Positions 1 to 64,000 of a stretch of 64,000 nt of DNA are shown here, in pieces. The notes beneath the pieces were generated by a model. It made no database searches, was not told where the DNA came from, and was given only the letters and a program-made list of their open reading frames with translations. Within the stretch, counting starts at the first letter, position 1, and every line of letters begins with the position of its first letter. The stretch is from Hyalangium minutum (GTDB lineage Bacteria > Myxococcota > Myxococcia > Myxococcales > Myxococcaceae), in assembly GCF_000737315.1 (NCBI RefSeq), contig NZ_JMCB01000013.1, forward strand, positions 186,001 through 250,000, written 5' to 3'. The position numbers and the translations under genes were made by a program.

Positions 1-264
1 AAGCGCGAGCCCACCGACATCTACGAGCTGCGCGCCATGGGCACCCCCGTGGGCCCGGATGCCGAGGCCATCCAGGCTTTCGAGGCCGGTGTGGCCTGCT
101 TCCTCGCCCGAGACTTCTCAACCGCTGAGATTCACTTCCGCCAGGTGGTGGCCCTCTGGCCCGAGGACGGGCCCAGCCTCCGCTACCTGGAGGAGATCAA
201 CACCCTGAAGTGGAACCGCCCCGGGCCCGACTGGGACGGGGTGTTCACCGCGACCACGAAGTAG
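1..264 (+). CDS. C-terminal fragment of a class III adenylate/guanylate cyclase with TPR-like tail (5' truncated by window edge)
   Basis: Frame is open from base 1 (KREPTDIYEL...AFEAGVACFLARDFSTA...WDGVF). It has the same C-terminal pattern as the cyclase at 37422-40031 (KPTPIRLHEL...YHQRRFNEA...WDGVY). The catalytic core lies outside the window. Confidence 0.7.
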   Translation, partial: KREPTDIYELRAMGTPVGPDAEAIQAFEAGVACFLARDFSTAEIHFRQVVALWPEDGPSLRYLEEINTLKWNRPGPDWDGVFTATTK

Positions 265-317
265 GCCCCCATCTAAATTTGACCCCGAGGGTGGGGGCTG
301 CTTGACTCGGTCTCCAG

Positions 318-968
318 ATGGGCGCCGAGGAAACCCTCTTTCAACGTTTCGGCAAGGAGTTCGCCAAGGGCACGGTCCTCTTTCAGGAGGGGGAGCCGGG
401 CAAGGACATGTTCGTCCTTCAGTCCGGGAAGATCTCCATCTCCAAGAAGGTCCGTGACGTGGAGAAGGTCCTGGCCTTGTTGGGGCCTGGTGAGTTCTTC
501 GGGGAGATGGCCATCATCTCCAACAAGCCGAGGAACGCCACCGCCACGGTGATGGAGGACGCCAAGCTCCTGGTCATCGACCCGAAGACTTTCGAGGCGA
601 TGATCCGCGGCAACGCCGAGATCGCCGTGCGGATGATCAAGAAGCTGGCCGAGCGCCTGTCCGAGGCGGACGCCCAGATCGAAAACCTGCTCCTGTCCGA
701 TCCGGCCAGCCGCGTGGTGCACCAGGTGCTCCAGGTCTGCCAGACGCGCGGCCGGCCCATGGAAGAGGGCATCGAGGTGGACTTCCCCGTGCGCGAGCTG
801 CCCCGGCTCATCGGCGTGGGCGAGCCGGCCATCCGCCACATGCTGGACCGGCTCGAGCGGGCCGGACTCATCGAGCGCAGTGGTGACAGACTGACCGTGT
901 ATGACACGGCCCGGCTGCACGACTTCCTCCAGTATCTGGAGATGAAGTGGAAGTTCGGAGACCTCTAG
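318..968 (+). CDS. Crp/Fnr-family cyclic-nucleotide-binding regulator
   Basis: cNMP-binding domain with LFQEGEPG and phosphate-binding cassette FFGEMA...PRNATA, followed by a C-terminal winged-helix-like region. Confidence 0.9.
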   Translation: MGAEETLFQRFGKEFAKGTVLFQEGEPGKDMFVLQSGKISISKKVRDVEKVLALLGPGEFFGEMAIISNKPRNATATVMEDAKLLVIDPKTFEAMIRGNAEIAVRMIKKLAERLSEADAQIENLLLSDPASRVVHQVLQVCQTRGRPMEEGIEVDFPVRELPRLIGVGEPAIRHMLDRLERAGLIERSGDRLTVYDTARLHDFLQYLEMKWKFGDL

Positions 969-969
969 G

Positions 970-1725
970 GTGAAGCTGCAAGTCCTCGGCTGTCACGGCG
1001 GCGAACTGCCCTCGTGCCGGACCACATGCTTCCTCGTGGATGACGTGCTCGCGCTGGACGCGGGCGCGCTCACGAGCACGCTCACGCTCGATCAGCTGTG
1101 CAAGGTGGACGACATCCTCGTCGGCCACAGCCACTTCGACCATGTGAAGGATCTGCCCCTGCTGGCGGATCTGGTGATTGGCCGCCGGGACTCGCCCGTC
1201 ACCATTCACGCGTCGCGCGAGTGCGCCAAGGCGCTGCGCGACTACATGTTCAACAACTCGTTGTGGCCGGACTTCACCCGCATCCCCACGCGCAAAGAGC
1301 CGGTGCTCCGCATCAAGACGTTCCGCGCCGGGAGCACCTTCGAGGTCGGCCGCTACACCGTGCAGTCCATCCCCGTGAGCCACCCGGTGGAGTCCTGCGG
1401 CTTCGTCGTCTCCCATGGGGGCTCCTCCCTGGCCATGAGCGGCGACACCGGCCCCACCGACAAGCTGTGGCGGGCGCTCAACCAGGTGAAGAACCTCAAG
1501 GCGCTGCTGGTGGAGACCAGCTTCCCCAACGCGCTCCAGGAACTGGCGGACCTGTCCGGCCACCTCACGCCCAAGACGCTCCAGTCCGAGCTCACCAAGT
1601 TCCACCGCAACGGCGCCGAGGTGCTGCTGTACCACCTCAAGCCCGCCTTCGTGAGCCAGCTCAAGCGCGAGCTGGCAGGACTCCCCGTGGAGATCCTTGA
1701 ACTCGGAGATACCTTCGAGTTCTGA
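970..1725 (+). CDS. Class II (metallo-beta-lactamase fold) 3',5'-cyclic nucleotide phosphodiesterase
   Basis: GTG start 1 bp after the upstream stop. Motifs LGCHGG, LDAG, HSHFDH, SHPV, SGDTGP, LVETSF and YHLKP; context is cyclase plus Crp. Confidence 0.85.
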   Translation: MKLQVLGCHGGELPSCRTTCFLVDDVLALDAGALTSTLTLDQLCKVDDILVGHSHFDHVKDLPLLADLVIGRRDSPVTIHASRECAKALRDYMFNNSLWPDFTRIPTRKEPVLRIKTFRAGSTFEVGRYTVQSIPVSHPVESCGFVVSHGGSSLAMSGDTGPTDKLWRALNQVKNLKALLVETSFPNALQELADLSGHLTPKTLQSELTKFHRNGAEVLLYHLKPAFVSQLKRELAGLPVEILELGDTFEF

Positions 1726-1786
1726 CGGGGTGCGTTGTACCGGAAGGGTTGACGGCCGCCCCCGGCCAGATTAACCCCGCGCCTCC

Positions 1787-2635
1787 ATGGCATGGTTCTC
1801 CAAGAAGCCCCGTATTTCGACGCGTCAGGAGCCCTCTCAGGAGGAGCCCTCTCGCATGCAAGGCCTCTGGGCCAAGTGCGAGAGCTGTGACGAGATCATC
1901 TATCGCCAGGAGCTGGAGAAGAACTGGATGGTGTGCCCGCACTGCGAGCACCACCACCCCTGGACGGCGCGCTCCCGGCTGGCCGGCCTCCTGGACCCCG
2001 ACACCTTCGAGGAGTTCGACAAGGAGCTGGAGCCCCAGGACCCGCTCGGGTTCGCCGACAGCAAGAAGTACAAGGACCGGCTGAAGTCCACCCGCAAGAA
2101 CCTGGGCGAGAACGACGCCTTCATCTCCGGCGTGGGCCGCATCGACGGCCACCAGATCTCCGTGGGCTGCTTCCTGTTCGAGTTCATGGGCGGCTCCATG
2201 GGCTCGGTGGTGGGTGAGAAGGTGACCCGCGTCTTCGAGCGCGCCCACGAGCTCAAGTGCCCGGCGCTGCTGTTCTCCGCCTCGGGCGGCGCGCGCATGC
2301 AGGAGGGCATCTTCTCCCTCATGCAGATGGCCAAGACGTCCGCGGCCATTGCCCGCTTCCGCACCGGCAACAAGCCCTACATTTCCGTACTTCTGCACCC
2401 GACGACGGGCGGCGTGGCGGCCTCGTTCGCGTGGCTGGGGGACATCATCCTGGCCGAGCCCAAGGCGCTCATCGGCTTCGCGGGTCCCCGCGTCATCGAG
2501 CAGACCATCCGCCAGAAGCTCCCCGAGGGCTTCCAGCGCTCCGAGTTCCTCCTGGAGCACGGGATGATTGACGCCATCGTCGCCCGCAAGGACTTGCGGA
2601 CGAAGCTCGGCCAGGTGCTCGGGCTGGTGGGCTGA
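1787..2635 (+). CDS. accD: Acetyl-CoA carboxylase carboxyltransferase beta subunit
   Basis: Zn finger CESC...CPHC, then FMGGSMGSVVGEK, SGGARMQEG, PTTGGVAASFA, GFAGPRVIEQT and FQRSEFLLEHG. Confidence 0.97.
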   Translation: MAWFSKKPRISTRQEPSQEEPSRMQGLWAKCESCDEIIYRQELEKNWMVCPHCEHHHPWTARSRLAGLLDPDTFEEFDKELEPQDPLGFADSKKYKDRLKSTRKNLGENDAFISGVGRIDGHQISVGCFLFEFMGGSMGSVVGEKVTRVFERAHELKCPALLFSASGGARMQEGIFSLMQMAKTSAAIARFRTGNKPYISVLLHPTTGGVAASFAWLGDIILAEPKALIGFAGPRVIEQTIRQKLPEGFQRSEFLLEHGMIDAIVARKDLRTKLGQVLGLVG

Positions 2636-2662
2636 GGCGTTTTCCCGAGGGGGCCCAGCCCC

Positions 2663-2740
2663 CTTGGTGACTGGACTCATCAGCCGATGACTGGAGTCCC
2701 ACGGCACAGGGGCCCCCGGCTGATGACTGGAGTCCCGGGA
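2663..2740. promoter_or_regulatory. Tandem palindromic upstream activator sites (putative bEBP enhancer), array 1
   Basis: CTTGGTGAC-TGGA-CTCATCAGC (2663-2684), GCCGATGAC-TGGA-GTCCCACGG (2683-2704) and GCTGATGAC-TGGA-GTCCCGGGA (2719-2740). The same motif occurs at 5710-5751 and 9925-10013. Confidence 0.75.
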
Positions 2741-2846
2741 AGCCCTCCCGGGAGGTGAACCGGAAGCCCCTCGAAACCGGCGGCTTCCGAGCGTTCCCCT
2801 CTGAAAAGGGCTCCGTCAGGTGGCGACTGTGGGAGGCCGGAGCCGT

Positions 2847-2862
2847 TGGCACACCTCCTGCT
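2847..2862 (+). promoter_or_regulatory. sigma54 (-24/-12) promoter
   Basis: TGGCACACCTCCTGCT has GG and GC separated by exactly 10 nt; it lies about 65 bp upstream of the ATG at 2926. Confidence 0.8.
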
Positions 2863-2925
2863 CTAGCTCATGCACGTCAACTACCCGCTCTCGCCTCCCC
2901 CGAGAGCATGACCCCTGAGGACGCC

Positions 2926-4077
2926 ATGACCACGATCGCCGCCAACGCCCCCCGCATCCAGCGCTCCAACTCTGCTCCCGTCGCCGCCCCCGCGGCCAAG
3001 CCGGAGCTGAGCCGCACCAACAGCGCGCCGGGCAAGCTGCAGACCCCGGCGGCCACGGCGGCCCAGGCTCCCGCGGCTCAGGCCAAGCCCGCTGCCGCCT
3101 CCGGCATCGGCGCGAAGATTGGCGACAGCTTCAGCAAGGCCGGTGGCTCGGTGAAGGGCTGGTACAACGACTCGTCCAACCGCCTCACCACCAGCCACCA
3201 GAACGGCGGCACGGGCGTGGTGGGCCGGGGACTGGCGGGAGCGGGTCTGGCGGGCGGGCTGGCCGGCATCGGCTCCAACGGCAAGGGCCTGGTGGACGCC
3301 ATCAAGAATGGAGAGGGTGGCCACGCCATCGCGGAGAACGCGCTGGGGCTGGGCCGCAGCATCCTGGGCGCGGCCAAGGGCGGGCTGGACACGGCGGCCG
3401 CGTTCACCTCGGCCAAGGACTTCGGCAAGCTGGCCGAGGCGGCCAAGGGCGCGGTGGCGGGCAAGGGCGGAGCGTTCGCGGGCGCCATCGCCAACGCGGC
3501 GGCCGAGGCGGCGCACAAGGGCGGCCCGCTGCGTCACGCGGACGCGATGGCCTCGGTGCTCAAGGAGAAGGGCGGGGTGGGCGGGCTGATGGCCGGAGGG
3601 AAGATGGCGGTGGCGGACCTGCTGCGTCAGGGCGGCTTCGCCGGAGCGGCCGGGAAGATTGAGAAGGGCGTCATCCAGTCGGGGACGAAGGTGGTGGGCA
3701 ACGCGATTGACGCGGCGCAGCTGACCAAGGGCGCTGGCGCGGCCCTCAAGGGGATTGAGGCGGGGGCCAAGGGCGTGGGCACGGCGGCGAAGGTGGCCGG
3801 CCGCTTCGCGCCGGGCCTGAACATCGGCATCGCGGCGCTGGACGCGGGCATCGCCGCGCGCACCTGGGCCGACCCCAAGTCGAGCACGGCGGCGAAGGTG
3901 ACCTCCACCATCACGGCCGCTGGCTCTGCCGCCGCCGCCACCAACATCCCGATCGTCTCGCAGATCGGCGCGGGCATCTCCGCGGTCTCCTCCATCACCG
4001 GCATGGCCATCGAGAACGCCGGGAAGATCAAGGAGGGCTTCAGCAAGCTGGGCGACAAGATCAAGAGCCTCTTCTAA
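2926..4077 (+). CDS. Gly/Ala-rich hypothetical protein; disordered N-terminus, hydrophobic small-residue C-terminal helices (putative pore-forming or translocator-like effector)
   Basis: Strong GC3 codon bias; GAGGA RBS before ATG 2926 (alternative ATG 2908). No Sec signal peptide; hydrophobic segments GLNIGIAALDAGIAA and IPIVSQIGAGISAVSSITGMAI. The function is inferred. Confidence 0.75.
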   Translation: MTTIAANAPRIQRSNSAPVAAPAAKPELSRTNSAPGKLQTPAATAAQAPAAQAKPAAASGIGAKIGDSFSKAGGSVKGWYNDSSNRLTTSHQNGGTGVVGRGLAGAGLAGGLAGIGSNGKGLVDAIKNGEGGHAIAENALGLGRSILGAAKGGLDTAAAFTSAKDFGKLAEAAKGAVAGKGGAFAGAIANAAAEAAHKGGPLRHADAMASVLKEKGGVGGLMAGGKMAVADLLRQGGFAGAAGKIEKGVIQSGTKVVGNAIDAAQLTKGAGAALKGIEAGAKGVGTAAKVAGRFAPGLNIGIAALDAGIAARTWADPKSSTAAKVTSTITAAGSAAAATNIPIVSQIGAGISAVSSITGMAIENAGKIKEGFSKLGDKIKSLF

Positions 4078-4118
4078 TCCCTGTCGTACCTACACCCACC
4101 CTCCAGGAGGAGTTCACC

Positions 4119-4560
4119 ACGAACGCCATGCTCGTTCCCGAGCTGGCTGATGTGAGGTGAGGGCGCCGCAGGTCAAGGCGCTCTCGCTGGAGGGATTGGA
4201 AGCAGCCGAGGACGTTGAGCAGCACTTCCTCTCCGAGCCGGTGGCTTGGAGGCAGGAGGTGCTGCTGCACGTTGCGGGCTTCTCGAGCGGCCGCCTCATC
4301 CCCTTTAGCGCCCGTGAGTCGCTCGTCGGCCACCTGCCCAACGAGATGGCGGTGGTGGACCTCACGCTGCCAGCCAAGCACTCCCGCTCGCTTCGTGGTT
4401 CGGGTGTTGGACGAGGTGGCCGCGTGCACCCAGGTGAAGAGCCCCGCCGGGCTCGTGGACCAGAAGATCCTCGTGCCCAGGAGCGCCAGCGAAGGCGCCT
4501 GGGATGATGAACCGGGCGCAGGTCCGCTTCGAGCGCGCTCAAGCCAAGCCGCTGAATGCA
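4119..4560 (+). pseudogene. Frameshifted gene remnant (unknown function)
   Basis: AGGAGG RBS at 4105-4110. Removing a GTGAG duplication (4152-4161), a CGCT duplication (4385-4392) and one G near 4502 restores one reading frame: MLVPELADVRAPQVKALSLEG...HSRFVVRVLDEV...AWMMNRAQVRFERAQAKPL. The 3' end is approximate. Confidence 0.65.
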
Positions 4561-4590
4561 CCGGGCCGGGAGGCACGCCCGAAGGGCGCC

Positions 4591-4633
4591 AAAAAACAAC
4601 GGACCGGCGGAGCGCTGAGGCTCCACCGGTCCG
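4591..4633 (-). terminator. Rho-independent terminator for the minus-strand gene at 4682-5509
   Basis: Stem CGGACCGG-C-GGAGC / GCTCC-A-CCGGTCCG (4600-4633) with AAAAAACAA on the plus strand (U tract on the minus strand). Confidence 0.75.
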
Positions 4634-4681
4634 CTTGTCTGACAGGTTGGGCTGAGGTTCCGCCGGCAGGGCGCCTGCGGA

Positions 4682-5509
4682 CTAGGAGGACTCGCGGCCG
4701 AAGGTCTCCGCCGCCTTGGAGCCGCCACCGTCGTTGGCGTTCAGCGGCACCGTCAGGGCCGCGTTCGACTGGGCCAGGGCCTCGGCGGAGGTCGCGCCCT
4801 TCGCGTCCTCCACGAGCATCATTCCGCCGCTGTTGTGCTTGAACCAGTTCTGATCCACGGCGTTGGTCAGGTGGTTGAAATCCACCCCGTAGCTGGAGCC
4901 GGTGGCCGGATCCTTCACCGTGTAGTTGCCCTTGTCGTCCTTGCCGTCGACCACCACCCAGTGCGCGCCACCGGTCTTGCTCGGGTCGCTGCCCGGGGTG
5001 ATCTGCGCGGAGTCCACCATGGCCATCAGCTTGCCGCCCTTCTTCAGGGTCTCGTCCACGGTGGTCTGGTCGAACTTGAAGGCCGCCTGGTTCACCTTCA
5101 TGCCCTCGCTGCCCAGCATCTTGGCGAGCTCCTGGGCCGAGGTGCCCTTGCCGTCGGTGAACTGGGACTCGAGCTGCGCCATCCGCTGCTCGGCCGAAAC
5201 CCCCGCCACCTGGCCGCGCGAGCCGGCCGCCATCACCGCCGCCGCAGCGCCACAGTTGGTATCCGTGGTCTGCTGGATCACCGGAGCCGAGCCCGAGGGC
5301 GGCAGGGCATCCGCCGAGAACTTCGCCGACCACTCCTGCTGCTGCGTGGAGGCCTGCTCGAAGCCATCCTGGAAGGAGACCGGGGTGGCCGGGGCCTGGG
5401 GAGCGGTGGGAGCAGCCGCGGGCGTGCTCTGCGGCGCGACGGGTGCGCTGGTGTCCTGACGAAGCTGCTGCAGCGCGCGGAAGATGCTGGACGTGATCGA
5501 AGTGCTCAC
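4682..5509 (-). CDS. Papain-fold C39-like cysteine peptidase with low-complexity N-terminal extension
   Basis: QQTTDTNCGAAA (Gln plus catalytic Cys), HWVVVDG (His) and YTVKDP (Asp). AGGAG RBS before GTG; no signal peptide. Confidence 0.8.
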   Translation of the reverse strand: MSTSITSSIFRALQQLRQDTSAPVAPQSTPAAAPTAPQAPATPVSFQDGFEQASTQQQEWSAKFSADALPPSGSAPVIQQTTDTNCGAAAAVMAAGSRGQVAGVSAEQRMAQLESQFTDGKGTSAQELAKMLGSEGMKVNQAAFKFDQTTVDETLKKGGKLMAMVDSAQITPGSDPSKTGGAHWVVVDGKDDKGNYTVKDPATGSSYGVDFNHLTNAVDQNWFKHNSGGMMLVEDAKGATSAEALAQSNAALTVPLNANDGGGSKAAETFGRESS

Positions 5510-5620
5510 GGTGCTCTCCTGGAGGTAAGGTGCACGGCGGGTGCTGAATTATCGGGAGGAGGCCTCAAAAAGTTTCCTCTTCCCGCATTCCCTGGCTGTC
5601 AGGGCTTGAGGAGTGCCTAT

Positions 5621-5636
5621 ATCAAAAGGTGTGCCA
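5621..5636 (-). promoter_or_regulatory. sigma54-like promoter (variant -12)
   Basis: Minus strand TGGCACACCTTTTGAT: the -24 box shares TGGCACACCT with 2847-2856, but -12 reads GA rather than GC. About 110 bp upstream of the GTG at 5509. Confidence 0.6.
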
Positions 5637-5709
5637 GGGGGGGGTAAGAATTAAAAAGTGGGAGGCCATTGGAAATTCAGGCGCTTGGCTCCCACATGCC
5701 GAGAGCCCC

Positions 5710-5751
5710 CCCGATGACACCACCCATCAGCTGATGACTGCCGTCATCAGC
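5710..5751. promoter_or_regulatory. Tandem palindromic upstream activator sites, array 2
   Basis: CCCGATGAC-ACCA-CCCATCAGC (5710-5731) and the perfect inverted repeat GCTGATGAC-TGCC-GTCATCAGC (5730-5751); 20-bp period as in array 1. Confidence 0.75.
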
Positions 5752-5771
5752 CCGGCTGCCTCGGGAGGCGC

Positions 5772-9895
<4,124 letters not shown>

Positions 9896-9924
9896 CTATC
9901 CCATGGATTCCGCTCGGTGTGCCA

Positions 9925-10013
9925 CCTGGTGACAGGACTCATCACGTGGGGCTGGCGTCACCAGGGCTGCTCCTCGGGGAGCCCAGGGAGCGGCCGGGAC
10001 TGGCGTCATCAGG
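9925..10013. promoter_or_regulatory. Tandem palindromic upstream activator sites, array 3
   Basis: CCTGGTGAC-AGGA-CTCATCACG (9925-9946), ACGTGGGGC-TGGC-GTCACCAGG (9944-9965) and GGCCGGGAC-TGGC-GTCATCAGG (9992-10013). Confidence 0.7.
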
Positions 10014-10042
10014 CCGCCGGGCCTTCCCCAGGGAAACCGGGT

Positions 10043-10058
10043 TGGCACGGCTGATGCT
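10043..10058 (+). promoter_or_regulatory. sigma54 (-24/-12) promoter
   Basis: TGGCACGGCTGATGCT has canonical GG-N10-GC; about 70 bp upstream of the ATG at 10130. Confidence 0.85.
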
Positions 10059-10129
10059 GTAGGGAGAAATGCCAGCAACGAGGCACTCCTCCTCCCCCAA
10101 CCTTCCTCCTTTCTGAAAAGGACCCCGTC

Positions 10130-10999
10130 ATGAACGTCTCCAACCTCCGCCAGAACCCGAGCCTTCAGACCCTGGATTCCTCTTCCTTCCGCCGCGGTGG
10201 TGTCGAGCAGGGCGGCCTCAAGGGCCTCTTCGGCAAGGGTGGCGGGCTGCAGGAGCTCATCAAGGGCACCCAGGACCTGCTGAAGTCGCTCCAGGCGGTC
10301 GAGAAGCTGATGCAGGGCATGAAGACGGGCGGGATGCAGAAGGCCGCCTCGCCGTCGCAGGGGTGCTCGCCGTCTCCGTTCTCGCAGAGCAGCTTCGCTC
10401 CATCCGCGGGCAAGGCGCCCGTGGAGCTCAACCCGAGCGCCAGCGGCCCGAGCAGCATGGGCGGCACGGGCAGCGCGGGTGGCTCGAGCAGCGTGGGCTC
10501 CGGCGCGGGCATCTCGGGTGACGCGAAGCTGGGCGGCGGCTTCCCCTCGGCCTTGGGCCAGTACAAGAACGCCATCGAGTCCGCGGCGGCCAAGACGGGC
10601 GTTCCGGCCTCCATGCTCGCCGCGCAGATCTGGCAGGAGTCCCGCGGCAACCTGGGCGCCACCTCGACCAACGGCGGCAACGGCCTGACGGACACGGGGC
10701 TGATGCAGATGAACCCCAACACCTTCAAGGAGCTGCAGGGCAAGTACCCGGAGCTGCAGGGCAAGAACCTGGCGGATCCGGAGACGAACATCCTGGCCGG
10801 CGCCTACTACATGAAGGACATGAAGGAGCAGTTCGGGAACTGGGATCTGGCGCTGCGCGCGTACAACTCGGGCCCCAACGGCGTGGACCGCAGCAACCCG
10901 AACGCCATCCCCGCGGGCACCGGTGACGCCACCTACGTGCAGAAGGTGAAGCAGTTCGCGGAGACGATCGCCTCGGGCAAGGGCACGCTGCCCGCGTAG
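10130..10999 (+). CDS. SLT-family lytic transglycosylase with Ser/Gly-rich N-terminal extension
   Basis: IWQES (catalytic Glu), GLMQ, NILAGAYY and AYNSG motifs; AAGGA RBS; no signal peptide. Confidence 0.9.
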   Translation: MNVSNLRQNPSLQTLDSSSFRRGGVEQGGLKGLFGKGGGLQELIKGTQDLLKSLQAVEKLMQGMKTGGMQKAASPSQGCSPSPFSQSSFAPSAGKAPVELNPSASGPSSMGGTGSAGGSSSVGSGAGISGDAKLGGGFPSALGQYKNAIESAAAKTGVPASMLAAQIWQESRGNLGATSTNGGNGLTDTGLMQMNPNTFKELQGKYPELQGKNLADPETNILAGAYYMKDMKEQFGNWDLALRAYNSGPNGVDRSNPNAIPAGTGDATYVQKVKQFAETIASGKGTLPA

Positions 11000-11205
11000 T
11001 ACCGCACAGAGAGCGCGGCAAAAAGGCGGGTTCACGTTGCATGAGGATGCCCGATGCCGGGTTCCTCGCAGCGTGGACCCGCTGCCGCATTTCGAGGCTC
11101 ACTCCGGAACGGGGGATTCGCCTGGCTGGACGGCCGCCGGGGGAGCGCCTGCCCTGTGCAAATCCGCCCATCCGGCGCGCTCGGCGCGGTTAGAGTCTGC
11201 GGCCC

Positions 11206-14200
11206 ATGTCGTTGCCCACGCTGCTCACCGCCGAGAACCTCCGCGCAACCGCGGGGAGCGCATTTGCGCGAGGCGAGGTGTACTGGCGTGAGGGGCGCGT
11301 GCTGTCCTGCGTCCTGGAGAACGACGCGCTCGATGGGCTGGTGGAGGGCACGGCGAAGTACCGCGTCCGGGTGACGGCTCCTGGCGGAGTGCTCGTCGCC
11401 CACTGCACGTGTCCGGTGCGGGATGCGGTCTGCAAGCATGCGGTCGCGCTCAGCCTCTCCTTCCTGGCACAGCGCGGAGCGGTGCTCGAGCCGCCGCGCG
11501 AGGCCGCCGTCGTGGTGCCGTCTCAGGAAGGGCCGTTCGCGACGCGGGACGCGCTGGATCGCTGGGCGGAGGAGCACGAGGTCCGCCATGCGCTCGCGGT
11601 CTCCGTGGCCGTGCTCTTTCCGGAGCTGCCCATCAATGAGGCGCAGCGCCAAGGGCTCCAGCATGTGCTGAACGGACTGGCGCTGAGGGACGTGGGCTCG
11701 CGGGACGGGGCGCTTCGCTATGTCGGCGCGCGCGGGAGAGGCCTGGAGACAGCGCTGACCGAAGCGGCGTGGGCATACCTGCAGCAGGAGGCGCACGCCG
11801 TCCGGCAGGGGCTCACCGAGGAGGCCGCGCGCCGCGAGTCCCACCCGGACGAGGTGCTGGCGCCGCTGTGGACCCGCCTGCTCGAGGTGCGCCGCACGCT
11901 CAGGCCCCATGCAGCTCCACGCTCTCGGGAGCGGCGGGCCTTGGGGACATGGAGCTTCGATGCGGCTGCGTGCGTGCTCACGTGGAGGGAGCGCGATCGC
12001 GTGGTCCGTGGCGGTCCGGACTACGGCACCATCGGAGTCTTGACGCGGCTCACCTTCCCCGGGGGGTACGAAGGGCGGGTGGAGTGCAGCTGTGCGACCC
12101 GGCAGCGGGGGTGCGTGCATGCGCTGGCGCTCGTGGACACCACCCTCGATGTCCTGGACGACAGCGCGCGGAACGCGGAGGCGCGAAGGATCGCCGAGGA
12201 ACTCCTTCGCCCGAGCTGGGCGCGCGCGCTGAAGGAACTCGAGCTGTTCGAGGAAGAGTCGGCCAAGCCTCGGCCCAGCATCGAGGTGTGGTGGTGCATC
12301 GAGCAGGAACTGGGCACGCAGTCCGTGTCGCCCGTCGTGAAGAAGCAGACCCGCCGGGGCATCATGAGCGCAGGTGCGAGGATGACCGCGGCGCGCCTGC
12401 TCGAAGAGCACCGCGAGCTTCTCTCCGAGACCGATCTTCGGGTCGCCGAGCAGCTGGCTTCATGGGCCCCGGCGTCCCGTGCCGCTGGGACATACCCTTC
12501 ACGGGCATTCGCAGGGCTGGTCGGGCACCCACGGGTGTTGCTCGAGTTCCGCCCCGAGGAGCCCATCGAGGTGAAGCGCGTGCGGCTGGGGTTCACCGCG
12601 CTCTCCGCCGATAACCACATTCGCCTGGAGCCCTCCATCGAGGGCGAGCGCTTCAGCCCGAAGCTGCTGGGAGCCCTGCTGCGTGCGTTCGCGCCGGGGG
12701 AACCGCTGGTCACGGTGGAGGAGCAGCGGAACCGGTGCCTGCTGATCGATGTGAACTCCGAGGCGCGGCAGATCTGGAACGTGCTGGAGAAGCACGGAGA
12801 CCAGTTCCCTCCCGAGAGCCATGAGCAGCTGCTGGAGCGCCTGTCCCGGCTCGAAGCGCGGTTGCCGCTCGTGGTCCCGCCCACGCTGAAGGGGCGCGAG
12901 CTCTCGTCCGAGACGACCACCGTCGTTCGTCTGCGCCTGCTCCCGGACGTGTCGCTGGAGCTGGAATTGCTCGTTCGGCCGGGGCCAGGGGCTCCGCTGT
13001 TCCATCCCGGCGTGGGTCCGAGAGACGTGCTTCTCACTCGCAACGGTGAACGCGGCTACGTGCGCCGTCAGCTGATCCAGGAGGAGCAGCGGGCTCGCGC
13101 GGCGATTGCCCCACTGCCGCTCGAGGGCGCGGAGGAGGGGCCGCCGTTCTGCTTCCGGATGGGGGACACGGAGTCCGCGCTGCGGCTCGTCGCGGCCCTC
13201 CAGAAGCCGCTGCCGGGAGTGGAGGTGGAGTGGCTCGACGATAAGCCGTTCGTTGCTTCGGCTGCGGGCCCGGAGTCCTTGAAGGTCGTGATCGAGCGCA
13301 AGCGGGACTGGTTCGGCATCAACGGGGATCTGAAGGTCGAGGCGGGGCGCATCGAGCTGGCTGTCCTCCTGGATGCGGCCCGGCGGCAGAAGCGCTTCGT
13401 GCGCGTGGATGCCCATCGGTGGGTCGAGCTCAGCGACACTTTGCGGAACCGCCTGCTCGCGGTGGCCGATCACACCTTCCTGGGCAAGAACCGCGCGGAG
13501 CTCTCTCCAGGAGCGGTCTCGGCGATCAGCGCGTTGCTGGAGGCGGGGGCCGACGTCCAGGCCGCGCCCGCGTGGCAGTTGATGACGGATCGTCTCGCCG
13601 CGTCGCTGTCGCTCAAGCCGAAGCCTCCCTCGTCGCTGGGGACCACGCTGCGCGACTACCAGGTGGAGGGCCATGCGTGGCTCAGCCGCGTGGCGGCCTG
13701 GGGAGCGGGAGCGTGCCTCGCGGATGACATGGGGCTCGGGAAGACGGTGCAGGCGCTGTCGGTGATGATCGAACGCTCGCGGCTCGGTCCGGCCCTGGTG
13801 CTCGCGCCGACCTCGGTGGCCTTCAACTGGACGCAGGAGATCCAGCGCTTCGCGCCCACCCTGCGGCCCGTGCTCTACGCGGAGCAGCCGGATCGGGCGA
13901 AGTGCTTGGCGAAGCTCAAGAAGACCGACGTGCTCATCGTCAGCTACGGCTTGCTGGTGCGCGACGTGGCGAGCCTCAGCACGCTCTCATTCGCCACGCT
14001 CGTCGTCGATGAAGCGCAGGCGTTGAAGAACCCGAGCACCCGGCGGGCCCGGGCCGCGCGGCAGCTGAACGCGGGCTTTCGGATCGCGCTCTCGGGGACG
14101 CCGCTGGAGAACCACCTCGGCGAGCTGTGGAGCCTCTTCACGATCGTCTTCCCGGGTCTCTTGGGGAGCTGGGAGCAATTCCGAGAGCGCTTCGCCTCGC

Positions 14201-15084
14201 CCATCGAGCGGGGCAAGGATCCCACCGCGAGCGCGGCGCTCTCCCGGGTGATCCAGCCGTTCCTGCTGCGGCGGACCAAGCAAGAGGTGGCGCGCGAGCT
14301 GCCGCCGAGGACGGAGATCCAGGTCCCCGTGGCGCTCTCCGAGGAGGAGTGGACGCTATACGAGGACGCGCGGCTGGCGGCGGTCGCGGAGCTCAGCAAG
14401 CAGGGCAAGGGGCTGCGCACCGAGCAGCAGCGCTTCCAGGTGCTCGCGGCGATCACCCGGCTGAGGTTGCTTGCGTCTCACCCGCGGCTCTACGACGGGC
14501 AGTCGAAGCTCGCGTCCTCGAAGATGCGGCGTCTGCTGGAGTTGCTGGAAGAACTGCGGAGCGAGGGCCACCGGGCGCTCGTGTTCAGCCAGTTCACCTC
14601 ACACCTCGAGCTCGTCCGCGAGGAACTGGATCGCGCCGGCTTCACGTACCAGTACCTCGATGGCGCGACGCCTGCGGCGACCCGAGCGAAGCGGATTCAG
14701 GACTTCCAGGAGGGGGCAGGGGAGATGTTCCTGATCTCGCTCAAGGCGGGAGGTACGGGCATCAACCTCACGGCTGCGGACTACGTCATCCACTTGGATC
14801 CCTGGTGGAACCCGGCGGTGGAGGATCAAGCGACGGATCGCGCCCACCGCATCGGCCAGACGCGGCCGGTGACGGTGTACCGGCTGATCGCCCGCGGTAC
14901 GATCGAGGAGCAGATCCTCTCGCTGCACTCGGACAAGCGCGCGTTGGTGGCGGGAGTGCTGGAGGGGACGGATGTGGCGGCGCGGCTGACGACAAAGGAT
15001 CTGCTCGCGCTACTGGCGGGGGGCGACTCTCCTCGCGAGCGGCAGGACGACGGGGAAGAACCCCGGGCCCGAACGGTGCACTGA
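11206..15084 (+). CDS. SNF2-family SF2 helicase/ATPase with two SWIM zinc fingers
   Basis: SWIM motifs CTCPVRDAVCKH and CSCATRQRGCVH; ADDMGLGKT, VDEAQ, LSGTPLEN, FSQF, SLKAGGTGINL and QATDRAHRIGQ. Confidence 0.95.
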   Translation: MSLPTLLTAENLRATAGSAFARGEVYWREGRVLSCVLENDALDGLVEGTAKYRVRVTAPGGVLVAHCTCPVRDAVCKHAVALSLSFLAQRGAVLEPPREAAVVVPSQEGPFATRDALDRWAEEHEVRHALAVSVAVLFPELPINEAQRQGLQHVLNGLALRDVGSRDGALRYVGARGRGLETALTEAAWAYLQQEAHAVRQGLTEEAARRESHPDEVLAPLWTRLLEVRRTLRPHAAPRSRERRALGTWSFDAAACVLTWRERDRVVRGGPDYGTIGVLTRLTFPGGYEGRVECSCATRQRGCVHALALVDTTLDVLDDSARNAEARRIAEELLRPSWARALKELELFEEESAKPRPSIEVWWCIEQELGTQSVSPVVKKQTRRGIMSAGARMTAARLLEEHRELLSETDLRVAEQLASWAPASRAAGTYPSRAFAGLVGHPRVLLEFRPEEPIEVKRVRLGFTALSADNHIRLEPSIEGERFSPKLLGALLRAFAPGEPLVTVEEQRNRCLLIDVNSEARQIWNVLEKHGDQFPPESHEQLLERLSRLEARLPLVVPPTLKGRELSSETTTVVRLRLLPDVSLELELLVRPGPGAPLFHPGVGPRDVLLTRNGERGYVRRQLIQEEQRARAAIAPLPLEGAEEGPPFCFRMGDTESALRLVAALQKPLPGVEVEWLDDKPFVASAAGPESLKVVIERKRDWFGINGDLKVEAGRIELAVLLDAARRQKRFVRVDAHRWVELSDTLRNRLLAVADHTFLGKNRAELSPGAVSAISALLEAGADVQAAPAWQLMTDRLAASLSLKPKPPSSLGTTLRDYQVEGHAWLSRVAAWGAGACLADDMGLGKTVQALSVMIERSRLGPALVLAPTSVAFNWTQEIQRFAPTLRPVLYAEQPDRAKCLAKLKKTDVLIVSYGLLVRDVASLSTLSFATLVVDEAQALKNPSTRRARAARQLNAGFRIALSGTPLENHLGELWSLFTIVFPGLLGSWEQFRERFASPIERGKDPTASAALSRVIQPFLLRRTKQEVARELPPRTEIQVPVALSEEEWTLYEDARLAAVAELSKQGKGLRTEQQRFQVLAAITRLRLLASHPRLYDGQSKLASSKMRRLLELLEELRSEGHRALVFSQFTSHLELVREELDRAGFTYQYLDGATPAATRAKRIQDFQEGAGEMFLISLKAGGTGINLTAADYVIHLDPWWNPAVEDQATDRAHRIGQTRPVTVYRLIARGTIEEQILSLHSDKRALVAGVLEGTDVAARLTTKDLLALLAGGDSPRERQDDGEEPRARTVH

Positions 15085-15242
15085 TCGTCCCTAGGCAGTC
15101 CTCATCCAGTGAGGCCGGAGAGGCGCAGGATGGCCACGACGAGGCCCGTGAGTCCGAGGAGCAGTCCGAACAGAGCCGCCCCTGCGGCATCGAGCTTCTT
15201 CCAGGTCCATGGAGTGTCCATACCCGGCTCCAGTCCGTGCCA

Positions 15243-15339
15243 AACGGGTCTGACAACCAGACCGGTTGCCGCTACGAACGAGCAGTGGGCCCCCTGGCGG
15301 CGGCGGTTTTTGGAAACTGGTCTGACAAGCAGACCAGTT
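15243..15339. repeat. Two inverted-repeat elements resembling GntR/FadR operators
   Basis: AACGGGTCTG-ACAAC-CAGACCGGTT (15243-15267) and the perfect IR AACTGGTCTG-ACAAG-CAGACCAGTT (15315-15339); a third copy lies at 33083-33107. Confidence 0.7.
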
Positions 15340-15453
15340 CAGTCGGATTGCGACGGGAGAGGGTGGGATGCCCACATGGTTGGTGACTTCTTGTCAGACC
15401 CATGAGGTAGGCTGGGCTGAGTGGGGACTCGAAGGTCCTCGCCGGAGACGGTC

Positions 15454-16971
15454 ATGGGGAAGAAGGTCGCCTCGCTGGATGTAGATCCGCTCAGCCTCCC
15501 GCTGGGGATGCGGATGGGGCCCTGGCGGATTGTGGGCTGGGGCGGCCGAGGCGCCTACGGCACCGTTTACCGTGTGGAGCGCGTGGGACATGAACTGGAA
15601 GGTCCCTTTGCGCTCAAACTGGCGGTCTTCCCCGAGGATGAGCGCTTCGAGCGAGAGGCGTGGTTGCTCCGCCACATCCAGAGTGCTTCGGTGCCTCACC
15701 TCTATGCGCAGGGGGTATGGGAGCACGCATCGGGGCGCTATCGCTACCTGGTGATGCAGTGGGTGGAGGGCGAGCCGCTGTATGAGTGGTCCGCTCGGCG
15801 CAACCCCACTGAGTCCCGGGTGGTGGAACTGTTGCTACAGGTGGCGAAGGCGGTGGAGGCCACGCATGCGGTGGGAGCGGTGCACCGCGACGTGAAGGGC
15901 GGGAACGTTCTGGTGAGGCTCACGGACGGGCGAGCCTTCCTGATGGACTTCGGGGCAGGGCACTACCGGGGAGCGGCGACGCTGACCTCGAAGGTGCTCC
16001 CGCCCGGCACTCCCGCGTATCGCAGCCCTGAGGCCTGGGGATTTCTCCGCCTGTTCCTTCGCCACCCGACGGCTCACTATCCGGCCAGCGCGAGCGATGA
16101 CCTGTTCGCCCTGGGAATCACGGCCTACCGGTTGGTGACGGACGAGTATCCGCCCTCCACGGATCCTCAAGCGCCAGGGGCGGAGGTGTGGCGCGAGGGG
16201 GGACCAGGACCTCGGCCGCCCCGTGAGCTGAACCCGCGTGTGAGCCCCGAGCTGGATGCGCTGATCCTGAGGCTGTTGGCGCCCGCTCCCGTGGATCGCT
16301 TCAACGGCCGGGCTCAGGAGTTGGTCGCGGCGCTGGAGGAGATGAAGGAGAGGGCGGGGCCCGAGAGGAATGAGCCTCTCTTCGGCTGGTCACACGCGCA
16401 CGACACACGCTGGCGATCGCTGGGAGGCGTGCGTCTGGCTGAGGAGCGGGACGCGGCAAGGAGAGAACGCGAGAAGCGCGAGCTGGAGGTCCGGGCTCGC
16501 GCAGAGGCTGCGAACCGCTTGGCGGAGCCCCCGCGCTCAGTGGCTGTGTGGAGCGTTGAAGGGGGGATAGCCGCCATGGGGCTGCTGCTCACCTGTCTGC
16601 TGGTGACCGGGCTCTATCGGGGCCAGCAGGAGGCGCAGACTGCTTCGGCGAAGGAGCACCGCCAGAGGGACACGGCCGCAGTAGGGGACGGCGCGGGTGC
16701 CATTTCCGCGTCGGCGGATGCCTCGGTGCCTGCGGGGAATGCGAAGTCGGCAGTGGGGCTTCCGCTGCCCGAGAAGCTCTTCCCTGGCCAGCGGAAGCCG
16801 CCGTGCAACAGGTTTGGAGAGGTGGAGGTCCGTGGCGGCTGCTGGTGGCTCTTGGGCGCTGGCAAGCCGCCTTGCAAGGAGAAGGGCAAAGAGGACGGCT
16901 ATGAGTGGAAGGGGGCTTGCTACACGCCCTCATACCAAATGGGTCGCGAGCCCACGTCCAAGCCGCCGTGA
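15454..16971 (+). CDS. Ser/Thr protein kinase with a TM segment and a small Cys-rich C-terminal domain
   Basis: GRGAYGTVY, FALK, HRDVKGGNV, DFG and GTPAYRSPE; C-terminal PPC...GGCW...C...GACY. Alternative GTG start at 15421. Confidence 0.9.
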   Translation: MGKKVASLDVDPLSLPLGMRMGPWRIVGWGGRGAYGTVYRVERVGHELEGPFALKLAVFPEDERFEREAWLLRHIQSASVPHLYAQGVWEHASGRYRYLVMQWVEGEPLYEWSARRNPTESRVVELLLQVAKAVEATHAVGAVHRDVKGGNVLVRLTDGRAFLMDFGAGHYRGAATLTSKVLPPGTPAYRSPEAWGFLRLFLRHPTAHYPASASDDLFALGITAYRLVTDEYPPSTDPQAPGAEVWREGGPGPRPPRELNPRVSPELDALILRLLAPAPVDRFNGRAQELVAALEEMKERAGPERNEPLFGWSHAHDTRWRSLGGVRLAEERDAARREREKRELEVRARAEAANRLAEPPRSVAVWSVEGGIAAMGLLLTCLLVTGLYRGQQEAQTASAKEHRQRDTAAVGDGAGAISASADASVPAGNAKSAVGLPLPEKLFPGQRKPPCNRFGEVEVRGGCWWLLGAGKPPCKEKGKEDGYEWKGACYTPSYQMGREPTSKPP

Positions 16972-17112
16972 ACCGTGGCCAGGTTCAGCATCTGCGTCAG
17001 TGGAAGCGGATCAAGCGTGGGCTTACTGGCGGCGCGAAAAATCCCCACGAGCGTGTGGTAGGAGGGCACTCGTGAAGAGGATGTCCCCCGTGAGCAACAG
17101 CTTGGTGACCCC

Positions 17113-18423
17113 ATGACGCTTCCCCGGACGCCAGAGGAAGCGGTCGAATTCCTCGCCCGGCTCAGCCCTTCCGTCATCAAGCCCGGCCTCGAACGGATGA
17201 ATCCGGCTCTCGAGGCCCTCGGCCATCCCGAGCGCCGAATCCGCTCGCTTCATGTCGCGGGCACCAATGGCAAGGGCAGCACCTGTGCCTTCGCCTCCAC
17301 CGCCCTTCGCGCCGCGGGCCACCGCGTGGGCCTCTACACCTCGCCTCACCTGGAGCGCGTCACCGAGCGCTTCCAGATCAACGGCGAGGAGATCTCCCCC
17401 AAGCTGCTCGGCCGCCGCATCCTCGAGATCCTCGAGCGCTACCCGGAGGCCGCCGCCACTCCCGCGCCGCTCACGTACTTCGAGTTCGGCACCGTGATCG
17501 CCTTCTGGCACTTCGCCCAGGAGGCCGTGGACATCGCTGTCCTGGAAACTGGCCTCGGTGGCCGCTTGGATGCCACCAATGTCGTGGCCCCGCTCGTCAC
17601 CGTCATCACGCCTATCTCCTTTGATCACATGGAGTATCTGGGCCACACGCTCGGAGCCATCGCAGGCGAGAAGGCCGGCATCCTCAAGCCCACCGTCCCC
17701 GTCGTCGTCAGCCGCCAGGAGCCAGAGGCCCTCGAAGCCATCTCCCGCGTCGCAGCCCAGGTCGGCGCTCCCATGCTCCTCGAGGGGCTCGACTTCGCCG
17801 TGGAGTCTCTCCCCACAGGGCTCTCCTACAGGGGACCGCGGTGGAACCTGGACGGGCTCTCACTCTCCCTCCGAGGCCCTCACCAGCGGCAGAACGCCGC
17901 TGTCGCGCTCGCGGCCCTGGAGCAGCTCGATGCCTGGGGCATCTCCGTCCCCACGGATGCCGCAGTGAAGGGCCTGGCCTCCGCTCGCTGGCCCGGCCGC
18001 TTGGAGGAGGTGAGCAGCCAGCCAGCCGTCGTGCTCGATGGGGCGCACAACCCCGGCGGAGTCGCTGTGCTCCTGGCCTCGCTCGACAGCCTGTACCCCG
18101 GCCGACGCATCCACGCCGTCTTCGGTGTCGTCGCCGACAAGGACCGCGCTCCCATGATGCGCGGCCTCTTCCCTCGCTGCGCCTCCGTCCACCTCACGCC
18201 CCTGGACACGCCGCGCTCGCTTGCCCCCGAGCGCTACCTCGCGGAGGCCCGGGCACTGTGCGCCGATGTGCGGGCCTATGCTGGCTTGGATGACGCCCTG
18301 GCAGGCGCCAAGGCCCTCGCGATGGAGGGGGACGTCATCTTATGTACGGGCTCACTCTTTCTGGTGGGAGCGGCTCGCGCGCGCTTCGTCAGAAACCTTG
18401 GCGCAATGCAGCAGCAGTCATAA
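17113..18423 (+). CDS. folC: Bifunctional folylpolyglutamate/dihydrofolate synthase
   Basis: HVAGTNGKGST, LYTSPHL, ETGLGGRLDATN, DGAHNP and CTGSLFLVG. Confidence 0.96.
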   Translation: MTLPRTPEEAVEFLARLSPSVIKPGLERMNPALEALGHPERRIRSLHVAGTNGKGSTCAFASTALRAAGHRVGLYTSPHLERVTERFQINGEEISPKLLGRRILEILERYPEAAATPAPLTYFEFGTVIAFWHFAQEAVDIAVLETGLGGRLDATNVVAPLVTVITPISFDHMEYLGHTLGAIAGEKAGILKPTVPVVVSRQEPEALEAISRVAAQVGAPMLLEGLDFAVESLPTGLSYRGPRWNLDGLSLSLRGPHQRQNAAVALAALEQLDAWGISVPTDAAVKGLASARWPGRLEEVSSQPAVVLDGAHNPGGVAVLLASLDSLYPGRRIHAVFGVVADKDRAPMMRGLFPRCASVHLTPLDTPRSLAPERYLAEARALCADVRAYAGLDDALAGAKALAMEGDVILCTGSLFLVGAARARFVRNLGAMQQQS

Positions 18424-18432
18424 ATTCCAGGT

Positions 18433-19710
18433 ATGCGCCTCCCGGATGATTGGAGAACCGCGCCCACGGGGCCGCGGATACCGACGGTCGACGAGGTCGA
18501 CTTCCGGGCGCTCTACCAGAAGACGAAGTACGTGGTGGAGACCGCCGACGGCTGGTCATTGATGATGACCCGCTACCGGCCCGTGAAGCAGCAATTCCCG
18601 CAGCCGCTGTTCGGCGAGGTGCTGCTCCTGGTCCACGGCTTCTCCCAGAACCGCCACGCGTGGACCAGCGGGCAGTTCGTGAAGAACCTCCTGTTCTTCG
18701 GCGTGGACATTCACATCCTCGAGCTGCGCGGCCACGGCAAGAGCTCCCTGGATCTGCAGCGCGAGCGCTGTGCCCGCTTCCGCCGACCTCTCCCGCCCGA
18801 CCTCGAGTACGGCTGGGACATCGACAGCTACTTCCTCTACGACTTGCCCGCCGCTGTCTCCGGCGTGAAGCGCATCACCCGGCGCGACAAGATCTTCTAC
18901 TGCGGCCATTCCATGGGCGGGATGCTCGGCTACGGCTACGCCGGCATCCACGACGACTTCGAGGGCCTGATCACCATTGGCTCCCCGGCGGATCTCGGCC
19001 GGGGTTTTTTGATGCTCAAGGCCCTGGCCATGGGCGCGCCGGCGCTCGGTGGCCTGGTGGACATGACGTTGGCCGGGCTCAACGTGCAGAACCGCATCGG
19101 GCACCTGGGCCGCACGCTGCTGTCCAAGGGCGCCCAGGCGGTGAGCCGCGAGCTGGGCCAGCGGCTCAAGCCGACGTCGGAGCCGAAAGACACCCTCTTC
19201 AACTACGTCCCCGTGGACGCCTGGCTGAAGTACGCCGAGAAGAAGCTCGCTCTCGCCGAGGGCCACCCCATCTACGAAGAGGTCGTCCGGCGCATCAACA
19301 AGCTGAGCAACCCCGCCCGCGTGAAGGCCCAGGACGTCCGTTGGCTCCTTCGCGAGGGAGGCGAGCGAGAGCCTCGCAAGGTGATCGAGCAGTTCGCCCG
19401 GTGGATCCGCCGCGGCGAGATGGTCTGCTACCGCACGGACTACGACTTCAAGCGCGGCTTCTCGAAGATCGCGATCCCCATGGCCATCATCTTCGGAGAC
19501 ATGGATCCGCTGGCCTCGGTGGAGTCCACCCGCAGTGTCTACCGCGCCGCCAAGAGTGAATACCTCCTCTGGCGCCCTGTGAAGGGCAACAGCCACATCG
19601 AGCTGACCATGGGGCACGACATCCGGCAGATCTGTTACGACATCAAGAACCTCATCGAATACGCCAGAACCCACCGCTCGCGTTCCCCGGTGCTGCCGCG
19701 CGTTCGTTAG
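18433..19710 (+). CDS. Alpha/beta hydrolase (lipase or PHA-synthase-like fold)
   Basis: LLVHGFSQN, nucleophile elbow GHSMGG, acid in GDMDPL and His in NSHIEL. Confidence 0.8.
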   Translation: MRLPDDWRTAPTGPRIPTVDEVDFRALYQKTKYVVETADGWSLMMTRYRPVKQQFPQPLFGEVLLLVHGFSQNRHAWTSGQFVKNLLFFGVDIHILELRGHGKSSLDLQRERCARFRRPLPPDLEYGWDIDSYFLYDLPAAVSGVKRITRRDKIFYCGHSMGGMLGYGYAGIHDDFEGLITIGSPADLGRGFLMLKALAMGAPALGGLVDMTLAGLNVQNRIGHLGRTLLSKGAQAVSRELGQRLKPTSEPKDTLFNYVPVDAWLKYAEKKLALAEGHPIYEEVVRRINKLSNPARVKAQDVRWLLREGGEREPRKVIEQFARWIRRGEMVCYRTDYDFKRGFSKIAIPMAIIFGDMDPLASVESTRSVYRAAKSEYLLWRPVKGNSHIELTMGHDIRQICYDIKNLIEYARTHRSRSPVLPRVR

Positions 19711-19794
19711 ACCCGGGGGCCGGCCCCGGGCGTTAAGTTGGAGCCAGGGGGCCCATGCTCTACAGTCGGGTTCTCTGAGAAGGGGTGTCGTTCA

Positions 19795-21306
19795 ATGAAG
19801 TGGCTGGCGGTCTGCGTGCTCGGTGGGGTGCTGCTGCCCCTGCTGGCGTTCGCGCAGGACAAGGTAGAGCTCAACGCCATCACCAGCGTGAAGGTGAACG
19901 GCTCCACGGTGGAGATCACCGGGAGCAAGAAGCCCAACTTCACCACCTTCACCATGACAGACCCGCCGCGGCTCGTCATCGATATCTCCGAGGCCGTCCT
20001 CAAGGGTGTGCCAGAGGAGATGCGAGTGAACGCCGGCCTCATCACCGGCCTGCGCGCCGCCAACTACGGCTCGGACTCGTCCGCCATCGCTCGCGTTCTC
20101 ATCGGCTACGACCGGGACGTGGAGACCGACATCCTGGTGAGCGGCAGTGTGCTCTCGGTGAAGGTGCTGGACGGCTCCAGCCCTGCCGTGGCCCAGACGC
20201 TCCCGGAGCCCAAGCAGCCCCTCGTGGCCGCCAATGGCCCCACGGCCGCCGAGGCCCAGGCCGCCGCCACGCAGGCCACTCAGGCGTCCCAGCAGGAGCG
20301 CGCCACCCAGGAGACGGCTGCGGCGGAGGCGGCTTCGGCGGCGAAGAAGACCGACGCGGAGCTTCGCCAGCAGGAGGAGGCCGCGCGCGTGGCCTCCGCG
20401 AAGAAGTCCGAGGAGGATCGCCGCGCCCAGGAACTGGCCGCCGCCGAGGAGAAGAAGCGCCAGGAAGAGCAGGTCCGCGCCGAGGCGGAGGCCCAGAAGC
20501 TGGCCACCGCCGAGGAGAAGAAGCGCCAGCTAGAGCAGGCTCGCGCCGAGGTGGAGGCCAAGAAGCAGGCCGAACTCGACGAGAAGAAGCGCAAGGCGGA
20601 GGAGGCCGAGGCAAAGCGTCTGGCCGCCACCGAGGAGAAGAAGCGCCAGCTAGAGCAGGCTCGCGCCGAGACGGAGGCCAAGAAGCAGGCCGAGCTCGAC
20701 GAGAAGAAGCGCAAGGCGGAGGAGGCCGAGGAGCGCCGTCTGGCCGCGCTGGAGGAGAAGAAGCGCAGGTCCGAGGAGGCTCGCGCCGAGGTCGACACCC
20801 GGAAGCAGCAGGAGACCGACGAGCGGAAGCGCCGTTCCGAGGAGGCCGAGGCGAAGCGCCTGGCCTCCGCCGAGGAGAGGAAGCGCCAGGAGACCGAGGG
20901 TGGCAGTCGGGTGGCCAGTGCCGAGGTGCCTCGCCGGACCGAGCCTCCCGCCGCCTCGCCCGAGCCCGCCACCACGGGCCGCCGCAAGACGCTGGAGATT
21001 GTCGGCTTCCAACAGAAGACGGGTGGCTCACGTGTCTACGTGCGTACAAATGAGCCAGTGAGCTACAAAGTCTCCGAGGGACGCAACGAGATCGTCCTCA
21101 TGCTGGAGAACACGCAGATCGGCAAGGGCAACAACACCCGTGCGCTCGACACCTCGTTCTTCGATACCGCCGTGGCTCGCGTGGACCCGACCGTGGGGCC
21201 TGACCGGTCCGTCCGCGTCTCCATCAAGCTCAAGGAGCAGGTGTCCGTCCAGACGCGCCAGGAGGGCAACACCATCACCCTGGAGTTCCCGCGCCCCGAG
21301 CGCTGA
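19795..21306 (+). CDS. Periplasmic protein with N- and C-terminal AMIN-like domains joined by a charged coiled-coil repeat
   Basis: Signal peptide MKWLAVCVLGGVLLPLLAFA; AMIN-like PPRLVIDIS and VYVRT...LMLEN...VRVSIKL; central E/K/A-rich repeats. Confidence 0.8.
   Translation: MKWLAVCVLGGVLLPLLAFAQDKVELNAITSVKVNGSTVEITGSKKPNFTTFTMTDPPRLVIDISEAVLKGVPEEMRVNAGLITGLRAANYGSDSSAIARVLIGYDRDVETDILVSGSVLSVKVLDGSSPAVAQTLPEPKQPLVAANGPTAAEAQAAATQATQASQQERATQETAAAEAASAAKKTDAELRQQEEAARVASAKKSEEDRRAQELAAAEEKKRQEEQVRAEAEAQKLATAEEKKRQLEQARAEVEAKKQAELDEKKRKAEEAEAKRLAATEEKKRQLEQARAETEAKKQAELDEKKRKAEEAEERRLAALEEKKRRSEEARAEVDTRKQQETDERKRRSEEAEAKRLASAEERKRQETEGGSRVASAEVPRRTEPPAASPEPATTGRRKTLEIVGFQQKTGGSRVYVRTNEPVSYKVSEGRNEIVLMLENTQIGKGNNTRALDTSFFDTAVARVDPTVGPDRSVRVSIKLKEQVSVQTRQEGNTITLEFPRPER
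20501..20890 (+). repeat. Intragenic 120-bp (40-aa) tandem repeat, about 3.2 copies
   Basis: Lines 20521/20641/20761 and 20581/20701/20821 align with an exact 120-bp period; the unit is approximately ATAEEKKRQLEQARAEVEAKKQAELDEKKRKAEEAEAKRL. Confidence 0.9.
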
Positions 21307-21318
21307 GCCGAGGAGGCC

Positions 21319-23874
21319 ATGAGCCTGCTCGCCCCGGCGGCCCTCGCGCTGCTCGTCTCCGCGCAGATTCCGCTGGCCACCCAGATCCAGCTCCCCACCG
21401 GGGACACGGTCGAGGTGGCCGCGGACTACGTCGTCTACGAGCCGGACAAGCAGGTCCTCACCGCGCGCGGCCACACCGAGCTGCGCACCGCGGAGACGCT
21501 GCTGCGCGCCGAGGAAGTCACCTACGATCAGGCCAACCAGAGGGCCCGCGCCAGCGGCGGGGTGATGTTCGTGAGCGGACAGTTCGCCGCCGTGGCGGAC
21601 GAGGTGGAGGTGGACCTCAAGTCCAACGAGGCCAACGTCAAGGGCGGCCTCTTCATGCAGAAGCGCAACGTCACCTCCGAGGCCCTGCGCAGCGCGGAGA
21701 CGCCCCAGCAACTGCGGCAGATGGGCGAGACGCCCGTGCTGATCAGCGGTACGCGAATCAAACGCACGGGGCCCAACGCCTTCGCGGTGGATGATCTCGC
21801 CTTCACCCCGTGCGAGTGCGGCCCCGGTGAGCCGAGCTGGCGCGTGGAGGCCAACAACGCCAACGTGCAGATGGGCGAGCGCGCCATTCTCACCTGGCCC
21901 GTGGTCTACGTGCACTCGGTGCCGGTGTTCGCGCTGCCGTGGCTGTACCTCCCGCTGGCCGAGCGGCGCTCGGGCCTGCTGGTGCCTCGGCCCACCACCT
22001 CGAGCCTCTTCGGCTTCGGCATTGATCAGCCTGTCTTCCTCACGCTCGGGCGCAGCTACGATCTCACGCTGACGCCGGGCTACTACACGGGTGGCTCCCA
22101 GGAGGATCATGTTCTCTCCGAGGCGGTGACGCGCAAGGAGCCGCGCTACTTCGGCGTCAAAGGCCCGCGCCTGCACACCGAGTTCCGTTACGTGCCCAGC
22201 GAGCGCACCCGGGGCCGGGCCACCTTGGGCTTTCTCTATGATCTGCGGCCCCCGCGAGACCCGAACAATGGCACCTTCTACCGGGTGGACGGTGGCACCA
22301 ACGAGGCCCTCTCCGAGCATCGCGGCCTGCGCGCAGAGGCCTCCTGGCAGCACACCCAAGACATGGGCAACGGCTTCCGCAACCGGGTGGATGCCGCGTT
22401 CGTCTCGGACGGCTTCTACACGCGCGACTTCACCGCGGACATCGTCGCCCGCGAGAACCAGTACCTGCGCAGCAGTGCCGTGCTCTACCACCGGGGCGAG
22501 GAGCACTACGCGGGCGTGGATGTGTCGCTCCGCCAGGACATCCGTTGGGGCTTCTCCTTCCTGAGGGAAGACCGCGTCCCGGCTGCCACGGATCCGACGC
22601 GGCCACTCGTCCCCGGGCCGCTCACCTTTCAGCGTCTGCCCTCCATCACCGTGGCCCTTCCCGAGCGCCTCCTCGGCAAGCGCTGGGCGGCGGGGCTGCG
22701 CGTGGAGTTCTCCCGGCTCTCGCCGCTCACTCGGAGCTACGGCGACGAGGGCGAGGACGGCCTCTTCAACGCCTCGCGAGCCTATGAGGTCCTCAACGAG
22801 GATGGCACCAAGACGCCGCTGCCCGATTCCACCCAGTCGAACGGTGTGTTCGATGCCTCGGATCGCGAGGCCCGGAACCGGCTGGACTTCTTCCCACGTC
22901 TCTCCACTTCGGTGGGGTTGGGACCGTATGCGCGGCTGACACCCTCGCTGGCCCTCCGCCAGGACTTCTACCTGGGCGAGCGCTCGGGCCACGTCGCCCA
23001 GCGTGGCTACCCGCTGCTCGGGGTCGCGGTGGACTCGGAGCTGGCTCGCACCTACGAGGAGGGCTCTGCTGCATGGCGTCACACCCTCCGACCTTCCGTG
23101 GAAGTGCGTTATGTGCCAGGGGTGTGGGGAGGCGTGCCTTCACCCGGCGCTTCGCCCGATCGTCCGCCCCAGCGCTACGACGAGCTTGACGCGGCGCTTC
23201 CCGTTGGCGCGGACGGCCGCGATCGCGGCTTCCTGCACGCAGTGGTGGAGGTGAGCCAGAGCCTCCAGCGCAAGCAAGGGGACCAGCGGCGAGAGGTGCT
23301 CCGCCTGCGCCTCGGTCAGGGCTTTGATCTGTCCCGACACGCCCCTACCTTTGGAGGTGGCTCCTACGGAGAGGAGAGGGGAGTGTTGCGCGATACCTAT
23401 GCGCGGGTGAATGCCAGTGCAGGTGTGCTCAACGCGGGCGCGCTGGTTCGCTTCGATCCCATTTCCGAACAGATCTCCCAGCTCAGCGCGGATGCCTCCA
23501 TCGACAACGGGAAGGGCGAAGCGCTCTACGCGCGTTATGACGATCTGCTGGCGGTGGGTTCGGATCGACTCCGGCGAGGGATCGACGCCTTGGTTGGCCC
23601 CGCAGCGGAGAGTCGAGCCCGTGCTCAGCTGCTCGTCGCGGGTTCGCGTTTGTCGCTCGGAATTGGACTCGGTCTGCGATACGAAGCCATCGTGCAGCCA
23701 CTTGCGAAGACGCAGTCTCCGCTCGCCCAGCAGGTGCTGGGCGTATCGTATGGTCCCGCTTGTGATTGCTGGCGTATCGAGGGAGTGGCCACGCTGAGGC
23801 GGGGCCAGAAGCGTCCAGACTTTGGTGTGAACTTGAGTGTGGCCGGTGTTGGCGCGTTCGGGTCAGGAAGTTGA
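21319..23874 (+). CDS. lptD: LPS-assembly outer membrane protein LptD
   Basis: Signal peptide, OstA-like N-domain (ADYVVY...LTARGH), FTPC-C, W-VEA, RSGLLVP, YDLTLTP, and C-terminal YGPACDCW beta-barrel. Confidence 0.88.
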   Translation: MSLLAPAALALLVSAQIPLATQIQLPTGDTVEVAADYVVYEPDKQVLTARGHTELRTAETLLRAEEVTYDQANQRARASGGVMFVSGQFAAVADEVEVDLKSNEANVKGGLFMQKRNVTSEALRSAETPQQLRQMGETPVLISGTRIKRTGPNAFAVDDLAFTPCECGPGEPSWRVEANNANVQMGERAILTWPVVYVHSVPVFALPWLYLPLAERRSGLLVPRPTTSSLFGFGIDQPVFLTLGRSYDLTLTPGYYTGGSQEDHVLSEAVTRKEPRYFGVKGPRLHTEFRYVPSERTRGRATLGFLYDLRPPRDPNNGTFYRVDGGTNEALSEHRGLRAEASWQHTQDMGNGFRNRVDAAFVSDGFYTRDFTADIVARENQYLRSSAVLYHRGEEHYAGVDVSLRQDIRWGFSFLREDRVPAATDPTRPLVPGPLTFQRLPSITVALPERLLGKRWAAGLRVEFSRLSPLTRSYGDEGEDGLFNASRAYEVLNEDGTKTPLPDSTQSNGVFDASDREARNRLDFFPRLSTSVGLGPYARLTPSLALRQDFYLGERSGHVAQRGYPLLGVAVDSELARTYEEGSAAWRHTLRPSVEVRYVPGVWGGVPSPGASPDRPPQRYDELDAALPVGADGRDRGFLHAVVEVSQSLQRKQGDQRREVLRLRLGQGFDLSRHAPTFGGGSYGEERGVLRDTYARVNASAGVLNAGALVRFDPISEQISQLSADASIDNGKGEALYARYDDLLAVGSDRLRRGIDALVGPAAESRARAQLLVAGSRLSLGIGLGLRYEAIVQPLAKTQSPLAQQVLGVSYGPACDCWRIEGVATLRRGQKRPDFGVNLSVAGVGAFGSGS

Positions 23875-23947
23875 CGGACAGAGGAATCCACGGATGCGCC
23901 CAGTGGTTGTCTCAAACCTACAACATTCCCAGGAGGGAAAAATCTTC

Positions 23948-24298
23948 GTGTCGGAACTCGGAAAACGTATCGGCCAACGCATCCGCGAGCTTCGCACGCA
24001 GCGGCCTGAGCGTTGGACCCAAGAGGAACTCGCGGAGCGGGCTCAGATCAGCGTGTCCTTTCTGTCGATGATTGAGCGGGGAGAGCGAGTCGCCCATGTG
24101 GAGACACTCGCCGCGCTCGCCAGCGCCCTGGGCGTCAGCCTCGGGGAGCTCTTTGCCGGGACGGAGCAGTCTCTCGCTCAGACCGAGGACCTGCTTCGGC
24201 CGCTGTCGGACTTCGCTCGCGCGCGGGGCCTCACTGCCCGTGATGTCGATCGCCTGCTGGGCGTGGCGCGGGTGATGTTCAACGGTTCGACCGCCTAA
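23948..24298 (+). CDS. XRE-family HTH transcriptional regulator
   Basis: IGQRIRELR...TQEELAERAQISVSFLSMIERG; GGAGG RBS upstream of GTG 23948 (start uncertain). Confidence 0.9.
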   Translation: MSELGKRIGQRIRELRTQRPERWTQEELAERAQISVSFLSMIERGERVAHVETLAALASALGVSLGELFAGTEQSLAQTEDLLRPLSDFARARGLTARDVDRLLGVARVMFNGSTA

Positions 24299-24300
24299 CC

Positions 24301-24340
24301 ACGGTGCCGCGGCCCGTTCGCGAGGGGTCCGCGGCACCGT
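24301..24340. terminator. Strong hairpin after the XRE gene
   Basis: Perfect 12-bp inverted repeat ACGGTGCCGCGG / CCGCGGCACCGT, 3 bp after the stop codon; no clear U tract. Confidence 0.55.
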
Positions 24341-24408
24341 GTCCAGTTCTTGACTCAATGCAGGGCGGCCCTGGAAGATAAGTCCTCACTTCCAAGGAGT
24401 TACCGCAG

Positions 24409-25956
24409 ATGCGTTTGGGTCTCGCCTCATGCGTGGTGCTCGCCAGTGCCTTGCTGGTGGCCTGCGAGCCGCCGCCCCCAGCCACGCTGGAGTTCGTCGA
24501 TCAATCTCCGGCCAGTCCCCGGCTGGGAGAGATCACGACCCTGCGGTTCCGGGCTATCGACAGCCGCGGCAATCCGCAGGCAGGTACCACCGTCACATTC
24601 AAGCTGCAGTCGGAGGTCCCGGGGGTCACGCTCAATCCCACCGAGGGCTCGACGAACGTGGGGGACGGCATCGTCTCCACGCAGCTGGTGGCCAATGGCC
24701 GCGTGGCCTCGGTGGTGGTGATCGCCACCGCGGGCGACAAGACGGCGGTCAGCCCGGCGGTGGCCTTCGCGGGCGCGGGCGCCAACGGCAAGCAGTTCAC
24801 CTTCCAGTGCGGCGAGATCGCCGGTACCGCCTCGGGCGGTATTCACGGCATCGGCGCCTATGATGAGACGCGCTACCTGATTGCGGGCGTGAAGCTGCGC
24901 TGCACGGCCCACGTGGCGGACCGCAACGGTGACGGCATCGCGGGCGCCCAGGTGTCCTTCATCACCGAGGCGGGCACGCTCGGGCCGTCGTCCAGCTCGG
25001 TGTCGGACGTGGTGGGCAACGCGGAGGTTCTCTACAAGACGTCCTACCCGCTGCCGGTGGAGACGGATCCAGGCACCTTCACCTGGAACCCGCCCAATGA
25101 CGCCACCCACACGGGCGACTACATCGCCCCCTTGTGGATGCACCCGTTCTATTGGACGGCCAACCCCATCCGCGACTACGGCTCGCTGATCAACCCCATG
25201 GAGCCGCGTCCGGAGCCGTTCCGCGACGATCCCATCCGCCCCAACCGGCGCAACAACCCGCGCGACAACCTGGTGGCCATGATCGCCATCACCACGGGCG
25301 AAGAGGGGTACGACGACAAGAACAACAACGGCCAGTTCGACGAGGGCGAGTTCGACCCGAAGTTCGACCTGACGGAGCCCTTCGTCGACAACAACGACGA
25401 CGGCACCTGGCAGGACACCGAGCGCTTCGTCGACACCAACGGCAACGGCAAGTGGGACGGCAAGAACGGCAAGTACGACGCCTCCACCCTCATCTGGGTG
25501 CAGGAGCGCATCCTCTGGACGGGCTGGCCGCACCCGCTGGATCGCGACGAGACGGCGCTCAACCGCTCGCCCATCGTCCGCCAGCTCAAGCCGCCCGTGG
25601 GCACCACCCTCATCCTGGAGCACTTCACGCATGAGGAGGCCGTCTTCCTGCTGACCGATCCCTGGTTCAACCGCGTGGCCCAGAACGAGGACGGCGATGG
25701 CTGCTCCGGCGGCGCCATTGGCCCTGTGACGGTAGACAGCCTCACCCAGGGCATCGCCTTCACCTACCCGTCCTTCTCCATCGAGCGCTTCGTCCTGCGC
25801 GACCAGCATGATCCGGCCTCCGTCCCACCGACGCCGGCCTACGCGGCTCCGGGCATCAAGTTCGAGGTGGCCGCTGGCTGCAAGTACACGGCGTCCCCGG
25901 AGGACGGGCACGTGGTGCTCCTCAGCTCGCCGACGATTACGGGCCGGGTGTTCTAG
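24409..25956 (+). CDS. Lipoprotein with Ig-like (invasin/Big-1-like) domains and Dx[DN]xDG Ca-binding motifs
   Basis: Lipobox ALLVAC; GNPQAGTTVTF and DGIAGAQVSF; DKNNNGQFD, DNNDDGTW and DTNGNGKWD. Confidence 0.75.
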   Translation: MRLGLASCVVLASALLVACEPPPPATLEFVDQSPASPRLGEITTLRFRAIDSRGNPQAGTTVTFKLQSEVPGVTLNPTEGSTNVGDGIVSTQLVANGRVASVVVIATAGDKTAVSPAVAFAGAGANGKQFTFQCGEIAGTASGGIHGIGAYDETRYLIAGVKLRCTAHVADRNGDGIAGAQVSFITEAGTLGPSSSSVSDVVGNAEVLYKTSYPLPVETDPGTFTWNPPNDATHTGDYIAPLWMHPFYWTANPIRDYGSLINPMEPRPEPFRDDPIRPNRRNNPRDNLVAMIAITTGEEGYDDKNNNGQFDEGEFDPKFDLTEPFVDNNDDGTWQDTERFVDTNGNGKWDGKNGKYDASTLIWVQERILWTGWPHPLDRDETALNRSPIVRQLKPPVGTTLILEHFTHEEAVFLLTDPWFNRVAQNEDGDGCSGGAIGPVTVDSLTQGIAFTYPSFSIERFVLRDQHDPASVPPTPAYAAPGIKFEVAAGCKYTASPEDGHVVLLSSPTITGRVF

Positions 25957-25972
25957 CCCGGTACGAAGGGCA

Positions 25973-26001
25973 TTGACCGGCGGCCCCGCCGTCCGTAGGG
26001 T
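25973..26001 (+). promoter_or_regulatory. sigma70/sigmaA-type promoter for the TetR gene
   Basis: TTGACC-N17-TAGGGT. Confidence 0.5.
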
Positions 26002-26044
26002 CCTCTGCGGCTGATTTCCAAGTCAATTGGCCGCGGAGGACGAG

Positions 26045-26752
26045 TTGAGCCAGCAGAGCCAGAAGGCGGCCGACGGAGGGACGCGCGAGAGCGAGCGCCG
26101 GCACACCATCCTCCGCGCCGCCATTGAAGTGTTCGCCAGCAAGGGCTACCACGGGTGCCGCATCGCGGACGTGGCCAAAGAGGCGGGCGTGGCCTACGGG
26201 CTCGTCTACCACTACTTCAAGAACAAGGATGAGCTGCTGGAGACCGTCTTCGAGGCGGGCTGGCGCGGCTTCTTCACGCGCGTGAGCGCGGTGGTTCAGG
26301 GCGAGGGCACGCTCGAGCAGAAGGTGCACCGGATCGCGGACGTGGCCATCGAGGCGTACCGGGTGGATCCGCGCACGGTGAAGGTGCTCATCCTCGAGAT
26401 CGCACGCAGCCCCGGGGGGCGGGTGAACCGGCAGACGGCCTTCGCGGAGGCCCTCCAACTGTGCACGCAGATGCTGATGCAGGCCCAAGAGGCCGGCGAG
26501 CTGCGGCCGGACGTGGATCTGCAGCTGGCCGCGGCCCTCTTCTTCGGCAACATCGAGATGGCGTTCACCGCCCTGTTGATGGGGAGGGTGGATCCCAAGG
26601 ATGTGGAGAAGCTGGAGCGGGCCAAGCGGCAGCTGGGAGATTTCTTCCTTCACGGCGTCCATGCTCGAGACGCTTCGTCGTCCTCGGAGGTCTCATGGAA
26701 GAAGGAGCAGGAGAAGTCCGCTACGCGGTCCAAGGCGCCCAAGCGCTCATAA
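26045..26752 (+). CDS. TetR/AcrR-family regulator
   Basis: ILRAAIEVFASKGYHGCRIADVAKEAGVAYGLVYHYFKNKDEL. Start uncertain: TTG 26045 after GAGGA, or TTG 26027. Confidence 0.92.
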   Translation: MSQQSQKAADGGTRESERRHTILRAAIEVFASKGYHGCRIADVAKEAGVAYGLVYHYFKNKDELLETVFEAGWRGFFTRVSAVVQGEGTLEQKVHRIADVAIEAYRVDPRTVKVLILEIARSPGGRVNRQTAFAEALQLCTQMLMQAQEAGELRPDVDLQLAAALFFGNIEMAFTALLMGRVDPKDVEKLERAKRQLGDFFLHGVHARDASSSSEVSWKKEQEKSATRSKAPKRS

Positions 26753-27480
26753 CCATCGACCGGCCGCGGGCGCGCAACGCCCTGTCACCGGCGGTGGTGC
26801 AGGGGCTGATGGAGGCCATTGCCCGGGCGGAAGCGGACGCGCAGGTGCGCGTGCTGGTGTTCACCGGCGCGGGGGAGAAGGTGTTCTGCGCGGGAGGCGA
26901 TCTCGGGCAGATGGGGGACGGCGGCTTCCTGTCCATGCACGACGGACGGCGTGCGTACGCCACGCTGCTCTCGAGGCTTCAGGGCTGTCGCAAGCCCACG
27001 GTGGCGCGGGTGAATGGGCACGCGCTGGCGGGCGGGCTCGGGTTGGTGCTGGCGTGTGACTTGGCCGTGGCCGTGGAGGGCGCGGAGTTCGGCACCCCAG
27101 AGATCGACGTGGGGCTCTTCCCCATGATGATGATGGCGCTGCTGCAGCGGCACGTGGGCCGCAAGCGGGCGCTGGAGCTGGTGATGACGGGGGATCGGCT
27201 GCCGGCGCGCGAGGCGCTGGTGCTGGGGCTGATCAATCGGGCAGTGCCTGCGGCGGAGCTGGACGCGTCCGTGGGAGCGCTGGCGGGCAAGCTGGCGGGC
27301 AAGAGTCAGGCGGTGATGGCGCTGGGCAAGCGGGCCTTCTTCACGGCGGAGGATCTGCCGCTGCCTGCGGCGCTGGAGTTCCTGGCGTCCCAGCTCTCGC
27401 TGAACGTGCTGGCTGAGGACGCGGGAGAGGGCGTGTCCGCGTTCCTGGAGAAGCGCCCCCCGAAGTGGAACGACCGCTGA
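26695..27480 (+). CDS. Enoyl-CoA hydratase/isomerase
   Basis: IDRPRARNALS, FCAGGDL, VNGHALAGGLGL and FGTPEIDVG; GGAGG RBS before ATG 26695. Confidence 0.92.
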   Translation: MEEGAGEVRYAVQGAQALITIDRPRARNALSPAVVQGLMEAIARAEADAQVRVLVFTGAGEKVFCAGGDLGQMGDGGFLSMHDGRRAYATLLSRLQGCRKPTVARVNGHALAGGLGLVLACDLAVAVEGAEFGTPEIDVGLFPMMMMALLQRHVGRKRALELVMTGDRLPAREALVLGLINRAVPAAELDASVGALAGKLAGKSQAVMALGKRAFFTAEDLPLPAALEFLASQLSLNVLAEDAGEGVSAFLEKRPPKWNDR

Positions 27481-27525
27481 GAGCGCCTGGCCTCCGTGGC
27501 CGAGGCGCGGCCGGAGGTGCTCAGC

Positions 27526-28509
27526 TCAGGGCGTCGCGGTGACGGTGGCGGTGCCTTCGTTCTGGCTGGGAGCCGGGGAGGGTAGAGCGGCGGGAGTCTC
27601 GGTGGTGGCCACGCGAGGCTCCGGCTTGCCGAAGAAGTCCAGCTTCAGCAGGGACAGGCCATCCACCCAGAGCCCGTCCAACTTCACGCCCCAGTGGAGG
27701 TGGGGACCGGTGACGCGGCCCGTCTTCCCCACGAGGCCCAGCTTCTGGCCCTGCTGCACCTTCGCGCCCGTCTTCACGTCCATGCGGGACATGTGGAAGT
27801 ACGTCGTGTACAGGCCCGCGCCATGGTGGACGATGACGGTGCCGCCCGAGCTGTAGCAATCACGGACCATCACCACCGTGCCCTCGTTGGCGGCGAAGAT
27901 GGAGTCGCCGGTGTTCCCGTCGATGTCCACGCCGAAGTGCTGGCTCTGGAGCTTGCCGTTGAACGAGCGCCGATCGCCGTATGGCGCGGTGATGCGATCC
28001 TGGCGGGGCCAGGCGAAATTCTCAGTGAAAAGCGGCGAGGCGAATGGCTGGGCGAACGCGGCAGCGAAGGCGGCGCGATCCTCGGCCATGCGGGCCTTCA
28101 CGGACGCGGGCGGCTTGACGTACTTGCCAGCGACCTTGAGCTGCCGCTCGGGGTAGCCAGGCTCCACCACGTCCAGCGTGCCCGCGAGCTCCAGCGCCTT
28201 GCCCTGCGCGGGGCGGGGGGCCGTCACCTTCACCGCGACGGTGCCCAGGGACTGCTCCACCGGGAGCCCCGAGAGCGCGAGCCACGCGCCCGAGGTCTCG
28301 AAGAACTGCAGGGGCCTTCCGGCCAGCGTGCCCGAGGGCATGCCCTCCACGCCCCGCACGGCGACGAGAACCGGGTCGCCCGGCTTGGCCGTTCCCGGCT
28401 GCACGGAGAGGCTTGGCTGAGCCTGGGCTCCGAAGGCCACCAGGCCCAGGGCGAGCAGGGCGAAGGGGAGCGAGGCGGAGAGGCGGGGAAGGGAGGGCGC
28501 GAGCGGCAT
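27526..28509 (-). CDS. M23-family metallopeptidase (secreted)
   Basis: Signal peptide; HFGVDID (HxxxD), YFHM and TGPHLHWG (HxH). Confidence 0.92.
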   Translation of the reverse strand: MPLAPSLPRLSASLPFALLALGLVAFGAQAQPSLSVQPGTAKPGDPVLVAVRGVEGMPSGTLAGRPLQFFETSGAWLALSGLPVEQSLGTVAVKVTAPRPAQGKALELAGTLDVVEPGYPERQLKVAGKYVKPPASVKARMAEDRAAFAAAFAQPFASPLFTENFAWPRQDRITAPYGDRRSFNGKLQSQHFGVDIDGNTGDSIFAANEGTVVMVRDCYSSGGTVIVHHGAGLYTTYFHMSRMDVKTGAKVQQGQKLGLVGKTGRVTGPHLHWGVKLDGLWVDGLSLLKLDFFGKPEPRVATTETPAALPSPAPSQNEGTATVTATP

Positions 28510-28771
28510 GAGGGCCGCAGTTGTACCACCGGGGCGCCCTGTGCACCGATGCCCCGTTTGCAAGGCTCGCTCGGACGGCTGCTCTTCGTGCCTGTCAGGC
28601 CTCGGAGCCGAGGGGGCATCGCCCGCTGGTCAACATCCAAAACGAGAGATGGGCCCCGCTGGTCAAGGAGCGAACGTCCGGGCGGCGCGAGCGCTGGCGC
28701 AGGTGTACCAAGGGCGGAAAGGGCTCCCTACTTTCTCTGACGAACTGACTTGCCATCGAGGGGGATGTTGG

Positions 28772-29260
28772 ATGCCGCGTTCTTATAGCTTCGACCATTT
28801 CCAGGTGCCCGCAGCCGAGCCCCGCAGCCGGAGCTTGCGGCGCCAGGACAAGCAGCACTTGGCCGAATCACACCATGCCGTGCCTGCGCAGGACGGGGGG
28901 ATCCACTACGGCAGGAGCCACGCGCAGACGGAGGAGATCCTCAAGGCGCGCGCCCTGGCTCCGCCGCGCCGCGAGAGCGCTGGGGCGAAGGCCCGCGCGG
29001 CGCAGGCCACGCCGAGCCCGGAGCGGCTCCAGGCCACGCCGCGGATCAACCGCAACACCACGCCCATTGGCGCGCTGCCGGCCACCGAGGAGCTGCCGCC
29101 GCGCGGGCGCTTCCAGGATCTGATGGACGAAGCGACGCGCCAGTTCGAGGCCATCCAGGGAGGTATTGGCGACGTGAGCAAGGCGGCGGTGCGGCTGGCC
29201 TCGCTGCCGCTCGAGGTGGTGCGGCTGGCGGCGCGACGCCTGCGTCTGGTTCACGGCTGA
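28772..29260 (+). CDS. Hypothetical protein
   Basis: GAGGGG RBS and good codon bias; no recognisable family. Confidence 0.65.
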   Translation: MPRSYSFDHFQVPAAEPRSRSLRRQDKQHLAESHHAVPAQDGGIHYGRSHAQTEEILKARALAPPRRESAGAKARAAQATPSPERLQATPRINRNTTPIGALPATEELPPRGRFQDLMDEATRQFEAIQGGIGDVSKAAVRLASLPLEVVRLAARRLRLVHG

Positions 29261-29273
29261 GGGTTCGGGCGCC

Positions 29274-30041
29274 GTGGAGCTGACGCTCGTCTCGTACAAC
29301 ATCCACAGCGGCATCGGCACGGACGGCCGGTTTGATCTGCACCGGGTGGGCGAGGTGCTGCGAGAGATTGACGCGGACATCATCGCCCTGCAGGAGGTGG
29401 GGGACTTCCGGGGCAAGACATCCCGGGAGGACCAGCCCGAGCACCTGGCGGATCTGCTCGGGCTCCACATGGCATTCGGCCCGAACGTGGTGCGCCAGGG
29501 CCGGCGCTATGGGAACGCGGTGCTGGCGCGCCTGCCCATCCTCAAGTCGAAGAACTACGATCTCAGCGTGGAGAGCCGCGAGCCGCGCGGCGCCCTTCGG
29601 TGTGATCTGGATCTGGGTGGGGGGCGGCAACTGCACCTGTTCTGCCTGCACCTGGGGTTGTCGCTCGGCGAGCGCCGCAGGCAGGAGAGCCTGCTGCTGT
29701 CGTCGGACATCCTCCGAGATGCGGTGCGCAAGGATCCGGTGGTGGTGTGCGGAGACTTCAACTACTGGGGCAACAAGCCCGTCCCCGCGCTGGTGCGGCG
29801 GGCCATCCACGACGCGGCGCTGGAACTTCGCACCCCGGCGCGGACCTACCCCTCCCGGCTGCCGCTGCTGCGGCTGGATCGCATCTTCGTGGACTCGGGT
29901 GTCCGCCCGCTCACCATCCGGCCACACCGTTCCTCCTTGGCCACGGTCACCTCGGACCACCTTCCGCTGGTGATGCGCTTCGAGGCCCCGGTGCTGACCG
30001 AAGCCGTGGCGGTCTCGGCACCCGTGCAGCTCATCGGCTAG
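29274..30041 (+). CDS. Endonuclease/exonuclease/phosphatase-family protein
   Basis: SYNIH, LQEV, YGNAVL, CLHLGL, CGDFN, LDRIF and SDHLP. Confidence 0.92.
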   Translation: MELTLVSYNIHSGIGTDGRFDLHRVGEVLREIDADIIALQEVGDFRGKTSREDQPEHLADLLGLHMAFGPNVVRQGRRYGNAVLARLPILKSKNYDLSVESREPRGALRCDLDLGGGRQLHLFCLHLGLSLGERRRQESLLLSSDILRDAVRKDPVVVCGDFNYWGNKPVPALVRRAIHDAALELRTPARTYPSRLPLLRLDRIFVDSGVRPLTIRPHRSSLATVTSDHLPLVMRFEAPVLTEAVAVSAPVQLIG

Positions 30042-30154
30042 CGTGGGGGCTCCAGCGGCGTTCATTGGCCGACGCTTTGCGGCCGCTGGACACAAGAAGC
30101 ACGCGACGGGTTGTCGCGGCGGGGGTGGATGCCTAGGTTGGCTCCGCCTGTGGG

Positions 30155-30634
30155 ATGAGAGCAGCGCCGGCCGGAGAGTCGATGAACTTGGGGACGGAAC
30201 AGACGGAGCGCGGGATCTCCGCGATCGTCGGACGGATGGCGGACAGCTTCAGCCGTCTGGTGTCTCAGCACATCACCCTGGCGCGCCTGGAACTGGCCGA
30301 GGATGCCAAGGCCATGGCTCGCGACGTGGCGAGCATCGTCGTCTTCGTGCCTTTCCTGATGGTGGGCTGGGTCTTCCTGTGCGGCGCGATCGCCGTGGCG
30401 CTGGCGCAGGCGATCGGCTACGGCTGGGCCTTGGCAGCCGTGGGCGGCGTCCACATGGTGGGGGGAGGGATCGGCATCTGGACAGCCCTGTCCCGGCTCA
30501 AGAATCGCCAGGTCATGAATGACACGGGCGAAGAACTTTCGCGCAGCATGGCGGTGCTCACCTCGGCGAGCCCCGCCGCAGTGCCCTCTTCACAGCCTCG
30601 CAACGTGCTCAAGGAGCCCCCGAATGCCCAGTAA
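30155..30634 (+). CDS. YqjE / phage-holin-superfamily membrane protein
   Basis: LVSQHITLARLELAED followed by two TM helices. Alternative start at 30182. Confidence 0.75.
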   Translation: MRAAPAGESMNLGTEQTERGISAIVGRMADSFSRLVSQHITLARLELAEDAKAMARDVASIVVFVPFLMVGWVFLCGAIAVALAQAIGYGWALAAVGGVHMVGGGIGIWTALSRLKNRQVMNDTGEELSRSMAVLTSASPAAVPSSQPRNVLKEPPNAQ

Positions 30635-30839
30635 TGGACAGCCCAAGGCTGAGCCCCGAAGTCCCGCCGCGCTGCGCGCCGAGATCGAGCGCACCCGCGC
30701 GGAACTGGCCACCTCGGTCACTGCGTTGCGCCAGGAGGTCGCCGAGACCGTGGACTGGCGGGCCTGGGTGCGCAAGCGCCCGCTGCTGGCCGTGGGCGCC
30801 GCGTTCACAGTTGGGTTCGTGATCGCCTACCGCCGCTGA
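30624..30839 (+). CDS. DUF3618/YqjK-like small membrane protein
   Basis: LRAEIERTRAELATSVTALR...RKRPLLAVGAAFTVGF; overlaps the upstream stop. Confidence 0.7.
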   Translation: MPSNGQPKAEPRSPAALRAEIERTRAELATSVTALRQEVAETVDWRAWVRKRPLLAVGAAFTVGFVIAYRR

Positions 30840-30899
30840 CGGCCGCCAACACCTTCACCCACCACTGTCATTCGTTTTCAACTCACAGGAGAGGCTTCG

Positions 30900-31100
30900 A
30901 TGGAGATGAATCCGCAGCAGATCCAGGACCGCGCGCGTGAAATTCAGGAGCGTATCGTGCCGCAGATCGAAGAGGCGCGGCGCAACCTGGTGGATGTGAA
31001 CACCCGCGTGGTGAGCTTCATCCGCGCCAACCCGGGCACCTGCCTGGTGGGTGCGGTGGCCCTGGGCTTCCTCATCGGCAAGATCGCCTCGCGCCGCTGA
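30900..31100 (+). CDS. ElaB/YqjD (DUF883)-like small tail-anchored protein
   Basis: FIRANPGTCLVGAVALGFLIGKIASRR C-terminal anchor. Confidence 0.75.
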   Translation: MEMNPQQIQDRAREIQERIVPQIEEARRNLVDVNTRVVSFIRANPGTCLVGAVALGFLIGKIASRR

Positions 31101-31135
31101 TCCTCGCCGTCCTTTCGTCACACCGAGAAAACACC

Positions 31136-31585
31136 ATGACGACCTTTCAGAACACCCAGAGCAACGGCTCTCACACCAGCGGCGACGATCAGGGGTTTGG
31201 CGAGCGCGTGGATCAGATCGGCTCGGAGGCCCAGCAGCTGTGGAGCAATGCGCGCACTGCGGTGTCGGACCTGGGCCAGACGCTGGATCTCAAGGGCCGG
31301 GTGGATCGCAACCCGTACGGGATGATGGCTGCGGCGATCGGCGTGGGCTACGTGCTGGGCGGGGGACTCTTCACCCCGCTGACCGGGCGGATCCTGAAGC
31401 TGGGCGTGCGCTTGGCGATGCTGCCCTTCGTCAAGGACGAGCTGCTGGGCATGGCCGAGGCCGCGCTCCAGGGCTATCAGGCGGGCCAGTCCAGCGTGGG
31501 CGGGCAGAGTGGGGGAGGGGGGCAGAGCGGCGCCACGGGAATCGGCACCTCGCCTCGGACGGGCGGTCCTGGCAACATCAGCTGA
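31136..31585 (+). CDS. Hypothetical membrane protein (ElaB-like amphipathic plus TM segment)
   Basis: VDRNPYGMMAAAIGVGYVLGGG and a Gly/Ser-rich tail. Confidence 0.7.
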   Translation: MTTFQNTQSNGSHTSGDDQGFGERVDQIGSEAQQLWSNARTAVSDLGQTLDLKGRVDRNPYGMMAAAIGVGYVLGGGLFTPLTGRILKLGVRLAMLPFVKDELLGMAEAALQGYQAGQSSVGGQSGGGGQSGATGIGTSPRTGGPGNIS

Positions 31586-31633
31586 GCCGTCGTTTGCGCG
31601 CCACATCTTCACTTGAACCCTGGGAGTTCCCGC

Positions 31634-31906
31634 ATGTTTGGAGTCAGTGACCTCAAGAAGTTGGACAAGGACGAGCTGCTCAACCTGATCGGGCTCGAGA
31701 CCCGGAAGGAGACCAGCGACTACCTGCTGCCGGCGCTGGGCGCCTTTACGGTGGGAGTGCTGCTGGGCGTGGGCGTGGGGCTGATGCTCGCGCCCAAGCC
31801 GGGCAATGAGCTCCGCAATGATCTGCGCAACCGGTTCCAGCCCGGCCAGGAGCCGGTTACGGGCGCTGGTGCGACGCGGACCGAGAACGTCTCGCGCGGC
31901 GTGTAG
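31634..31906 (+). CDS. YtxH-like small membrane protein
   Basis: GVLLGVGVGLMLAPKPGNELRNDLR matches the YtxH pattern. Confidence 0.75.
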   Translation: MFGVSDLKKLDKDELLNLIGLETRKETSDYLLPALGAFTVGVLLGVGVGLMLAPKPGNELRNDLRNRFQPGQEPVTGAGATRTENVSRGV

Positions 31907-31928
31907 CCGGGCACAGAGGGTTTCTCCT

Positions 31929-31979
31929 CGGGCCTCCCCTGGGCGCGCCACCCGCGTCCGGGCGGAGGCCCGTGCTTTT
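31929..31979 (+). terminator. Rho-independent terminator after the small membrane protein cluster
   Basis: CGGGCCTCC / GGAGGCCCG stem followed by TGCTTTT. Confidence 0.6.
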
Positions 31980-32056
31980 GGAGCGCTCCCTACCCAAGAG
32001 GTATGTCAGACCCAGCTGGTTTCATGAGGTCACCTGGAACGAGGAAGGTGGCGGAC

Positions 32057-33172
32057 ATGGAACCGATGGGGCTCGTCTCACGCGTCGCGGGGGATTTGGA
32101 GCGGCTGATCGCGCAGGACCGGCTGCCGAGGGATGGACGGCTTCCCTCGGAGCGACTGCTCTCGCGGCAGTATGGCGTCTCACGGACGACGGTCCGGGAG
32201 GCGTTGAGTCACTTGGCATCGCGAGGGCTGATCGTGCAGCACCCGGGCCGTAGGAGCCGCGCGGTGGTGCTGGACGAGACCGTGAACCTGGAGACTCTGG
32301 GGGTGGCGCTGCAGGGAGAAGGCCCAGCGCACCCAGAGAGGAGCCGGCTGCTGGAAGGGTTCCTCTCGCTCAAGCGGGAGCTGATGGTGGAGTTGCTGGC
32401 CATCTGCGGCGAGCGCGCTTCCAAGGAGGAACTGGACCTGCTGGCGAATGCCTGTTTGGCGCTGAGGGATGCTGCTCGCTGGGAGGAGAACCGAGGCCAG
32501 TGGGCTGTGTGGGAGTTCGAACTTCTGAGGCGCGCGGCCCGCGTAGCCGATCGTCCTGGGCACGTGCTGCTCATCCATTCATTGGAGAGATCCTTTTGGA
32601 AGATGGCAGGCCGGGTGCTGCCGCATCTTGATTCCGAGGCCATCTGCCGGTGGGCCGAGTGCGCGTTCTACGCTCTGGTGACGAAGGACGTGCAGGCCCT
32701 GCGCAAAGACCTGCTGCCACTGTTGGAGTCTTGCGATGAGCGGCTTTTTGGCAGCCGCGAGAGAGTCGGCAAGAAGGCCGGCTCGTACACAGCGTTGCCT
32801 GCGGAGGTGACCGATTCCGAAGACATCCCCTCCGGAGCCACTCCCTTCGAAGCTTGCACCGTTGAAGCCACTGCTTCCGAGAGTGCTCCTCCCGAACTCA
32901 GGGTTGCCGAGCCTCCTTCTTCTGCGGCTCCCTTGTTCGAGGTCGCCATCGGTGAGGAAGTAACTTCCGACGGCTCCTCCTCCACCTCTGTAGGACCCAT
33001 CTTCTCAGTGGGACTTGGGGCTGAGGAGAACTCGGCGCCCGAGGTCTCCGATAGACAGGGGCTGGCGGGCGCGGTTTGGACGAGGTGGTCTGATTGTCAG
33101 ACCAGTTCGTACGAAACGACGTCGGCAGGCGCTCCTTCGCCCGAGCCAGACAGCGGCTGGCGGTCGGGTTGA
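32057..33172 (+). CDS. GntR (FadR subfamily) regulator with a long acidic low-complexity tail
   Basis: wHTH LPSERLLSRQYGVSRTTVREAL and an FCD-like helical domain; roughly the last 110 aa are S/E/A/P-rich with lower GC3. Confidence 0.85.
   Translation: MEPMGLVSRVAGDLERLIAQDRLPRDGRLPSERLLSRQYGVSRTTVREALSHLASRGLIVQHPGRRSRAVVLDETVNLETLGVALQGEGPAHPERSRLLEGFLSLKRELMVELLAICGERASKEELDLLANACLALRDAARWEENRGQWAVWEFELLRRAARVADRPGHVLLIHSLERSFWKMAGRVLPHLDSEAICRWAECAFYALVTKDVQALRKDLLPLLESCDERLFGSRERVGKKAGSYTALPAEVTDSEDIPSGATPFEACTVEATASESAPPELRVAEPPSSAAPLFEVAIGEEVTSDGSSSTSVGPIFSVGLGAEENSAPEVSDRQGLAGAVWTRWSDCQTSSYETTSAGAPSPEPDSGWRSG
33083..33107. repeat. Third copy of the FadR-operator-like inverted repeat, inside the GntR gene tail
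   Basis: The minus strand reads AACTGGTCTG-ACAAT-CAGACCACCT; its first 22 nt match 15315-15336 at 21 positions. Confidence 0.7.
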
Positions 33173-33354
33173 CCCCACAGAGTCGGCCTCTTCGCCCCGG
33201 TAAGGTGGAGCAACTCAAGTGGGTTCGCTATGAGGCCGCGAGCGTGCTTGCCGGTGGACTCCATGGCGCTCGGGGCTTGGGCCTTCCGGGCATGGCTCTG
33301 CAGGAGAACCCGTTCCTTGGGTTCACGTTCTGGCACTAGGGTAGACTGCGCGTC

Positions 33355-34452
33355 ATGGCCAAGGGCAGGACTCCGAAGCAACGTCGGCCGGGAACGGGCA
33401 CCAAGCGCAAAGCGGACCCGTCACCGCCGAAGAGAACGACCTCCGCCATCGTGACGACGGGCAGGAAGAGGCCCGTGCTTGCACCGACGCGTTCCGAAGC
33501 GCCTGCTCTTGTGCAGGGAATCTCGGAGGCTCGCCAAGATCTATCGAGAGAACTCCCGACGGCGGTCCCTGTGCCCGGGGAGAGCCGTGAGGGGTCCGAG
33601 GCGGTGCTTGCGCGGTTGCGCAGCTTGGAGACGCTGGAGACGGCTTATGAGGCGTGGCTCGCGCTGAAACTGGAGCACAGTGCCGCCCGCCTTCGCTTCA
33701 AGGAGGAGCGTGAGCGCCTGGATCAGCAGGGTTCGTTCCTCGTGGGCGCTGTTCGCGCAGCGGGCGTCGAGCCCAGGCCTGGCAGTGAGCCCGGTTTGCT
33801 TCCTGCTGGCGCTGAGAGCTTCCTTCGTAACGCCGAAGCCAAGCTCGCGCACGCTCGCGAGGAACTGGCTCGCAGGGAGGTGGAGTCGGAGGCCTTCTAT
33901 CAGAAGGGCTTCGATGAGATCCGCACTACGCTCACCGATCGCGTCCAGCGCTACCTTGCCTCGTCTCGCCCCAGCTTGAAGCTGCTCTTGCGCAAGCTGG
34001 GGGTGACGCGCTCCATTTTGCACGTGGCACGGGTTGGCGGTGACGAGAGCGTGCTGCTCTGCTTTCTCTTCACCGGACGCATTCCCACCCGCTACGGCTT
34101 CCTCTTCGATGACTCCACCGAGGACGTCTCGCTGGCCCCCGCGCCCCTTTATCCGGATGAAGGCGTGGACATGCAGGGCACTCGCCCTGATGCCACGGCC
34201 CTGGGGGCGCGGATGGGGGCTCCCGGTGGGGCATTGCCACTCAAGGGGTTCTTGCCCGTCTTCGTCCCTCGCCCCGAGGGTGGAGAGGACTTCTTCCGGC
34301 TGCTCCAACGTGGACCCGTGATGGAGGTCGAGGTCGCCGACGGCGCCACGTTCCGCAATATCCTCTCCCGCGAGGAGTCAGAGCGCTTCGCGGGCCACCT
34401 GCTGCGGCTGAAGCTCGAAGAGAAGATCGAACTTGAGATCGAGGCTGGCTGA
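33355..34452 (+). CDS. Hypothetical protein (basic N-terminus, coiled-coil middle)
   Basis: 365-aa ORF with plausible codon usage that fills the gap between its neighbours; no family recognised. Confidence 0.7.
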   Translation: MAKGRTPKQRRPGTGTKRKADPSPPKRTTSAIVTTGRKRPVLAPTRSEAPALVQGISEARQDLSRELPTAVPVPGESREGSEAVLARLRSLETLETAYEAWLALKLEHSAARLRFKEERERLDQQGSFLVGAVRAAGVEPRPGSEPGLLPAGAESFLRNAEAKLAHAREELARREVESEAFYQKGFDEIRTTLTDRVQRYLASSRPSLKLLLRKLGVTRSILHVARVGGDESVLLCFLFTGRIPTRYGFLFDDSTEDVSLAPAPLYPDEGVDMQGTRPDATALGARMGAPGGALPLKGFLPVFVPRPEGGEDFFRLLQRGPVMEVEVADGATFRNILSREESERFAGHLLRLKLEEKIELEIEAG

Positions 34453-34579
34453 GGGGTGGTGAGGCAGGCCGCTGCCGCGCCTCGGAGGATCCGCCGATTT
34501 CATCCGAGGATTCACTCTCCTCCCGGAGTCCGTCCGCTCGTACTCATGTCCCATGACACTGGCCTCCGTGAGGCAGAGC

Positions 34580-35521
34580 ATGACGGGACAGGATGTGGAA
34601 ACCGTGGATGTGGTGATTGTCGGAGGCGGACCTGCGGGCCTGAACGCCGCCCTGACGCTGGGCCGCGCCCGGAAGCGGGTGCTGCTCTGCGACGCCGGGC
34701 CTCCTCGGAATGCCGCGGCCGAGCACATTCACGGCTTCGTCACCCGTGACGGAACGCCACCCCGGGAGTTCCGCCAGATCGCCCGTGAGCAGCTGCGGCC
34801 CTACGGCGTCCAGCTTCGCGAGGCACGCGTGGAGGCCGTACAGACGCTCGCCTCCGGCTTTCAGGTGGTTCTTCAGGGCGCAGGTGCCGTGAGTGCCCGT
34901 CGCGTGCTGCTGGCCACAGGCATGGTGGATGTGCTTCCAGACCTGCCGGGGTTCCGGGAGCTCTGGGGCAAGAGCATCTTCCAGTGCCCTTACTGCCACG
35001 GCTGGGAAGTCCAAGGGCAGGCCTTTGGTGTGCTCGCCACCCAGCCGCCGCTTCTGGACTTTGCCCTGTTTCTCACGGGGTGGTCCCCGCACATCACCGT
35101 GTTCACCGAGCAGCGCTTCGAGCTCCCTCCAGAGCAGCGGGAGCGCCTCCTGCGCGCTGGCGTGCAGCTCGAGGAGCGGCGCATCCGCCGGCTGCTCCCA
35201 GGAGCTGAGGACGGAGCGAGGGCTGGGTTGCTCGAAGCGGTGGAGTTGGAGGATGGGACGCGGGTGGCTCGGGAGGTGCTTTTCGCGCCCCCTCCCCAAC
35301 AGCAGTCACGGGTGGTTCAGCAACTCGGGCTCGCGCTGGATGAACTGGGGTGCGTCCGCGTGAACGCTCACTATGAGACCTCCATCCCGGGCATTTATGC
35401 CGCCGGGGATCTGACGACGCGTCTTCAAGGCGCGGTGATCGCCGCCGCCGCCGGGTGTGCGGCCGCCTCCATGCTGAACCATGCCCTCAACCTCGAGAGC
35501 GCTGAGCATGGAAGCCGTTGA
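34580..35521 (+). CDS. TrxB-like FAD-dependent disulfide oxidoreductase
   Basis: VIVGGGPAG, LLATG, redox motif CPYCHGWE and GIYAAGD. Confidence 0.9.
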   Translation: MTGQDVETVDVVIVGGGPAGLNAALTLGRARKRVLLCDAGPPRNAAAEHIHGFVTRDGTPPREFRQIAREQLRPYGVQLREARVEAVQTLASGFQVVLQGAGAVSARRVLLATGMVDVLPDLPGFRELWGKSIFQCPYCHGWEVQGQAFGVLATQPPLLDFALFLTGWSPHITVFTEQRFELPPEQRERLLRAGVQLEERRIRRLLPGAEDGARAGLLEAVELEDGTRVAREVLFAPPPQQQSRVVQQLGLALDELGCVRVNAHYETSIPGIYAAGDLTTRLQGAVIAAAAGCAAASMLNHALNLESAEHGSR

Positions 35522-36455
35522 GGCCCCTCGAGGTTCTGGCTACGAAGGCGCGATGCCCAGTCCCCGTGCACCGCAGCGCCCACGACGCGAGCCCTCTCGC
35601 GAAGACTTCGAATCGCTCCGGGTGCCTCTTTGGGTCAGCCGCTATGAGCACGAGGAGCGTGTTCCCTGCGGCCCCCCTGGCCCTGCCGTTCACACCTATG
35701 CGGTCATCATCCTCGTCACACGAGGCCAGGCGCGAGTTCGTCACGCGGGCGAGCAGGTGCTGCGGGCCGGAGATGTTCACCTCATTCCTCCCGGAGATCC
35801 GCATGGGCCGGCTCATCTCGAGGAGGTCGAGGGATGGGCGCTCGCTTTCCGGCCCGAGGCCCTGTCCCAGGAGGACGCGGGGTGGGGGAGCGAGAGCGCG
35901 GTCCACCTGGGGCCCTTTGTCCGGATCCGCAGCGGGTGCCACCCCGTGCTCCGGCCTTCTCCGGCTCAGCGCGGCCGGCTCTTGCACTGGTTCAAGCTCA
36001 TCCAGGCGGAGCTTGCCCAGGAGGAGCCCGGACGGGACGACGCCCTTCGCGCCCTGCTCCGGCTGGTGCTCGTCGAGCTGTCACGCATCGAGGCGCCCCA
36101 GAGCACTCCCGAGCTCGTGGGCCTCAGCCTGGCCCGACGTGCCCTCACGCATATCGAGGCCCACTGCCTCCAGCCGCTGTCGCTGACGGAGGTGGCGGCC
36201 GCCCTGGGCCGCTCCCCCACGCATGTGGCGGGCGTCGTCCGCCGGGAGACAGGGCGGACCGTCGGCGAGTGGATCCTGGAGTACCGCATGGCCGAGGCCC
36301 GCCGGCGCCTCCGGGGCACCGACGAGCGCGTGGACATCATCGCCGAGCGCGTGGGTTACGCGGATGTGACGCACTTCATCCGCCTCTTCCGGCGCGTCCA
36401 CGGCGTCACGCCTGCCGCCTGGAGGCGCCGGGTGACCAGCGCTTCCGGGGGCTGA
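35508..36455 (+). CDS. AraC-family regulator (cupin plus HTH)
   Basis: HTYAV...HLIPPGDPH cupin; LSLTEVAAALG...IIAERVGYADVTHFIRLFRR. Start uncertain (35508 or 35553). Confidence 0.92.
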   Translation: MEAVEAPRGSGYEGAMPSPRAPQRPRREPSREDFESLRVPLWVSRYEHEERVPCGPPGPAVHTYAVIILVTRGQARVRHAGEQVLRAGDVHLIPPGDPHGPAHLEEVEGWALAFRPEALSQEDAGWGSESAVHLGPFVRIRSGCHPVLRPSPAQRGRLLHWFKLIQAELAQEEPGRDDALRALLRLVLVELSRIEAPQSTPELVGLSLARRALTHIEAHCLQPLSLTEVAAALGRSPTHVAGVVRRETGRTVGEWILEYRMAEARRRLRGTDERVDIIAERVGYADVTHFIRLFRRVHGVTPAAWRRRVTSASGG

Positions 36456-36466
36456 GCCGCGCAGGG

Positions 36467-37330
36467 CTATTGCGTGTGCACCACGCCCACGTCCGCGGTG
36501 CCGGCCAGCAGCGCGCTTCCCAGGAAGAGGTTCTCCGACTGGGGGCCCCCAGTGCGAACCGACTGGAAGATGACCAGGTACGTCTGCTTCGGCAGAGGGA
36601 AGGCACTGCCGGGGATCGTTACGCGCTTCACCTTCCAGTCTACCGGCGCGGCGACGAGCTTGATGAAGTCCAGCGGAGCCTTCGGCACGTTCGTGTAGGT
36701 GGGCTCGCCCTGCTGGCCGCTGTCGCTCACCGGGATCACCGTCACGAAGCCCAGCGTCCGCTCCTGCCCAGAGGCCGGCTCTGCTCGGTCGAACGCCAGC
36801 TCCGTGTTAGCCGCCATCCGCACCACCCCCGCCGCCGGATGCAACGCGGGGATGTTCTCCCGGGCGGGCGCCTCCTTCACCTGGCCGACGAACTTCTCGC
36901 CCCCGCGCTCGGCGATGAATTCATAGGTGGCCCCGTTCTGGTATGTCAGCGTCGCGTCGCTGTTGCTCGAGCGGCTGTACGAGCCAAAGCCGTCGCTGGT
37001 GAGGGACACCTTCTGGGTGCCGTTGGTCTGTATTGTCACCGTGGCACCCGTCAGGCCCTCGGGGGTGGCGTTCGTTCCGTTGCGCGTGCCCATGAAGACC
37101 ACGGCCGCTGTCTGGCCCGGGAGGGTGAAGGAGGACTGGCCTCCGTCCGCCTGCACGCCCCCGTCCAGGCCCGCGACGGCCTCGGGCGAGATGGCCACAT
37201 CCGGTGTGGAGAGCAGGGTGCCCACCATCACCGTCTCGGCGGAGATCTGGTTCGCGGTCTTCTCGAGATCGCACGCCAGGGGTGCAAGGCAGCAGACGGC
37301 TACAGCGGAAAGCAGGAAGAGGCGTTTCAT
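36467..37330 (-). CDS. Lipoprotein of unknown function
   Basis: MKRLFLLSAVAVCCLAPLAC lipobox; beta-rich mature region. Confidence 0.8.
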   Translation of the reverse strand: MKRLFLLSAVAVCCLAPLACDLEKTANQISAETVMVGTLLSTPDVAISPEAVAGLDGGVQADGGQSSFTLPGQTAAVVFMGTRNGTNATPEGLTGATVTIQTNGTQKVSLTSDGFGSYSRSSNSDATLTYQNGATYEFIAERGGEKFVGQVKEAPARENIPALHPAAGVVRMAANTELAFDRAEPASGQERTLGFVTVIPVSDSGQQGEPTYTNVPKAPLDFIKLVAAPVDWKVKRVTIPGSAFPLPKQTYLVIFQSVRTGGPQSENLFLGSALLAGTADVGVVHTQ

Positions 37331-37421
37331 CTGAATCGAATCCTTCCAAGAAGCCCGGCCCTGCAAGAGAGCATATCAGTCCCCCCCACGACAGGCGCGG
37401 GCGCGGTATCCTTGTGGCCCC

Positions 37422-40031
37422 GTGCAGAGCCGCCCCGTCCAGTCCTCCGGCCGCCGCTTCCTCAAGCGGCTGGGGTTTGCCCTCCTTCAGACCGCCATCT
37501 TCGGCTCCCTGATTGGCGGGCTCGTCTACGTCCGCGTGCCGCGGACGCAGCTGGACTCAGAGGGGGCTCCGCAGACGGTCCTCACCTGGCTGGTGGGTCT
37601 TATCGAGCGCCCCGAGAGCCTCACCTATGACGCCCGCGCGCGAGCCCTTGGGGAGTCCCTCCAGCGGCAGCGCCTCAAGGATGCCCAGCACCCGGAGCGC
37701 GTCGTCGTCGTGACGGTGGACGACGACACCCTGAGCAACGCGCAACAGAGCCAGCACCGGGAGCTCGCCTCCTACCCTTGGCCCCGCGAGGTGATGGGCG
37801 GGATGACGCGCCGGCTGGTAGAGGAGGGCGCTTCCATCGTGTTGATCGACACGCTCTTCCCCGAGTTGAGCCCGCGCGGGTGCTTCACCCAGGATCCTCA
37901 GGCCGAAGGGGGCTCCGAAGAGGCCTCCGATGACGAGCTCTTCCGCAAGGGGCTCAGCCAGGATCCCGGCCGCTCCGTGCTCGCCTTCAGCTGGAGTGTC
38001 CCCCGGGCCAGCCCGCCCTCGTTCCAGCTGTGGCCCTACCGCGCACGCGTGGGCTCGCACCCGGGACAGGCCGACGCCCGCACCCAGGCCCAGCAGGTGC
38101 TCGCCCTGCAGCGGCCCGCCTTCCTCATTCCCTCAGGAGATCGGGTGGAGGTGTGGGCCGGCGTCGAGGATGAGCGCGAAGGCCAGGTGCTCGCCGCCAA
38201 GCTCGGCTCGCCCCCGGCCCCGGCCCTCGTCCGGGAGCGCCGCAGCGCGGATGACGCCTCGCGAATCACTCCGCTGGATCTCTTCGTCTCGCTGGCCGAG
38301 GTGGAGGTAGAGGGGCTCGATCCTTCCCTGTTGCTGAAGGTGCGCACGCTGCGCCACCCCGTGGTGCAACTGCTGGGCTCCCAGAGCCTCCTGGGCTCGG
38401 TGACGGCCTTCCCGGACGCCGATGGCGTCGTCCGGGGCATGCTCCACCTCGTCAATTACGAGCCCCGCGAGGGCGAACACCACATCCTCCCCTCGCAGCC
38501 CCTGGCCGCCGCCATGAAGCTGGCGGGCACCCGGAAGCTCCGCTACGCCGATGGCCGCCTCTCCGTGGGCGACGCCTACTCGTTCCCCATGGACGAGACG
38601 GGCTACAGCCTCACGCGCTGGGAGGCCGGAGACGCGGGCCGCACGGCGGGCGCCTCGGTGTTCCGCACCCTCCGCGCCTGGAACATCCTGCTCAACCTCT
38701 TCGATCTCCGCGAAGGCCGGCCGCCGCGCTCGGCGCATGATCTCGAGCAGCGCGCCGTCGTCCTCACGAACACCTCCACCTATGCCACCGAGTACCGCGC
38801 CACGCCCATTGGCGAGACGACGCCTCGGGGCGCCGTGCTCGCGCAGTCGCTGGAGAACATCCTTCAGTCCGAGGGCATCGTCCGGGCCCCGCCCCGGATG
38901 GACCTGTACCTGACGATGGGCATGGCCTTCTTCGGGGCCACCATCGCCTTCTTCTTCAGCCGCAGCTTCCGCTCCGGCTTCGGTGCCGTCCTCTACTTCT
39001 CCAGCGCGGTGGCCGCGCTCGTGGCCTACTACTTCGTGGCCCGCTACGTCTTCGTGGAGAAGCAGCTGTGGATCGCCGTCGCCGGTCCGCAGTTCGCCAT
39101 GGTGGCCACGTTCCTCCTCACCACCGTGTACACCGTCCGCACGGAGGACGAGATCCGCGACTTCGTCAACCACGCGCTCGGCCGCTACGTGAGCCCCGAG
39201 GTGGCCCGGCTCGTCACGAGAGATCTCTCCCTGCTGGTGCACCCCGAGCGCCGGCCGATGACGATCTTCTTCTGTGACATCGCCGGCTTCACCCGGCTCT
39301 CCGAGCAGATGGAGCCGCTGCGGCTCGTCCAGTTCCTCAACGAGTACCTCACGGAGATGACGCTGGCGGTGCGTGCCTCGGGCGGCCAGGTGGACAAGTA
39401 CATCGGCGACACGGTGATGGCCTTCTGGGGCGCCCCCGTGCGCACCGATCGCCATGCCCACCTGGCCTGTGACGCCTTCCTGAAGATGCACGCCCTGGTG
39501 CAGGAGCGCCAGGAGGCCTGGGTGAAGAAGTACGGCCAGCGCATCCTGTTCCGCGCTGGCATCAACAGCGGCGACGTCGTCGTGGGCGACATGGGCACCG
39601 AGCTCAAGTCCAACTACACCGTGTTCGGCGACGCCGTGGGCCTGGCCTCGTGGCTGGAGGGCTGCAACAAGTTCTACGGCACCGTGGCCCTGGTGGGGGA
39701 GGCGACCGCCCAGCTCGCTCGCGACGCCTACGTCTTCCGGGAGGTGGATCGCGTGCTGGTGAAGAACAAGCCCACGCCCATCCGTCTCCATGAGCTGCTC
39801 GGGCGCCACGGGGAGATCTCTCCGCGCATGCAGGAGCAGCTCGGCCTCTACGAGCAGGCGTTGACCGCCTATCACCAGCGCCGCTTCAACGAGGCGCTCG
39901 AATTGTTCGAGCGCTGCTCCTCGGAGTATCAGGACACCGTCGCAGCCGTGTATGCGGGCCGGTGCCGTCGCTTCCTCGTCAGCGCCCCGGCGGAGGACTG
40001 GGATGGCGTCTACGAAGTCGGGGAGAAGTGA
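37422..40031 (+). CDS. CHASE2-domain class III adenylate/guanylate cyclase homolog (degenerate active site)
   Basis: CHASE2 motifs (VVTVDDDT, YPWPR, DADGVVR, TPIG..PRG), 3 TM helices, FCDIAGFT, DKYIGD and GINSG. The N/R motif reads GDAVGLASWLEG. Confidence 0.9.
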   Translation: MQSRPVQSSGRRFLKRLGFALLQTAIFGSLIGGLVYVRVPRTQLDSEGAPQTVLTWLVGLIERPESLTYDARARALGESLQRQRLKDAQHPERVVVVTVDDDTLSNAQQSQHRELASYPWPREVMGGMTRRLVEEGASIVLIDTLFPELSPRGCFTQDPQAEGGSEEASDDELFRKGLSQDPGRSVLAFSWSVPRASPPSFQLWPYRARVGSHPGQADARTQAQQVLALQRPAFLIPSGDRVEVWAGVEDEREGQVLAAKLGSPPAPALVRERRSADDASRITPLDLFVSLAEVEVEGLDPSLLLKVRTLRHPVVQLLGSQSLLGSVTAFPDADGVVRGMLHLVNYEPREGEHHILPSQPLAAAMKLAGTRKLRYADGRLSVGDAYSFPMDETGYSLTRWEAGDAGRTAGASVFRTLRAWNILLNLFDLREGRPPRSAHDLEQRAVVLTNTSTYATEYRATPIGETTPRGAVLAQSLENILQSEGIVRAPPRMDLYLTMGMAFFGATIAFFFSRSFRSGFGAVLYFSSAVAALVAYYFVARYVFVEKQLWIAVAGPQFAMVATFLLTTVYTVRTEDEIRDFVNHALGRYVSPEVARLVTRDLSLLVHPERRPMTIFFCDIAGFTRLSEQMEPLRLVQFLNEYLTEMTLAVRASGGQVDKYIGDTVMAFWGAPVRTDRHAHLACDAFLKMHALVQERQEAWVKKYGQRILFRAGINSGDVVVGDMGTELKSNYTVFGDAVGLASWLEGCNKFYGTVALVGEATAQLARDAYVFREVDRVLVKNKPTPIRLHELLGRHGEISPRMQEQLGLYEQALTAYHQRRFNEALELFERCSSEYQDTVAAVYAGRCRRFLVSAPAEDWDGVYEVGEK

Positions 40032-40035
40032 CGCC

Positions 40036-41121
40036 GTGGGCCGCTCTCGGCGCAGGGGTGCGTCCTGGGTGCTCGGAGGGGTGCTCGCGGGGGCTCTCTC
40101 GGCGTGCCAGGCGGGGAACACGCCTGCGCTGCTCGCCCGGGCCGAGCAGAGCCTCGAGGAAAGCCGGGGCCAGCTGAGCCGCGAGCTGGATCAGCGCAAG
40201 GGGGTGGGCCTCATGGGGGCCTCGCTCACCGGGTGCTCCCTGGAGCGCCGCAAGGCCTACGAGCTGGACGCCGAGCAGGAGGCCACCTTGGGCCAGGCCG
40301 TCGCCGCGCGTCAGCTTGCGCTGCTGGGCGTCGAGCCGCTGCCCACCACGGAGCCGGTGGCGCGTTACGTGGATCAGCTCGGGCAGTACCTCGCGCTCGT
40401 GGCCGCAGCGGTAGGCAACGCCAACGGCCCGGATCGCGCCAGCGGACCCGAGCGGGCCCTCGACAACCGCCCCTGGCCTCACGCGGGCTACCAGTTCCAG
40501 GTGCTGCCGCTGGAAGAGCCGCGGGCCTCGGGATCTCCCGGGGGCATCGTCTTCATTTCCACGGGCTTCCTGCGCGCGATGGGCAGCGAGGAGGAACTGG
40601 CTGCGGTGCTGTCCCATGAGCTGGCCCACCTGCAGCGCGGGCACGGCGTAGAAGCCATCAAGGCTGCCCTGTGTGACTACGAAGCGCGCCAGGAGTCCTC
40701 GGCCAAGCTTCAGTCCTTCAATCAGCGTCTCAAGCTGCAGCGCCAGACGGCCGCTGCAGGCTCTCGGACGGCGGAGGAGGCGGCGAACCTCTCCCGCGAG
40801 GGCTTCCCCGAGGGGCTCGAGTTGGAGGCGGACCGTATTGCCGTGCGCATTCTGCTGGCCGCGGGGTACGACGCCCGAGCCTTCACCGGGCTGCTCCAGC
40901 GTCTCAACCTGGAGGCCCCCGCCAAGCACCCCTGGCGCCGCACGCACCCGCAGCCTCGGGAGCGGGTGGCGGTGGTGGAGGAGCGGCTGAAGGCGCTCGG
41001 GCCTTCGCAGGCCTGGCCCACACCCGAGACGGTGGCTTCACGAACCCAGCGCTTCCACGAGGCCATGAGCGTACTGCCCACCCCGGTGGCAGGACCGCAA
41101 TCCCTCCTCCCGCCCCCGTAG
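40036..41121 (+). CDS. M48-family zinc metallopeptidase, lipoprotein
   Basis: Lipobox ALSAC; ASGSPGG.VFISTG, HELAH (HExxH), ELEAD and RTHPQP. Confidence 0.88.
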   Translation: MGRSRRRGASWVLGGVLAGALSACQAGNTPALLARAEQSLEESRGQLSRELDQRKGVGLMGASLTGCSLERRKAYELDAEQEATLGQAVAARQLALLGVEPLPTTEPVARYVDQLGQYLALVAAAVGNANGPDRASGPERALDNRPWPHAGYQFQVLPLEEPRASGSPGGIVFISTGFLRAMGSEEELAAVLSHELAHLQRGHGVEAIKAALCDYEARQESSAKLQSFNQRLKLQRQTAAAGSRTAEEAANLSREGFPEGLELEADRIAVRILLAAGYDARAFTGLLQRLNLEAPAKHPWRRTHPQPRERVAVVEERLKALGPSQAWPTPETVASRTQRFHEAMSVLPTPVAGPQSLLPPP

Positions 41122-41132
41122 GCGCGAGCGGT

Positions 41133-41489
41133 CTACGGATCCTCGTCCGGGTTGCCGAAGAGCTCGCGGATGGGCTTGTCCTCGGCAATGTGCTCGGTCA
41201 CCACCCGGCGCATCTTCTCGGGCGTCATCCGCGAGTAATAAACCTCCCCAGGCCAGCCCATGAGCTGGAAGTCCTCGGGAGAGAGCGGATCCCGCTTGCG
41301 CCCGGTGTCCTCGCGGATCACCACGTTGGGGCCCATGTGGCAGAAGCCGTAGCAGCCGCCCCGGTACGCCTCGCAGCGCGGAACGAGGGCTCGCTGGGCG
41401 AGTTCCTCCTTGGCCGCGGCGAACACGGCATCGGACCCGTTGCCCTTGCAGTCCATGCCTTTGCACACGGAGAGGCGGTAGCGCTTCAT
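41133..41489 (-). CDS. Thioredoxin-like [2Fe-2S] ferredoxin (NuoE-fold)
   Basis: CKGMDC ... CYGFCHMGPNV (C-x4-C...C-x3-C) and YYSRMTPE. Confidence 0.85.
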   Translation of the reverse strand: MKRYRLSVCKGMDCKGNGSDAVFAAAKEELAQRALVPRCEAYRGGCYGFCHMGPNVVIREDTGRKRDPLSPEDFQLMGWPGEVYYSRMTPEKMRRVVTEHIAEDKPIRELFGNPDEDP

Positions 41490-41622
41490 CGGGTTCACCC
41501 TACGGGAGTTGCCAGAGACGGGGAAGAGGCGGCCAGGCGAGCGGCCCCCTGAAACGGCACCGGCCCGCGTCCGCTTCCTCGGCAGAGGGAGCAGGGCGGG
41601 CCGGAGCACCCAGCGCGTGGGG

Positions 41623-42342
41623 TTACTTGTGCTTCGGAGCCGTGCCCGCGTGCAGCTGCTTGGGCTCGTGGCCCTTGCCCACGGCGTGCGGCGTCTTGAG
41701 CTGCACCAGGCCCTCGCCAATGCGCGTGTGGGCCTCCTTGTGCACGTGGTGCGGCTCCTCGGAGCCCTCGCGCTTGTTCCACGGATCCGACGGGTGCGAC
41801 ACCGCCGGGCCCTTCAGCAGCTTGGGGATGTCGTACACGAAGCCCTGGCGGTTGTACTCGGGCTTGGTGTGCTCGTAGGTGTCCATGCGGATGGCGTCCT
41901 TGGGGCACGCCTCCACGCACAGGCCGCAGACGATGCAGCGCAGCTCGTCGATGACGAACTGAGTGGGGTACTTCTCGATGACGCGAGACTCACCCTCCTT
42001 GTCCGCGTGCTCGTACTCACCCGCCTCGATGTAGATGCACTGCGCCGGGCAGATGGTGGCGCACATGTAGCAAGCCACGCAGCGCGGCTTGCCATCATCC
42101 CGAGGAACCAGGCGGTGCAGCCCGCGGTAGCCGGGAGGGTAGGGGATCTTCTCTTCCGGGTACTCGACGGTGGTGATGAGGCTGGTGCCCTTGCGGTCCA
42201 CCACCGAGGTGTTCGTGTCGCGCGTTCCGAAGAGGTTCCGGAAGAAGTGGCGCGCGGTGATGCCCAGCCCCTTGAGGAGCTCCGGGAGATAGGCCCGCTC
42301 GCGGACATCCGTGCGGGGATCTTGGGTCGCCTTGTAGCCCAT
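41623..42342 (-). CDS. nuoI: NADH:quinone oxidoreductase subunit I
   Basis: [24 protein letters not shown] and [12 protein letters not shown]. Confidence 0.95.
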
Positions 42343-42368
42343 GACAGTCCTTGTCTTTCCTCGGAAGC

Positions 42369-43883
42369 CTAATGCGTGGAGGCCGTGTGTGCACCTGCGT
42401 GGGCCGGGGCGTGCCCGCCCAGCGTCGCCGAGGCGTGGCCCGCCGCCGGCAGCGCGTGGCCGTGAGCCGCACCCGGCAGCCCGTGCGCGTCATGTCCACC
42501 GCCGTGGCCCAGGGCGCCGTGGCCCCCGCCGTGGCCGGGCTCACCCTTGACCATCTCCTTGCTGGAGAGCGTCAGGGCCACCAGCACGCCAATCTGGAAG
42601 AGCCCGAACAGCGCCAGGTAGCGCAGCGAGGGATCCCACAGCACCAGCGCGCCGCTGATGAACACGTTGGCCAGGCCCACGGGCAGCAGCATCTTCCAGC
42701 CCAGCGTCTGGATCTGATCGTAGCGGAAGCGGGGGAACGTCCAGCGGATGAGCAGCTGCAGGAAGCACAGCAGCAGCACCTTGATCCAGAAGATCGTCCC
42801 CATCAGCGTGGCGTACACCAGCGGGTAGTCCCGCAGGTGGCTGGCCACCCACTCGCCGCCGAAGGGCAGGTGGTAGCCGCCAAAGAAGAGCGCCGCGACG
42901 ACGCCCGACAGCACCACCACCTCGACGAACTCGGAGATCATGAACAGGCCGAACTGCATGCCCGAGTACTCCACGAAGTAGCCGATGATCTCGGACTCAC
43001 CTTCCGGCACGTCGAACGGGGCGCGCTTCGTCTCGGCGAAGGCCGCCGCGAAGAAGCCGATGAAGCCAATGGGCTGCAGGATGATGCCCCACGTCGGCAG
43101 GCCGAAGTCGAAGCCCTCGCCCGCGGCGCCGCCCGTCCACTGCCACAGGTAGCGCGCCTGGCCGGAGGCCTCGCTGCCCGTCTCCGCCGCCAGCGCGCCG
43201 ACGATGGACGGCAGCTGCACGGAGGAGAACGCCAGCATGAGGCCCACCAGCGACAGGCCCAGCGCCACCTCGTAGGAGATCATCTGCGAGGAGGCGCGCA
43301 CGCCGCCCAGCAGGGCGAACTTGTTGTTGGAGGCCCAGCCGGCCAGCGCCGTGCCGTACACCGCCAGCGAGGCGATGGCGAACAGGTAGAGCAGGCCGAA
43401 GTCCGGGGTGGCCACCACCATGTCCACGTTGTGGCCGAACACCTGCACCGAGGGGCCCGCGGGGACGATGGCGAACAGGGCGAACACCGGCCCGAACGCC
43501 AGCAGAGGCCCCAGGTTGAACAGGAACTTGTTCGCGTTCTCCGGCCGGAAGGCCTCCTTGGTCAGCATCTTCAAGGAGTCCGCCGCCACGAAGGGCAGGC
43601 CCGCCAGCGAGCGGTTCTTCAGGCCCGGCAGGGCGATGCGCGCGCGGTTCGGGCCGATGCGGTCCTGCATCAGCGCGCTCCACTTGCGCTCGGCCAGCGT
43701 GAGCAGCGTGGCGATGACCATCACGAACAGGAGCATCAGGAAGATGATGTTCGTGAGCCGGCTGGCGCCGGTGAACAGGTACTGCTCCGCCAGGCCACCC
43801 ACCACGTAGGTGCCGAGCACCACGGCGGCGAGCAGGCCGATGATGAAGCCGATGGCGAAGAGGACAGTGAGAATGCGAGCCAT
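42369..43883 (-). CDS. nuoH: NADH:quinone oxidoreductase subunit H
   Basis: [47 protein letters not shown] and PRFRYDQ; His-rich C-terminal tail. Confidence 0.95.
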
Positions 43884-45766
<1,883 letters not shown>

Positions 45767-45770
<4 letters not shown>

Positions 45771-47017
45771 TGCTCGACCTCGCCGCCGATCATGTTGATC
45801 ATGTCAAAGGTGGGAATGAGGTCCGCCAGCATCTTCCCCTCGATGATCTGAGGAATGGCGGAGAGGATGGGGAAGCCCGGCGCGCGGACGTGGACCTTGT
45901 AGGGCCGGCCGCCGCCGTCGCTCACCAGGTACCAGCCCAGCTCGCCGTTGGCCGCCTCGGTGCTGTCGTACACCTCGCCCGGCGGCACCGGGATGCCCTC
46001 CATCACCAGCTTGAAGTGCGACATGACACCTTCGATGGTGCCGTACACCTCGGGCTTGGGCGGCAGGGCGATGCGCCAGTCATCCACGATGATGGGGCCG
46101 CTGGGCAGCTTGGCCAGCGCCTGCCGGATGATGCGATCCGACTGCTTCATCTCCTCGAGCCGCATGATGTAGCGGTCGTAGTTGTCGCCGTGCGTGCCCA
46201 CCGGCACATCGAAGTCCAGCTGGCTGTAGACCCAGTAGGGCTTGGCCTTGCGCACGTCGTAGTCCACGCCAGCGGCGCGCAGGCAGGGGCCGGTGAAGCC
46301 AAAGTCCAGGGCATCCTCGGCGGAGAGGAGGCCGGTGCCCTTCATGCGGTCCACGAAGATGCGGTTCTTCATCAGCAGCCCCTCGACCTCCACGAGGAGC
46401 TCCTGGATCTTGTCCAGGGACTTGATCGTCTTCGGGATCCACCCCTCGGGCAGGTCGCGGTTGAGGCCGCCCACGCGCCCGTAGCTGGTGGTGAGGCGCG
46501 CGCCGGTCAGCTCCGTCACGCGGTCCATGATGAGCTCACGGCCCTCGATGGCGTAGAGGAACGGAGCGAACCCGCCGAGCTCCAGCGCCGTGGCGCCCAC
46601 GCACGTGAGGTGATCGTGCATGCGGTGCAGCTCGGAGGCGATCACGCGGATGTACTGGGCGCGCTCAGGGATCTCCAGGCCGATGAGCTTCTCCACGGCG
46701 TTGAGGAACCCGAAGTTGTTCATCATCGCCGAGTTGTAGTTGAGCCGGTCCGTGTACGGCAGACACTGCGTCCACGTGACGTTCTCGCAGCTCTTCTGGA
46801 AGCCTCGGTGGAGGAAGCCGATCTCCGGGTCGGCCTTGATGATCGTCTCTCCCTCCAGCTCCACCTTCATGCGCACGGTGCCGTGCATGGCGGGGTGAGA
46901 GGGGCCCATGTTGATGTACATCCGCTTGGGCTGGAGGTGAGCCTCCAGCTCCGACTCGTGGGCGTACGCGTCGGTGTCCGGGTTGGGCGCTTCAGGCTGC
47001 TTGGAAGGGTCCGACAT
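45767..47017 (-). CDS. nuoD: NADH:quinone oxidoreductase subunit D
   Basis: NMGPSHPAMHGTVR, IGFLHRG, TDRLNY, GELGWY and GGEVEQ. Confidence 0.96.
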
Positions 47018-47054
47018 GGAGGAGAGTCCTCGGAAGGCGAAAGGGGCCGGGGCT

Positions 47055-47588
47055 TCAGGAGAGGCCGCTGGTGCCGGGGCCGCGGAAGATGTCCTTGATG
47101 GGGCGCTCGGGGATCAGCGGCTGCCGGTCGCGCAGGGCGTAGTCCTTGCGCAGCGGGTGCCCCTGGAACTCGTCGTACATGAGGATGCGGCGCAGATCCG
47201 GATGGCCCACGAACTTGATGCCGTAGAAGTCGTAGGTGAGGCGCTCCCACCAGTTGGCGCCCTTGTAGAGAGGAACCAGCGAGGGCACCTCGGGAGTCGT
47301 CTCGGTGACGCGCACCTTGAGGCGCACGTGCTCGTTTCGCGTGAGCGAGTAGAGGATGTAGATGATCTCGAAGCGCGGATCGCTCTCGGCCAGGTGCAGC
47401 CGGTCCACGGCATCGATGGAGCCGAAGAGCTTGAAGTTCAGCTCCGGATCATTGCGGAGATACGCCGCCACCTTCGGCAGGTGCTGAGCATGGATGACGG
47501 CCCAGGCGCCGCCGGCCCTGTCGTCGTAGCGCTCCGCGACCGCCTCCGGAAGGTGGGCGGAGACCCTGTCCAACGCGAATGTGCTCAA
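47055..47588 (-). CDS. nuoC: NADH:quinone oxidoreductase subunit C
   Basis: RFEIIYILYS, ERLTYDFYGIKFVGHPDLRRILM and GHPLRKDY; TTG start uncertain. Confidence 0.93.
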   Translation of the reverse strand: MSTFALDRVSAHLPEAVAERYDDRAGGAWAVIHAQHLPKVAAYLRNDPELNFKLFGSIDAVDRLHLAESDPRFEIIYILYSLTRNEHVRLKVRVTETTPEVPSLVPLYKGANWWERLTYDFYGIKFVGHPDLRRILMYDEFQGHPLRKDYALRDRQPLIPERPIKDIFRGPGTSGLS

Positions 47589-47702
47589 AAGGGGGCCCCA
47601 ATGGCAGAAGAATCCGCGGCTTTATAGGGAGGGCAGCCCGCAGCGTCAACGTAAAACCCCCAGCCATGTAGGGCACTTACGCGCGCTAGAAGCGAGGGGG
47701 CC

Positions 47703-48977
47703 TCAGGCGGCGGCGGAGGTGCCCCCAGGGCGGGCGGATCCGTGGGGCTCGGGAATGAAGAGCGAGACGGGCAGCGTCTTGCCGGGGACGGTGGCCGGGG
47801 GGGCCTCTCGCCAGAGGAAGGCCTCTCCCGCCTGCTCACGGGTCGTCCGGGACACCAGCACGGGGGCGCCCGCCGTCTTGGTGAGGCGCTCAATGCGGCT
47901 GGCCAGGTTCACGGTGTCGCCAATGGCGGTGTACTCCAGGCGCCGGGTGGAAGAGCCGATGTTGCCCAGCACCACGGGCCCAGTGTGGACACCTACACCC
48001 ATTCGCAGGCCTGGCTCGCCCCGGGCGGCGCGCTCGGCGTTGACGGCCTCGAGCTCGGCCACCATGTCCAGGGCGCACTGCACGCCCCGCCGGGCATGCT
48101 CGGCATCCGCGATGGGAGCGCCGAAGTACACCATCAGTGCGTCGCCGATGAACTTGTCGAGCGTGCCGCCATGGCGGAATACCACCTCCACCATGCGCCC
48201 GTAGTACTCGTTGAGGATGGCCACCACCTGCTGGGGGGGCAGGCGCTCGCTGAGGGCGGTGAAGTCCCGGATGTCGGCGAACAGGAGCGTCACCTCGCGC
48301 AGCTCTGGGTGGGTCTTCGAGATGGCCAGATCCTGGAGCCGCTCGGCGACGGCAGGGGAGAAGTAGCGGCCGAGCCGGGCCCGCTTGAGCTCCTCGCGCG
48401 TGACGGCCGAGAGCAGGGCGCGGATGCGCAGCAGCAGGTGGGAGGCGCCCGCGGCGCTGGCTGCCAGGACGACCACGGCGGCCACCTGCGCGCCGATGGC
48501 GATGCCGGCCTGCTGTTGGAGCAGCACCTCCGTGATGGCCGCGACCCCGGTGACCGCCAAGGTCCCCAGGCGGCGCAGGGAGAGGGCGGACAGGAGGATG
48601 AGGCAGACGTAGATGCCCAGGGTGAAGCCCGCCACGCCGCCTGGGGAGGGGGAGAGGGGCAGTGACAGGGTCTGGAGCCAGAAGATGGCGGGGACGTCGA
48701 CGAGGGCCAGCGTCATGCCGGACCAGCGCGCGATCCACTGGAAGTGGTAGACGCCGCCCAGGACGAGTGCGGTGACGGCCCAGTACGCAGCGAAGGGGGT
48801 GGAGTAGATGGCCCAGTCGGCGAGCCCGCGCAGGAAGCCCAGGTAGAGGGTGACGGCGAAGACGGCAGAGACGGCGAGGAAGCGCACCCACGACAGATGG
48901 AGCGCATTTCGCGCCCGCTCAGTGTCGAGTGCCCGCGAGAGGCTCTGCTCGGTAGTGGGCGCTGCCGCTTCCTTCAT
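47703..48977 (-). CDS. Multi-TM class III adenylate cyclase with a canonical active site
   Basis: About 6 TM segments; [21 protein letters not shown] and [16 protein letters not shown]. Confidence 0.93.
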
Positions 48978-49194
48978 GACGCCGGGCGTCCCTCCCGCTG
49001 TCCGTGTCAGCCGCTGGCACACTGTGGCACGGGTTGGGCGACCGTGCACGTTGCGTACCTCCTAAGAGGGCTCGTCTGTCCGGTTGGTGAGCTTTTGGGA
49101 AACAGAACCAGGTGGGTAGGCTCAAGTAGGCTCAGGCGTGGCGAGTCTCGTACCCTTCGACGCCGCAGTCATCGCAGCCGAACGGGTAGGAGGC

Positions 49195-50082
49195 CTAATT
49201 CGGCTGACAGACAAAGGGCCGGTCTGGCCTGTGTTGCCTGCAGACGTAGCCCTCAATGCACGCGTGGGGATCCTTTGGATCACACGGGGGCCTGCACCGC
49301 CATGCGTCGCAGATCAATCCGTCCCTGCACGAGGGATAATCCTCACCACACCGTTCCAGGCACTCCATCCACGCCTTATCGGGACGGGCGGGCTCTCGGA
49401 GCACCACGCACTCGCCGCCTCGCGGACAGGGAGCTTGTTGGCACTGGGGGCCATAAACGTGCGCGCACACGGAGACGCCTTCCTCGTACCGGACGCAGTG
49501 CTGATCCTCTGGGCACCCGCGTGTCTCACACGTAGGCAAGCACACCGGCTCTGGCGCTGTGTCCGCGCAAAAGAAGCCAGCGGGACACGCTGCGGCATCC
49601 TCTGTCTTGCAGGGCCGAGCACACCACGGTTTGCGAAGGCCGCCGCAAATCAATCCCGGCGCGCAGGCATCGTCGCGGCTCTCCCCCAACACATAGCAGG
49701 GCTCCCCTTCCTGCCGAACGCCCAAGGGTACGCAGTACCGCACCAAGGGGCCGTCTTCCACCGTGGCGATGGTGTGGCAGACTTGGCCGTCGGGGCATTG
49801 CGAGTCTGCGGTGCACTGACTGTCGGTGCAGATCTGCCGCCTGTAGCGCAATTCGGTGACGCACCCGAGAGGAGGCTCACACGGCTGACCGGCCCCGCAG
49901 CTGCGGCGGTACGTTAGGAACTGCGCGCGCTCCTCTGAGGTCAGCATTGGGCTGATACGCCTGCCACCCGCGCCCTTTTCAGGAAGGGTGGGCCGTAGCA
50001 CGCCGCCCAATAATATGGCGAGGGGCACTGGCAGCAGCAGACTGGCAAGAGTCGCCAGCAGGGGACGCCAGCTCACCCGCAT
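49195..50082 (-). CDS. Cysteine-rich exported or membrane-anchored protein
   Basis: N-terminal hydrophobic segment, then 32 Cys in repeated C-x5-C-x3-5-C modules (counted from the translation). Confidence 0.75.
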   Translation of the reverse strand: MRVSWRPLLATLASLLLPVPLAILLGGVLRPTLPEKGAGGRRISPMLTSEERAQFLTYRRSCGAGQPCEPPLGCVTELRYRRQICTDSQCTADSQCPDGQVCHTIATVEDGPLVRYCVPLGVRQEGEPCYVLGESRDDACAPGLICGGLRKPWCARPCKTEDAAACPAGFFCADTAPEPVCLPTCETRGCPEDQHCVRYEEGVSVCAHVYGPQCQQAPCPRGGECVVLREPARPDKAWMECLERCGEDYPSCRDGLICDAWRCRPPCDPKDPHACIEGYVCRQHRPDRPFVCQPN

Positions 50083-50285
50083 GTCCTGATACACTCCGGC
50101 GTGTTTTCCTTACCGCCGCCGCAGAGCTCGTCGTACGTCTTCTGGTCGCAATATTTACGGACGAGTTCCAGGGTGTCCTGATGGACGGCTTTGGCGACAC
50201 GACCCTCCTTGCCAAACTCTGAAGGACAGCCAGTCACCATCCAGAGCACCACCAGGAGCGTTCCTGCGTCACGCCAGCGCATCAT
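50073..50285 (-). CDS. Small Cys-containing lipoprotein
   Basis: MMRWRDAGTLLVVLWMVTGC lipobox and 4 further Cys; overlaps the start of the Cys-rich gene by 10 bp. Confidence 0.65.
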   Translation of the reverse strand: MMRWRDAGTLLVVLWMVTGCPSEFGKEGRVAKAVHQDTLELVRKYCDQKTYDELCGGGKENTPECIRTCG

Positions 50286-50374
50286 CCCCTCCTGCGAGCA
50301 CTGATGACCGTACCAAGAGTCAACGGACAGGGCCACGCTGCCGGAAACAGGTAACTCACGGCGGTAGGGGAGCC

Positions 50375-52414
50375 ATGGCGGACGCAGGGCTTTTCAGGTA
50401 CACGCGGCTCGTCGCCATGTCCGTCCGTGTTGCTCCCAGGCTCCTTCTCTGGACGCTCCTCGCCGCTCTCGTAGGCGCTGGGCTGGGGCTGGGGTTGTTT
50501 GCTCTGGAAACGGAGCGGTTGCTCAGCGCTGGACTGGTGGGCGTGGGCATCGATGTGGAGGGGCCCTATGCGGCGCTGATGAATGCGATCCGGCCGCTGC
50601 TGCCAGGGCTGCTCGCTCGGGTCGCGGCGGTGTATGGGGTTGGCGGCGCCGTGCTCGGGCTCTTGGCTGGAGGGCTCGCTCGCGCGTGGGGACGGCAGCG
50701 GTTGGCGTGGGTGATCCCTCATTGGCTCGTGCTGCTCGCACTGCTGGCCTGGGATCGCGCCATCGCCCGGCCCGCGCTCTTCGATGATCTGCCCGCGCTG
50801 CGCTCGGTGCTGGGCTGGCTCGTGGACCATGGCCAGCCCTGGCACCCGCGTGTGACCGTGGGGCTGTGGCTCGCTCTTCCCCTGGGTTGGCTTGCTTGGC
50901 GCTCTCGCGAACATCAGCGCTCCCTGGGCTTGGCATGTGGGGCCGTGGTGGCGGTGGGGTTGCTCGGGGCGTGGATCTCCCGGACACCCTCGGGTGGAGA
51001 GAGACATCCGCTCGTTGTCCTCATCGGGGTGGATGCGTTCCGCCCGGATCGGCTGAAGGCGCTCGGAGGCACAGGCGCGGTGGCGCCTCACCTCGATCGC
51101 TTCGTGGAAGAGGGCGCCACGCTCTTTACCCGCGCGTACACGACCATCGCTCAGACGGAACCCGCGTGGCGCTCACTGCTCACCGCGCGCTGGCCGCATC
51201 GCACCGGCGTCCGTTACTCGCTCACGGCCGAGTCCCGCTGGATCCCCACCTCCACCTTTCCTGCGCGCTTCGCGGATGCCCACTGGCGCACCGTGTTTGC
51301 CACGGATTGCTCGCGCTTCCACGCCGAGGGCCCGGACTCCGGTTTCGCCACGCGCCTCCAGCCGCCTCGGGGCGCGGTGAACTTCCTGCTGGAGAAACTC
51401 CGCTACCGCGCCGTGGGCCTGTTCGCCGATCACCGGCTCGGCGCCGCGTGGCTGCCCGAGTTCATCGACAACCGCGCCCTCGCGGGCATCCACGATCCCA
51501 TCGGCTACGCGGATCGGCTCGCGGCGCGGCTCGTCTTGGAGGCCTCCCAAGGCCCCACACTGTTCGCCTTCCACGCCACCGCAGCGCATTTCCCGGGCGA
51601 CCCCACCTATCCCTTCTACCGGCGCTTCGTGGCTCCCTCCGAGCCGATCGAGCGCCGGCTGCGCATGCACTTCTCCCCGGTGGTGCCCGGCGCCGCCGGA
51701 GGTGCCGGTTCCTGGAACCGGGCCGGTGCTGAGGGGCTCTATGACGAGCTGCTCGCCCAGGCCGATGCACAGGTGGGTCAGCTCTTCGACGCGCTGAAGC
51801 GGACCGGACGCTACGACGACGCGCTCATCGTCCTGTTCTCGGATCACGGCGAGAGCTTCCACGCGGACCGGCCGGACCTCGCAGGTGCCACCTCGGTGCA
51901 CGGCGCCCGGCTCTCCGAGGAGGAGAACCGTGTGCTCCTGGCGGTGAAGCTCCCCCGAGGCCAACAGGCCCCCGCTCGTGTGGATACCCTCGTCCGGCTG
52001 TTGGACATGGGCCCCACGCTGCTGGAGTTGTCCCAACTCCCATCTCTCCCGAGCGACGTGGATGGCGTCTCCCTCGCGCCTCTGTTGCGCGGAGAGCCCT
52101 TCCAGCCCCAGCCGCTCTACGCGGAGACGGGCTTCACGCACGTGAGCCCGGAGATCTTCGATCCAGGCCACTGGCCCGGAGCCCCTCGCAGCTTCGAGAC
52201 CTACCGCATCCGCCAGGATGGCGTGGTGGAGGTGGACGGCTCCGCCCACGACGCCATGGTCCGAGAGAAGGATCGCGGCGCCTTCGACGGGCAGCGCTGG
52301 CTGGTGGATCGCCCCCAGGCGGACGGCTCCACGAAGCGCACGTGCGTGGGCGACTGCGCGGAGCCCGCGGTGTTGTCTTCCTGGCTGGACGCGGTGCTGA
52401 GCCGCGCTCCCTGA
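50375..52414 (+). CDS. Membrane-anchored alkaline-phosphatase/sulfatase-superfamily protein
   Basis: Several N-terminal TM helices; LIGVDAFRPD, AQTEPAWRSLLT, AHFP and FSDHGE. Confidence 0.85.
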   Translation: MADAGLFRYTRLVAMSVRVAPRLLLWTLLAALVGAGLGLGLFALETERLLSAGLVGVGIDVEGPYAALMNAIRPLLPGLLARVAAVYGVGGAVLGLLAGGLARAWGRQRLAWVIPHWLVLLALLAWDRAIARPALFDDLPALRSVLGWLVDHGQPWHPRVTVGLWLALPLGWLAWRSREHQRSLGLACGAVVAVGLLGAWISRTPSGGERHPLVVLIGVDAFRPDRLKALGGTGAVAPHLDRFVEEGATLFTRAYTTIAQTEPAWRSLLTARWPHRTGVRYSLTAESRWIPTSTFPARFADAHWRTVFATDCSRFHAEGPDSGFATRLQPPRGAVNFLLEKLRYRAVGLFADHRLGAAWLPEFIDNRALAGIHDPIGYADRLAARLVLEASQGPTLFAFHATAAHFPGDPTYPFYRRFVAPSEPIERRLRMHFSPVVPGAAGGAGSWNRAGAEGLYDELLAQADAQVGQLFDALKRTGRYDDALIVLFSDHGESFHADRPDLAGATSVHGARLSEEENRVLLAVKLPRGQQAPARVDTLVRLLDMGPTLLELSQLPSLPSDVDGVSLAPLLRGEPFQPQPLYAETGFTHVSPEIFDPGHWPGAPRSFETYRIRQDGVVEVDGSAHDAMVREKDRGAFDGQRWLVDRPQADGSTKRTCVGDCAEPAVLSSWLDAVLSRAP

Positions 52415-52441
52415 CTTCGGGCTGGGGTAGGGTGCCGCCCC

Positions 52442-52912
52442 ATGTCGACGACGAATACCCAGAGCCTCCAGGAGCGCTACGCCCCTCACAACGCCTGCTT
52501 CGGTTGCGGCCCCGCCAACGAGAAGGGCCTCCGCATTCGCAGCATGGCGGAGGGCGATCTCGTGGTCGCCGAGTGGACCCCCTCCGAGCACCACCAGGCC
52601 TTCCCCGGTGTCCTCAACGGCGGGATCATCGGCTCGCTGCTGGACTGCCACTGCAACTGGACGGCGGCCTACCACCTCATGAAGCAGGCAGGAGCGGACT
52701 CGCCTCCCTGCACCGTCACGGCGGACTACAGCATCCAGCTCAAGCGTCCCACGCCCATGGGCCTGGTGCGGCTCGAGGCGAAGCCCGTGGAGCTCAAGGA
52801 GGACCGCGCCGTCATCGAGGGCACGCTCACCGCCAACGGCAAGGTGACGGCCACCTGCCGGGGCACCTTCGTGGCGGTGAAGCCGGGCCACCCCGCCTAC
52901 CACCGCTGGTAG
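52442..52912 (+). CDS. PaaI/hotdog-fold thioesterase
   Basis: CFGCGPAN..GL, HQAFPGVLNGG and VTADYSIQLKRP. Confidence 0.88.
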   Translation: MSTTNTQSLQERYAPHNACFGCGPANEKGLRIRSMAEGDLVVAEWTPSEHHQAFPGVLNGGIIGSLLDCHCNWTAAYHLMKQAGADSPPCTVTADYSIQLKRPTPMGLVRLEAKPVELKEDRAVIEGTLTANGKVTATCRGTFVAVKPGHPAYHRW

Positions 52913-52924
52913 CCCGCAAAGCCA

Positions 52925-52968
52925 AGGGCCCCGGCGCTCCCTCCACCAAGGGAGCCACGCGGGGCCCT
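52925..52968. terminator. Hairpin between the convergent thioesterase and nuoB genes
   Basis: AGGGCCCCG / CGGGGCCCT outer stem and GCTCCCT / AGGGAGC inner stem. Confidence 0.6.
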
Positions 52969-52993
52969 GGAGCCTCACACCCCGAGGGGCGCG

Positions 52994-53560
<567 letters not shown>

Positions 53561-53566
53561 GGTTCC

Positions 53567-53935
53567 TCAGCTCTCCCACTCGAGAGCGCCCTTCTTCCAA
53601 ACGTAGATAAGGCCCACCACCAGGGTTGCAGCGAAAACCACCATCTCGGTGTAGCCGAACCAGCCGAGCGCCTGGAAGTTCACCGCCCAGGGGTACAGGA
53701 ACACGGCTTCGACGTCGAACACGATGAAGAGCAGCGCAACGACGTAGAACTTCACCGCGAACCGCTGCCGCGCCATGCCGCTGGACTCGGAGCCGGCCTC
53801 GAAGGTCATCGACTTGACCGCGCTCGGCCGCCGAGGGCCCAGCAAGCCGGCGAGGGTGGGGATGATCAGCGCCAGCACGCCAGACAGCAGCAGCACCACT
53901 GCCAGCGGCAGATAAGGGGTGAGAGGAGTTTCCAT
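53567..53935 (-). CDS. nuoA: NADH:quinone oxidoreductase subunit A
   Basis: FEAG, FYVVALLFIVFDVEAVFLYPWA and YVWKKGALEW. Confidence 0.97.
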   Translation of the reverse strand: METPLTPYLPLAVVLLLSGVLALIIPTLAGLLGPRRPSAVKSMTFEAGSESSGMARQRFAVKFYVVALLFIVFDVEAVFLYPWAVNFQALGWFGYTEMVVFAATLVVGLIYVWKKGALEWES

Positions 53936-54175
53936 CGGCGGCGGACCCTAGTGACACCCGCCACCTCTGTCAAAGGGAAACTCGGTCTCCTCACACCGTA
54001 AACCGTTGAGATAACAGCGAAAAGGCACCCTGACCCTGATCCCGCCTCTTCGGCCACGCCCCTGGGGACGGTGGCAGGTGAGGGAGGGAGCAACCGGGCA
54101 CGCACGGGGTGTTTGACGCTCTCGGGTCCAGGCGCCTACCGTCGCACCGTCGCGCGAACTCGGGAGAACCAGGGC

Positions 54176-55726
54176 ATGTGGGGTCGGCTCAGTCTACGGT
54201 GGCAGGTGGCACTCGCGGTGCTGGTGCCCACCATCGTCATTTCCGCCCTCACCAGCTTCTACTTCCCGCGGAAGCAGATGGAGATCGGCCGGCACCGGCT
54301 GAAGGAGCGGGGTCTCGCGGTGGGGCTGCTGGCCCAGCAACAAGCGGCCGCCATCCTCTCGGAGCCCGAGGCCCTGCGCACGGACCGCTTTCAGCAGCTC
54401 TTTGATCAGGTGGAGAAGGGCGGCAACGTCTCCATGCAGGCGGTGCTCGAGCCCGCAGGCGGCACACTGATCCAGCGCGGCAACCTGCCGCTCGGGAGCA
54501 CCGCCCTGAAGGGCGGCGAGGGGTGCGCGGACGCGTTCCTCGAGGGCACCCTGATCGTGAGCTGCTCGCTGCCGGATGGGCGCGCCTACCTCGTGGGCAT
54601 GGATGCCTCGGTGGTGCACCACGAGGAGGTCAATGCCTTCATGCTGTCCGGCGGACTCGTCTACAGCGCCGCGGCGCTGATCGGCCTGGCGCTGGCCTTC
54701 TTCATCGGCCGGGCCATCACCGAGCCGGTGTCGCGGATGACGGAGGCCGCCATCGAGGTGGCCAAGGGTGACGTGTCCCGCAGCACGCTGGAGGTGACGA
54801 CGGCCGCGGGCGAGGTGAAGCAGATGGCGCAGTCGTTCAGCGAGATGCTGACCACGCTGCGCGGCACGGTGGCGGAGCTGGTGTCCCGCACCGAGCAGCT
54901 GTCCAGCGCCTCGCGCGGGCTGACGGGGGCCTCGGCGGATCAGGAGCACGTCATCAGCCAGCAGGCGGCGTACGCGCAGCAGATCGCCGCCACCTTTGAG
55001 GAGCTGAGTCGCACCGCCGAGCAGATCTCCAGCTCCACGGAGGTGGTGGAGTCCAGCGCGCGCCGCACGCACGAGGCGGTGGCCGAGGCCATGGCCGTAG
55101 TGGCGCAGGTGGTGGCCGGCATCAACGACATCCGCATCGAGGCCAAGGGCGTGGCCGAGGCCATCGTCGGGCTGAACCAGGACTTGCAGCAGGTGGGGAA
55201 GATCGCCCAGGTGATCAACCAGGTGGCGGAGCGCTCGGACCTGCTGGCGCTCAACGCGGCGCTCGAGGGCACCAAGGCGGGCGAGGTGGGCCGCGGCTTC
55301 TCGCTGGTAGCCGCGGAGATGCGCAAGCTGGCGGAGAACGTGTCCGGCTCGGCGCGAGACATCGCCCGCATCGTCGAGAAGGTGCAGGACTCCGGCGAGG
55401 AGGCCGCGCAGAAGGCCCGCGTGGGCATGGCCACCTCGGATCGCGGCGTGGAGGTGGCCGAGCAGGCCTCCTCCGTGTTCGAGCGGATCGTCGAGCTGGC
55501 GCGCGGTACCAGCGAGGCGGCGCGGCAGATCACCATCGCCACGCGGCAGCAGCGCCAGTCCAGCGAGCAGGCTGTGCAGGGCGCTCGCAACGTGGCCGAG
55601 CTGGTGAAGCAGGGCGTGGATGCCACGGGCCGCACCACCCGCATTGCTCAGGATCTGCAGGCGGTGGCCGAGGGGCTCACCGCCGTCACCAGCCGCTTCA
55701 AGGTCGCCCGCGACGAGCGGTCCTGA
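54176..55726 (+). CDS. Methyl-accepting chemotaxis protein (orphan)
   Basis: Two TM helices, HAMP (ITEPVSRM) and signalling tip LLALNAALEG.KAGE.GRGFSLVAAEMRKLAE. Confidence 0.93.
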   Translation: MWGRLSLRWQVALAVLVPTIVISALTSFYFPRKQMEIGRHRLKERGLAVGLLAQQQAAAILSEPEALRTDRFQQLFDQVEKGGNVSMQAVLEPAGGTLIQRGNLPLGSTALKGGEGCADAFLEGTLIVSCSLPDGRAYLVGMDASVVHHEEVNAFMLSGGLVYSAAALIGLALAFFIGRAITEPVSRMTEAAIEVAKGDVSRSTLEVTTAAGEVKQMAQSFSEMLTTLRGTVAELVSRTEQLSSASRGLTGASADQEHVISQQAAYAQQIAATFEELSRTAEQISSSTEVVESSARRTHEAVAEAMAVVAQVVAGINDIRIEAKGVAEAIVGLNQDLQQVGKIAQVINQVAERSDLLALNAALEGTKAGEVGRGFSLVAAEMRKLAENVSGSARDIARIVEKVQDSGEEAAQKARVGMATSDRGVEVAEQASSVFERIVELARGTSEAARQITIATRQQRQSSEQAVQGARNVAELVKQGVDATGRTTRIAQDLQAVAEGLTAVTSRFKVARDERS

Positions 55727-55763
55727 GTCCGCTCCCGAGCGCCGCCGAGAGGGCTCTCGAGGC

Positions 55764-56144
55764 CTACCGCGGCTCCTCTTGATCCGAGTCTTTGGGGACC
55801 AGCGTGTGTACCTGGTCGAGGAGCTGTTGCAAGGAGAAGGGCTTCTTGAGGAACCCGGACCACCCATGGTCCTTGGGCTTCACCGTGGGCGCGATGGCGC
55901 TCATGATGAGGACGGGGAGCTTCTCGAAGGCAGGCTTCTGGCGGATGGCCTTGAGCGTCTCGTAGCCGTTCATCACCGGCATCATGATGTCCAGGATGGC
56001 CAGGTCCGGCGTGTGCTCCTCCAGGCACTTGAGCGCCTCGCGGCCGTTGCCGCACGTCAAGACGCGGTAGCGCTCCTCCTCGAGGATCGCCTTGACCGCC
56101 TCGGCGATGTCCAGCTCGTCATCGACGATGAGCACCGTCTTCAT
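55764..56144 (-). CDS. Stand-alone response regulator receiver
   Basis: LIVDDE, ILDIMMP and FLKKPF; the ATG overlaps the upstream stop. Confidence 0.93.
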   Translation of the reverse strand: MKTVLIVDDELDIAEAVKAILEEERYRVLTCGNGREALKCLEEHTPDLAILDIMMPVMNGYETLKAIRQKPAFEKLPVLIMSAIAPTVKPKDHGWSGFLKKPFSLQQLLDQVHTLVPKDSDQEEPR

Positions 56145-57727
56145 GAGCGCCTCCGCCGCCGCAGGCCGCCCCGCTTGCCCTTCTTCTTCGCCTCAGAAAT
56201 CTCCATGGGCGGGGAGACCTCCTTGTCCTTCTTGTCCGTGCCTCCGTTACGCACGCGCGCGTGGCCGGTGAGGATGTTCTCCGCGCTCTGGAAGGTGTCC
56301 GCCATGCGGATGCCCTCATCGGTGATGGAGAACTCGCGGATGCCGCTGTCGTACTGGCTCTCGCGCATCTTCATGATGGAGATGAGCCGGTACAGCTGCG
56401 AGCGCAGCTCCACGTAGCGCAGCAGGATGATGTTCTCCACGTAGGCGGCGGACTCGGCCAGCGGGGTCTCCACTCCGGGGCTGAGCAGGGGCGTCTCCTC
56501 GGAATAGAGCGTGGTGGCGTCCAGCATCCGCAGTTGGTGCGAGAGCGCGGAGAAGAAGCGCCCCATGCGATCCGGGTACACGGCGGCGGAGCGGAAGCCG
56601 GACACGCCGTCGATGAAGAGGCGGATCCGCTTCACGTTGCGCTCGTGGAGGCGCTCCAGGAGCCGCTCGGCCAGCGAATCCATGTTGTGCTCCAGCGGGG
56701 GCTGCCACTGGATCTCGATGAGGCCCTTGTCCACGTACTTCTTGAGGTCCTTCATGCCCACGCCCGCAGCCTTCTCCATCAGGCGCGGAGGCGTCTCGTA
56801 GAAGCCGAAGTAGACACCGGGCTGGCCCTCGCGGGCGCCCTGGAGCAGGAAGTGGAGCCCCAGCAGCGTCTTGCCCGTGCCGGGCGCGCCCAGGAGCATG
56901 GTGGTGGAGCCGGACAGCACGCCGCCCCGGAGCGACTCGTCCAGGCGGGGGATGCCGAAGGACATGCGGATGCGGTCCCCGGGGCTGTCCTCCTGGGGGT
57001 TGGCGAACTGCACCTCGGTGCGGGGGTGGATGACTATCCCCCGCTCGGAGATCTCCACCTCGTGCCGGCCGAGCAGCGAGTCGCTGCCGCGGAACTTCAG
57101 CGCGACAAGCTCCCGCACCGCGCGCGGTCCGGAGAGCCAGAGCGACAGCTCGAAGACACCGTCCACCGCGGTGTTCTCCGGGTGGGTGTCGCCCTCCTGG
57201 TGCGGAGAGAGCAGCAGGGTGGTGCAGCCGAGGATGCTCGTGAAGGCCTGCAGGTCCTGGAGGAAGCGCTTGAAGGACAGATCCGAGCGGGCGAACTCCT
57301 TGGCCGCGTCCATGCCGTCGATGATGAGCAGGGACACCTGGTTTTGCTGGGCCGTGCGTCGCACCATGTCCAGCAGGGCCTTGAGGCCGTCCTTCTCCAG
57401 CTCGGGGTAGCCGCTGACGTAGTGGAGCTTTTCGGGGATGACGCTCCGGTCGAAGAAGGTCATCTCCTCGATGTTGGCCAGCATGCGGGCGTGAGACTCC
57501 GTCAGGAGCGTCACGTAGAGGGCACGGCCGCCCTCCTTCACATGGTTGAAGGCGATCTGGTTGGCCAGCACCGTCTTGCCTGAGCCGGGAGGCCCCAAAA
57601 TGGCGTACGAGGAGCCTCTCAGCAGGCCGCCTTTGGTGATGAAGTCCAGCCGGGGCACTCGGGTGATGAGCCGCTTGTGCTCGGCCTTGCGGTCCTGCTC
57701 ACCGTGCCCCTTCTCTTGAGACGACAC
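56141..57727 (-). CDS. Double-domain KaiC-like (RAD55/RecA-fold) ATPase
   Basis: Two P-loops, GPPGSGKT and GAPGTGKT; LIIDG and LFIDG; KFRGS and KMRES; REFSIT..GI; ILTG. Confidence 0.88.
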   Translation of the reverse strand: MSSQEKGHGEQDRKAEHKRLITRVPRLDFITKGGLLRGSSYAILGPPGSGKTVLANQIAFNHVKEGGRALYVTLLTESHARMLANIEEMTFFDRSVIPEKLHYVSGYPELEKDGLKALLDMVRRTAQQNQVSLLIIDGMDAAKEFARSDLSFKRFLQDLQAFTSILGCTTLLLSPHQEGDTHPENTAVDGVFELSLWLSGPRAVRELVALKFRGSDSLLGRHEVEISERGIVIHPRTEVQFANPQEDSPGDRIRMSFGIPRLDESLRGGVLSGSTTMLLGAPGTGKTLLGLHFLLQGAREGQPGVYFGFYETPPRLMEKAAGVGMKDLKKYVDKGLIEIQWQPPLEHNMDSLAERLLERLHERNVKRIRLFIDGVSGFRSAAVYPDRMGRFFSALSHQLRMLDATTLYSEETPLLSPGVETPLAESAAYVENIILLRYVELRSQLYRLISIMKMRESQYDSGIREFSITDEGIRMADTFQSAENILTGHARVRNGGTDKKDKEVSPPMEISEAKKKGKRGGLRRRRRS

Positions 57728-57748
57728 ACTCCCTCCTTCTGAAGCGCC

Positions 57749-58861
57749 TCAGTAGCGTTCGGTCCGGCGCAGGGGCAGCAGCACCTGGAAGGTGGCGCCC
57801 TGGCCGGGCTCGCTGGTGACCGAGATGGTCCCCCCGTGAGCCGTGACGATTTCCTTGGCGATGTAAAGGCCGAGCCCCAGGCTCTCGGACTGACGGGCCG
57901 TGGTAGCCCGCTCGAAGCGGTCGAAGATACGGGCCTGATCCTGAGGAGCGATCCCGATGCCATGATCCCTGACGAGGATGACGGCCCATTCCGGGCGCTC
58001 CTCCACGTGGATCTGCACGGGCCGGCCGCCGCCGTATTTGATGGCATTGGTGACCAGGTTGGTCAGCACCTGCTCCAGGCGAAGCCGATCTCCGAAGAGG
58101 ATGATGGGCTCGTGGTGCAGCTCGAACTGGAGTTCCACGCCCACGGCGCGGGCTTGGGCTTCGAGCCGCAGGGCCAGATCTCCGGTCAGCTCCACCAAGT
58201 CCAACGCGCTGATGTCCAGCCGGAGCTTGTGGCTGGTGACGCGGGACACGTCCAGCAGCGTGTCCAGCAGCTGTTGCAGCCGATCGATCTGGCGGAGGGC
58301 GGGGGTGAGGCTCTTCTCGACGGTGGTCTTGGGGATGGTTTCGGTGGCGCCGCGGGTGGTCAGGTAGAGCGTGCGCTCCAGGTGGAGGCGCAGGGCGGTG
58401 AGCGGGGTCTTCAGCTCGTGGGCGGCGACGGAGAGAAACTCGTCTCGCTCGCGGATGGCGCCCTGGGCGCGGCTCTGGAGGCGCAGGAGCGCCTCGATGT
58501 TGGCCAGGAGCTCCTCCTCTTCCATGGGAGTGGTCCAGTAGGCGTCCGCACCGTGAGCCAGGCCCCGGATGCGGTCCTCACGCTGGACGGAGACGGCGGA
58601 GAGGTGGGCAATGAGGAGATCTTGGGTCTCCTCATGGTTGCGAAGGCGCCGGCAGACCTCGTAGCCATCGATGTCGGGCAGGTGAACGTCCAGGAGGACG
58701 AGGTCCGGCCTGCCCTCGGCGATGGACAGGGCCTGCTTGCCGTTCTTGGCCTCGAGGACCTGGTAGCCGGCCATGCGCAGCATGTGGCTGACCATGTAGA
58801 GGGTCGCAGGGTGATCGTTGACGTTGAGGATGGTCGCCTTGGGAGGCGGCCGCTCACCCAT
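57749..58861 (-). CDS. Hybrid sensor kinase (atypical REC-HisKA-HATPase)
   Basis: H box AHELKTPL, N box NLVTNAIKY, DHGIGI and GLGLYI; the N-terminal receiver has NVND and YWTTP. Alternative start at 58879. Confidence 0.92.
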   Translation of the reverse strand: MGERPPPKATILNVNDHPATLYMVSHMLRMAGYQVLEAKNGKQALSIAEGRPDLVLLDVHLPDIDGYEVCRRLRNHEETQDLLIAHLSAVSVQREDRIRGLAHGADAYWTTPMEEEELLANIEALLRLQSRAQGAIRERDEFLSVAAHELKTPLTALRLHLERTLYLTTRGATETIPKTTVEKSLTPALRQIDRLQQLLDTLLDVSRVTSHKLRLDISALDLVELTGDLALRLEAQARAVGVELQFELHHEPIILFGDRLRLEQVLTNLVTNAIKYGGGRPVQIHVEERPEWAVILVRDHGIGIAPQDQARIFDRFERATTARQSESLGLGLYIAKEIVTAHGGTISVTSEPGQGATFQVLLPLRRTERY

Positions 58862-59050
58862 GTTTCCTGGCGCGTTCACAAAGTCTTTCCGCGAGGGAGA
58901 CTGTGTACCGTCGTTCAGAAGCGGAATCCCACCAGGAAGTTTTTACGTCCGAATCCCTTCAAGCCTCCCCCCCGGTGTTGCTTGGTAGGCAGTCATGCGA
59001 TGAGGTGTGAGATAGGCAACGTCTGAAGAGAGAGCCGCTCGTCACGCCCC

Positions 59051-59872
59051 TCAAGAAATGGCAGCGCGGGAGCGGAGCTTCTGGAACTGCTCCGGGGGCA
59101 TGGAGGCCGTGCCCAGATGCCGCCCCGGCGCCACCTTCTCTCCGTGGAAGTCGCTGCCCGCCGTGGGCACCAGCTCGAACTCCTTCGCCAGTGCCATGTA
59201 CTTCTCCCGCACGCTCGGGTTGTGGTCCGAGTGGTACACCTCCAGCCCCGAGAGCCCGGCCTTCGCCAGTTGCGCGATCTCCATCCGGTTCATCTTCGAG
59301 GTGCCCGGGTGCGCCAGCGTCGCGGTGCCGCCCGCGTTCCGGATCAGCTGGATGGCGTCCACCCCGTCCAGCCGGTAGCGGTCCACCCACGCAGGGCGTC
59401 CGTCTCCCAGGAAGCGGTCGAACGCCTCCTTTGTATCTACGCACCAGCCTTTCTCCACCAGCACCCGCGCCAGGTGCGGCCGGCCCAGGTGGGCCTTGTC
59501 CGCGATGGCGTACACGTCCTGCATCCGCACCGGGAAGCCGAGCTTGCGCATCTTCTCCACCATCTGCTCCATGCGCTGCTCGCGCTCGATGCGCAGCTTG
59601 TCGGCGAACTGGGAGATGTCCGGGTCCTCCGGCCGCAGGAAGTGCCCCAGAATGTGGGCCTCCCGCCCCAGCACGAACGCGGACAGCTCGATGCCGGGTA
59701 CCAGCTCCAGGCCCCGGGCCTTCGCCGCCGCCATCGCCGCCGCCAGCCCTGCCACCGTGTCGTGGTCTGTCACCGCCAGCACCGTCACCCCCGCTGCAGC
59801 CGCCATGCTCAGCAGCTCGTCGGGGGAGTGCTGTCCATCGCTTGCAGTGGTGTGGGAGTGCAGATCAATCAC
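59051..59872 (-). CDS. PHP-domain phosphoesterase (TrpH/YciV-like)
   Basis: DLHSHTTASDG, TDHDT, GIELS, HILGH, AHPG and GSDFHG. Confidence 0.92.
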   Translation of the reverse strand: MIDLHSHTTASDGQHSPDELLSMAAAAGVTVLAVTDHDTVAGLAAAMAAAKARGLELVPGIELSAFVLGREAHILGHFLRPEDPDISQFADKLRIEREQRMEQMVEKMRKLGFPVRMQDVYAIADKAHLGRPHLARVLVEKGWCVDTKEAFDRFLGDGRPAWVDRYRLDGVDAIQLIRNAGGTATLAHPGTSKMNRMEIAQLAKAGLSGLEVYHSDHNPSVREKYMALAKEFELVPTAGSDFHGEKVAPGRHLGTASMPPEQFQKLRSRAAIS

Positions 59873-60033
59873 GGCGTGCTCCAGGGTTCAGGGAGAAGGG
59901 GAGGGGCTCCTGTCTCTCTATCTACCTGAAGCCCGGTCCGGCGGCATGCCTGGGGGCGGACTGGCCATGACTGAACGCCTGCCCCCGAGTCCCTCACCGT
60001 GCCGGGCCGCCTGCGCGTAGAGTCCTCGACACC

Positions 60034-60300
60034 ATGGCCAAGACGGACGACACCATCGAGAACCGGGTCTATCTCTTCGAGTCGCTCGCGAGCAGCTACG
60101 TGGCGGCCGCCTCCGAGCTGCTGGGCTCCGACGACGCCTCCGTGCGCGAGCGGGCCCGGCGCGCCCTGGCGGAGCTGGCCTACGTCTCCTGCGTGGTGGC
60201 CGACACCCAGCACCTGTCCCCCGAGCAGGTTCGCGACCGCATCCTGGGCGCTCCCGAGCCGGAACCGGCCCCCAAGTCCAAGGCCGGGGGCCGCCGGTAG
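60034..60300 (+). CDS. Hypothetical helical protein
   Basis: 88 aa with high GC3; upstream of the DHS-like gene on the same strand. Confidence 0.65.
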   Translation: MAKTDDTIENRVYLFESLASSYVAAASELLGSDDASVRERARRALAELAYVSCVVADTQHLSPEQVRDRILGAPEPEPAPKSKAGGRR

Positions 60301-60347
60301 CGCGGATCGCTCCCCACAGCGCGCCGCGGATGGTATAGCCGCGCGCC

Positions 60348-61568
60348 ATGGCCAAGACCTCGAACCCGAAGAAGTCCCTCCGCGCTGCCTACTCGGGGGC
60401 GCGCAAGGCGGATCCCCGTCCCATCACCGGCAAGGAGAAGCCGGCTGAGCTGCTCGCCCATGCCTTCAGCGCCTACGTGGGCCGTCAGGAGCGCACCGCG
60501 TTCGAGCTCATGTCCAAGTCGGTGGAACAGGACGCGTCCATCTTCCTCACGCTGTCGGGCGCCATGACGCCGGCGGGCCTGCACCAGAGCTGCCTCATCC
60601 CACTCATCGAGAAGGGCGTCATCTCCGCGCTGACCACCACGGGCGCCAACCTCTACCACGATGCCCACCGCATCATCGGCCACGCCATTCGCGAGGTGAA
60701 CCCGAACGCGGGCGACCTTCAGTACCGGCTGGCGCGCATCATCCGCATCTACGACTTGGGCTTCTGGGAGGAGGCGCTGCTGGACACGGACCGGCTTTTC
60801 TCCGCCATCATCCGCGGCCCCGAGTTCCAGCGGAAGATGACCACCCCCGAGTTCCACTACTTGCTGGGCAAGGCCGTCTACCAGATCGAGAAGAAGCTGG
60901 GCGTGAAGCAGCCCTCGCTGCTGTCCACCTGCTACAAGCACGCAGTGCCCATCTGGGTGGGCGCGGTGCAGGACGGCTCGATCTTCCTGAACGTCGTGAA
61001 GCTCAAGCGCCTGCTGGGCGCCGAGTTCAAGTTCGAGCTCGACATCAACGACGACGTCTACTCCATGGCGGCGATGCAGCACTTCTGCCGCCACAACGGC
61101 TCCAAGCGGCTGGCGATCTGGATCCTCGGGGGTGGCGTGCCCAAGAACTACACGCTGCAGGGCGAGCCGCTGCTGGACCAGATCCTCAACGTGCCCACCA
61201 CGGGCTTCGACATCGACGTGCAGTTCTGCGTGGACCCGGTGGACAACGGGGCGCTGTCGAGCTGCCCGGCCGGTGAGGGCCACACCTGGGGCAAGGTCTC
61301 CGTGGAGGCCGTGGAGACGGGCTCGGTGTACGTGCACTGTGACGTGACGGCCGTGTTCCCCTGGCTCACGCACGCGCTGCTGTCCGAGCCGAAGAACAAG
61401 CGCAAGCCCATGCGGCTGATGGACAAGATGGGCGAGGCCATCTCCTTCCTGGACAAGGACGTGCGCAAGCGCAGCAAGGAGTTGATGAAGACGCTGGACT
61501 GGAGCATCCAGGACGCGGAGCCCTCGAAGGAAGAGGACGCCGAGAAGCACGAGGCTTACGTCCGCTAA
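60348..61568 (+). CDS. Deoxyhypusine-synthase-like protein (candidate homospermidine synthase)
   Basis: LSGAMTPAG, TTGANL, VGAVQDGSI, ILGGGVPKN, GALSSC..EGHTWGKV and CDVT.VFP. Confidence 0.9.
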   Translation: MAKTSNPKKSLRAAYSGARKADPRPITGKEKPAELLAHAFSAYVGRQERTAFELMSKSVEQDASIFLTLSGAMTPAGLHQSCLIPLIEKGVISALTTTGANLYHDAHRIIGHAIREVNPNAGDLQYRLARIIRIYDLGFWEEALLDTDRLFSAIIRGPEFQRKMTTPEFHYLLGKAVYQIEKKLGVKQPSLLSTCYKHAVPIWVGAVQDGSIFLNVVKLKRLLGAEFKFELDINDDVYSMAAMQHFCRHNGSKRLAIWILGGGVPKNYTLQGEPLLDQILNVPTTGFDIDVQFCVDPVDNGALSSCPAGEGHTWGKVSVEAVETGSVYVHCDVTAVFPWLTHALLSEPKNKRKPMRLMDKMGEAISFLDKDVRKRSKELMKTLDWSIQDAEPSKEEDAEKHEAYVR

Positions 61569-61592
61569 CCCGTTGTGCACAGGAGCACTGAC

Positions 61593-62039
61593 ATGAGCCA
61601 GCCCTCGCAGCCCACCGGTGTGGTGATGACCGCCATCACCGCTCCGGCCTTCAAGACGCAGCTTGAGCACGGGCCCTCGGGCTCGCGCATGAACACGGAG
61701 GCCCCCAAGGACAACGGCGGGACGGGGGCCTCGTTCTCGCCCACGGACTTGGTGGGCGCGGCGCTCGCCTCGTGCGCGGTGACGACGATGGCGCTGACCG
61801 CCTCGCGCGAGGGCATTCCCTTTGGGGAAGCCCGGGCCACGGTGGAGAAGCGGATGACGCCTCCGCCGCGCCGCATTGGCGAGCTGGTGCTGCAGATCCA
61901 GATGCCCGCGGGCCTGTCCAAGGCGCACCGGGCCCGGCTGGAGGAGGCTGCCCACGGCTGCCCCGTGGCACGAAGCCTCCACCCGGACCTGAAGCTGCCC
62001 GTCACCTTCACCTACCCGGACGAGCCCCGCGAGGGCTGA
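61593..62039 (+). CDS. OsmC/Ohr-family protein
   Basis: DNGG.G..FSPTDL..ALASC and HGCPVARSL; AGGAG RBS. Confidence 0.9.
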   Translation: MSQPSQPTGVVMTAITAPAFKTQLEHGPSGSRMNTEAPKDNGGTGASFSPTDLVGAALASCAVTTMALTASREGIPFGEARATVEKRMTPPPRRIGELVLQIQMPAGLSKAHRARLEEAAHGCPVARSLHPDLKLPVTFTYPDEPREG

Positions 62040-62166
62040 CGCTTGGGTGCCTGCTGACGCGCGTCTGAGCTTCCCTGCCTGGTGTCCAGGCACTGGGGCG
62101 CTGACGCCTGCAAGCCCCGGCGGGAATGCCAACCCTGGCAGGAGTCATCCGCCAGGGAGGCAGACC

Positions 62167-62703
62167 GTGGACGTCAAGCTGCTGGGCATCTACCTGAACG
62201 ATCATCTCGCCGGCTCGCACACGGGGCTCGAGCTCGCGCGCCGTGCGCACCGGGAGAACCGGGACAACGCAGTGGGGCGCTACCTCATCACGTTCATCAA
62301 GGAGCTGGAGGATGAGCGCACGGTGCTGCAGCAGATCATGCGTGCGCTGGGCGTGACCCGGAACGAGTTCAAGCACCTCGCGGGGTGGGTCATGGAGAAG
62401 GTGGCGCGGCTGAAGACCCACACCCATCTGGTGCACCGCACGCCCCTGACCCGGATGGTGGAGCTGGAGGCGCTGTCCATCGCGGTGATCGGCAAGCGCT
62501 CCATGTGGACCCTGCTGCAGCGGCACGCGCGAGTCGAGCGGCGGCTGGCGGGCTTTGACTTCGAGACGCTCATCGCCCAGGCGGAGTCGCAGCACGTGTC
62601 GCTGGACCGGCTGCGCCTGCAGGCCGCGGAGACAGCCTTCATGCAAGCGCCACTGCCCTCTGGCGTGGCCTCGCCCCTGGAGCACCCCGAACACGTGGGG
62701 TGA
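62167..62703 (+). CDS. Hypothetical helical-bundle (ferritin-like?) protein
   Basis: GGAGG RBS before GTG; YLNDHLAGS...ELE...GK..W pattern. The fold is an inference. Confidence 0.65.
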   Translation: MDVKLLGIYLNDHLAGSHTGLELARRAHRENRDNAVGRYLITFIKELEDERTVLQQIMRALGVTRNEFKHLAGWVMEKVARLKTHTHLVHRTPLTRMVELEALSIAVIGKRSMWTLLQRHARVERRLAGFDFETLIAQAESQHVSLDRLRLQAAETAFMQAPLPSGVASPLEHPEHVG

Positions 62704-62847
62704 AGCTGGCCCCGAGTCCACCCTGGATGTGGGCCTCCGGACAGGGGCAGGACAGGAGCGTGGAGTCCGCGACAGGCCTCCGGAATTTGCTTATCCGCCC
62801 GGCGGAGAGCTTCTGTACGTGGGAGCCCATCCTTCCACGGGCGGTGT

Positions 62848-63495
62848 ATGGGGCTCTTTCCTCCAGGCACAGACGACGTGATCCGCGGGGTGCTCGGCCT
62901 GATGGCGGGGCTTCCCGTGGTGGGCACCGTGGGGCTGATGCTCATGGCCCGGAGCCCCCTGGGCACCTCAGCCTTCGAGCCGGTGCAACAACCCGTGCAG
63001 TTCGACCACCGCCACCATGTCGGGGATGAGGGCATCGGCTGCCGCTACTGCCATGAGGGCGCCTGGGAGGGGCCCTTCGCGGGTGTTCCGCCCACCAGCC
63101 GGTGCATGGGCTGCCACGCGCAGATCTGGAACGAGAGCTCGCTGCTAGCACCCGTGCGCGAGAGCTACTTCCAGGACCGGCCCATTCCCTGGAACCGCGT
63201 CCACCGGCTGCCGCACTTCACGTTCTTCAACCACTCCATCCATGTCCATAAGGGCGTGGGGTGCGTGAGCTGCCACGGCCGCGTGGATCAGATGCCGCTC
63301 GTGCAGCAGGTGGTCCCTCTCACCATGGGCTGGTGCCTGGAGTGCCATCGCGATCCGGCGCCCCACCTGCGCCCACTGGAGCACATCGCCGACATGACAT
63401 GGCGGCCCGCGGGTGATGCCCGCGAGGTGGGCCGCCGGGTGATGCAAGCGCTGCAGGTCTCCCCTCGCACCGAGTGCACCACATGCCATCGCTGA
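62848..63495 (+). CDS. actA: Pentaheme cytochrome c, alternative complex III subunit A
   Basis: Five CxxCH motifs (CRYCH, CMGCH, CVSCH, CLECH, CTTCH), QPVQFDH.HH and WNRVHRLP; directly upstream of an ActB-like gene. Confidence 0.8.
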
Positions 63496-64000
63496 AGGAG
63501 CGCTACCCCCTGCCAGTGCTAGCCGAGGCGCCCGACGCGTGGCGCAGCCTCGAGGAGCGCCGTGCCACGCTGGCCGCGCCCGAGGGCGAGTTCCCCCTGG
63601 GAGCCTCCGAGCCGCCTCAGGGGATCTCCCGCCGGGCGGTGCTGGAGCTGGCCGCCTTCGGGGCCGCCGCGGCGGGGCTGTCCGGCTGTTTCCGGCAGCC
63701 TCCCGAGAAGGTGATGCCCTATTCGAAGCAGCCGCCCGAGGTGACGCCCGGAGTGCCGCTGCACTACGCCACGGGGCTCACGCTGGAGGGCTACGTGCGC
63801 GGCCTCGTGGTGCGCAGCCACGAGGGCCGGCCCACCAAGGTGGAGGGCAACCCTGAGCAACCCGAGAGCCTCGGTGCGGCGGGTGCGCATGAACAGGCAT
63901 CGTTGCTCGGGCTGTACGATCCACACCGCGCGCGCGTGGTGCGCCACCAGGGGGAGCCTGTCTCTCGCGCTGCGCTCTTCTCGTGGCTGATCGAGCGCGC
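63483..64000 (+). CDS. actB: TAT-exported molybdopterin-oxidoreductase-like ActB subunit (3' truncated by window edge)
   Basis: Not in the supplied ORF track (no stop in window). Reads MPSLKERY...WRSLEE...ISRRAVL (twin Arg)...GC..PPEKVMPY...GRPTKVEGNP...QASLLGLYDPHR. Confidence 0.8.
   Translation, partial: MPSLKERYPLPVLAEAPDAWRSLEERRATLAAPEGEFPLGASEPPQGISRRAVLELAAFGAAAAGLSGCFRQPPEKVMPYSKQPPEVTPGVPLHYATGLTLEGYVRGLVVRSHEGRPTKVEGNPEQPESLGAAGAHEQASLLGLYDPHRARVVRHQGEPVSRAALFSWLIER

Follow-up and report, generated by a model that had tools for sequence, protein, structure and literature searches.

Introduction

In eukaryotes, adenylyl and guanylyl cyclases are asymmetric dimers, one half supplying the metal site and the other the transition-state residues. 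To our knowledge, it is mainly engineered mutants that have so far illustrated how this asymmetry evolved out of symmetric homodimers of bacteria. In work from the Tang and Schultz laboratories, mutation of the transition-state Asn or Arg in mammalian and mycobacterial enzymes reportedly lowered kcat by one to three orders of magnitude. In the part of PMC4821796 that cites Guo et al. 2001, the mycobacterial cyclase Rv1625c is described as inactive alone when it carries R376A, and as forming an active dimer with its D300A counterpart, even when the two halves have different membrane anchors. Natural heterodimeric receptor cyclases with pseudo-symmetric sites include tmAC and NeoR/RGC (PMC8815786). 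The NeoR and RGC genes adjoin each other on opposite strands (PMC10622942, PMC8815786).

Here, a CHASE2 receptor gene was analysed within a 64-kb stretch of DNA from the soil bacterium Hyalangium minutum, referred to below as the window. Its cyclase-homology domain carries Gly and Trp at the positions of the transition-state Asn and Arg, and the protein is accordingly called the G/W receptor. Its relatives are designated in the same way (N/R, G/R, S/R, A/R, K/F) by the residues found at these two positions.

Results

The gene occupies 37422-40031 on the plus strand and encodes a CHASE2 receptor with a class IIIb cyclase-homology domain. ORF translation and Pfam gave a protein of 869 aa with a GTG start, and the same gene call is present in GCA_000737315.1. 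The reading frame is uninterrupted across all 869 aa. Long minus-strand ORFs opposite the gene gave zero Pfam matches, and no RNA element was matched by Rfam in 36000-42000. Pfam and the AF2 model together gave the layout of a CHASE2 receptor cyclase, consisting of an N-terminal TM helix (aa 9-36), the CHASE2 sensor domain, a C-terminal TM helix bundle (aa 491-586) and then the output domain. The TM segments were identified as long helices in the model. CHASE2 spans aa 58-500 (37593-38921, plus strand; Pfam, E 5e-25; AF2 secondary structure).

The cyclase homology domain lies at 39249-39806 on the plus strand (Pfam Guanylate_cyc, PF00211, aa 610-783, E 2.8e-22; modelled fold aa 609-795). Its AF2 model had a pLDDT of 89.2, with values above 90 over most of aa 609-795, and the canonical order of secondary-structure elements. 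Foldseek comparison with CyaC (1WC1) and CyaB (3R5G) returned TM-scores of 0.85-0.91, normalised to the target. By Pfam, AF2 and Foldseek, the domain has the class III nucleotidyl cyclase fold and belongs to subclass IIIb. It is followed by a three-helix, TPR-like C-terminal tail (39807-40031, plus strand; dN/dS, AF2), which ends in a conserved P..WDG motif. Pfam detected no recognisable output domain in the receptor beyond the cyclase domain and this 75-aa tail.

In the frame of the ORF, 39621-39662 translates as VFGDAVGLASWLEG. The position of the transition-state Asn is occupied by Gly740 (GGC, 39639-39641, plus strand) and that of the transition-state Arg by Trp744 (TGG, 39651-39653, plus strand). 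In an intact domain this Asn and Arg position the ribose and stabilise the transition state at the alpha-phosphate. Gly740 and Trp744 sit on helix alpha4 (aa 737-752) of the AF2 model. In phmmer alignments they lie opposite the Asn and Arg of GREVNLASRLE in Pseudomonas aeruginosa CyaB (3R5G) and of GPSVNIAARLQ in Spirulina CyaC (1WC0/1WC1), and every solved relative has Asn and Arg at these places. The remaining signature residues of subclass IIIb, namely the two metal Asp and the Lys and Thr, are present. Metal-binding Asp619 (FFCDIAGFT; 39276-39278, plus strand) shows one change on the family tree. The family alignment and tree also gave retention of the segment VDKYIGD (39396-39410, plus strand), which runs from the adenine-specifying Lys659 to the second metal Asp, Asp663. 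Thr733, the second substrate-specifying residue and of class IIIb type, is retained in the phmmer alignment (YTV; 39618-39620, plus strand). In-frame translation and phmmer alignment thus bear out the earlier note, which had reported loss of Asn at 39639 (GGC) and of Arg at 39651 (TGG). Its statements that both metal Asp and the substrate Lys remain in an intact ORF (D619, D663, K659; 869 aa), and that an intact cyclase at 47703-48977 has the motif used for comparison, were also correct, the latter gene (47703-48977/49049, minus strand) reading as it had been given.

The G/W state was invariant in 12 protein clusters sharing 76-100% identity. Both codons were identical in five assemblies made independently of one another (H. 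minutum, H. gracile, H. versicolor and MAGs), and the sequence on either side differed by synonymous changes. The recurrence of the same codons in five assemblies and 12 clusters therefore excludes sequencing error. A strain-specific loss, which the earlier note had named as an outcome that would count against it, is likewise ruled out, G/W being fixed across a multi-species Hyalangium clade. In H. rubrum and its relatives, the sister clade with conserved synteny, the state is N/R and the codons are AAC and CGG/CGC, so Asn to Gly took two base changes and Arg to Trp one. The earlier argument that a two-base change makes a read error unlikely stands, with AAC in the sister clade and GGC in all five assemblies. 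G/W has a single origin, on the branch that leads to the clade of H. minutum, H. gracile and H. versicolor.

A divergently transcribed gene for a lipoprotein of 287 aa (36467-37330, minus strand; lipobox LAPLAC) adjoins each Myxococcaceae orthologue on its upstream side, and the tree groups the sequences by genus; paralogy as the source of the mixed states was thereby ruled out. The downstream nuo-like cluster is common to most of these members. On the family tree of Myxococcaceae orthologues, positions 740 and 744 changed about eight times each, compared with 0-2 times for D619, D663, K659 and T733. In most lineages Asn alone was replaced (by G, S or A) and Arg was invariant; the Myxococcus/Corallococcus group kept Arg in 17/17. 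Because Arg stays invariant where only Asn is replaced, this pattern suggests that loss of Asn alone is tolerable in the family and does not abolish function. In the Hyalangium clade, the decisive step is that Arg was lost as well. Archangium/Cystobacter form a second Arg-less lineage (K/F), with an invariant Lys at the Asn position, a drifting Arg position and D/D/K invariant in 22/22 sequences. Aromatic or hydrophobic residues replace Arg in both Arg-less lineages. Among the matches listed, N/R is kept without exception, as VN..(A/S)R on helix alpha4, by about 45 CHASE2 cyclases of other phyla, and departures from this motif are, among the same matches, confined to the Myxococcaceae orthologue group.

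Within the G/W clade, dN/dS of the cyclase domain was 0.10-0.43, against 0.155 for an N/R pair. The CHASE2 domain gave 0.20-0.35 and the TPR-like tail, the most constrained region of the protein, 0.11-0.24. All domains of the receptor were thus well below 1, and the cyclase domain of the G/W clade is under purifying selection. This combination, in which catalytic residues are lost and purifying selection continues, is the one expected of a pseudoenzyme. Invariance of D/D/K/T inside the G/W clade is by itself weak evidence, since 71% of the positions in the cyclase domain do not vary in that clade.

Of the 11 differences fixed in the clade, eight map to the cyclase domain (P about 4e-5, weighted by domain rate). 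Five of the eight (S726T, M735F, N740G, R744W and A748C) lie in a remodelled stretch of strand beta5 and helix alpha4, aa 726-748 (39597-39665, plus strand). A664T, at the residue directly after D663, is also clade-fixed. A compensating basic residue near helix alpha4 was sought among the G/W clade-fixed changes and none was found. Compensation of this kind was judged unlikely, because the sole new basic residue fixed in the clade, T703K, is at the far end of helix alpha3. The other catalytic and phosphate-binding residues, K729, K/R781 and K783, are kept.

Downstream, a gene for an M48 peptidase (40003-41121, plus strand) has a 29-nt overlap with the end of the cyclase gene; in other phyla, too, CHASE2 cyclases are followed by an M48 gene. 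No histidine kinase gene was found beside the CHASE2 cyclase gene in the synteny comparison. The cyaA gene of M. xanthus, which reportedly lies upstream of mokA, does not match the synteny seen here.

Two canonical class III cyclases are encoded within 37 kb of the G/W gene, one of them syntenic across genera, and these, which the earlier note had suggested as possible partners, were considered as candidates. No further cyclase domain was found in the 64 kb besides these two and the G/W receptor. The first candidate is a small membrane-anchored class IIIb cyclase of 424 aa (47703-48977, minus strand), which has all six catalytic residues and heads a nuoC-D-G-H-I-(E-like) cluster. It is syntenic in many genera, but neither H. 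gracile (G/W) nor H. rubrum (N/R) has it at this place. No substitution in its cyclase domain tracked the N/R state of the CHASE2 neighbour. The conserved linkage or co-variation expected of a heterodimer partner was thus not seen for the small cyclase, and with no supporting signal in synteny or substitutions it was rejected as a co-evolving partner.

The second candidate is an 801-aa paralogous CHASE2 cyclase, of which the window holds the 3' end (1-264, plus strand). It is fully canonical (LFSDIRGFT, LDKYIGD, YTVMGDAVNLASRLE) and belongs to its own cyclase-Crp-phosphodiesterase operon, and it was therefore rejected as a degenerate complementary partner. Its 31% identity to the G/W receptor is confined to the C-terminal half and lies mostly within the cyclase part, and its sensor and membrane parts are very unlike those of the receptor. 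Because both candidates carry all six catalytic residues, neither shows the loss of Asp by which the members of obligate pairs typically complement each other. The window and its flanks yielded no Asp-less, N/R-keeping partner. The G/W receptor itself has the residue set of one obligate-heterodimer subunit, with the metal Asp pair and without Asn/Arg.

Discussion

To judge from its residues, the domain probably still binds ATP and has probably lost the ability to make cAMP unaided. With Rv1625c R376A as a guide, a homodimer of the G/W receptor should be crippled; Mg-ATP would be bound at both interface sites and cyclised very poorly or not at all. We tentatively favour a reading in which the cyclase domain of this CHASE2 receptor has become a non-autonomous, C1-like half-enzyme, a state maintained by selection. 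The receptor would act through its dimer partners. Its Asp pair would make one complete active site together with a canonical class III domain that contributes Lys, Thr, Asn and Arg. At the pseudo-symmetric site, its own remodelled and more hydrophobic half (F735, G740, W744, C748) would form a degenerate pocket capable of binding only. Signals received by CHASE2 could then adjust the activity of another cyclase in place of the receptor's own cAMP synthesis.

A somewhat unlikely alternative is that the receptor is a homodimeric pseudo-cyclase, which would pair with itself, hold Mg-ATP without turnover, and signal by conformation or protein contacts or serve as an ATP sensor or sink. K659 and T733 are invariant although they share a half-site with the lost Asn and Arg, as would be expected if the receptor's own pocket still bound an adenine nucleotide. 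Retention of these two residues would be unneeded in a pure Asp donor, which speaks against the C1-like reading, and it suits homodimeric ATP binding equally. Strong constraint on the TPR-like tail, a possible contact region, and the failure to find a complementary partner in the window or flanks also fit a pseudo-cyclase. However, only the cyclase domain and the 75-aa tail are recognisable as output, and strict retention of both metal Asp exceeds the usual needs of nucleotide binding.

It is unlikely that the receptor is still an autonomous cyclase of low or differently assisted activity, in which Asn would be dispensable and a water molecule, a backbone atom or a basic residue would cover part of the role of Arg. 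Such an enzyme would agree with the Myxococcaceae orthologues that carry G, S or A in place of Asn and keep Arg, which argues that their own catalytic half is used, and with the Lys of Archangium/Cystobacter, which resembles a relocated charge. Retention of K729, K/R781, K783 and the other catalytic residues in the G/W clade points the same way. Against it, T703K is distant and no replacement positive charge stands near helix alpha4 in this clade, and a single Arg-to-Ala change already inactivates Rv1625c.

Changed chemistry or a changed ligand, with the pocket formed by T664, T726, F735, G740, W744 and C748 handling something other than the conversion of ATP to cAMP, is improbable. The fixed substitutions are clustered in the pocket and were followed by stasis, and aromatic or hydrophobic residues took the place of Arg in both Arg-less lineages, as such a change might produce. 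However, the metal and purine residues are unchanged, no precedent was found in the literature search and no associated enzyme genes were seen. An artefact, or a gene decaying toward a pseudogene after recent strain-specific inactivation, is extremely improbable: frameshifts do occur in one MAG orthologue (L018), but its contig came from a metagenome bin, and the codons recur across assemblies and clusters in an intact ORF with dN/dS well below 1.

Returning to the C1-like half-enzyme, the ancestral mode of the family was probably an autonomous homodimer, because the lineages that lost only Asn keep Arg invariant. A wider reading, which we hold with considerable doubt, is that Myxococcaceae receptor cyclases are moving from symmetric homodimers to C1-like subunits along the path N/R to G/R to G/W, with K/F as a parallel branch, and that the subunit's own half has become a binding-only pocket in two lineages. 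If so, two independent lineages would have a bacterial counterpart of the forskolin site, and the G/W receptor would serve in nature as a heteromeric or allosteric subunit through which a canonical cyclase is modulated. The orthologue group supplies closely related, syntenic natural proteins in the N/R, G/R, S/R, A/R, K/F and G/W states, and these are directly comparable by activity, back-mutation and partner complementation. In public annotation, the label "adenylate/guanylate cyclase" probably credits the G/W members, and perhaps those with K/F as well, with more function than they have.

Among described systems, the homodimeric class IIIb enzymes CyaB (3R5G) and CyaC (1WC0/1WC1) were the best matches (E 1e-28 and 3e-24). 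They have D/D/K/T and topology in common with the G/W receptor and differ from it in the Asn and Arg on helix alpha4 and in their N-terminal modules. Canonical CHASE2 adenylyl cyclases (the 801-aa paralogue and about 45 loci listed) have the same order of TM helix, CHASE2, TM bundle, cyclase domain and TPR-like tail with a WDG end, and their genes, like that of the G/W receptor, often precede an M48 peptidase gene. Unlike the receptor, they have VN..(A/S)R in helix alpha4.

In nature, the G/W receptor would correspond to the Rv1625c R376A half as that construct is described in PMC4821796, and could in principle be rescued by an Arg-supplying subunit. The Rv1625c pair differs in being a class IIIa laboratory construct whose halves are identical save for the point mutations, whereas any rescuer of the G/W receptor is so far a candidate. 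Chytrid NeoR/RGC and sGC alpha/beta are pairs of receptor-cyclase paralogues that function exclusively as heterodimers, and the two sites at their interface are non-equivalent. These systems are eukaryotic and their subunits have unlike catalytic sets, whereas the cyclases neighbouring the G/W gene are fully canonical and not tightly paired with it.

The receptor also resembles C1 of mammalian membrane adenylyl cyclase (1AZS, 1CJK), in which the two metal Asp are likewise kept and Asn/Arg are absent. The two belong to the same domain family (phmmer match to VC1, E about 4e-7), and the receptor's half would form a degenerate, hydrophobic pseudo-symmetric pocket comparable to the forskolin site (principle in PMC8815786). 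Unlike C1, the receptor is a separate bacterial polypeptide of class IIIb fused to CHASE2 and has Thr instead of Asp as its second specificity residue, and a search of the window and flanks turned up no C2-like partner for it. It also arose recently, inside one genus, from a canonical homodimer-type ancestor.

Results

The window (G+C 68%) comes from Hyalangium minutum DSM 14724 (GCA_000737315.1), where it lies in contig JMCB01000013.1. The CHASE2 receptor gene at 37422-40031 (plus strand) encodes 869 residues from a GTG start. Pfam assigns residues 58-500 to a CHASE2 sensor domain (E 5e-25) and residues 610-783 to a class III cyclase domain (E 3e-22). An AlphaFold2 model computed from 82 homologues was confident (mean pLDDT 89.2, pTM 0.75). 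An N-terminal helix (residues 9-36) leads into the CHASE2 part, which is of mixed alpha/beta structure; long helices follow at 491-586, then a cyclase core of canonical fold (609-795) and a tail of three helices (801-853). The core matched Spirulina CyaC and P. aeruginosa CyaB with target-normalised TM-scores of 0.85-0.91 and an rmsd near 2 Å. Long ORFs on the opposite strand had no family match, and an Rfam scan around the gene returned no match nearby.

Bases 39621-39662 translate to VFGDAVGLASWLEG. In solved class IIIb cyclases the transition-state Asn and Arg sit in the motif G..VN.A(S/A)R(L/I)(E/Q). When aligned to these, the receptor has Gly740 (GGC, 39639-39641) in place of Asn and Trp744 (TGG, 39651-39653) in place of Arg. 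D619 (FFCDIAGFT), K659 and D663 (VDKYIGD) and T733 (YTV) are kept. The full catalytic set is present in the small cyclase at 47703-48977/49049 (minus strand). An earlier note had described the loss of both Asn and Arg, the retention of the Asp pair and Lys, and an intact comparison cyclase; translation and alignments agreed with it in every detail. By its fold and four of the six signature residues the protein is a CHASE2 receptor cyclase and, as modelled, a member of the class IIIb cyclase homology family. It lacks both transition-state residues of that class (Asn, Arg), so it should not be classified as a proven adenylate cyclase.

A protein search with the receptor returned approximately 80 full-length relatives. 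Gly and Trp (G/W) were present in all 12 of the closest clusters (76-100% identity), among them metagenomic sequences and those of H. gracile and H. versicolor. Asn and Arg (N/R) occupied these positions in the next clade (61-74% identity), which holds H. rubrum and its relatives. Five G/W assemblies examined at the DNA level kept GGC and TGG, with adjoining codons that differed synonymously. The N/R relatives had AAC and CGG/CGC at the same codons; therefore Asn to Gly required two transitions and Arg to Trp one. The note's argument that two base changes make a read error unlikely was borne out: the same codons in five assemblies and 12 clusters exclude such an error, and invariance across several species ruled out a strain-specific loss. 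Separately, frameshifts near 11263 and 12327, at least two in all, interrupt the G/W orthologue at L018:9980-12588 (MAG contig CAVSWU010000003.1).

Residue states were mixed across the wider family. N/R occurred in the H. rubrum group, some Corallococcus and Aggregicoccus relatives and deeper branches, and we infer it to be ancestral. G/R or S/R was found in Myxococcus, Pyxidicoccus and Corallococcus, S/R in Aggregicoccus relatives, A/R in a distant MAG clade, Lys with Phe, Tyr, Leu or Val in Archangium and Cystobacter, and G/W in the target's own clade. Paralogy was rejected as the source of this mixture, and the proteins are taken as orthologues: a divergent lipoprotein gene lies upstream in every case, and the nuo-like cluster lies downstream in most. 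A neighbour-joining tree tracked genera. Fitch parsimony on an 80-sequence tree gave eight changes each at the Asn and Arg positions, one at D619, none at D663, two at K659 (single sequences) and two at T733 (Thr/Ser). Positions 740 and 744 evolved at the rate of average cyclase-domain sites (70th percentile); the other four catalytic positions were among the slowest. CHASE2 cyclases of other phyla kept N and R in all of the approximately 45 loci among the matches listed.

Where Asn alone was replaced, Arg was invariant (17/17), an argument that such proteins still rely on a catalytic half of their own. In Archangium and Cystobacter an invariant Lys took the Asn position (22/22) and the former Arg position drifted among hydrophobic residues; from these sequences the Lys looks like a relocated catalytic charge. 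The G/W clade is without a replacement charge of this kind. The Archangium and Cystobacter orthologues (L007, P0024-P0063) form a second, independent Arg-less lineage, reading YSVMGESVKLSMFLE, in which Glu replaces K729 and the first metal loop is FCDLDGFS. An unrelated TPR/ATPase-type class III cyclase (P0100) reads GDTVNVASWLEH; therefore Arg to Trp (CGG to TGG) at this position also occurs outside the CHASE2 family.

Selection was estimated by the Nei-Gojobori method on six orthologues; because dS is probably underestimated under strong GC3 bias, the dN/dS values are relative figures only. Within the G/W clade the cyclase domain gave 0.10-0.43 (N/R pair, 0.155); the corresponding values were 0.20-0.35 in the CHASE2 region and 0.11-0.24 in the tail. 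Comparisons of the G/W with the N/R clade gave higher values, 0.28-0.53 for the cyclase domain and 0.43-0.97 for residues 725-760. Eleven positions differed as fixed between the clades, eight of them in the 191-residue cyclase domain (P = 5e-4 by length, 4e-5 weighted by domain rate). Five fell within residues 726-748 (S726T, M735F, N740G, R744W and A748C); the P of 5e-6 for this 23-residue stretch is descriptive only, since the stretch was picked after seeing the data. A further fixed difference, A664T, adjoins the metal Asp. At most of the eleven positions more distant N/R sequences also carry the N/R-clade residue, so those changes belong on the stem of the G/W clade. Taken together, the results describe a single episode in which the pocket was remodelled and then stayed static; they do not describe decay.

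The 3' end of a CHASE2 paralogue (801 residues, canonical residues; upstream part at L083:7542-9947) lies at position 264. It is followed by a Crp-like cNMP-binding regulator (318-968) and a metallo-beta-lactamase-fold protein (970-1725) that matches class II cAMP phosphodiesterase and, weakly, the anti-Pycsar Apyc1 family. Together with the paralogue's upstream part, positions 1-1725 look like an operon that holds a whole cAMP module. The paralogue and the target share 31% identity over the C-terminal half, and their sensor parts barely align. The small cyclase (47703-48977) is membrane-anchored and heads a minus-strand cluster convergent with the target, a partial NADH-dehydrogenase-like set (41133-48977) of nuoC, nuoD, nuoG-like, nuoH, nuoI-like and 2Fe-2S thioredoxin-like (NuoE relative) genes. 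It is unusual for a cyclase to head an operon that resembles a respiratory complex; the same gene order is found in Myxococcus, Corallococcus, Archangium and several Hyalangium-like genomes. Both H. gracile (G/W) and H. rubrum (N/R) lack the small cyclase at the syntenic place. Its catalytic motifs were identical throughout, with no change tracking the CHASE2 gene state. No further cyclase domains were found within the 64-kb window, and no complementary Asp-less partner was seen among the cyclases in and next to it.

Divergent from the target, a gene at 36467-37330 (minus strand) encodes a 287-residue lipoprotein with a LAPLAC lipobox signal peptide and no Pfam match. No other neighbour is as constant across the Myxococcaceae orthologues, the distant clade at 36-39% identity among them, and the gene may encode a co-sensor for the CHASE2 domain. 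Further upstream the block varies by lineage: H. rubrum (N/R) has a 1077-residue multi-PAS histidine kinase inserted upstream of the lipoprotein/CHASE2-cyclase pair (L085:5796-9029), and H. minutum and locus L086 have GntR, oxidoreductase and AraC-type genes at the same position. Downstream, an M48 peptidase gene (40003-41121) has a 29-nt overlap with the cyclase stop codon. In Kofleriaceae, Elusimicrobia and other phyla, too, CHASE2 cyclases have an M48 gene close behind them (L015, L017, L036-L040, L070), which suggests an old gene pair lost at this locus by Myxococcus, Corallococcus and Archangium.

Discussion

Class III active sites span the dimer interface, with the Asp pair from one subunit and Lys, Thr/Asp, Asn and Arg from the other. 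Both sites of a G/W homodimer could, we infer, bind Mg-ATP. The homodimer should be nearly or fully inactive because both transition-state residues are lacking at its two sites.

Our leading reading, held tentatively, is that the target is non-autonomous and C1-like. Its intact Asp half would complete one site with a canonical partner cyclase, and its remodelled, more hydrophobic half would form a binding-only pocket. In its favour, both Asp are strictly retained and the protein has no other output domain; the retained K659 and T733 and the lack of a complementary partner weigh against it, and towards a homodimeric ATP-binding pseudo-cyclase signalling through the tail, a possible but doubtful reading. 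A weak or differently assisted autonomous cyclase is somewhat less probable still. That the remodelled pocket serves a changed chemistry or ligand is improbable. The Asp pair, K659 and T733 are still constrained, so the domain is more than a scaffold and is not decaying. An artefact or decaying gene is hardly credible.

Degenerate cyclase domains are already a known phenomenon. As far as our searches of the literature showed, there is no description of a double loss that is fixed in a clade and under selection in a bacterial CHASE2 receptor, nor of the repeated freeing of exactly these two positions in one syntenic orthologue group, nor of a graded natural series of residue states from such a group. 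PMC4821796 reports that Rv1625c R376A is inactive alone and forms an active dimer with D300A, even across different membrane anchors. Mammalian enzymes and chytrid NeoR/RGC pairs have two non-equivalent sites (PMC8815786). Among such systems the target would work most like a C1 domain, and its place in the obligate heterodimer class is that of a candidate member only.
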